Source: a bacterium
GTDB taxonomy: Bacteria > Bacillota > Clostridia > Lachnospirales > Lachnospiraceae
Length of the DNA: 34,854 nt
Assembly (NCBI GenBank): GCA_963596755.1
Contig: CAVBNJ010000001.1
Span: forward strand, 1 to 34,854
Direction: 5' to 3'
A program made the position numbers and the translations under genes. The notes under the pieces are model-generated. The model did no database searches, was not told the DNA's origin, and saw only the letters and a program-made list of their open reading frames with translations. Positions 1 to 34,854 of this stretch are shown here, one piece after another; within the stretch, counting starts at the first letter, position 1, and the number at the start of each line of letters is the position of its first letter.

Positions 1-937
1 ATATTCCGCAGCCTGTGGCGATGAGCCTGCAGGAGCGCAGAACGAAACAGCTTTTGTATTATTGTAAAGACCTAAGCAACGAGTACTACGTCGATATGTA
101 CCGGGGCATGTGTGAAGCAGCAAATGAAAGAGGATATCTGGTAACGATAAGCGGAATGATGGAATTTGACCGAATCAAAGATACGATGATTGACGGAATC
201 ATCATGCCGAATGAAGAAATGACAAGTTATTATATGAATCGGGGGGGGGTAAAAACTATTACCTGCCCGTCGTAAGTGCTTCTTACTGCAACGTTGTGGA
301 TATCCCAAAATCGGTACCGCTGGTGGAAACGGATATGTATCGGGCAATGGATCTTGCTCTGAAGTATTTGAACAGTATGGGACATAAAGTGATAGCATTT
401 GGATTTCCCTATGACAGAAATAATTATAATTCCAGATTTCTGGCCTGGAAGAATTATATCAAAGAGGTCACCGGAAACACCGGATGGGAAAAATATCTGC
501 TGGCTATGAATCAGAATGAAATGAAAGATGATCCCAGAATTCTTCCATTTTCCGAGGATTTACCGGAACAAAGCATTCATACGGAAGAAGATTTCTTCGG
601 AAAAGGAAAACTTGCAGCACAGGTCTTTCTGGAAAGAAAGCTGAATGCAACAGCAATTATCTGTTTCAATGATGAATTTGCGATAGGAATGATAAAAGGA
701 TTTCAGGAGATGGGAGTCAATGTACCGGAACAGATTTCTGTGATGGGAATTGACGGAACCGGAACCAGAAAATATCTTTCCCCGTCTCTTACTACGGTTA
801 ATATGTTCCCCAAGAAGCAGGGCCGGGAATGTGCGAATGTTCTGATCGATATCATCGAGAAGAAAAATAAGCGGTATATCGTACATCTGAAACCGAAACT
901 GCAGATAGGAGAAAGCGTTAAAAATCTACATACGTAA
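1..937 (+). pseudogene. LacI-family transcriptional regulator, 5'-truncated by the window edge and frameshifted at the G9 run (241-249)
   Basis: ORF 15-275 carries the LacI hinge (IPQPVAMSLQERRTK). ORF 296-937 carries the sugar-binding C-terminus (ATAIICFNDEFAIG, VPEQISVMGID, PSLTTV). Deleting one G joins them (RGGKNYYLPVVSASY...). May be an intact gene with a homopolymer sequencing error. Confidence 0.75.
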
Positions 938-962
938 GGTTAGAAAACACAGGAGGTAGAGT

Positions 963-2336
963 ATGAAAAAAAGCAGTATGGTGAAGAAAGGTTTAGCTTG
1001 TGCAATGGCAGCAACCATGACAGTCGGACTTGCAGCATGCGGCGGCGGAGACAGCAGCAGTGATGCGAAAGACGTTGATTTCTCCGATCCGGAAAGCATC
1101 TCCGGTACCATTACCGTAGGCGGATGGCCATCTGGCGATGATGGTTTCAAAGCAGCTATGGAAGGTTTCAACAAAGTTTATCCGAACATTCAGGTAGAAT
1201 GGCAGTTCACCGATACAACATCACATCATCAGGCACTGCAGACATCCCTGTCCGCTGGAGACGGCGCTCCGGATGTTGCCATGGTAGAGGGTGCTTACGT
1301 TGCGCAGTATCGTGATTCCTCAGCATTAACCAACCTGCTGGATGAGCCATACAACGCAGGCGAGCTGAAAGATGATTTCGTAGCATTCAAATGGGATCAG
1401 TGCCAGTCCGCAGACGGAAAAGCAATGCGCCTGATTCCTTGGGATGTAGGACCAACCACTTACTTCTATCGTACCGATATCTTTGAAGAATGCGGACTTC
1501 CGACCGACCCGGATGAAGTTGCTGAACTGATGAGCACATGGGACGGCGTACTGGAAGTAGCAAGAAAAGTAAATATTCCTGGAAAACGCTGGCTGTTACC
1601 GGATGCAGCTTATCTGTACTACGAACTGTTCTGCAACAGAGATTTCTATGACGAAGATCTGAACCTGCAGGTAGAAAGAGACGGCGACCTGGATTGCCTG
1701 AACGCAGTAATCAAGATGCGTGAAGAAGGTCTGGATATGAACGTTGATATGTGGAGCACCGAAGCAAAAGCAGCTTATGCTGACGGCAGTGTAGCATCTG
1801 TTATCTCCGGCGGATGGTTCGGTGGATTCCTGAAAACAGACTATGCACCGGACGCTTCCGGAAAATGGGGCGTTGCTAAGATGCCTGGCGGTGTAAAAGC
1901 TTCCAACTGGGGCGGATCTTTCCTGGTAATCCCGGAGCAGAGCAAGAATAAAGCAGCAGCGTGGGCATTTGTAAAATACATGCTGGCAACCAAAGAAGGT
2001 CAGAACGACATCTTCCAGGCAGTAGATTACTTCCCGGCTTACACACCTGCATATGAAGATTCCGCTATCTATGATGCAACAGATGATTACTTCAGCGGAC
2101 AGCAGCCGAAAAAACTGTGGGCAGAGCTGGCAACAGAACTGCAGCCTGTAAACACAACCATGATGGACTCCGCAGCAGACGGATGCATCTATACATCTGT
2201 AAACTCCGGACTGGAGCAGGGCCTGGATGCAGAAGGTATCCGCGCTCAGGTAATATCTGATATCGAAGCAGCAACTGCAGAAGTAAAAGAGCAGCAGATT
2301 CAGGTACTGAAAGACGCTGGCGTTTGGGACAAATAA
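963..2336 (+). CDS. Carbohydrate ABC transporter substrate-binding lipoprotein
   Basis: AGGAGG RBS, signal peptide with lipobox LAAC, APDVAMVE and WGGSFLVI motifs, followed by two permeases. Confidence 0.93.
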   Translation: MKKSSMVKKGLACAMAATMTVGLAACGGGDSSSDAKDVDFSDPESISGTITVGGWPSGDDGFKAAMEGFNKVYPNIQVEWQFTDTTSHHQALQTSLSAGDGAPDVAMVEGAYVAQYRDSSALTNLLDEPYNAGELKDDFVAFKWDQCQSADGKAMRLIPWDVGPTTYFYRTDIFEECGLPTDPDEVAELMSTWDGVLEVARKVNIPGKRWLLPDAAYLYYELFCNRDFYDEDLNLQVERDGDLDCLNAVIKMREEGLDMNVDMWSTEAKAAYADGSVASVISGGWFGGFLKTDYAPDASGKWGVAKMPGGVKASNWGGSFLVIPEQSKNKAAAWAFVKYMLATKEGQNDIFQAVDYFPAYTPAYEDSAIYDATDDYFSGQQPKKLWAELATELQPVNTTMMDSAADGCIYTSVNSGLEQGLDAEGIRAQVISDIEAATAEVKEQQIQVLKDAGVWDK

Positions 2337-2363
2337 GAAGTAAATCAGTAAAAATTTAAGAAT

Positions 2364-2410
2364 TAAAATCGGCCGCTGCATCGGAATTGTCCGGTCGGCG
2401 GCTGATTTTA
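2364..2410 (+). other. Intercistronic stem-loop after the substrate-binding gene (mRNA stabiliser or partial terminator)
   Basis: TAAAATCGGCCGC...GCGGCTGATTTTA inverted repeat. Confidence 0.6.
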
Positions 2411-2446
2411 CATAAAGAGTACTGATGGACGGAAGGAGGACCACTT

Positions 2447-3382
2447 TTGAAAACAAAAAAGAAAACCGGATTTGTTTATACATTAAAACAAAATAAAGTG
2501 GCATACGCATACATCGCACCATTTTATATCTTATTCGCAATCTTCGGTCTGTTCCCGATCGTAGCCGGATTTGCACTGAGCTTCTTCCGGTGGGACGGCA
2601 TCGGACCGATGCATTTTAACGGAGTAACCAACTATATTAACCTGTTTAAAGACCCGCTGTTCTGGAAAGCATTATCGAACACACTGCTGATCGGTATCAT
2701 TGCACATATTCCGATTCTGCTGGGCGGTCTTGCTCTGGCATATATTCTGAATTCGAAACTGGTAAAAGGTGAGAATATCTTTAAAACCATCTATTTTATG
2801 CCTATGGTAACAAGTTCTGTTGCGATCTCCATTATCTTCCAGACCATGTTTGGAAATAATTATGGTGTCATCAACTGGTTCCTGAGCCTGTTCGGCGGCA
2901 AAAACATCAACTGGCTGGGCGGAGACGGAAGTCTGATCAAAGTAGCCGTTATTGTAATGTTTGCATGGAAATGGGTAGGCTGGAACATGGTTATCTATCT
3001 GGCCGGCATGCAGGGTATCAGCAATGATATCTATGAAGCAGCCAGAATCGATGGTGCTTCCAACACAAGAGTTATGTTCAGTATCGTTATCCCACTGTTA
3101 AAACCAATCATCATCTTTACGATCGTACAGTCCAGTATCGGTATGTTCAACCTGTTCACGGAGCCATTCATCTTAACAAACTCCAGCTGGACCGGCGGTA
3201 TCAACAATGGCGGTCTGACACTGATGATGTACCTGTTAAACAAAGCTCCGCAGGGAGGAAACTCCTATGGATATGCATCTGCTTGTGCATACGTGATCAC
3301 AATCATGATCGTTGTAATCTCTGTCTTTGTTAACAAATTCTCGGAAGAGAAAGATACTGGAAGGAGGAAATACGGTAAATGA
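2447..3382 (+). CDS. Carbohydrate ABC transporter permease (MalF/UgpA type)
   Basis: TTG start after AAGGAGG; EAA motif IYEAARIDGAS; hydrophobic helices. Confidence 0.93.
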   Translation: MKTKKKTGFVYTLKQNKVAYAYIAPFYILFAIFGLFPIVAGFALSFFRWDGIGPMHFNGVTNYINLFKDPLFWKALSNTLLIGIIAHIPILLGGLALAYILNSKLVKGENIFKTIYFMPMVTSSVAISIIFQTMFGNNYGVINWFLSLFGGKNINWLGGDGSLIKVAVIVMFAWKWVGWNMVIYLAGMQGISNDIYEAARIDGASNTRVMFSIVIPLLKPIIIFTIVQSSIGMFNLFTEPFILTNSSWTGGINNGGLTLMMYLLNKAPQGGNSYGYASACAYVITIMIVVISVFVNKFSEEKDTGRRKYGK

Positions 3383-4263
3383 AAACATTATTAATTTTAC
3401 TTGCAGCTTTAGCCGTTATCTTAATCGTGATTGCCAAGGTTCATCCGATTGGAAAGAAAATCTCCTTATATATTGTTCTGGGACTGATCGCATTGATCAT
3501 GCTGGTTCCGTTCTATATGATGTTCGTTATGGCAACCCATACAACCAGTGAAATCTATTCCTTCCCGCCGGCACTGTGGTTTGGAACAAACCTGGCAACC
3601 AACTTCCACAACATGGTGGAGGCGGTAAACTTCCCGCGGGCCTTCCTGAACAGCTGTATCGTAACGTTTGGCAATGTGATCCTGGTACTGTTCTTCTGTT
3701 CCATCGGCGGATATGCATTCTCTGTATATGATTTCCCGGGAAAGAAAGCACTGTTTGCGATTCTTCTTGGTACGATGATGGTTCCATGGACAGCAGGTAT
3801 CATCCCGTGGTTCATCATGATGTCAAAACTGGGCTGGTTAAACAGCTTCTGGGCACTGATCATTCCGAGCTGTGCGAATGCATTCGGTATCTTCTGGATG
3901 CGGCAGTACTGCCAGAACAACGTACCGGTATCTCTGATCGAAGCAGCACGGCTCGACGGCTGCAGTGAGTGGACGATCTTCTTCCGCGTTATTGCACCAA
4001 TCCTGAAACCGGCTTATGCATCCCTTGGTATCATGCAGTTCGTAAACGTATGGAACGACTTCATGCAGCCGCTGATGATTCTGCGTAAAGCAGACAAAAT
4101 GACGCTGCCGCTGATGCTGAAGACTATGGTTGGTGACCGTGGTACTGATTACGGCGCGCTGATGTTTGCCAGCACCTGTGCGGTACTGCCGCTGCTGATT
4201 GCATTCTTAAGTGCATCTAAGTTCTTTATGTCTGGTCTGACATCTGGTGCGGTAAAAGAATAA
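3379..4263 (+). CDS. Carbohydrate ABC transporter permease (MalG/UgpE type)
   Basis: 4-nt ATGA overlap with the upstream gene; LIEAARLDGCS; C-terminal GLTSGAVKE. Confidence 0.93.
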   Translation: MKTLLILLAALAVILIVIAKVHPIGKKISLYIVLGLIALIMLVPFYMMFVMATHTTSEIYSFPPALWFGTNLATNFHNMVEAVNFPRAFLNSCIVTFGNVILVLFFCSIGGYAFSVYDFPGKKALFAILLGTMMVPWTAGIIPWFIMMSKLGWLNSFWALIIPSCANAFGIFWMRQYCQNNVPVSLIEAARLDGCSEWTIFFRVIAPILKPAYASLGIMQFVNVWNDFMQPLMILRKADKMTLPLMLKTMVGDRGTDYGALMFASTCAVLPLLIAFLSASKFFMSGLTSGAVKE

Positions 4264-4309
4264 ATATGATATGATTAAGGTATGAATAAAAAGCGAGAGA
4301 GGTGATCTT

Positions 4310-6349
4310 ATGGAAATTGTGAACGGCGAAAGACTGGTATTAGGAACGTGTTATTACCCGGAGCACTGGGACGAGAGTCTCTGGCGCGACGACTTGAAAC
4401 GAATGCTGGAAAACGGCATTGAAGTAATTCGAATCGCAGAATTTGCATGGAGTAAGATTGAGCGGTACGAAGGTGTTTTCAACTATGATTTCTTTGACAG
4501 ATTTCTGGATCTGGCAGCTGAGATGGGTATGAAAGTAATCTTTTGTACCCCGACAGCGACTCCGCCGGCATGGCTGACAGAAAAATATCCGGAAGTGCTG
4601 AATGCGAACATGGACGGCGTTCTGTACCGTCATGGCGGAAGAAGACATTACAACTACAATTCTCCGAAATATCAGGAACTGACGAGAATCATCGTTGAAA
4701 AATCCGCATCTCATTATGCAAAACATCCGGCCATTATCGGATGGCAGATCGACAACGAGATCAACTGCGAGAAAAATGAGTTCTATTCCGAAAGTGATAC
4801 GATCGCTTTCCGCAAATTCCTGATGGAAAAATACGGAAGCATCGATGCATTGAATGATGCATGGGGAACCAATTTCTGGAATCAGACGTACAACAGTTTC
4901 GAGGAAGTATATGTTCCGAGAACAACACTGAGCAACAATACCAACCCGCATGAAGTGCTGGATTATACAAGATTCGTATCCGACAGTGCATGCAAATTTG
5001 CAAAACTGCAGAGCGATATCATCCGCAAATATTTGAAGCCGGGTGATTTTATCACCACCAATGGTCTGTTCGGCAACCTGGACAACCAGAGAATGACAAA
5101 CGAGAGTCTGGATTTCATCATGTATGATTCCTACCCGAACTTTGCTTACTGCCTGGATGCGTACAAACCAGACAACTTCCTGAAAGACCGTATGTGGAGC
5201 CGCAACCTGTCTGAGGTTCGTGCCGTATCCAAAAACTTCGGCATCATGGAGCAGCAGTCCGGCGCCAATGGATGGAATACCGGTATGGCAGCTCCGACTC
5301 CGAAACCGGGACAGATGACGCTGTGGACGATGCAGAGTGTAGCACACGGTGCCGATTATATCAGCTATTTCCGCTGGAGAACGTGTACATACGGAACAGA
5401 GATCTACTGGCATGGCATCCTGGATTATTCCGGAAGAGACAACCGCAGACTGGCGGAAGTAAAATCGATTCATGAGAAATTCCAGAAATTGTCCGAGATC
5501 GCAGGTTCCAAATATGAAGCAAAAGTTGGTTTCCTGAAAGATTACGACAACGTATGGGACAGCCAGCTGGATGTATGGCATGAAAAAGTGGAGTGGAAGA
5601 GCCAGCTTAGCATTTTCGAAGCTGCGCAGAGAACGCATACACCGATGGATTATATCTATCTGCGCGACGATGTAACCGCAGAAGATCTGAAACCATATAC
5701 CGTGCTGTTCTACCCGCATCCGGTACTGATTTCTGACGAGAGAAAAGCCGTACTCGAAGAGTACGTAAAGAACGGCGGCTGCCTGGTTCTGGGCTGCAGA
5801 AGCGGATACAAAGATATGTACGGCCGCTGCGTGATGGACAAACTGCCGGGCAAATTTGCCGAGATGACCGGCGTGGATATTCCAGAATACACCCTGGTAT
5901 CCCCGGACAACAAAGATATCGTAATCGACTGGGACGGCACCAAACTGGAAGCTGCTGTATTTAATGATCAGCTGGCTGCAGTTGGAGAGCACGCAGAAGT
6001 TCTTGGCGCTTATGAAAACTGCTACTATGCAGGAGCACCTGGACTGATCAAGAATACCTACGGAGAAGGAACCGTATACTATTTCGGCGCAGCATTTTCT
6101 GAGGAAACCGCAGAAGTATTCCTGGAAAAACTGGGTGTGAAAGATCCATACAAAGAGAAACTGGAGATTCCGGAAACCTGCGAACTGGCTGTCAGAAAGA
6201 AAGACGATACCGAGTACTGCTTCGTCCTGAACTACAAAGAGGAAGAAACCAAAATTCAGGTCAAAGAAGAGATGACAGATCTGTATACCGGTGAAAAAGT
6301 GAGCGGTACCGTTGTTCTGAAACCGTTTGAGGTAAGAATACTGAAATAA
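4310..6349 (+). CDS. Beta-galactosidase, glycoside hydrolase family 42
   Basis: YYPEHW, EFAWS, TPTATPPAWL, WQIDNE (acid/base), IMEQQSG (nucleophile), YFRWR. Confidence 0.95.
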   Translation: MEIVNGERLVLGTCYYPEHWDESLWRDDLKRMLENGIEVIRIAEFAWSKIERYEGVFNYDFFDRFLDLAAEMGMKVIFCTPTATPPAWLTEKYPEVLNANMDGVLYRHGGRRHYNYNSPKYQELTRIIVEKSASHYAKHPAIIGWQIDNEINCEKNEFYSESDTIAFRKFLMEKYGSIDALNDAWGTNFWNQTYNSFEEVYVPRTTLSNNTNPHEVLDYTRFVSDSACKFAKLQSDIIRKYLKPGDFITTNGLFGNLDNQRMTNESLDFIMYDSYPNFAYCLDAYKPDNFLKDRMWSRNLSEVRAVSKNFGIMEQQSGANGWNTGMAAPTPKPGQMTLWTMQSVAHGADYISYFRWRTCTYGTEIYWHGILDYSGRDNRRLAEVKSIHEKFQKLSEIAGSKYEAKVGFLKDYDNVWDSQLDVWHEKVEWKSQLSIFEAAQRTHTPMDYIYLRDDVTAEDLKPYTVLFYPHPVLISDERKAVLEEYVKNGGCLVLGCRSGYKDMYGRCVMDKLPGKFAEMTGVDIPEYTLVSPDNKDIVIDWDGTKLEAAVFNDQLAAVGEHAEVLGAYENCYYAGAPGLIKNTYGEGTVYYFGAAFSEETAEVFLEKLGVKDPYKEKLEIPETCELAVRKKDDTEYCFVLNYKEEETKIQVKEEMTDLYTGEKVSGTVVLKPFEVRILK

Positions 6350-6363
6350 AAAGATAAGCAGAG

Positions 6364-6411
6364 AAAAGAAGGGGCGACTGCATGAAATTAGTGCAGCGCT
6401 CTTTCTTTTTT
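6364..6411 (+). terminator. Intrinsic terminator of the sugar operon
   Basis: AAGAAGGGGCG...CGCTCTTTCTT stem followed by a T-run. Confidence 0.7.
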
Positions 6412-6520
6412 GAGTAAATAAAATTACAGAAAGACACTTGTTCCTGCCTTGCACTTTCAGAGAACTCCCGTTAGAATCGTAGCTATAGAAAAGATAGGAC
6501 AAAAATGGAGGGCTTATAAA

Positions 6521-7702
6521 ATGAAAGATTTTATTTATGACGGAAGTGTCCGCATTGTTTACGGTGCGGGGCAGAAGGATTTTGTGATTGGGGAACTTGC
6601 GAAGCTTGGTAAGCGGCTGCTGGTCGTGCCGACAGGAAGCTTTGTGGCAGGCGGCCATTATGAGGAGCTGAAAAACGATCTCGAGGCGGCAGGGCTTACC
6701 GTGTTCTGTCTGAAAGCTGGAAAAGAGCCGCTGCTCAGCAAAGTAAATGAGGGCATCAAGCTTTGTCTGGAGGAAAAGATTGAGGCAGTTCTCGGTATCG
6801 GCGGCGGAGTCAGCATGGATCTGGCAAAGACGATTGCGTTTGGTGCGCTGCATGCGGATGTGCCGATGGAAAAATATCTGACGTACGAAGTTTCGACAGA
6901 GAATCTGGCACAGCTTCCGGTTGTAACAATTCCGACGAACCCGATGTCCGGCTCCGAGACGAATGCGGATGTGCAGATCACACTCGACGACACCGGTCTG
7001 CAGGCAGGCTGCCCGGTTGGAAAAGCTGTCTTTACCTGGCTGAACCCGGTTTATATGGCATCTCTCCCGGACAAAGTGCTGACTTCCGGACAGATGACTG
7101 CGTTTGTGCAGATTTCTATTAATTATCTGAACCTCAGCCGTTCCGTACTGGCGGAGCATTATGCCGAGGGAGCGATGAAAACGGTTCTCGAGTGCCTGCG
7201 CAGAAGCCTCGCCGATCCGACCGATCTGGATGCGCGCGGAACGCTGCTGCTGAACAGTGCACTCAGCCTGTCCGGCATCAATGATCTCGGTCGCCAGGGC
7301 GAATTCGTGCCGTATCCGCTGCAGTCCTTTGCACAGCGTTACCTTGGACTGAATTACCCGCAGGCATTAAACGGACTGTTCCCGTACTGGCTGAAAGAGA
7401 TCTATCGCGCAAGTGAAGACAAGGGAATTTTCTACCGCTATTTTGAGGAGATTCTGAATGTCTCCACCGAGGGCAAAGAGGACGAGGCTCTGCTGCAGGA
7501 AGCGTTTGCGGCACTGAAAGCACTGTATCAGGAATTCGGCATTGCCTTTACCTACGGAGAAATTGCCGAGGATCCGAAGGATCATCAGAAGCTGGTCGAA
7601 ATCATCGACTCTTTCGGACCGATGCCGTGTGGTATCATGGAGATCAATACGGAGAAAATGGCGAAAATGATCGAGGATGCGATCGTTGGGAACCTGAAAT
7701 AA
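6521..7702 (+). CDS. Iron-containing alcohol dehydrogenase family protein (BdhA-like) with degenerate metal site
   Basis: GGAGG RBS then ATG at 6521; GIGGGVSMDLAK nucleotide-binding loop, IPT..SGSE motif; Asp/His metal ligands absent. Confidence 0.85.
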   Translation: MKDFIYDGSVRIVYGAGQKDFVIGELAKLGKRLLVVPTGSFVAGGHYEELKNDLEAAGLTVFCLKAGKEPLLSKVNEGIKLCLEEKIEAVLGIGGGVSMDLAKTIAFGALHADVPMEKYLTYEVSTENLAQLPVVTIPTNPMSGSETNADVQITLDDTGLQAGCPVGKAVFTWLNPVYMASLPDKVLTSGQMTAFVQISINYLNLSRSVLAEHYAEGAMKTVLECLRRSLADPTDLDARGTLLLNSALSLSGINDLGRQGEFVPYPLQSFAQRYLGLNYPQALNGLFPYWLKEIYRASEDKGIFYRYFEEILNVSTEGKEDEALLQEAFAALKALYQEFGIAFTYGEIAEDPKDHQKLVEIIDSFGPMPCGIMEINTEKMAKMIEDAIVGNLK

Positions 7703-7777
7703 GTGATTCTACTTCGAGGGGGTGTGATTTCACCCCCTTTTCTGATATGATTTCCTTAAAGAAAAGGGGGAAATCGT

Positions 7778-8683
7778 ATGGATCTTGTCAAAATTGGAAA
7801 ATATATTGCGGAAAAAAGAAAAGCGCTCGGCATGACACAGAAGCAGCTGGCGGAGCAGCTCGGGATGAGTGATAAATCTGTCTCGAAATGGGAGCGGGGC
7901 GTCTGCCTGCCGGATGTGTCGGTGTATCTGGAACTGTGTAAGATTCTCGGCATCACCATCAACGAATTTCTCGCCGGGGAGGACATCACCGAGGAAAATC
8001 TGACGGCGAAATCGGAGGACAACCTGATCCAGGTTGCGAAGGACAGCAAGCATCGGCAGAAGCATTTGAAAGGTATGATTGCGGTGCTGGCGCTGACGGC
8101 TGTACTGGCGATTGCGGCAGCCGGCGTGATGTGGTACCGCAGTGTGCGGACACCGAAGAATTTTATTGCACCGTATGACATGGATTCACCGGAAATGAAC
8201 ATCGCCCGGGTACTTTCCGGTCCGGACGGCGCGATGCTCTTTCAGTATTCGGCAGATGAGCCGTTCCAGAACATGACATTGTATCTGTCGGAATATCACT
8301 ACGGCGAACAGGTTTCCAAAACGGAACTCGCAGGGCTTTCTTATGATACTTCCGGTGATCTGCCTTCTCCATCGGATGGAATGATCGCGCTGATCCCGGA
8401 TTTTGAGGAGTTCAAAGTTGATGTATATATCACAGACAGTGCCGCCAAATATCAGACGAAGTTTCCGATTCTCGAGGGCGTAGAAAACCGGGAAGTCTTC
8501 GGCAGATCCGGCACGGAAATCACGGATGACATTGCACTTGTCTATGATAAAGAGCTGGGACTGGGGGCGTTCTTTTATGGAGAGAATGGGCTCAGCGCGT
8601 ATTCTGTTGAGGATTTGGAAAAAGGAAATGTGGAATTGAAGAACGAGTATACGTATTATGTCTCTGTTGAGTTTTCAAAATAG
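7778..8683 (+). CDS. XRE-family HTH regulator with one TM helix and a C-terminal extracytoplasmic domain
   Basis: TQKQLAEQLGMSDKSVSKWERG..PD; hydrophobic MIAVLALTAVLAIAAAGVMWY. Confidence 0.85.
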   Translation: MDLVKIGKYIAEKRKALGMTQKQLAEQLGMSDKSVSKWERGVCLPDVSVYLELCKILGITINEFLAGEDITEENLTAKSEDNLIQVAKDSKHRQKHLKGMIAVLALTAVLAIAAAGVMWYRSVRTPKNFIAPYDMDSPEMNIARVLSGPDGAMLFQYSADEPFQNMTLYLSEYHYGEQVSKTELAGLSYDTSGDLPSPSDGMIALIPDFEEFKVDVYITDSAAKYQTKFPILEGVENREVFGRSGTEITDDIALVYDKELGLGAFFYGENGLSAYSVEDLEKGNVELKNEYTYYVSVEFSK

Positions 8684-8712
8684 AAAAATGAAGTGACCGT
8701 GCACAGATCTTC

Positions 8713-8760
8713 TTGACAAAATAGTTAGACTGAGCTAACCTCATCTTAAGAGAATCTAAC
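8713..8760 (+). promoter_or_regulatory. Sigma-A promoter with two palindromic operator-like sites
   Basis: TTGACA (8713)-17 bp-TAACCT (8736); GTTAG-N6-CTAAC at 8724-8739 and degenerate CTTAA-N6-CTAAC at 8745-8760. Confidence 0.6.
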
Positions 8761-8775
8761 TTGGGAGGTGGGACG

Positions 8776-9408
8776 ATGAGTGTAACTGTTTTGCGATTTC
8801 TGCTGGTGCTGGGGATCATCGGGCATGCGGTGAATATGTACTGCGACCGCATCATCAGCATATTTCCGAATGGCAGGCTGATGATTGAGGACATCAAGAC
8901 CATCGGTGAGGAAGGAAAGATGGCGAAGGTGATGGAGGGCGTATCGGAGAAAGTGCCCATGCGTTCGGCGGTCTGGGGTGCCTATTCGCTGGTGCTGCAG
9001 TTTTTTGGATATTTTGCGATCACGGCGTACATCTACGGAAAATCCAAAATCTATGGTTCGATCATGTTCGCGGCGATCGTCATGTTCATCACAGTCGGAG
9101 CGGCGCACCATGTGAAAACGGCGCTGATGGAGTATGTATTTCTTCATATGGGAAAAGATGCAAGAGCAAAAGATATGATGGTGGCTCTGTATAACGGCGA
9201 GACGGCAACGACGAAGTGCTATATCGGGTATCTCGTCTATGTATTTGCACTGATCGCTGCAATTGTAACCGGCACGGCAGCAGTCCCGGTCTGGGCAGTC
9301 ATCTTTACGGTTCTGCCGATCTTTCTTGCGATGTTTCCGTTTCGAATCATCGGAACACTGCACATCGCGGCGATGGTTTCGATGCTGGCGTGGATCTTTT
9401 TGGTATAG
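8776..9408 (+). CDS. Multi-pass membrane protein of unknown function
   Basis: GGGAGGTG RBS, ATG at 8776, about six hydrophobic segments. Confidence 0.8.
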   Translation: MSVTVLRFLLVLGIIGHAVNMYCDRIISIFPNGRLMIEDIKTIGEEGKMAKVMEGVSEKVPMRSAVWGAYSLVLQFFGYFAITAYIYGKSKIYGSIMFAAIVMFITVGAAHHVKTALMEYVFLHMGKDARAKDMMVALYNGETATTKCYIGYLVYVFALIAAIVTGTAAVPVWAVIFTVLPIFLAMFPFRIIGTLHIAAMVSMLAWIFLV

Positions 9409-9432
9409 TATTTTGAGATGGGGAAAACGCAG

Positions 9433-9484
9433 AAAAACCGCGGAATTCAATGCCTTTTCAGGGGGATGGGTTCTGCGGTTTTTT
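9433..9484. terminator. Bidirectional terminator between convergent genes
   Basis: AAAAACCGCGGAA...TTCTGCGGTTTTT. Confidence 0.7.
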
Positions 9485-9488
9485 GTGA

Positions 9489-9662
9489 TTATTTTTCAAT
9501 CGGGTTATCCAGCATGTAGATGATACAGGCAAATCCCGCGATCATGGCGAATAAAACTGCACCGCCCAAAGGCTGATCAAGCAGAAACGCGCCGGCAAAG
9601 AAACCAGCGATTGCGGCAAGTATCATAACAATAACAGATACGACCGTTCGAAATTTTTCCAT
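9489..9662 (-). CDS. 57-aa small two-helix membrane protein (below the ORF-track cutoff)
   Basis: MEKFRTVVSVIVMILAAIAGFFAGAFLLDQPLGGAVLFAMIAGFACIIYMLDNPIEK; GGGAGGG RBS; upstream TTGTCT-17-TATAAT; ends at a terminator. Confidence 0.8.
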   Translation of the reverse strand: MEKFRTVVSVIVMILAAIAGFFAGAFLLDQPLGGAVLFAMIAGFACIIYMLDNPIEK

Positions 9663-9680
9663 GTATGTTCCCTCCCGTTT

Positions 9681-9790
9681 CCTTTTCGTCTTTCCTGCAT
9701 GAGAAAATACTTTTTATATAGACATTATAGTTCTAATCGTGTTTTAAGACAATTAGACATTTGTTCTAAAGATGTCTGTGTTTTTTCTAC
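9681..9790 (-). repeat. Promoter/leader block, copy 1 (copy 2 at 11881-11990)
   Basis: Ungapped alignment at offset 2200; 52/70 identical over 9721-9790 by manual count. Confidence 0.75.
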
Positions 9791-9860
9791 TTTCGTGCTG
9801 AGGATATTTTCGTTACAATAGAGATACGGGAAGCTGAAGTTTACAGAAAACAGGGAGATC

Positions 9861-10370
9861 ATGGATATGAAATTTATTTTACCGACAACTGAAAATCGTG
9901 AGGATGTGCAGGAGTATTACCGTGAAATTGAGCGTGTGGGCAGTGAGAGTATTGGTCTTTGGAATTATCAGGACTATGACCGCTGGCTCATCGGAATGCA
10001 GAACCGCCATACGGGGGAAAATCTGCCGGAAGGGTTTGTGCGGGAAGATTTTTATCTGTGTTATGAAGGCAAAAAAATGATAGGGGTATTCAGCCTGAAA
10101 TTTGAGCTGACAAAGTATCTTCTGGATTTCGGGGGTCACATCGGATATGCGGTCCGCCCATCAGAAAGAAAACGGGGACTGGCAACACAGATCTTAAAAC
10201 AGGGCCTGGAAATTGCAAAAGAAGCCGGATTCGAACGGATCTTGTGTGTCTGCGATGAAGATAACTATGGTTCCGAAAAGGTGATTCTGAAAAACGGCGG
10301 CATACTGGAAAATGAGATGTACGATCCAGAAGAAAAAGTTATGGTAAAACGGTATTGGATTGAGTTGTGA
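9861..10370 (+). CDS. GNAT family N-acetyltransferase
   Basis: GGHIGYAVRPSERKRGLAT (motif A), N.GSEKVILKNGG. Confidence 0.9.
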   Translation: MDMKFILPTTENREDVQEYYREIERVGSESIGLWNYQDYDRWLIGMQNRHTGENLPEGFVREDFYLCYEGKKMIGVFSLKFELTKYLLDFGGHIGYAVRPSERKRGLATQILKQGLEIAKEAGFERILCVCDEDNYGSEKVILKNGGILENEMYDPEEKVMVKRYWIEL

Positions 10371-10402
10371 TTTTCAGAGGCGCCGCCAAAGGGAGGGTGT
10401 GT

Positions 10403-10864
10403 ATGGAGAAAAGAGTTAAGGTATTTACAAAAATGATATTTCTGATAGTTTTGATCTGCATATGCCTCACAGGCTGTGGAAAAGTGACAGCAGTTACGCT
10501 TCCGTTTGAGGCATCTGATGTTGCAAGGATCGAAATGTACCGCTTCGTTGTGCCGGCAAGCGCAGAAAAGAAAGAGATCACAGAACCGGAAGAAATTGCC
10601 GATGTGTATTCTACATTTTCAAACTTAAAAGTAACCGACAAAGAAACCGAGCCGCTTACAGGAAGCACAGTCACAAGCTTTCGCTTCTCCCTTTTGGACG
10701 GAACAAACTACGAGATCATTTACAACGCCGGGGGCGTCAAGTCCGGCAGAGTGCAGTTGGGGGAGGAAACGAAGGATTACTTTACATCTGCAGATATCGG
10801 AAGTTTGTGGGAGAACTGCTCGCAGGAAGCCGTAAAAGTGGATGAGTCAGAACTGCCCGCATAA
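10403..10864 (+). CDS. Lipoprotein of unknown function
   Basis: GGGAGG RBS, ATG at 10403, signal peptide with lipobox LTGC. Confidence 0.75.
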   Translation: MEKRVKVFTKMIFLIVLICICLTGCGKVTAVTLPFEASDVARIEMYRFVVPASAEKKEITEPEEIADVYSTFSNLKVTDKETEPLTGSTVTSFRFSLLDGTNYEIIYNAGGVKSGRVQLGEETKDYFTSADIGSLWENCSQEAVKVDESELPA

Positions 10865-10916
10865 AATAAATCAGCCGTCCGTTTTGGAAGAGGTTCCATC
10901 GGGCGGCTGATTTATT
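10865..10916. terminator. Bidirectional terminator
   Basis: AATAAATCAGCCGTCCG...CGGGCGGCTGATTTATT. Confidence 0.8.
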
Positions 10917-11870
10917 TTATGCAGTTACAAGTTTATTTTCTTTAATAATTACTTTTATTTGGCTTTCCGACAATTCTGCTATATCAGCAATTTGAGCGAT
11001 AGTATAGCCTTTTTGAAACATGCGAAGAATCATGCTTTGCTGACCTGTCCGAAATCCATCTTTCAGTGCCCTTTCGCGAATCCCTTCACCTAAATTACAC
11101 ATAACATTCACATCCTCTCTGATTGTCTGGTCTAATGGGATATTGTATTCTGTTTCCATAATATCGAGTTTCTGGGTCAGTGTCAACTCGTTGGAAAATA
11201 ATGCGCAAAGAAGTCTGTGCAGTTCAAATTTCTCCTCCTGCGGAGGGAGATCAGCAAGTCCGATCAGAACAATATTAAGCAGATCAAGGCGCCCTTTCCA
11301 GGGATAGGAGTGAATCAACCCTTCGTTGGTCAGATGAATATAGTCCATACTGTTCTTGCTCATATTCATACATACCCAAATAGAATAAACTCGTTTGATC
11401 TGATTAAAATCCGATCCGGTAAAATCCCGTTCTTTCTGAGAAGAAATCATTCTGCAGGTGTAGAAAACCGCTCGGTTTAAAATATGATATTCCGTAGGTT
11501 CTTCTTTTTGTGCTTCAACGTTGATGATAATCTGCGATAAACCGTCTTTTAAGCGAACATAAAAGATAATATCAAAACGAATCAGCCCCTCATTCAGTTC
11601 TTGGTTTTCAGAATTGAAGCCGACGATGCGCTGCCCATCTTTTTCTTCAGCTCTATTCGTAAGTCCGGGATCTACAGGAACTGTACTGATGTAAGGTTCC
11701 CCTTCAATACAGGAAACAATATCTTCCGCACGCATTCCCTGAAATTCTTTTACCGTATGAACCAGGATATGAGCTAAAATCATTTTCTGACCGAGCAGAC
11801 GCTTGGCACTCGCATCATATTGTGCCGTTTTGTCCGTTGCATAAATCATATTTTTCATTTCTGTATACAA
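10917..11870 (-). CDS. Rpn family recombination-promoting nuclease / PD-(D/E)XK transposase-like protein
   Basis: YD..AK.LL N-terminus, IRFDIIF...IINVEAQ catalytic motif, RAVFY, C-terminal IAQIADIAELS HTH-like tail; start TTG 11870 or ATG 11858. Confidence 0.8.
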   Translation of the reverse strand: MYTEMKNMIYATDKTAQYDASAKRLLGQKMILAHILVHTVKEFQGMRAEDIVSCIEGEPYISTVPVDPGLTNRAEEKDGQRIVGFNSENQELNEGLIRFDIIFYVRLKDGLSQIIINVEAQKEEPTEYHILNRAVFYTCRMISSQKERDFTGSDFNQIKRVYSIWVCMNMSKNSMDYIHLTNEGLIHSYPWKGRLDLLNIVLIGLADLPPQEEKFELHRLLCALFSNELTLTQKLDIMETEYNIPLDQTIREDVNVMCNLGEGIRERALKDGFRTGQQSMILRMFQKGYTIAQIADIAELSESQIKVIIKENKLVTA

Positions 11871-11880
11871 CAAAAATACC

Positions 11881-11990
11881 CTCTTTCTTTTCTGCTGCAT
11901 CTCAGAAATGTTTTTGTACGGGTATTATAGCGCAAAGACTATTTTAAAACAATTGGGAATTTGTTCTAAAGATTTTTAGCTTTTTTCTAC
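11881..11990 (-). repeat. Promoter/leader block, copy 2
   Basis: TTGTTT-17-TATAAT on the minus strand plus shared ATTTGTTCTAAAGAT and TTTTTTCTAC blocks. Confidence 0.75.
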
Positions 11991-12123
11991 ATCACTTTTT
12001 GAAAGATTTTCTGCTCACTTTGCACATGTAAAATTTTAAATCACAAAAATGATATATATTTAATTTAATGATAAAATCAATGCTTGCAGTCAACTCTCAC
12101 CTGTGCTATAGTTACCGCTGTAA

Positions 12124-12186
12124 GGGAATGAAGTTCTCCCGAAGTAGAAATACTTAAACCGCTTAATAAAAGCTGATGACTTCTGC
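12124..12186 (+). ncRNA. Fluoride (crcB-class) riboswitch
   Basis: GGGAATGAAGTTCTCCC...AAACCGC...GCTGATGACTTCT matches the remembered consensus. Overlapping terminator 12169-12217. Promoter TTGCAG-17-TATAGT with extended TG at 12084-12112. Confidence 0.92.
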
Positions 12187-12241
12187 GATAAAAAACGCAG
12201 GGGGCATCAGCTTTTTCTGCGTCTATTAAGGAGGAAAACAT

Positions 12242-13420
12242 ATGTTACTGAGTGTTGCACTGATTCTGCTGGTTGGTATGTCCATGGGATGGATCTGCCA
12301 GAAAGTGAAGCTGCCAAGTCTCCTTGGTATGCTGCTGACGGGAATGGTTCTGGGGCCGTATGTGCTGGATCTGATTGATGCGAGTATTCTTGGAATTTCG
12401 GCGGATCTGCGAAAGATTGCGCTGATTATTATCCTGACGAGAGCAGGCCTTGGATTGGATCTTTCGGCTTTGAAAAAGATCGGAAGACCCGCCGTCATGA
12501 TGTGTTTCGTTCCGGCATCGTTTGAACTGCTGGGGATGATTCTGCTGGCACCGCGTTTTATGGGAATGAGCGTGCTGGAAGCTGCTGTTTTAGGTTCTGT
12601 TCTGGCAGCCGTTTCTCCGGCGGTCGTTGTTCCAAGAATGGTAAAACTGATGGATGAGGGATACGGAACGAAAGAGGGCATTCCGCAGCTTATCCTCGCG
12701 GGAGCATCCGTGGATGATGTTTATGTGATCGTTCTGTTTTCAACCTTTGTCGGCATGCTGCAGGGCGAGGGTGCGTCTGTGCTCCGGTTTGTGAACATCC
12801 CTGTTTCGATTCTGCTCGGCATTCTGATCGGAGCGGCAATTGGTGTTCTGCTTGCTGTATTTTTCCAGAAAGTCCATATCCGCGATACGACAAAAGTTCT
12901 GATTATTTTAAGCATTTCCCTGCTGCTTGTCACAGCCGAGGATGCCCTCACAACGCCGATCACATTCTCTGCGCTGATCGCAATTATGTTTATCGGCATC
13001 GGTCTGCAGAGAAAACGGGAAGTCGTGGCGAAACGTCTGGCGGTCAAATACAGTAAGCTCTGGGTAGCTGCCGAGGTATTTCTGTTCGTACTTGTCGGTG
13101 CGACCGTCAATGTAGACTATCTTGGAAAAGTTGGGGTGAAAGTGCTCATTGTCATCATCGGCGCACTTGTATTCCGCATGCTCGGCGTAGCCGTCTGCCT
13201 GATCGGAACCAGCTTAAAGAAAAAAGAACGCCTTTTCACCATGATGGCCTACACCCCAAAAGCCACCGTCCAGGCCGCCATCGGCGGAATCCCGCTGTCG
13301 CTCGGCCTTGCCTGCGGCGATACTGTGTTGACAGCTGCCGTTCTCGCAATCGTGCTGACTGCACCGCTTGGAGCATTTGCGATTGATTTGACGTATAAAA
13401 AGCTGCTGACAAAAGAATAA
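12242..13420 (+). CDS. Cation:proton antiporter (CPA family)
   Basis: AVSPAVVVP, GASVDD, PKATVQAAIG motifs; many TM helices. Confidence 0.9.
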   Translation: MLLSVALILLVGMSMGWICQKVKLPSLLGMLLTGMVLGPYVLDLIDASILGISADLRKIALIIILTRAGLGLDLSALKKIGRPAVMMCFVPASFELLGMILLAPRFMGMSVLEAAVLGSVLAAVSPAVVVPRMVKLMDEGYGTKEGIPQLILAGASVDDVYVIVLFSTFVGMLQGEGASVLRFVNIPVSILLGILIGAAIGVLLAVFFQKVHIRDTTKVLIILSISLLLVTAEDALTTPITFSALIAIMFIGIGLQRKREVVAKRLAVKYSKLWVAAEVFLFVLVGATVNVDYLGKVGVKVLIVIIGALVFRMLGVAVCLIGTSLKKKERLFTMMAYTPKATVQAAIGGIPLSLGLACGDTVLTAAVLAIVLTAPLGAFAIDLTYKKLLTKE

Positions 13421-13444
13421 AGACCAGTACGTTTCTATACAGAG

Positions 13445-13471
13445 CAGGAGGCCGTGAATTGCGGCCTCCTG
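13445..13471. terminator. Hairpin terminator between the antiporter and the ACGX operon end
   Basis: CAGGAGGCCG-loop-CGGCCTCCTG. Confidence 0.7.
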
Positions 13472-13486
13472 TTTGAGTTTAAGAAT

Positions 13487-14011
13487 TTATTTTTTCAGAA
13501 CCTTCACAATTTCCCCAACATACATTTCATGAAAATCCCGTTCCGGATAATTGAAATCAATCAGTCCGCGGTCCACATATCCATTTTCGAGGAGCGGTGC
13601 ATGATAGAGCTTTCGGCAGATCAGAACGAGATCGGCTTCTGCAAAATAGGTGGTGCCGTCGGAAAAAACAGGAGTCAGTTCGGCGGAAGCAATTTTGTCC
13701 TCGCTTCTGCCGGAATGCGTACCAAGATAGGCGAGTGCTTTCTTATGACCATTTCCGAAATGGGTCAAGGAAAAGTAAGATTCCTGATCCATGAAAGTTT
13801 TCGTATACCGGCTGGGGCGGACATAGCAGATGGCAGTCGGAAGGCAGTTCTGATGTGTACCGCGTTCCCAGACAGAACCAAGGTGTCCCCAGGCAACGGT
13901 CATGGAATTAAATCCATGTTCCTCTGTTCCGGCAGTCAGGGCGAGCCAGTCCTTTCCAAACAAGGTAAATGGATTCAGCTGCAGTGTCTTTATATCAATT
14001 TCTTTGAACAT
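13487..14011 (-). CDS. Flavin reductase-like (flavoredoxin, split-barrel FMN-binding) protein
   Basis: NSMTVAWG, VRPSRYT, GTHSGRSEDK, HEMYVGEI. Confidence 0.88.
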   Translation of the reverse strand: MFKEIDIKTLQLNPFTLFGKDWLALTAGTEEHGFNSMTVAWGHLGSVWERGTHQNCLPTAICYVRPSRYTKTFMDQESYFSLTHFGNGHKKALAYLGTHSGRSEDKIASAELTPVFSDGTTYFAEADLVLICRKLYHAPLLENGYVDRGLIDFNYPERDFHEMYVGEIVKVLKK

Positions 14012-14042
14012 TCTGTATCCTTTCTATCATCGCAAAGGAGAT

Positions 14043-14636
14043 TTAAAATCGAATTACGCGTTTCTCTTTTCTTGGTTTTGCCGCAGGGTGGCGATCTTCT
14101 TTTTTGGGGTATCCAAGGAGCAGCTGCAGCACCGCATAATATCCGTCCGGGATCTCCCATTTGCGGAGGATTTCCTGGCCATACGGATCTGCAAATGCCG
14201 TCCAGCCCTGGCCGATGTAGCAGGAACCGATGCCGATGGAGTCGGCGAGGAGCATCATGTTTTCGGCAGCGACGGCGCAGTCATCAACGGAGAAGAGAAA
14301 ATTGCGCGGGGCAAACAGGGTGATGACGGTCGGCGCGTCATAGAATGCATTGATCAGTTTTGGATCATCCGCGATGCTTGGCTGTTCCTTGGAGACAAAA
14401 TTGGTTCCGGTCGCCATGCGTGGGTTGGAATTGGCGCGCTTGATTTTTCCGAGTTTTTCATTCGCTTCCCGATCCTGGCACACTGCAAAAATCACGCCCT
14501 GCCGTCCGCCGGCACTCGGCGCATACATGCCCGCCTGTAAAATCTGTTCCAGTTCTTCTTCGGTAATTTGCGCCGGATCAAACCGCCGGATTGCGCGCCG
14601 GTGCATAATGGCTTTCATCACTTCATTTTCTTTCAT
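14043..14636 (-). CDS. Nitroreductase family protein
   Basis: RRAIRRF, APSAGGRQ, AAENMML.A...GIGSCYIG; ATG directly abuts the radical SAM stop codon. Confidence 0.92.
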   Translation of the reverse strand: MKENEVMKAIMHRRAIRRFDPAQITEEELEQILQAGMYAPSAGGRQGVIFAVCQDREANEKLGKIKRANSNPRMATGTNFVSKEQPSIADDPKLINAFYDAPTVITLFAPRNFLFSVDDCAVAAENMMLLADSIGIGSCYIGQGWTAFADPYGQEILRKWEIPDGYYAVLQLLLGYPKKEDRHPAAKPRKEKRVIRF

Positions 14637-15671
14637 TTAAACGACCTCCTTCCAGCACTGTGGATCTGCTGCATAAAAATTTCCGTCCTTTCCACTTGCA
14701 ACCGCCGGGCATCCGCGGCAGAACGCCAGCAGTTCGCATCGGGAACATTTCTCAAACTTCGTGTAATCCCGATACGTTTCCATCTGACCAATCCAGACAT
14801 CCGCAATCCGATCTGTAAAAACATTTGCCACATGACTGTTCTGCACGCGGCGGCAGGCGTAGAGATCACCGTTCGGAAGAATCGTCAGATGACAGTTTCC
14901 GCAGTTGCAGCCGCCGTAAATCATGCCCTCTTTGGCATAGGACGGAATCTGAAACGCGCCGGTTTCGTATTCGTAGAGCGTCCACAGATGATCTTTTTTA
15001 TTGAAATACGTTTTGCATCCCATCGCTTCGTATTCCTTAAATTTCCGGTCGCAGTCCGCCAGCAGTTTCCGGTAGTGGAGCGGCTCGATGTTCGTGTCTT
15101 TTTCCTCGCTGGTCGGACAGTAGCGGGCAAATGCGTACACATTGACACCGGCTTTTACAACCGCATCAATGATGTCAGGAACTTCGTCAATGTTCGTACC
15201 GGAAACGGTTGTCATCACAACGGAGCGGATACCGGCGCGATTGATACAGCCGATTTTCTCGAGCGTGATATCAAAACTACCCGGCTTTCGGAACCAGTCG
15301 TGTGTTTCGCGCATACCGTCAATTGAAAGTTGGTATTTTTCGCATCCGCACTCCTTCAGCCGCCGACAGACCTCATCCGAAAGATGAAAGGGATTGCCGA
15401 GAATCGTAAAGGCGATGTGATGCGCCTGGAACAGCGCGAGCAGTTTCCAGAAGTCCGGGTGCAGAATCGGGTCGCCGCCGGTTAGATAAAAATACGGCGT
15501 GCGGTGATAGACCTCACAGAAATCAAGACAGTTGTAAAACGTATCCTGCATCTGATCCCAGGTCATGGAATCGAGGTGTTTGCAGTTGTCTTCGGAAAAA
15601 ATATAGCAGTGCTTGCATCGCTGGTCACAGTCGTCGGTGATGTGCCATTGGAAAGAAAAATACGGATTCAT
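14637..15671 (-). CDS. acgM: Radical SAM/SPASM peptide maturase, ACGX system
   Basis: CDQRCKHC, TGGDP, SIDG; SPASM cysteines CNCGNC...YAC...CSRC...CRGC...DPQC; AAAGGAG RBS; directly downstream of the ACGX peptide. Confidence 0.92.
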   Translation of the reverse strand: MNPYFSFQWHITDDCDQRCKHCYIFSEDNCKHLDSMTWDQMQDTFYNCLDFCEVYHRTPYFYLTGGDPILHPDFWKLLALFQAHHIAFTILGNPFHLSDEVCRRLKECGCEKYQLSIDGMRETHDWFRKPGSFDITLEKIGCINRAGIRSVVMTTVSGTNIDEVPDIIDAVVKAGVNVYAFARYCPTSEEKDTNIEPLHYRKLLADCDRKFKEYEAMGCKTYFNKKDHLWTLYEYETGAFQIPSYAKEGMIYGGCNCGNCHLTILPNGDLYACRRVQNSHVANVFTDRIADVWIGQMETYRDYTKFEKCSRCELLAFCRGCPAVASGKDGNFYAADPQCWKEVV

Positions 15672-15752
15672 AGATAAGTCTCCTTTATCAGATTTTGTCA
15701 GAGTCCAGGGCGCATTTTTCAAAACGGACCATGGGAGAAAATGTCCGTTCTG

Positions 15753-15797
15753 AAAAATACACCCCGGTGTATGGATAACACATTTGCAGGGTGTATT
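15753..15797 (-). terminator. Hairpin between precursor and maturase (leaky terminator or stabiliser)
   Basis: AATACACCC...GGGTGTATT followed by Ts on the minus strand. Confidence 0.55.
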
Positions 15798-15808
15798 CCG
15801 GTGCAGAC

Positions 15809-16003
15809 TTATTTGTCGCCGGCACCACAGGCAGAACCGCAGGCTGCCGGTTTTTCTTCCGGTTTGTCGGAAGTACCGCAGGCAGAACCACAGGCCGCCG
15901 GAGTTTCAGCTGGTTTATCGCCAGCACCGCACGCAGAGCCGCAGGCTGCCGCCGGTTTTTCTGTTGCCATTTTCGTCCATCCAAATAAATTCGCAAGTGC
16001 CAT
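15809..16003 (-). CDS. acgA: ACGX-repeat RiPP precursor peptide (64 aa, three core repeats)
   Basis: MALANLFGWTK leader then 3x ACGSACG(AG/TS)DK; GGAGGT RBS; 51-bp DNA period (15831/15882/15933). Confidence 0.92.
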   Translation of the reverse strand: MALANLFGWTKMATEKPAAACGSACGAGDKPAETPAACGSACGTSDKPEEKPAACGSACGAGDK

Positions 16004-16059
16004 GATGTTTTACCTCCATTTGAGTTTTTTGGGTGAATCAGTTCCCTGTTCACGCCCTT

Positions 16060-16147
16060 ATTGTATCGGGGAGAAGGGCAGAAAAAAAGTACGCACAAAT
16101 CTATTACCTAGTCATAAAAAAATAACCCGGGTTATAAAAAGGTGACT
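16060..16147. promoter_or_regulatory. acgA promoter and three 5-6-5 operator boxes, probably bound by HxlR
   Basis: Minus-strand TACAAT at 16060-65; CGCAC-N6-ATTAC (16092), GTCAT-N6-ATAAC (16111), GTTAT-N6-GTGAC (16131). Confidence 0.7.
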
Positions 16148-16220
16148 TATTGTAAGAAAAGCATGTTTGCATTATAATAGAATGTAACATCATATTTTGA
16201 ACGATTGGGAGGAATTACGT

Positions 16221-16547
16221 ATGATCACAAAAGAAGAAATGCCGGCATGCCCGGTGGCGACGACCGTCTCTTTGATCGGAAGCAAATGGAAACTTCTGAT
16301 CATCCGAAACCTGCTCGTGCGTCCGTGGCGTTTTAATGAACTGAAAAAAGATCTGGAAGGCATCAGCCAGAAGGTGCTGACGGACAGCCTCCGTTCGATG
16401 GAAGCCGACGGAATCATCACAAGAACCGTATACCCGGAGGTGCCGCCGCGCGTCGAATATGCTTTAAGCGAACTCGGCGAATCCATGCGGCCGATTATCA
16501 AGTCGATGGAAGAGTGGGGGATTTCATATAAAGAAATGCATGAATGA
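16221..16547 (+). CDS. HxlR/DUF24-family winged-helix regulator with N-terminal Cys
   Basis: ACPVATTVSLIGSKWK, RFNEL, YPEVPPRVEYALS; GGGAGG RBS. Confidence 0.93.
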   Translation: MITKEEMPACPVATTVSLIGSKWKLLIIRNLLVRPWRFNELKKDLEGISQKVLTDSLRSMEADGIITRTVYPEVPPRVEYALSELGESMRPIIKSMEEWGISYKEMHE

Positions 16548-16548
16548 G

Positions 16549-16580
16549 AAAAACAGCCCTTTCGAAAGAGGGCTGTTTTT
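16549..16580. terminator. Bidirectional terminator
   Basis: AAAAACAGCCCT-TTCGAAAG-AGGGCTGTTTTT. Confidence 0.85.
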
Positions 16581-16597
16581 AGAATTGCAGATAAAAT

Positions 16598-17320
16598 TTA
16601 AACCTCGCCGAACAGCAGATGTGCCATATGTTTTCCATCCACACCGCCTGCCAGCAGACCTTCGAGGCAGTAATGGCAGTAACAGACAACCGTATCGGTC
16701 TGATATTTTTTACAGTATTCTTTCATAATCTGAACCTGCTCTTCCTCACTGTGCGGAAGGAAAAGCCCATCAATATCATCCCGATAATGCTTTGGTGCCA
16801 GTTTCGGATTCCGCTCGACCTGCGGGCGGTACAGAGAAGTTCCGCAGAAATCCGTCTTTTCACGGTTCATCGGAATTTCCACATATTCAATGTGCATTTT
16901 CGTGAGCAGTGACCGCACCGCATCATGCGTACCACTTCGATCGCGCATCCGCCAGCAGTCCTGCAGCGTCACGCGCATGCCGGAGTAATCCGGGAACACG
17001 AAGCTTTCGTCCTGGTCAATCAGCTCCCAGAGTGAATGAACGGCACGCACATGGCGCCATTCCTCAGAGATATTCATACAGTTGGGACAGAGCGACCAGA
17101 TCTCATCCTCCGGCGTAAACACATGACTCTGCGGCAGCGCCCGCCAGGAATCGGCAAGTTCGCCGCACGGCATCTTTTCTTCATAAATATCTTTTTTCCA
17201 TCCCGGCACGCAGCAGCGGACAACCGACATTCCGTCAAGGGAGGCGGCATAGTCCTGAATCTTTTTGCTGAGTTCCGGATACTTTGCGGTGAAGACACAG
17301 CCCGCGATATAATAATTCAT
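16598..17320 (-). CDS. Stand-alone cysteine-rich (CCG-like) Fe-S-binding protein
   Basis: GC...RCC...CPNC and DC...FCG...CYCHYC patterns as in HdrB/GlpC-type CCG domains. Confidence 0.7.
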   Translation of the reverse strand: MNYYIAGCVFTAKYPELSKKIQDYAASLDGMSVVRCCVPGWKKDIYEEKMPCGELADSWRALPQSHVFTPEDEIWSLCPNCMNISEEWRHVRAVHSLWELIDQDESFVFPDYSGMRVTLQDCWRMRDRSGTHDAVRSLLTKMHIEYVEIPMNREKTDFCGTSLYRPQVERNPKLAPKHYRDDIDGLFLPHSEEEQVQIMKEYCKKYQTDTVVCYCHYCLEGLLAGGVDGKHMAHLLFGEV

Positions 17321-17443
17321 AAGAGAGGCCTCCTTTACATTTCATCTGGTTATGATTATACTGATTTTAATGGAAATATCCTATTAAAATATCAGTAAAA
17401 ACTATAAAGATATTTTCAAATCACAGGCAGGAGCGGACAGAAC

Positions 17444-18319
17444 ATGGAATATATTAACTCAAAAAATGTAAACGAAGATTCAGACTTTCCCTATCTTGTG
17501 CTGCATCGGAAGAATGAAACATCCCTGCCGCTCACACCGGGTTTTCAGACGTATCACTGGCATGAGGATCTGCAGTTTGTTTATGTGATGACAGGAAAAG
17601 TCTGCGTGAGAACGCTGGAAAGAACGGAGCTGCTGTCGGCGGGCGAGGGAGTTTTTATCAACAAAAATGTAGTACACCGGGAGGACCGGACAGGAGAATG
17701 TGAGTACAAATGCTTTATTTTTCCGGAACGTCTCGTGTCTTTTTATCCCGGAAGTCCTGTTATGCGCATGACACAGAGAATTACCGGAAATCATGGCATG
17801 CCGCTGGTCCGGCTTTCCGGGGAAACGGACTGGGGGAAAGAAGCATTGAAAATTCTGGAAGAGCTTGTGCAGATAGAGCAGAATAAAACAGAATTTTACT
17901 GCTGTGAGGTGCTGATCAGGATTTCGATGCTCTGGACGATCCTGCTGAAAAATCTGGAAATACCGGATGCCGCTCCGGAGACAAAAGAGGCGGTTCGGAT
18001 GCGGAAAATGCTGGGATTTATCGAAGCTCATTATGCGGAGGAACTGTCGCTGGAAATGCTGTCCGAAAGTGCAGGAATCAGCAATTCCGAAGCGATCCGC
18101 TGTTTTAAGAAAATGATGCAGACAACGCCGTACCGTTATCTGATAGACGTCCGGCTGGCGAAAGCGGAAAATCTGTTGAAGGAGACAGCGTTGCCGATCA
18201 GCGAAATTGCATTCCAGACGGGATTTAATCAGCAGGCCTATTTTGGAAAATGCTTCCGGGAGAAGATGAACTGTTCCCCGCGGGAATATCGGACAAAAAA
18301 CGGTGCTCAAAAGGCATAA
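17444..18319 (+). CDS. AraC-family regulator with N-terminal cupin
   Basis: HWHEDLQF; ISEIAFQTGF...YFGKCFREKMNCSPREYR. Confidence 0.93.
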   Translation: MEYINSKNVNEDSDFPYLVLHRKNETSLPLTPGFQTYHWHEDLQFVYVMTGKVCVRTLERTELLSAGEGVFINKNVVHREDRTGECEYKCFIFPERLVSFYPGSPVMRMTQRITGNHGMPLVRLSGETDWGKEALKILEELVQIEQNKTEFYCCEVLIRISMLWTILLKNLEIPDAAPETKEAVRMRKMLGFIEAHYAEELSLEMLSESAGISNSEAIRCFKKMMQTTPYRYLIDVRLAKAENLLKETALPISEIAFQTGFNQQAYFGKCFREKMNCSPREYRTKNGAQKA

Positions 18320-18402
18320 AATATTATAAAATATAGGTATTAGACATAGGAGACTGGGTGGCTTTATAATAAAACCAGAAAATATGCTAGGAGGATAGGA
18401 TC

Positions 18403-19170
18403 ATGGCAAAAATTACACAGACAGCAGGAAGAAATGCGCTCGGAGAGTTTGCTCCGCAGTTCGCTCATTTTAATGATGACGTTCTCTTTGGAGAGAACTG
18501 GAATAACGAAGACATTGACGTAAAGACAAGAAGCATCATCACTGTAGTTGCACTGATGGCATCCGGTGTGACGGATTCTTCTTTGAAATTCCATCTGCAG
18601 AACGCAAAAGCACACGGCGTTACCCAGAAGGAAATCGCAGCAATTATTACCCACGTTGCTTTCTATGCAGGCTGGCCGAAAGGATGGGCCGTATTTAACA
18701 TGGCGAAAGAAGTCTGGAGCAACGGCGAGGGCGATCTTCCGTATGAGGACGAGGTAATGCGTGCCCATGCAAAAGAAATGGTATTCCCGATCGGCGAGCC
18801 GAATGACGGTTTTGCACAGTATTTCTCCGGCAAGAGCTATCTGGCACCGGTATCCACAAGCCAGGTCGGCATCTTCAACGTAACCTTCGAGCCGGGCTGC
18901 CGCAACAACTGGCATATCCATCACGCAAAGAGCGGCGGCGGACAGATCTTGATCTGCGTTGCCGGACGCGGCTATTATCAGGAAGAGGGCAAAGAAGCCA
19001 TCGAGATGAAACCGGGCGACTGCGTCAACATCCCGGCAGGCGTAAAACACTGGCACGGCGCAGCGCCGGATTGCTGGTTCAGCCATCTTGCCGTAGAAGT
19101 AGCAGGCGAAGAAACCTCCAACGAGTGGTGCGAGCCGGTATCGGATGAAGAGTATGGAAAATTAAAATAA
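18403..19170 (+). CDS. Carboxymuconolactone decarboxylase family protein fused to a cupin domain
   Basis: NDDVLFGENW, AFYAGWPKG; VTFEPGCRNNWHIH, HWHGA. Confidence 0.9.
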   Translation: MAKITQTAGRNALGEFAPQFAHFNDDVLFGENWNNEDIDVKTRSIITVVALMASGVTDSSLKFHLQNAKAHGVTQKEIAAIITHVAFYAGWPKGWAVFNMAKEVWSNGEGDLPYEDEVMRAHAKEMVFPIGEPNDGFAQYFSGKSYLAPVSTSQVGIFNVTFEPGCRNNWHIHHAKSGGGQILICVAGRGYYQEEGKEAIEMKPGDCVNIPAGVKHWHGAAPDCWFSHLAVEVAGEETSNEWCEPVSDEEYGKLK

Positions 19171-19181
19171 AACGGAAACAT

Positions 19182-19230
19182 AAAAAATGCGTGTCTGAGA
19201 GTGTGAAAACTTTCAAACACGCATTTTTTT
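19182..19230. terminator. Bidirectional terminator
   Basis: AAAAAATGCGTGT...ACACGCATTTTTT. Confidence 0.8.
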
Positions 19231-19243
19231 GATGGCGGGATTC

Positions 19244-20137
19244 TTACAGCAGTTCGCGGTCTTTCGCCATAAAGAACAGTGCGATGGTATCTGGTCCGAC
19301 GTGGCCGCCGGTGCAGTAGTCGTAGGAAGTGTTGATGAACTCACGAACTTTCACTTTTTTCTGGATTTCCTGCATCACGTAGAGAGAATCCTCATAAGCA
19401 TCCGCATGAGCGATTCCGACGATCTGGTTTTCCGGATCTTCGATGGTTTCGCAGAAGAGGTGGATCAGTTCATTTAAAACGGCTTTGCGTCCGCGTACGT
19501 TTTTATAGGAAACGATATAGCCTTCTTTATTTCCGCGCAGAATCGGTTTGATTTTCAGCATATTTCCGACAACAGCGACGCTTCCCTTGATTCTTCCGGT
19601 GTGGGAAAGGTATTTCAGGTCGCCGACGGTGAAAACGCCGTTCATTTTGCCGACGTAGGTTTCGAGAAGATCTGCGGCTTCGTCTACATCCATGCCCTTG
19701 TCGCGCATTTCCGTGGCATAGATGGCGAGGATGCCCTGTGCGAGAGAGGCGTTGAGGGAATCGACGAGGCGGATTTTGCGTTTTTCACCGTACTCCTCAA
19801 GAAGTTCCTCAGCAGCAAGTCTTGCCGAGTTATAATTTCCGCTGATATTTTTACTTAAAGAAAAATAGATCACATCCTGACCCGCCTCGAGAGCAGTGCG
19901 GAATGCATCTTCAAAATTCGCGGTGCTGATCAGTCCCGTTTTGATTTCGGCGCCGGCGCGCATGGCATCGTAGTATTCTTTTCCTTTGGCGCGTTCTTCT
20001 TCCGGTGTCAGATCCGGATCAAAGCAGACCAGTTCTTTTCCATTCACAAGATTGACGAAAGAAACGACATGGATATCGTATTTTTTCGCGGTAACAGCAG
20101 GCAGATTGGCTGCTGAGTCAACAAAAACCTGAAACAT
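19244..20137 (-). CDS. DegV family fatty acid-binding protein
   Basis: VDSAANL, SKNISGNYNSA, LKYL..TGRI, IKPIL, HVGP; AAAGGAG RBS. Confidence 0.92.
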   Translation of the reverse strand: MFQVFVDSAANLPAVTAKKYDIHVVSFVNLVNGKELVCFDPDLTPEEERAKGKEYYDAMRAGAEIKTGLISTANFEDAFRTALEAGQDVIYFSLSKNISGNYNSARLAAEELLEEYGEKRKIRLVDSLNASLAQGILAIYATEMRDKGMDVDEAADLLETYVGKMNGVFTVGDLKYLSHTGRIKGSVAVVGNMLKIKPILRGNKEGYIVSYKNVRGRKAVLNELIHLFCETIEDPENQIVGIAHADAYEDSLYVMQEIQKKVKVREFINTSYDYCTGGHVGPDTIALFFMAKDRELL

Positions 20138-20255
20138 AAAAAATCTCCTTTGTAATAGAAATGTCCCCCAGATTATGCAACTTTTGATAAGCATTGTAAC
20201 ACATTGTATCACCAAAGAAGAGGCATTTCAATGGAGGATTTTCTTGATTTGTACA

Positions 20256-20307
20256 TTGACAAAAGACTAAAAATAATATATAATCCTAATTAAGAAAAGA
20301 TCCTAAT
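20256..20307 (+). promoter_or_regulatory. Consensus sigma-A promoter with a candidate repressor site
   Basis: TTGACA (20256)-17 bp-TATAAT (20279); imperfect inverted repeat ATTAAGA-N5-TCCTAAT at 20289-20307. Confidence 0.75.
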
Positions 20308-20319
20308 AAGGAGAGCGCC

Positions 20320-20715
20320 ATGGAACGAAGAAATACGATTCAAAAAGAAATGGTTCTGCAGACGGTGCAGGGGCTGAAACGCCATTTGACGGCGGAAGAA
20401 GTGTATGAATTCATCAAAAAAGATCATCCTACCATAGGAAAGGGAACGGTGTACCGAAACCTCGGCATTCTGGCGGAGGAGGGGGCGATCCGGAAAGTGG
20501 AAGTCCCGGACGGACCGGACCGGTTCGATTTTACGCTGAAAAATCATTACCATGTAGAATGTATCCGGTGCGGAGAAATTTTCGACGTCGATATGGATGA
20601 GGTGACCGATCTGAACGAAAGAATTCATGATACGCATGGCATGCAGTTTTTGAATTACGATATTTTCTTCAAAGGAATCTGCCTGGCGTGCAGAGCAAAA
20701 GAAACGGAGGAATGA
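20320..20715 (+). CDS. Fur-family repressor, probably PerR-like
   Basis: [26 protein letters not shown]-terminal CLAC; heads a rubrerythrin operon. Confidence 0.9.
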
Positions 20716-20717
20716 GG

Positions 20718-21932
20718 ATGGATAAAAAAGCGATGTACAAACTGAGCTACGGTCTGTTCGTGCTGACGGCGAAGGAAGCGGAGAAGGACAACGGATGTAT
20801 CATCAACACCGCAATTCAGGCATCATCGGAGCCGAATCAGCTGAGTATCTGTGTGAATAAACTGAATTACACGCACGATATGGTGCTGCGGACCGGCGAG
20901 TTTACCGTATCGGTTCTGAGCCAGAATGCGAAATTTGATCTGTTCAAACAGTTCGGCTTCCAGTCGGGACGGGATGTCGATAAGTTTGAAAACTTTGGTG
21001 CATGTGCCCGCGGGGCAAATGGGATTTATTACATCACCGAAGGAACGAATGCTTACATTTCCGTGAAGGTGAAAAAGACGGAGGATCTGGGATCGCATAC
21101 GATGTTTATCGGTGAGATTACAGACATGGAAGTTTTGAGTGATGCGCCGTCGGTAACGTATGCGTATTATCTGGAAAACATCAAACCGAAGCCGCAGGCA
21201 GTTGGAAAAACCGAGAGCGGCCAAACGGTATGGCGCTGTACGATCTGTGGTTACGAGTACGTAGGCGAGGAACTGCCGGAGGATTTTGTATGTCCTCTGT
21301 GCAAGCACCCGGCATCTGATTTTGAGAAGGTTGTAAAAACAGTGACAATAGAAAAACTAGAAAAAACAGAGAAAACGGAGGAAATCAAAATGGCAGCAAA
21401 CAAGTACGCGGGAACACAGACAGAGAAAAACTTACAGGAAGCATTTTCCGGTGAATCACAGGCTAGAAATAAATATACGTATTTTGCATCCGTAGCGAAA
21501 AAAGAAGGATACGAGCAGATGGCAGCTCTCTTCCTGAAAACAGCAGATAATGAGAAAGAGCATGCAAAAATGTGGTTCAAAGAACTCGCAGGCATCGGCG
21601 ACACCAAGGCAAATCTGGCGGCAGCCGCAGAAGGTGAAAACTACGAGTGGACCGATATGTACGAAGGCTTTGCAAAAACCGCCGAGGAAGAAGGCTTCCC
21701 GGAATTGGCTGCAAAATTCCGCGCGGTCGGTGAGATCGAGAAACATCACGAGGAGAGATACCGCGCACTGCTGAAAAACATCGAGACAGCACAGGTATTT
21801 GAAAAGAGCGAAGTAAAAGTCTGGGAATGCCGGAACTGCGGCCACATCGTAGTCGGCACCAAAGCCCCGGAAGTATGCCCGGTATGCGCGCATCCGCAGA
21901 GCTATTTTGAGGTGAGAGAAGAGAATTACTAA
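20718..21932 (+). CDS. Flavin reductase-rubredoxin-rubrerythrin fusion protein
   Basis: [60 protein letters not shown]; internal GGAGG+ATG at 21390. Confidence 0.88.
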
Positions 21933-21970
21933 AAAACATTTGCAGAAACAGAAAATGAATGATTGATAAA

Positions 21971-22020
21971 GAAGGGAACGCCGGAGCATAGGAAGAAAAA
22001 GCTGTTGGCGTTCCCTTTTT
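21971..22020 (+). terminator. Intrinsic terminator
   Basis: AAGGGAACGCC...GGCGTTCCCTTTTT. Confidence 0.75.
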
Positions 22021-22048
22021 CTAACAGAACAATAGAAAAAGAAAGGCG

Positions 22049-22759
22049 ATGCCTATGAAAGAAAAAATCAGAGTTTTATCGGGAGCGCAGCTGAAATATA
22101 TTGCATTTTTGTCCATGCTGATCGATCACGTGAACAAGGCGCTGATTTATCCATATCTGAACGGCGGGATGATGAACTACATCAGCAGTCTGTTTGATAT
22201 TCTGGGAAGAATTGCATTTCCGATTTTTATCTTTCTGCTGGTGGAAGGATTTTTTAAAACGCGGAACCGCTGGAAATATCTGGGAATGCTGCTGGTGTTT
22301 GGAGTAATCTCCGAGATCCCGTTTGATCTGTTCACGACAGGATCTGTTTATGAGCCCAACTGGAACAATATCATGTTTACAATGGCGCTGGTGCTGGTTA
22401 CGATCTGGATCATCGACGTTCTGAAAGGGAAAATGCAGAAATTCCCAAAAGCCGCATGGTATCTGGTCTCGCTTGTGATTCTGGCGGCCATGTGTTTTCT
22501 GGCATCTGATTTGAGTCTTGACTATGAATATCATGCAGTGCTGATCGGATACGTTTATTATCTGTTCCATGACCGCCTTCTTCTCACCGTCCCGCTCAAT
22601 TTCCTGTGCATGTACAAAGAACCCTGGGCACTGCTGGGCTTCGGACTGGTGCTTACATATAACGGAAAAAGAGGAAAACAGAATAAACTGGTCAACTATC
22701 TGTTTTATCCGGTGCATATGCTGATTCTGGGAATGATGCGTATTTGGCTGGGGATCTGA
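22049..22759 (+). CDS. TraX family membrane protein (putative acyltransferase)
   Basis: LKYIAFLSMLIDH, GRIAFPIF, EGFFKTR, ISEIPFD, YNGKRG, FYPVH. Confidence 0.88.
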   Translation: MPMKEKIRVLSGAQLKYIAFLSMLIDHVNKALIYPYLNGGMMNYISSLFDILGRIAFPIFIFLLVEGFFKTRNRWKYLGMLLVFGVISEIPFDLFTTGSVYEPNWNNIMFTMALVLVTIWIIDVLKGKMQKFPKAAWYLVSLVILAAMCFLASDLSLDYEYHAVLIGYVYYLFHDRLLLTVPLNFLCMYKEPWALLGFGLVLTYNGKRGKQNKLVNYLFYPVHMLILGMMRIWLGI

Positions 22760-22769
22760 GCAGGATATG

Positions 22770-22812
22770 AAAAATCCGTTCCGGGAGAAAAACTCCGGGG
22801 AACGGATTTTTT
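22770..22812. terminator. Bidirectional terminator
   Basis: AAAAATCCGTTCC...GGAACGGATTTTT. Confidence 0.85.
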
Positions 22813-22827
22813 GCGGGTTATAAAATT

Positions 22828-24186
22828 TTATTGGGCAAAAGCAAGATGTCTGGTTTTGTAAAAATAGTAAATTACCATCGCAGCAGCAGTCAGAATCCAG
22901 GAAACCGGGCAGGAGAGGATGATGCCGTATAAGCTGTTCAGCGCTGGAAAAGCAGGGAGGACTGTGCAGATCCAGAGGATGCGGATGCCGCAGAGTCCGG
23001 CGATATTTAAAATCATGGGAACGATCACAACACCCATGCCGCGGAGCGCACTACCTGTGATTTCGAAAAAGGCAACCAGGATATAGTATGGAGCGATCGC
23101 TTTTAATACCTGCATGCCGGAGGCAATGACGGCTGAGTCTTTGGTAAACAGATAAAACAGAGAGTGACCAAACAGCAAGAAAAAGACAGATAAAAAGCCG
23201 GAAAGCAGCACATCCATGCCGAGGCAGACGCCGATTCCTTTTCTCACGCGTTCCTTTTTTCCGGCCCCGAGATTCTGACCGACGAAGGTTGATACGGATA
23301 CAGAAAATGCCGTCGAAATCATCCAGAAAATCTGATCCAGTTTTGCGTAGGAGGTATTTCCAGCCATTGCAGCGGTTCCGAGACTGTTGATGGCAAAGGT
23401 CATCACCATGCCGGACAGGCTGTTCATGATGCTCTGCAGCGCCGCCGGGAAACCAATCCATAAGATTTCGCGGAGAATCTGCGTGTCCAGATGCATGGAG
23501 CGAAGCACAAGATGATGATTGCCGCCAAGGTCGAGACGGCACAGCGCACGGAGGGTCAGAAGAGCGCTTACGGCCTGTGCCGTAACGGTTGCGATTGCCA
23601 CACCGGCTACGCCGAGACGGAAAAACGCAACGAGAATCACATCAAGAAAAATGTTGATAAAACAGCACACAATCAGATAATACAACGGCCGTCGGCTGTC
23701 GCCCAGTGCACGGAGAATGGCGGAACCGACATTGTAGAGAAATACAAAAAGGATGCCGGCAAAATAAATGCGAAGATAAGCGGCGGAAGATGCCATGATT
23801 TCTTTCGGTGTATTCAGCAGATGAAGCATCGCCGGCGTGAAAAGAATGCCAGGCACCGTGAGCAGAATGCCGCCGAGGAGTGACAGGAGAAGAGATGTCT
23901 GGATTCCTTGATGAACATTTGCGGAATCCTTTGCCCCATAAAACCGGGAAACAATAATCGTCACACCGGAAGAAAGACCGACAAACAATCCTACCACAAG
24001 ATTAATTACCATTCCTGACGATCCGCCCACGCTTGCAATCGCATCCGCACCGACAAACTGTCCGACGACGACTACATCGACGGCATTATATAATTGCTGA
24101 AACAACGTACCAAACATAATCGGCAGACAGAACAGAAGCAACTGCTTCCAGATGGTTCCTTCTGTCAGATCAACATTCTTTTTCAT
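22828..24186 (-). CDS. MATE family efflux transporter
   Basis: QQLYNAVD, LRALGDSRRP, NIFLD, GVAGVAIAT, GQNLGA. Confidence 0.93.
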   Translation of the reverse strand: MKKNVDLTEGTIWKQLLLFCLPIMFGTLFQQLYNAVDVVVVGQFVGADAIASVGGSSGMVINLVVGLFVGLSSGVTIIVSRFYGAKDSANVHQGIQTSLLLSLLGGILLTVPGILFTPAMLHLLNTPKEIMASSAAYLRIYFAGILFVFLYNVGSAILRALGDSRRPLYYLIVCCFINIFLDVILVAFFRLGVAGVAIATVTAQAVSALLTLRALCRLDLGGNHHLVLRSMHLDTQILREILWIGFPAALQSIMNSLSGMVMTFAINSLGTAAMAGNTSYAKLDQIFWMISTAFSVSVSTFVGQNLGAGKKERVRKGIGVCLGMDVLLSGFLSVFFLLFGHSLFYLFTKDSAVIASGMQVLKAIAPYYILVAFFEITGSALRGMGVVIVPMILNIAGLCGIRILWICTVLPAFPALNSLYGIILSCPVSWILTAAAMVIYYFYKTRHLAFAQ

Positions 24187-24221
24187 AGGAATCCTCCATT
24201 CATTCGTTTTTCGTTATCTTT

Positions 24222-24289
24222 ATCATATCGGAGAAATGAGCGGGGGAGAAGTACGCACAAATCTATTACCAAGTTATAAAAAAGTGACT
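24222..24289 (-). promoter_or_regulatory. MATE promoter with two operator boxes matching the acgA/hxlR array
   Basis: AAGTACGCACAAATCTATTACC (24249-70) is identical to 16087-108; GTTAT-N6-GTGAC at 24273; minus-strand TATGAT at the same offset as at acgA. Confidence 0.8.
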
Positions 24290-24413
24290 GTGGAAAAGGT
24301 GATTTTCAGAAGAAATAGTATATAAAAATTCTTTTTCATGTGATAAGATAAAATAGAAAAATGGCATAAAGACAGCCATAACTGTACAAAAGAAAACACG
24401 GGGGAAAAGTAAA

Positions 24414-25064
24414 ATGGGGGAGTATTTTAAAAATATCAACTGGAAACACGTTTTGATCATGTGTATCGGAAATATTCTTGCGGGTATGGGGATTGCGATT
24501 TTTAAGCTTGCGGGGCTTGGAACGGATCCGTTCAGCGGGATGAATATGGCGGTTGCGGAGAAGCTTGGGATGGCGTATGGTAATTTTCAGCTTCTGGTAA
24601 ATATTGTTTTGTTGATTGTGGAGCTTTTGTTTGGAAGAATGTTTCTTGGAATGGGAACGGTTGTAAATGCGGTGTTTCTGGCGTACATCTGTACTTTTTT
24701 CTACAACATCTTCACCAACATCATGGGTCTTGCACTCACCGCTATGCCGGCCAGACTGCTTGCGTTATGCATCGGCGTTCTGATCTGCTGTCTGGGACTG
24801 TCCATGTACCAGATGCCGAACGAGGGCGTCGCCCCATACGACAGCCTGTCCCTGATCATGACCCGCAAATGGCCGAAAATCCCGTACTTCTGGCACAGAA
24901 TGTCGAACGATGTCGTCTGTGCACTCATCTGCTATTTCGCAGGAGGCGTGATTGGAATCGGAACACTGGTGACGGCGTTTGGACTCGGACCGGTCATTCA
25001 TTTCTTTAACAGACATTTCACTGGAAAACTGCTGGCAAGAGTGGACGGAACGGAAATAAAATAA
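24414..25064 (+). CDS. YczE/YitT-like membrane protein
   Basis: AGLGTDPF, GVAPYD, GIGTLVTAFGLGP. Confidence 0.85.
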   Translation: MGEYFKNINWKHVLIMCIGNILAGMGIAIFKLAGLGTDPFSGMNMAVAEKLGMAYGNFQLLVNIVLLIVELLFGRMFLGMGTVVNAVFLAYICTFFYNIFTNIMGLALTAMPARLLALCIGVLICCLGLSMYQMPNEGVAPYDSLSLIMTRKWPKIPYFWHRMSNDVVCALICYFAGGVIGIGTLVTAFGLGPVIHFFNRHFTGKLLARVDGTEIK

Positions 25065-25073
25065 AAAACAAGA

Positions 25074-25110
25074 AAATCCACCTGTCGTTACCAAGAGAGG
25101 TGGATTTTTT
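25074..25110 (+). terminator. Intrinsic terminator
   Basis: AAAATCCACCT...AGGTGGATTTTTT. Confidence 0.75.
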
Positions 25111-25131
25111 ATGGAAACAGATAGTAAAGCA

Positions 25132-25222
25132 TTGTACTATTTGTATTTAAATGGTAAAATAAATAGATAATATATGATCTATATTGAATGAAAAACAGTA
25201 TATTTAGATAAAATATGGTCTA
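25132..25222 (+). promoter_or_regulatory. Promoter and two 18-bp operators
   Basis: TTGTAC-17-TAAAAT with extended TG; TAGAT-N8-ATCTA (25164-81) and TAGAT-N8-GTCTA (25205-22). Confidence 0.7.
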
Positions 25223-25239
25223 TGAGAAAGAGGTGCAGA

Positions 25240-25548
25240 ATGGAACAATTTATATGGGAAACCCCGGAAGAAATGGATCAGAAACTGGCACAGCGGGTAC
25301 GGAATGTCAGAAAAAGGCGTTCGATTACGCAGGAAAAATTAGCATCCATGAGCGGAGTAAGCTACGGTTCAATTAAAAGATTCGAAACGACAGGCCAAAT
25401 TTCCCTGCTGTCTTTAACCAAAATTGCAATCGCGCTGGATCTCGCAGATGAACTCAGAGATATTTTCACACAGGTACCTTATAAAGATATTCAGGAGGTT
25501 ATTAATGAGTCCAGACAGACAAGAAAGAATAACAGAATCTCTTTCTAA
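25240..25548 (+). CDS. XRE-family HTH protein (HipB-like antitoxin type)
   Basis: TQEKLASMSGVSYGSIKRFETTGQISLLSL; GAGGTG RBS. Confidence 0.8.
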   Translation: MEQFIWETPEEMDQKLAQRVRNVRKRRSITQEKLASMSGVSYGSIKRFETTGQISLLSLTKIAIALDLADELRDIFTQVPYKDIQEVINESRQTRKNNRISF

Positions 25549-25553
25549 TAAAG

Positions 25554-25602
25554 AAAAGGGAGTGAACTCATCAGTTAAGTTATGACGGGTTCACTCCTTT
25601 TT
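25554..25602. terminator. Bidirectional terminator
   Basis: GGAGTGAAC...GTTCACTCC flanked by A and T runs. Confidence 0.75.
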
Positions 25603-25605
25603 TAG

Positions 25606-26817
25606 TTATGCCCCAAAACAAGCATCAATCTCCTCAACAATCCCCGCATCAATCCACCCTTTCCCCGCCATATCGCGCAGGATGCCATATGCCTTTTCGT
25701 GCGGCATCCCCTGCTTATAGGGCCGGCTTTCGGTCAGGGCCTGGTAGATGTCGATGCAGGCCATCATGCGTTCCTGGGTGTTCAGGTCGGCGGCGGATTT
25801 TCCGAACGGATATCCCGATCCGTCCAGCCGTTCGTGGTGGAAGGCGGCCCAGTCGCGGATTTCCTCGAAATCGTCGACGCCGGACAGAATGTAATACGTG
25901 TATGCGGCGTGATGCTTCATGGTCTTGAATTCATCTTCGGTCAGTTTTCCCGGCTTTTCAAGAATTTCGTTTCCAATCGCAACTTTCCCGATATCGTGCA
26001 GCGCCCCGGCGAGATACATTTTCTGCGCCGTCTCTTCGTCAAACCCCATATGCCGCGCCAGCATTTCCGCATCAACGGCGACGCCGATGGAATGGGTGCT
26101 GGTAAATGGCGATTTATAGTCGACGATCCGCGCAAAGAAATCAGCCAGTGCCTTAATCTGAGAAAAATTGAGATCCTGTTTGATCCGCGGAACTTTGCTC
26201 CACAGAGCGGTCTCCAGATTTTCGTCGTTCAGAGAAATGAAATGCGATTCCGAAAAAGCGCGCAGAAATGCGTCCACGCAGATATCATCAAAAACACGGC
26301 CCCGCGCCTTCTGAAGAAATCGGTTCGCTTTTTCCCAGGTATCATCGGCAAACGACTTTGTGCGGCAGCTCACATCCAGCAGATCACACAGATGAATGAT
26401 GCGTGCAAACAGCGGAACCTCCGTCCAGGTTTTGCCAAAAGGGCCGCTGCCGTCCGCATTTTCGTGGTGATACAGAATCACATTCGAAACATCGGTATGA
26501 AAAGGCAGCTCCCGGACATTCTCCTCACCCTGTGAACAGTGCATCCCCACCTGCGGAAATTCCTGCGTAGCAGAAGCATGTGCAATATCGCTGTGCAGCT
26601 CCTCCTGAATATACTGCGTCAGCGCATTGTCGTGCAGCAGCGCACAGACCGCCAGATCCTGCAGCTCCTTTCCGCGAATCCCCATCTGTTCTGCTGTGCA
26701 GACACTCATATAGGCAACCCGCTTCGCATGCCTGTCCGTTACGTGAACAAGTTCCGCCTCCACACAGTCCAGCGCGTAGGAGCAGGCCGATAATAATCCT
26801 AAGACATCCAATTCCAT
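25606..26817 (-). CDS. Tandem HD / HD-GYP domain phosphohydrolase (putative c-di-GMP phosphodiesterase)
   Basis: LLHD..HHE..DGSGP in the first domain; LHDIGK..HHERLDGSGYP..RPYK in the second. Confidence 0.9.
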   Translation of the reverse strand: MELDVLGLLSACSYALDCVEAELVHVTDRHAKRVAYMSVCTAEQMGIRGKELQDLAVCALLHDNALTQYIQEELHSDIAHASATQEFPQVGMHCSQGEENVRELPFHTDVSNVILYHHENADGSGPFGKTWTEVPLFARIIHLCDLLDVSCRTKSFADDTWEKANRFLQKARGRVFDDICVDAFLRAFSESHFISLNDENLETALWSKVPRIKQDLNFSQIKALADFFARIVDYKSPFTSTHSIGVAVDAEMLARHMGFDEETAQKMYLAGALHDIGKVAIGNEILEKPGKLTEDEFKTMKHHAAYTYYILSGVDDFEEIRDWAAFHHERLDGSGYPFGKSAADLNTQERMMACIDIYQALTESRPYKQGMPHEKAYGILRDMAGKGWIDAGIVEEIDACFGA

Positions 26818-26931
26818 GAAATCATCCTCCCGTTATGGGAAATATTATAATATAAACAGATAGAAATTTGAACAAAAAATGTTTAGAACTTTGCAAACAT
26901 GAAAAAGAACTTTATCAGAGAAAATTTTGAT

Positions 26932-27108
26932 TTGACTTTTGAAAAAACAGGAAATATAATAAGGACGAACGAGTAGCAGACCAGCGTAAATCCAGTTTTG
27001 CTTCTCGTTTTTTTTGATTTTTAAATTCATAATTGCAATGAGAAAAGTGTGTAGCCTGGCGGCGTAAGTCCAACTGATGACGGACGCGGCAGGGGTACAC
27101 ACTTTTTT
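26932..27108 (+). promoter_or_regulatory. Promoter and structured 5' leader with two terminator-like hairpins (candidate attenuator or riboswitch)
   Basis: TTGACT-17-TATAAT; hairpin 26968-27009 with T8; hairpin 27043-27106 with T-run; repeated GCGTAARTCCA. Confidence 0.65.
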
Positions 27109-27135
27109 ATTGCAGAAAGAAAGGAAGAAAACAAA

Positions 27136-28503
27136 ATGGCACAAAGCAACAAAATGAAAGACATGCCGGTCAACCGTCTGATGATTCAGATGGGCATTCC
27201 GATGATCCTGTCGATGGCACTGCAGGCAGTTTACAACATCGTTGACAGCGCGTTCGTCGGAAATATGAAGACCGGCAGCGAGGCTGCATTAAATGCATTA
27301 ACCCTGGTATTTCCGGTTCAGATGCTGATGGTTGCGGTGGGAATCGGCACGGCTGTGGGAACGAATGCACTTCTTGCGAGAACACTGGGACAGGGCAACC
27401 GGAAGAAAGCGGCGAAGGTAGCGGGAAACAGTCTGTTTCTGGGTGTGATTATTTATGCAGTCTGCCTGCTGTTTGGAATTTTTGGAGTAAAAGCTTACAT
27501 CGCATCTCAGACGGTTGATGCGGAGGTACTGGAAATGGGAACCAGTTATCTGCGGATCTGCTGTGTGATTTCCTTTGGAATCATTTTCTTTTCGCTGTTC
27601 GAAAAACTGCTGCAGGCAACAGGCCGATCCCTGTATTCCACGATCGGACAGGTAGTCGGCGCGGTGGTCAACATCATTCTGGACCCCATTATGATTTATG
27701 GTCTTGGACCATGTCCGGAAATGGGAGTAAGAGGTGCTGCTTATGCGACAGTAATTGGACAGGTGGCATCTGCCGTATTACTGTTTTTGTTCCATGTAAA
27801 GCTCAATAAAGAATTCGAACATGGAACGAAATATATGAAGCCGGACGGCGGCATTATAAAAGAAATCTATGCCATCGGACTTCCGGCCATTATTGCACAG
27901 GCGCTGATGTCCATTATGGTGTATGTAATGAATCTGATTCTGAAATTTAATCCATCGGCACAGACCGCTTATGGCTTATTCTATAAAGTACAGCAGTTCG
28001 TTCTGTTTCTTGCATTTGGCTTGCGCGATGCGATCACACCGATTATCGCATTTGCCTATGGAATGCGGAGCAGAAAGAGAATTCAGGATGGAATCAAATA
28101 TGGACTTATTTATACAGTTGTATTAATGATTTTTGGCATTGCAATTACAGAGCTTTTCCCGGGAGCGTTTGCGACGCTGTTTAATGCAGGACAGTCAAGA
28201 GAATATTTTATCAGTGCGATGCGGATCATCTCCATCAGCTTTTTATTTGCAGGAATCAATGTTGCTTATCAGGGAATCTATCAGGCTCTGGACGGTGGTG
28301 TGGAATCGCTGGTGATTTCTCTTTTAAGACAGCTTGTCCTGATTCTGCCGCTGGCAGGAATCTTTTCCATCTTTGTGAGAAATGGTCAGATGGGAATTTC
28401 CCTGATCTGGTGGGCATTTCCGATTACAGAAGTGATTGCGTGTCTGGTAGGATATGGATTTTTGAAAAGAATCAGAAAAAACAGAGTGGATGTTTTGGAA
28501 TAA
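27136..28503 (+). CDS. MATE family efflux transporter
   Basis: [25 protein letters not shown]. Confidence 0.93.
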
Positions 28504-28516
28504 GGGGGAAGCAAAG

Positions 28517-29104
28517 ATGACAAAAAGAATTATTACAATCAGCAGAGAATTTGGAAGCGGCGGTCGTTTTATTGGTGAAAAAGTGGCAAAGAAACTTGGG
28601 ATTGCTTACTACGACAAAAATATCATCAGTGAGATTGCAGAAAAATCCGGCTTATCACCAGAATATATTCAGGAAAGAGCAGAGCTGTCTCCGAAAAAGG
28701 GTCTGTTTGCTTATGCATTTGCCGGCCGTGACAGTATGGGAAAATCTGTGGAGGATCTTGTATACGAAGCGCAGAGAAACGTTATTCTGGAACTGGCAGA
28801 GAAAGAACCGTGTGTGATTGTCGGACGAAATGCAGATTTTATTCTGCAGGACCGGGATGATGTGCTGAATGTTTTTATTCACGGTAATCTGGCGGAAAAA
28901 ACGAAGAGAATCTGCCAGCTGTACAAAGTCAGTGAACAGGAAGCAGCTCAAATGATGATAGATATTGATAAAAGACGTATGACGAATTATAACTTTTATA
29001 CGGAACAGAAATGGGGGAAAGCGAGCAATTATACGCTGTGCCTGAACAGTTCACAGCTTGGATATGAAAGATGTGAGAGCATTATCATAGAGTGCATGAA
29101 ATAA
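28517..29104 (+). CDS. Cytidylate kinase-like family protein
   Basis: ITISREFGSGG, CVIVGRNADFIL, Y.LCLNSS.LG. Confidence 0.88.
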   Translation: MTKRIITISREFGSGGRFIGEKVAKKLGIAYYDKNIISEIAEKSGLSPEYIQERAELSPKKGLFAYAFAGRDSMGKSVEDLVYEAQRNVILELAEKEPCVIVGRNADFILQDRDDVLNVFIHGNLAEKTKRICQLYKVSEQEAAQMMIDIDKRRMTNYNFYTEQKWGKASNYTLCLNSSQLGYERCESIIIECMK

Positions 29105-29112
29105 AAAAACAC

Positions 29113-29224
29113 TTACATTTTTGAAAAAAATCAAGTATAATAAATAGCATAAAACCAAGTATAATTTACATGAAAAGCAGGGATTCTTTCATTCAAATTT
29201 ACTGAGTGAAGGATCCCTGTTTTT
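29113..29224 (+). promoter_or_regulatory. Promoter plus leader terminator upstream of the 79-aa gene
   Basis: TTACAT-17-TATAAT; CAGGGATTC...GGATCCCTG plus T-run ending about 45 nt before the ATG. Confidence 0.55.
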
Positions 29225-29266
29225 GTCTGTGTAATGTATCTGTAAAATGAAAGAGAGGTAGCTATC

Positions 29267-29506
29267 ATGAAAAGAATCAAAGCAGCTTGTATCACTCAGA
29301 CATTGTGTTTTTCCAACCGCGACGGAGAAACGACAGAGTATGCAAAAAAGACGATTGTACAGGAATGTGAGAGATATAAGGAGCAGCTGCAGAAGAGCGG
29401 GGCAAAGTACAGAATCTTATCAGAAAAAACAAATGAGGATGGTTCTATTATCATTGAAATCAAGAAACAGTATAATTCATCTCCAGTAGGTGAATATTTA
29501 AATTAG
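29267..29506 (+). CDS. Hypothetical 79-aa protein
   Basis: GAGAGGT RBS, own leader and downstream terminator. Confidence 0.8.
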   Translation: MKRIKAACITQTLCFSNRDGETTEYAKKTIVQECERYKEQLQKSGAKYRILSEKTNEDGSIIIEIKKQYNSSPVGEYLN

Positions 29507-29519
29507 AGCGTGTCAGGAG

Positions 29520-29555
29520 GAAGGGCGTGAATCTTTTTGTGGATTCACGTCCTTC
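29520..29555. terminator. Hairpin between convergent genes
   Basis: GAAGGGCGTGAATC...GATTCACGTCCTTC. Confidence 0.7.
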
Positions 29556-29572
29556 TGAATTTCCAGTTTGGT

Positions 29573-30907
29573 TTAAAGGGTTCTGAGCAATTTATGGGAA
29601 CTGCAGTAACTGTAAAGGCAGGCAATACTTTCTGCAATCCAGAACGCAAACCATCCGCGTGAAATTCCAAAGATTTTGATAAAAATCCACAGGCATGGCA
29701 CGAGAATCACGAGCTGGCGGATGGCGGCGCTGATCATGTTGATGACACCGTTGCCAAGTCCGGAAGCAAAGTATCCGCAAAGAATGGTAATGGCGGCGAG
29801 AACAAAGGTGACGGAAATGATGCGGAGGGCAGGAACACCGAGGGCGAGCATTTCCGGGCTTGCGGAAAAAAGGGACAGAAGCTGTTTCGGGAAAATCCAG
29901 AACAGAACGGTTCCTGCAAGGGCGATGGCGATTCCGGTCGGGAGCAGAACGTGCCATGTCTGACGGACGCGCTGCATTTTCTTACTGCCGTAATTATAAC
30001 CGACAATCGGAATCGCCGCTTGGCCAAGGCCATTGATCGGCATCATCAGGAAATTCTGCAGTTTATAGTAAATGCCGAAAAAGGCGACAGCCGTTGCAGA
30101 GACATCCAGAAGGATCGTGTTGACGGCAAAGGTCATAACACTTCCGATCGCCTGCATTATAATAGTAGGAAGCCCAACGCGGTAGATGTCGAGGACATCC
30201 TGCCAGCAGAAACGGTAATGCTGGAAGCGTACATGAATGACAGGATTGCGGAAGCGGTTGAACAAAAGTGCTGCGACGGCTCCCGCCATCTGACCGATGA
30301 CAGTTGCGATTGCCGCGCCCCGGATTCCCATGGCAGGACAGCCGAGCAGACCGAAAATCATAATCGGATCCAGAATAATGTTCAGAATGGCGCCGATAAT
30401 CAGCGAAATCATCGACAGAACGGTATCGCCGACCGCCTGTAAAAGCCGCTGGCCGTACGTCTGCAGAAAGATTCCCCAGCAGTAAACAAGGTTGATGGAA
30501 AGATACTGCTGACAGAGTTCCTGCAGTTCGGGATCGGCGGTCATGCCGCGGGCAATCGTGTCGGAAAGAAAAATGCCGACGAGGGAAAATAAAAGCGAGG
30601 TAAGCAGCATAAGAATCAGTCCGGTTGTGGCGGCACGGCATGCTTCATCCGCTTTCTGCGCTCCGATTTTCCGGGAGAGGAGCGCGTTCAGTCCAACTGC
30701 CGTTCCGACGCCGACGGCAATCATAAGAAACTGCACTGAGTAGACCAGCGATGCGGCCGTCAGGGCAGATTCCGACAGTCTGGCGACAAAAATACTGTCA
30801 ACAATATTGTAGAGAGACTGCACAAGCAGCGACAGCATCAGCGGGACTGCCATCGTGTACAGCAGGGGGCGGATCGGCATTTCCGCCAGTTTGTTTTTCG
30901 GGTTCAT
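29573..30907 (-). CDS. MATE family efflux transporter
   Basis: QSLYNIVDS, NIILDP, GAAIATVIGQ, GYNYGS; AAGGAGG RBS before ATG 30907. Confidence 0.93.
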   Translation of the reverse strand: MNPKNKLAEMPIRPLLYTMAVPLMLSLLVQSLYNIVDSIFVARLSESALTAASLVYSVQFLMIAVGVGTAVGLNALLSRKIGAQKADEACRAATTGLILMLLTSLLFSLVGIFLSDTIARGMTADPELQELCQQYLSINLVYCWGIFLQTYGQRLLQAVGDTVLSMISLIIGAILNIILDPIMIFGLLGCPAMGIRGAAIATVIGQMAGAVAALLFNRFRNPVIHVRFQHYRFCWQDVLDIYRVGLPTIIMQAIGSVMTFAVNTILLDVSATAVAFFGIYYKLQNFLMMPINGLGQAAIPIVGYNYGSKKMQRVRQTWHVLLPTGIAIALAGTVLFWIFPKQLLSLFSASPEMLALGVPALRIISVTFVLAAITILCGYFASGLGNGVINMISAAIRQLVILVPCLWIFIKIFGISRGWFAFWIAESIACLYSYCSSHKLLRTL

Positions 30908-30931
30908 AAATCCTCCTTCTTGCGGCAATGC

Positions 30932-31069
30932 AAAAAAAATAAGCGTGAAATCTGCGAGGATCAGCAAATCCTCAGGATTTCACGCTTTTCGTTTATTTAC
31001 AAAGCCGGCTTTTATCAATCATTCTATTTTAGCAGGTCTATTATAAGCGAAAGAAAGAGGAAAAAGCAA
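30932..31069 (-). promoter_or_regulatory. Promoter and leader terminator (candidate attenuator) of the MATE gene
   Basis: TTGCTT-18-TATAAT; AAGCGTGAAATC...GATTTCACGCTT hairpin followed by T8, upstream of the RBS. Confidence 0.65.
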
Positions 31070-31173
31070 GAAATTTTTTACGAGATTTGACATCCAATAC
31101 GCAAGGTGCTAGGATCGTGGTTAGAAATGACTAATTTCGAATTGTGAAAGATACAGACGAGGAGGATTGATCC

Positions 31174-31968
31174 GTGAAAGTATATGAATTTGGCGACAGC
31201 AGTAAGCCTGGAATCCTGCTGCTTCCGGGGACGTGCTGTTACTGGAAGACAAATTTTGGGCATGTGATCGAGGGGCTGAAAGAGCATTTTTATGTGATGA
31301 TTGTAAGTTACAGCGGTTTTGACGAGACGGAACACACTACGTTTGTCTCCGAGCTGGATGAGACGGCGAAAATTGAAGCTTATGTTCAGAAAAAATGGAA
31401 AGGAAAGGTGTTTGCCGCCTACGGCTGTTCTCTCGGCGGATCGGTGGTGTCGCTGCTGGTCGGCAGAAAGAAGATCCATATCGACCATGCGATCATCGGC
31501 TCGAGTGATATGGATCAGGCACCGAAGTGGCTGGCGAAGGTGGAGACAGCGATCATGATGCCGCTGTTCTATCCGCTGCTGACAGGAAAAAAGAATTCGC
31601 TGATGCGGAAGATGATGGATAAAAAAATCAGCAAGGGCGGCGAAGAGGCGGAGCAGATTCAGAAATTCATGAACATGATGGGAATCGGCAGCGGCATTGA
31701 TTTTTCGTTTATCTCGAAAGAATCCGCGAAAAATCAGTTCTGCACAGATCTTTACACAAAAGTCGGCGAGCACATCCAGGCGCCGGGGACGACGATTCAT
31801 GTTTTTTATGCCAGAAAAATGGGTGAAAAATACCGGGACCGCTATCTGAAATATTTCGCGGAGCCGGACATCCGCGAGTTTGACCTTGGACACGAGCAGC
31901 TTTTGCTGGACGCAGAGCGATGGACAAAAGAGGTCTGCCGGGTGTGCGGGATTGCAGGGGAGATATAA
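31174..31968 (+). CDS. Alpha/beta hydrolase
   Basis: ILLLPG, GCSLGG nucleophile elbow, C-terminal GHE. Confidence 0.88.
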   Translation: MKVYEFGDSSKPGILLLPGTCCYWKTNFGHVIEGLKEHFYVMIVSYSGFDETEHTTFVSELDETAKIEAYVQKKWKGKVFAAYGCSLGGSVVSLLVGRKKIHIDHAIIGSSDMDQAPKWLAKVETAIMMPLFYPLLTGKKNSLMRKMMDKKISKGGEEAEQIQKFMNMMGIGSGIDFSFISKESAKNQFCTDLYTKVGEHIQAPGTTIHVFYARKMGEKYRDRYLKYFAEPDIREFDLGHEQLLLDAERWTKEVCRVCGIAGEI

Positions 31969-32071
31969 GAAACCGAAAATAAGAGCGTTTCTTCATTGAC
32001 GTTGGATTTGCCGGCGGGTTATAATAAAGTTAAATCTATGTTAAAAATAACAAATATTGGAGTAAAAAGCC

Positions 32072-33970
32072 ATGCCGGACGATAAAACAAAAAGAACCCC
32101 CGTGTATTACAGCAAGTTCAACAACGCCATGCTGATTGTTCTGCTTTCTATCTTATTTGTGTCTGCGTATACGTTTGTATTGCAGAAAATAACAAATGAG
32201 ACAACGCTGAGCAATACGAATGAAGAAAACAGCAGGCGGACAGACGCCATGTATGAGGGGGTACAGGAATTTCTTACGAGAGAAGATTTCTCGGAAATCA
32301 ATGATACGTCCGACATGGATTCGGAATTGTATATTACGCTGCAGCGGCATTTAAATGAAATCCGAAGAATGAATTCCACCCGGTATTTCTATACGGCGAA
32401 AAGGAATGCGGAAGGAAAACTCATTTATCTTGTGGATGGACTGGACTATGGATCGGATGATTTTGCATATCCGGGAACGTATATCGAGGATGAGATGATC
32501 CCATACATTGAGCAGGCGTTATCCGGGGAAGCGGTATACTCGCAGAAGATTGTGGATACGACGTGGGGCCATATTTTTACGGCATGCTATCCGATCCGGG
32601 ATACGGACAGCGGGGAAATTATCGGGGCTTTGTGCATCGAGATGGATGTGGAGTCTACGTATGCATTTATCGAAAAGTGCAACCACAAAGCCATGCTGGC
32701 TGCTGCTTCCGGCTCTGTTGTGGTGATTCTGATTCTGGCGTGCGCCTGCATCTATATGCAGAGTGAGCACAAAAAGAGAGAACAGAGAGCGAAATCCCTG
32801 GAGGATATGGCAAGAGCCGCGCTGGCTGCAGACCGGGCGAAGTCGACGTTTCTTTTCAATATGTCGCACGATATCCGGACTCCGATGAATGCCATTATGG
32901 GCTATATCAATCTTGCGCGGAAGCATCTGGACGACAAGGAAAAATTAGTCGACTATATGAATAAGATTGATAACTGCAGTACGAGCCTGCTGTCTCTTTT
33001 AAATAATGTCCTGGATCTGGCACGGATTGAGAGCGATGAAATTGTGCTGGAGGAGAGCCCGCTCGACATCGGAGCAGCGTTCCGGGAATGCGCGGAGATG
33101 TTTGAAAATGAGGCAGAGAAAAACCAACAGAATCTGACGGTCTCCTGCAGCTTATCCAATCCCAATGTCTATCTGGACAAAACCCATTTTTCCGAAATTC
33201 TGATGAACCTGCTCAGCAACGCGCTGAAATATACAGGGGAGGGCGGAACGATACAGTGTGAGATCCACGAAGAACCTTCGGAACAGAAAGACGGACAGAC
33301 CCGCATCGTTTTTTCGGTATCCGATAACGGCATCGGCATGTCAAAGGAGTATCAGTCCAGAATCTTCGACGCATTCTCCAGAGAGCGGAATACAACAGAA
33401 GGCGGCGTAGAGGGCTCCGGCATCGGTATGGCGATTGTCAAAAAACTGGTGGATTCCATGAACGGAACGATTGCGGTGGACAGTGAAATCGGAAAGGGAA
33501 GCACGTTTACCGTATCCATTCCATGCCGTCTCGTCCAGGAGACACAGGCCGTCCACAGCACGGAGGATAAGAAAAAAGACAAATCCGTTCTGAAAGGAAA
33601 ACGAATCCTCCTCGCAGAAGACAATGATCTGAATGCGGAAATTGCAATGACCCTGCTGGAAGAAGAGGGAATGCTGGTCGACCGTGCCGTCGACGGTGTA
33701 CAGTGCTTCGAGAAAATCGAAAAATGCCCGGCCGGTTATTATGCCCTGATCCTGATGGACATCCAGATGCCGAAACTGGACGGCTATCTCGCTACATCCA
33801 AAATCCGCAAACTGCAGGACAAAGAAAAAGCCAACCTCCCCATCATCGCCATGACAGCCAACGCTTTCTCCGAGGACAAGGCCAAAGCAATCAGCGTCGG
33901 CATGAACGACCATGTGGCGAAGCCGATTGATATGGATGTTCTGATTGAGACGATATTGAAATACATTTGA
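32072..33970 (+). CDS. Hybrid sensor histidine kinase with C-terminal receiver domain
   Basis: Two TM helices around an extracytoplasmic sensor; SHDIRTPMN, NALKYT, DNGIG, GSGIG; LAEDN, MDIQMP, KP. Confidence 0.95.
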   Translation: MPDDKTKRTPVYYSKFNNAMLIVLLSILFVSAYTFVLQKITNETTLSNTNEENSRRTDAMYEGVQEFLTREDFSEINDTSDMDSELYITLQRHLNEIRRMNSTRYFYTAKRNAEGKLIYLVDGLDYGSDDFAYPGTYIEDEMIPYIEQALSGEAVYSQKIVDTTWGHIFTACYPIRDTDSGEIIGALCIEMDVESTYAFIEKCNHKAMLAAASGSVVVILILACACIYMQSEHKKREQRAKSLEDMARAALAADRAKSTFLFNMSHDIRTPMNAIMGYINLARKHLDDKEKLVDYMNKIDNCSTSLLSLLNNVLDLARIESDEIVLEESPLDIGAAFRECAEMFENEAEKNQQNLTVSCSLSNPNVYLDKTHFSEILMNLLSNALKYTGEGGTIQCEIHEEPSEQKDGQTRIVFSVSDNGIGMSKEYQSRIFDAFSRERNTTEGGVEGSGIGMAIVKKLVDSMNGTIAVDSEIGKGSTFTVSIPCRLVQETQAVHSTEDKKKDKSVLKGKRILLAEDNDLNAEIAMTLLEEEGMLVDRAVDGVQCFEKIEKCPAGYYALILMDIQMPKLDGYLATSKIRKLQDKEKANLPIIAMTANAFSEDKAKAISVGMNDHVAKPIDMDVLIETILKYI

Positions 33971-33981
33971 AAACCGCTCAT

Positions 33982-34023
33982 AAAATCCGTCTCCGGAAAT
34001 GTGATTCCGGGGGCGGATTTTTT
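33982..34023 (+). terminator. Intrinsic terminator
   Basis: AAAATCCGTCTCCGG...CCGGGGGCGGATTTTTT. Confidence 0.8.
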
Positions 34024-34079
34024 AATTAGCCCATTTGGAAAGAGTTTTAGTCCGAAAAGAAGGAAAGCCGCGCGGGGTA

Positions 34080-34146
34080 TTGCTTTTTGGAACAGCAGAG
34101 TATATGATACAGACATAAACATTAAACGAATAGTTAATTGTTTAAT
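34080..34146 (+). promoter_or_regulatory. Promoter with a candidate metal-responsive repressor site
   Basis: TTGCTT-17-TATGAT; ATTAAAC...GTTTAAT inverted repeat at 34121-34146. Confidence 0.55.
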
Positions 34147-34179
34147 AAAAACCAATCGAAGAAAAAGGAGATCTTTACA

Positions 34180-34398
34180 ATGAAAAAAACTTACAAAATC
34201 GAAGTAGACTGTGCAAACTGTGCGAACCTGATGGAGGATGCGGCAAAGAAAACTGCTGGTGTTGCAGATGCAACCGTAAACTTTATGACGCAGAAAATGA
34301 TCGTAGAGTTCGAAGACGGACAGGATGCAAAGAGCGTGATGAAAGATGTTGTAAAAGCCTGCAAAAAGGTAGAGCCGGACTGCGAGATCGAGCTTTAA
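34180..34398 (+). CDS. Heavy-metal-associated (HMA) domain protein
   Basis: VDCANCA motif, 72 aa, AAGGAG RBS. Confidence 0.9.
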   Translation: MKKTYKIEVDCANCANLMEDAAKKTAGVADATVNFMTQKMIVEFEDGQDAKSVMKDVVKACKKVEPDCEIEL

Positions 34399-34484
34399 GA
34401 AAACGAAGATAAACGCCTCTTTTTCAATGAGGCGTTTATCTAAACAGAACAATTAAACAAACATTTAATTGAGAGGGTGTCGTT

Positions 34485-34854
34485 ATGAATAAAAAACAGA
34501 AAAAGATGCTGACACGTATCGTGATTACAGCAGCAATGTTGATTGCATTGCATTTCATCCCGCTGATCGGAATTCCGCAGCTTGCCTGTTATCTTGTGGC
34601 GTACGGTGTGATCGGTTATGATATTTTGAAAAAAGCCGTGAAGGGAATTTTAAACGGTCAGGTATTTGACGAAAACTTCCTGATGGCGGTCGCTACGGTC
34701 GGTGCGTTTGCGCTGGCAATTTATGAAAAAAGCGGCGATTACAATGAAGCAATCGCAGTTATGCTTTTTTATCAGATCGGTGAGCTGTTCCAGAGCTACG
34801 CAGTAGGAAAGAGCAGAAGAAACATCAGCGCGCTGATGGATATCCGGCCGGACT
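34485..34854 (+). CDS. Heavy-metal translocating P-type ATPase (CadA/ZntA type), 3'-truncated by the window edge
   Basis: Manual translation MNKKQKKMLTRI...VFDENFLMAVATVGAF...EAIAVMLFYQIGELFQSYAVGKSRRNISALMDIRPD. Confidence 0.9.
   Translation, partial: MNKKQKKMLTRIVITAAMLIALHFIPLIGIPQLACYLVAYGVIGYDILKKAVKGILNGQVFDENFLMAVATVGAFALAIYEKSGDYNEAIAVMLFYQIGELFQSYAVGKSRRNISALMDIRPD

Follow-up and report, generated by a model that had tools for sequence, protein, structure and literature searches.

A Cys-repeat ACGX peptide and its radical SAM enzyme in a Lachnospiraceae bacterium, beside a putative thiol-stress regulator

The ACGX system (TIGR04341/TIGR04340, PF27855) is a catalogued pair of a peptide and a radical SAM/SPASM enzyme from gut anaerobes; no paper naming it was found in the literature searched. 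Several described systems resemble it in part. SbtM, a three-cluster SPASM enzyme, converts Cys to thiooxazole; it modifies the Cys inside Gly-Gly-(Se)Cys-Gly, and a reactive thiol survives in the product (PMC9204691, excerpt). Bufferins or oxazolins, Cys-repeat stress buffers that bind copper, are products of an MNIO iron oxidase and carry a Sec signal for export (PMC11626156). Among the thioether makers, PapB joins Cys to Asp or Glu (PMC11002830, excerpt), reportedly in a motif worded as CX3D, and an archaeal 17-residue Cys-repeat protein receives thioethers from a SPASM enzyme (PMC13692751, excerpt). In mycofactocin, a peptide (MftA) and a SPASM enzyme (MftC) stand beside oxidoreductases. 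On the regulatory side, HypR of Bacillus subtilis activates a nitroreductase under disulphide stress (PMC3351151, excerpt). SirTM/Zn-Macro pairs have been linked to oxidative stress (PMC11490716, excerpt); GcvH-L Asp27 is given as the sole known SirTM target, and lone pairs are described as having elusive targets, in the excerpts of PMC11490716 and PMC4518038, in which the terms "radical SAM" and "nitroreductase" do not appear.

The locus described here belongs to a Lachnospiraceae assembly (GCA_963596755.1, contig CAVBNJ010000001.1, positions 1-34,854; this whole stretch is referred to as the window). The completeness of the host genome is 82%. The operon occupies 13487..16003 on the minus strand, and the following features were found in it and at its end:

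15809..16003, minus strand: acgA, ACGX-repeat precursor of 64 aa (TIGR04341, 63.4 bits; cut-off 28)
about 15914-15946, 15863-15895 and 15812-15844, minus strand: the three two-Cys cores of AcgA, read from the sequence
15705..15767, minus strand: hairpin of 25 bp that includes G-U pairs and lacks a U tract (z -7.1)
14637..15671, minus strand: acgM, radical SAM/SPASM maturase of 344 aa, ATG start (TIGR04340, 595.5 bits; cut-off 400)
14043..14636, minus strand: nitroreductase-family FMN enzyme, abutting acgM (PF00881, 91 bits)
13487..14011, minus strand: flavin-reductase-like protein (PF01613, 24 bits, under the cut-off of 27)
13444..13472, no strand assigned: probable terminator, a hairpin separating the operon from a convergent Na+/H+ antiporter gene (z -4.5 on minus, -6.1 on plus)

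An initial annotation had read this stretch as an ACGX operon composed of a precursor, a radical SAM/SPASM enzyme, an abutting nitroreductase and a flavin reductase. All of these parts were found on the minus strand, with the ATG of the nitroreductase gene directly abutting the TAA of acgM. The family assignment was confirmed, as acgA and acgM are adjacent, stand in the usual order and both score above the curated cut-offs. The pair is identical to the catalogued one in make-up and order, and the locus is an ordinary copy of it. Compared with its relatives, this copy carries an added flavin reductase gene, and the tail of PNPOx-ferredoxin, Zn-Macro and SirTM genes is found on contig C85 instead. 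The start of acgM lies 137 nt downstream of acgA and a gap of 31 nt separates the nitroreductase and flavin reductase genes, a spacing from which co-transcription of the four genes is predicted. For comparison, the closest 80 of 271 GTDB matches were used, whose loci are not independent of one another, and the neighbours of acgM were counted by tblastn.

Of 85 relatives, 57 have stems of at least 12 bp in the gap between acgA and acgM; among 85 shuffled sequences only one does. A U tract follows this hairpin in 1 of 73 relatives. A sequence-conserved RNA family was considered for the gap and rejected, as the hairpin shape alone is kept and Rfam gave no match. The hairpin likely stabilises the precursor mRNA, which would yield peptide in excess of enzyme.

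The 64-aa precursor holds the three cores that had been claimed, ACGSACGAGDK, ACGSACGTSDK and ACGSACGAGDK, of 11 residues each (residues 20-30, 37-47 and 54-64) and spaced 17 residues apart. Its reading frame has six Cys codons, no in-frame TGA, a TAA stop and a C-terminal Gly-Asp-Lys. The leader is short with a conserved Trp9, and no hydrophobic signal peptide was seen in the sequence. The nearest ESM Atlas clusters were all PF27855 Target_ACGX, and the ACG-repeat motif did not occur a second time in the 82%-complete genome. The three CxxxC cores named in the initial annotation are present and nothing special: three cores are the commonest precursor form, with the six-Cys class accounting for 31 of 98 full-length relatives in a range of 2 to 15 Cys per precursor. 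CxxxC is not the invariant, because 131 of 444 repeat units across the relatives hold one Cys only. Gly directly follows Cys in 756 of 760 units, a figure partly built in by the design of the search. At position +4 from Cys, the residue is Asp (404), Cys (316) or Glu (13) in 733 of 760 Cys units; this register also holds in three-Cys units, and here each core ends Cys-x3-Asp. Asp or Glu at +4 is missing in two relatives and a Methanosphaera record, and partly so in a Clostridium estertheticum record. The Methanosphaera precursor may be under relaxed selection, its acgM being split. Precursors of a sister clade are rich in Cys, Gly and Ser with no fixed acceptor, and retain the Trp-bearing leader.

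In AcgM, the radical SAM CxxxCxxC and the SPASM Cys residues are invariant in the alignment. The AF2 model (pLDDT 94) opens with the barrel strand at residue 4, and no N-terminal RRE was found. The best non-ACGX family is SbtM (TIGR04082), with 151 bits, well below its cut-off of 350, and AcgM lacks the first ~197 positions of that profile; SbtM is also the best such family for 81 of 85 full-length distant relatives. PapB reached 59.8 bits (cut-off 340) and SkfB 51. Foldseek offered no discrimination, as SuiB, SkfB, CteB and anSME were all matched with TM 0.66-0.76. Judged by profile scores, the closest characterised family would be SbtM and not the thioether makers. The thioether crosslinks that had been suggested by analogy are hence not the best guess, given the scores of PapB and SkfB and the variable CxxxC. 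The enzymes share three-cluster SPASM architecture and a substrate motif of small residue, Cys and Gly. They differ in that the score is under the cut-off, AcgA has no in-frame TGA or GGUG selenocysteine, and the hosts are others. The limits of the SbtM link lie in that shortfall and in the superfamily itself, where full-length similarity has misled before: StsB makes Cys-Gly sactionines while resembling another family (PMC10288494, excerpt).

By analogy with SbtM, AcgM would treat each Ala/Ser-Cys-Gly unit independently, oxidising the Cys C-beta and closing a 5-thiooxazole. A loss of 4 Da per Cys and absorbance near 304 nm would be expected, with the thiol kept. This chemistry is proposed tentatively, at slightly under an even chance. 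The 5-thiooxazole product would possibly be shared with the bufferins, along with the role of Cys-repeat stress buffer; AcgA, however, has neither their MNIO oxidase nor their Sec signal.

The +4 register fits another chemistry, in which AcgM would be a ranthipeptide-type synthase linking the Cys sulfur to the residue four positions on (C-beta or C-gamma of Asp/Glu, or Cys to Cys) and forming chained thioether rings. It is considered unlikely. The Cys-x3-Asp/Glu and repeated Cys motifs are indeed shared with ranthipeptides (PapB/freyrasin, CteB) and CrpAC, and both the Asp/Glu linkage of PapB and the thioethers of the archaeal 17-residue repeats are in keeping with it. Nevertheless, the PapB score is low, the RRE is absent and the acidic +4 residue is not universal, being missing in several lineages, while the sister clade has no fixed acceptor. 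Furthermore, at six catalytic-proximity positions read by eye from the CteB alignment, AcgM holds Y, T, G, S, R and R against F, F, T, S, H and Q. It is also rather unlikely that AcgM forms sactionine links to the C-alpha of Gly or Ala, or that AcgA stays unmodified as a metal or sulfur carrier with AcgM acting on something else. The nearly constant Gly after Cys, the precedent of StsB and the finding that, among solved structures, SkfB matches the AcgM sequence best would fit the former. Against this group stand two traits to be expected if AcgA is a substrate: at ≥50% identity, precursor and enzyme genes occur together in 32 of 35 loci from metagenomes, and the Trp leader is kept across the sister clade.

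Some NAD(P)H reductase directly follows acgM in 69 of 75 loci among the best 80 of 271 matches. By tblastn in the same set, the first gene 3' of acgM encodes a nitroreductase (two clades) in 51 of 75 loci and a quinone reductase in 18 of 75, the latter PIG3-like and not of a flavoprotein family; in others the slot is empty. Mapped on the tree, the quinone-reductase label changes 18 times, with at least seven changes forced by well-supported branches. The nitroreductase fills a conserved yet interchangeable reductase slot. Among 57 related loci (tblastn, best 80 of 271), a single one has the flavin reductase after acgM, there as a 43-aa fragment. In congener G002 the flavin reductase is located elsewhere, and it was rejected as a conserved partner; the GC3 of its gene here is 0.49, versus 0.60 for acgM and the nitroreductase gene. 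It is best read as a local passenger outside the conserved module. The initial annotation had treated the two flavoenzymes as a unit, following a mycofactocin-like logic of a fixed redox set co-conserved with the pair. The neighbourhood survey retained the reductase slot after acgM; the flavin reductase was not co-conserved and the unit did not hold.

A redox cofactor of the mycofactocin kind, in whose making or use the nitroreductase and the flavin reductase would take part, is improbable. The near-constant reductase and the unrelated flavin reductase that heads the C. estertheticum ACGX operon agree with it, but the interchangeable, non-orthologous occupants and their many swaps argue against specific tailoring or a cofactor of this type. 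In addition, no recurring neighbour peptidase would release a core, ACGX has no C-terminal Val-Tyr core and no RRE, and AcgM scores 70.2 bits for MftC (cut-off 265).

Upstream of acgA and further along the window, the following features were found:

16221..16547, plus strand: divergent, HypR-like regulator of the HxlR/DUF24 family with one N-terminal Cys (CPV) (PF01638, 108 bits)
16087..16129, minus strand: operator-like element, conserved, with its core box at 16087-16096 and lying immediately 5' of a weak -35 position
24249..24291, minus strand: second operator-like element, upstream of the MATE gene (profile score 36.0-37.1)
22828..24186, minus strand: MATE efflux transporter (PF01554, 191 bits)

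The divergent regulator was found in 59 of 69 loci (tblastn, best 80 of 271), with CPV in 58 of 61. Among solved structures, 7kd3 and that of HypR (4a5m) come closest, and the sensor Cys residues line up. As in HypR-hypO, a nitroreductase is in the operon and the box is placed like an activator site. Unlike HypR, this regulator holds one Cys in total, and the two-Cys intersubunit disulphide switch has no counterpart here; its regulon would add the RiPP cassette, the MATE pump and SirTM/Zn-Macro.

The core box was present in all 61 of the hxlR-linked intergenic regions examined, and a -10-like hexamer lies downstream of it at about 16060-16065. A box profile from which this locus had been left out scores 37.0 at the element, whereas the best of 25 column-shuffled profiles gave 13.9. 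Three sites only were found in the host genome, far above shuffled profiles. The second precedes the MATE gene, ~8 kb from the acgA box, and a box is also retained upstream of a MATE remnant in congener G004. The third, weaker one on contig C85 precedes an operon of PNPOx, PNPOx-ferredoxin, Zn-macrodomain and SirTM genes, and may be read by an adjacent paralogous regulator. A plain sigma-70 scan gave nothing above chance, and none of 6 genomes matched when the box was written as a single palindrome. The regulator is presumed to bind the box, and the MATE gene is probably co-regulated with the ACGX operon.

The co-regulated pump raises the question of export, with AcgA as a bacteriocin or signal leaving through MATE or an unlinked exporter. 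Antimicrobial activity is common among radical SAM RiPPs from gut bacteria (PMC9389541, excerpt). Nonetheless, export is very improbable: as the initial annotation had stated, the leader peptidase, exporter and immunity gene of bacteriocin clusters are absent from the operon, and none recurs among the neighbours across 95 related loci. AcgA is of low complexity and variable repeat number, with no hydrophobic or cationic core. MATE near ACGX was found as distant matches only (24-33%) in 4 of 80 loci (best 80 of 271), and by this count is not a conserved neighbour.

Further downstream of acgM, the relatives carry PNPOx-ferredoxin (40/57), Zn-Macro (29/57) and SirTM (37/57) genes (tblastn, best 80 of 271). 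The complete run acgM-reductase-PNPOx-ferredoxin-Zn-Macro-SirTM is seen in the NCBI annotation of a Roseburia record, and the partner set persists through rearrangement at 53% AcgM identity, also in an archaeal record. The best solved matches of SirTM and Zn-Macro are 5a3a and 8rsi. Signature residues (the SirTM His-to-Gln exchange in 55 of 57, CxxxxHxC of the Zn-macrodomain in 45 of 45), flanking oxidoreductases and the stress link are shared with described SirTM/Zn-Macro operons (Rack 2015; Ariza 2024); GcvH-L and LplA, in contrast, are not among the recurring neighbours in ACGX relatives. SirTM occurs in 8 of 9 ACGX genomes and in 19 of 52 others. ACGX is therefore an optional cassette, and an obligatory ACGX-SirTM pairing was rejected, as acgM above cut-off is absent in 19 of 27 SirTM genomes. 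The cassette is often lost or decayed: full acgM is missing in 11 congeners, and remnants were found in three genomes.

These partners bear on whether AcgA replaces lipoyl-GcvH-L as a thiol carrier, with SirTM ADP-ribosylating the Asp of Gly-Asp-Lys and the Zn-macrodomain restoring it. Such a role is given little probability. Besides the association and the intact signatures, it draws on the elusive targets of lone pairs and on the missing GcvH family match in 23 of 27 SirTM genomes; neither GCV_H nor lipoate ligase was matched in the 82%-complete host genome or in three genomes in which SirTM adjoins acgM. However, the same box was found in 14 of 20 SirTM regions, just one of them beside an ACGX remnant, and co-regulation alone accounts for the SirTM-ACGX link. 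Moreover, the host SirTM lies on a separate contig, away from acgM, and the Asp is missing in some precursors.

Taken with its usual neighbours, the regulator and shared box suggest a Cys-based stress-protection peptide kept in the cell and not an antibiotic, which upholds the preference of the initial annotation for an intracellular redox, thiol or metal role over a bacteriocin. The ACGX cassette would head a regulon that, in gut anaerobes, answers thiol and electrophile stress under HxlR/DUF24 control. Modification of the N-terminal Cys of the regulator would turn on the box promoters of the acgA operon and the MATE pump. Modified by AcgM, AcgA would remain uncleaved and unexported as a stoichiometric buffer of thiols, electrophiles or soft metals, with a capacity scaling with repeat number. 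In five genomes tested, BshC was not found, in keeping with such a buffer; a partial glutamate-cysteine ligase match in one of them speaks against it. The regulon and the cytoplasmic Cys-modified buffer are considered somewhat probable. The reductases and pump would be co-induced detoxification genes, at most generic recyclers and not dedicated tailoring enzymes. A more specific version makes AcgA a gene-encoded, cytoplasmic poly-5-thiooxazole that takes the place of a low-molecular-weight thiol or a lipoyl carrier in gut anaerobes and some archaea of the gut. A HypR-like sensor would induce it, an interchangeable NAD(P)H reductase would recycle it, and SirTM/Zn-Macro would switch or protect it through ADP-ribosylation of its Asp residues. 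In full this is quite improbable; leaving the SirTM step aside, it is possible though doubtful.

Gut clostridia carry the ACGX system widely, and it extends to gut methanogens. The proposed regulon supplies an inducing condition, a prediction of -4 Da for thiooxazole versus -2 Da for thioether, and cultured hosts; commensals in culture that carry ACGX include Roseburia sp. 831b, Subdoligranulum variabile and Ruthenibacterium lactatiformans. For the lone SirTM/Zn-Macro pairs found in gut clostridia, it also points to a specific regulator and box, and offers AcgA and PNPOx-ferredoxin as candidate targets. Should the full SirTM reading be true, a SirTM pair free of GcvH-L would gain its first target in AcgA, which would also be the first radical-SAM thiooxazole stress peptide of the cytoplasm. 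If AcgA is a thiol buffer, it would go some way to explaining how strict anaerobes of the gut withstand oxidants, quinones and nitro compounds.

The precursor gene acgA (AcgA, an ACGX-repeat peptide), the radical SAM/SPASM maturase gene acgM and two flavoenzyme genes were all found on the minus strand, in the order described in the initial annotation. The operon, its regulator and a distant second copy of the box, an operator-like element conserved before acgA, are listed below.

15809-16003, minus strand: acgA precursor (TIGR04341 score 63.4, cut-off 28)
14637-15671, minus strand: acgM radical SAM/SPASM enzyme (TIGR04340 score 595.5, cut-off 400)
14043-14636, minus strand: nitroreductase, abutting acgM by TAA-ATG
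13487-14011, minus strand: flavin-reductase-like gene, 31 nt past the nitroreductase (Pfam score below cut-off)
16221-16547: divergent HxlR/DUF24 regulator gene
22828-24186, minus strand: MATE efflux gene
24249-24291, minus strand: second box, near-identical to the acg promoter element, 8 kb away

Gene spacing and a closing hairpin suggest that the four operon genes are co-transcribed. The locus belongs to a known family and the precursor/maturase pair itself is not new; its genes, family membership, conserved neighbours, and conserved box and hairpin are established. The three two-Cys cores singled out earlier are present but in no way unusual: 31 of 98 full-length precursors have this form, more than have any other, within a range of 2 to 15 Cys. 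Another oxidative-stress unit lies 4 kb away (20320-21932, plus strand), where the gene of a PerR/Fur regulator precedes that of a flavin reductase-rubredoxin-rubrerythrin fusion. Convergent on the HxlR/DUF24 gene lies the gene of a 240-aa Cys-rich protein (16598-17320, minus strand), which weakly matched a dicluster-binding domain (NF045663, 49 bits) and is no conserved neighbour of ACGX loci. An AraC regulator and a carboxymuconolactone-decarboxylase/cupin fusion (17444-19170, plus strand) adjoin the HxlR regulator. Near the distal end of the operon an Rpn-type PD-(D/E)XK nuclease is encoded (10917-11900, minus strand), with more copies elsewhere in the genome; a gene that looks similar sits upstream of acgA at locus L057.

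The neighbours of acgM were surveyed at the best 80 of 271 GTDB matches, which are not independent because they are 76-86% identical (two loci come from one genome). Where at least 700 nt were available downstream (75 loci), a nitroreductase gene came first at 51, a gene for a PIG3-like quinone reductase at 18 and one for PNPOx-ferredoxin at 5; one locus had none. The nitroreductases formed two clades, 27 being at least 55% identical to the window's enzyme and 26 falling below. A FastTree phylogeny built from 106 AcgM sequences requires 18 changes of the quinone-reductase label, at least 7 of them forced by well-supported branches. Of the 57 loci with 4 kb of downstream sequence, one had the flavin reductase, as a fragment of 43 aa, and the Clostridium estertheticum operon is headed by an unrelated one. 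The two flavoenzymes were thus not upheld as conserved partners; with interchangeable first genes and a rare flavin reductase, what is conserved is a generic reductase slot and no specific tailoring enzyme. No peptidase, exporter or immunity gene recurred in the neighbour clusters of 95 loci.

The HxlR/DUF24 gene was found at 59 of the 69 loci with 1.5 kb upstream. The single Cys of the window's regulator aligns with sensor Cys14 of HypR, the activator of a nitroreductase during disulphide stress (PMC3351151, in part); HypR has a second Cys, whereas the window's regulator lacks it. The box search covered 63 loci with such a gene within 1 kb. A precursor start was recognisable at 61, and each of these had the core box, with a -10-like hexamer some 22 nt further downstream; 60 had enough flank for alignment. 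With the window's locus left out of the profile, the acg promoter scored 37.0, the site ahead of the MATE gene 36.0 and one on C85, another contig of the source genome, 20.5; no further site exceeded 9.6, and 25 column-shuffled profiles gave at most 13.9. One congener retains the second box ahead of a truncated MATE gene. Judged from these sequences, the regulator probably binds the box. This regulation had been missed in the initial annotation, as had a tail of SirTM (an ADP-ribosylating sirtuin), Zn-macrodomain and PNPOx-ferredoxin genes.

Downstream of acgM, the same 57 loci contained PNPOx-ferredoxin in 40, SirTM in 37 and the Zn-macrodomain in 29; the complete run is visible in the NCBI annotation of a Roseburia record. 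Signature residues were intact (Gln in 55/57 sirtuins, CxxxxHxC in 45/45 macrodomains). The source genome has the three genes on C85, where a paralogous regulator and the third box precede them and MerR and MATE genes interrupt the run (L097, 1044-8859: paralogous HxlR, third box, PNPOx, PNPOx-ferredoxin, MerR, MATE, Zn-macrodomain, SirTM). Past SirTM follow a 308-aa gene, a MerR gene and a GNAT-like gene. Five high-GC metagenome loci (~53% AcgM identity) kept regulator, PNPOx-ferredoxin, macrodomain and SirTM in differing orders; none of these turned up at the 45 loci with less than 50% identity, many of which are short. SirTM occurred in 27 of 61 related genomes, 8 of the 9 with acgM and 19 of the 52 without, and the same box stood in 14 of 20 SirTM regions examined, a subset of the matches, just one of which adjoined an ACGX remnant. 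The acgM-free occurrences and the box count against a dedicated ACGX-SirTM link. The core unit is therefore regulator, PNPOx-ferredoxin, Zn-macrodomain and SirTM, on which ACGX and its reductase are an optional front cassette. GcvH-L is the sole known SirTM target, others being termed elusive in the portions consulted of PMC11490716, PMC4518038 and PMC12440151; a GcvH-family match was absent in 23 of the 27 SirTM genomes. The gut-clostridial SirTM/Zn-macrodomain operons without ACGX and GcvH (L208-L227) often include HxlR and PNPOx-ferredoxin, and those bearing the box may together make up a regulon of lone SirTM pairs.

Counting the source genome in each case, an acgM above the cut-off was present in 9 of the 61 related genomes, and a phylum-wide set of 401 yielded 5. 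No whole acgM was found in 11 congeners; in one, its first 65 codons survive together with a decayed precursor, the box and the regulator, and in another nothing but the regulator is left. Secondary replicons carry the cassette in Roseburia, Subdoligranulum and C. estertheticum, and an ACGX-like locus in the archaeon Methanosphaera (L244, 4440-8024 of a plasmid record: HxlR, PNPOx-ferredoxin, quinone reductase, a precursor of single-Cys units and acgM in two pieces). One cluster carries a Methanomethylophilaceae name. ACGX is a patchy, mobile and frequently lost cassette. Decayed or fragmented copies occur in relatives (L242, L220, L010, L033), and a single genome holds both L017 and L033.

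Beyond its own family, AcgM scored best against SbtM (151 bits), followed by heme b synthase (106), PapB (60), StsB (59) and SkfB (51). SbtM was also best for 81 of 85 full-length proteins scanned from 150 distant representatives, none of which passed its cut-off. SbtM converts Cys or Sec of a GGUG motif to a thio(seleno)oxazole with loss of 4 Da, absorption at 304 nm and retention of the thiol (parts of PMC9204691 and PMC11002830). A thiooxazole is tentatively favoured for AcgM, at slightly less than an even chance, bearing in mind that whole-length similarity can mislead in assigning chemistry (PMC10288494, in part). No RRE was seen in the AF2 model, and one of six catalytic-proximity positions, picked out by eye on the CteB alignment, agreed with CteB. 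Among 760 Cys units in 125 distinct precursors, Ala or Ser preceded the Cys in 749 and Gly followed in 756, a pattern partly built into the search; since 131 of 444 repeat units hold a single Cys, CxxxC is not the invariant. Position +4 was Asp in 404, Cys in 316 and Glu in 13, which fits the Cys-Asp/Glu thioethers of PapB-type enzymes (PMC11002830, section 13). A Cys-x3-Asp thioether is nevertheless unlikely: L093 and L174 precursors lack an acidic +4 throughout, most Methanosphaera units have Ile or Val there, and C. estertheticum has Ala or Ser at the end of two of its three cores. Some other modification is also unlikely, though slightly less so.

A sister clade of AcgM (35-49% identity; L131, L132, L133, L135, L146-L149, L155, L156, L164, L171, L182) has unannotated precursors that share a Trp-bearing leader, often with ...SAQ..., and Cys/Gly/Ser-rich cores with no fixed acceptor, which would suit a thiol-keeping product. 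TehB-like methyltransferases or GT4 glycosyltransferases often adjoin, and these sets are apparently uncatalogued RiPP groups. At L095 (131-3177) an AcgM-like enzyme is encoded together with another radical SAM protein and a Cys-rich precursor of the NHLP type. Four AcgM-like enzymes lie within 737-811-aa proteins (P0049, P0056, P0068, P0080), at least P0056 with a second radical SAM domain; those of L172, L179 and L184 (47-48% identity) adjoin LanM-type lanthipeptide synthetase and FMN reductase genes.

Downstream of acgA lies a 25-bp hairpin with G-U pairs (z -7.1). Stems of at least 12 bp, differing in sequence, follow acgA in 57 of 85 relatives versus 1 of 85 shuffles; a U tract was present in 1 of 73. 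The hairpin resembles stem-loops that control operon stoichiometry in clostridia (PMC4423207, in part), and by this analogy suggests a peptide made in excess, as expected of a buffer. Stress would induce the operon via the regulator's sensor Cys, the peptide would be modified at the Cys of each unit and stay in the cytoplasm, and there it may serve as a thiol, electrophile or metal buffer beside the co-induced reductases, pump and ADP-ribosylation pair. Copper-buffering thiooxazole peptides are known, but these are made by oxidases and exported (portions of PMC11626156 and PMC12538549). In five genomes tested BshC was not found, and glutamate-cysteine ligase gave a partial match in one. Among the papers listed in a literature search, with subscription journals and bioRxiv supplements largely outside it, none had a title or abstract on this system, and the 'ACG' motif wording was absent from the parts of the radical SAM RiPP literature examined; a characterisation or supplementary listing may exist beyond these. 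What this locus usefully adds to ACGX is its regulon and the connection with SirTM.
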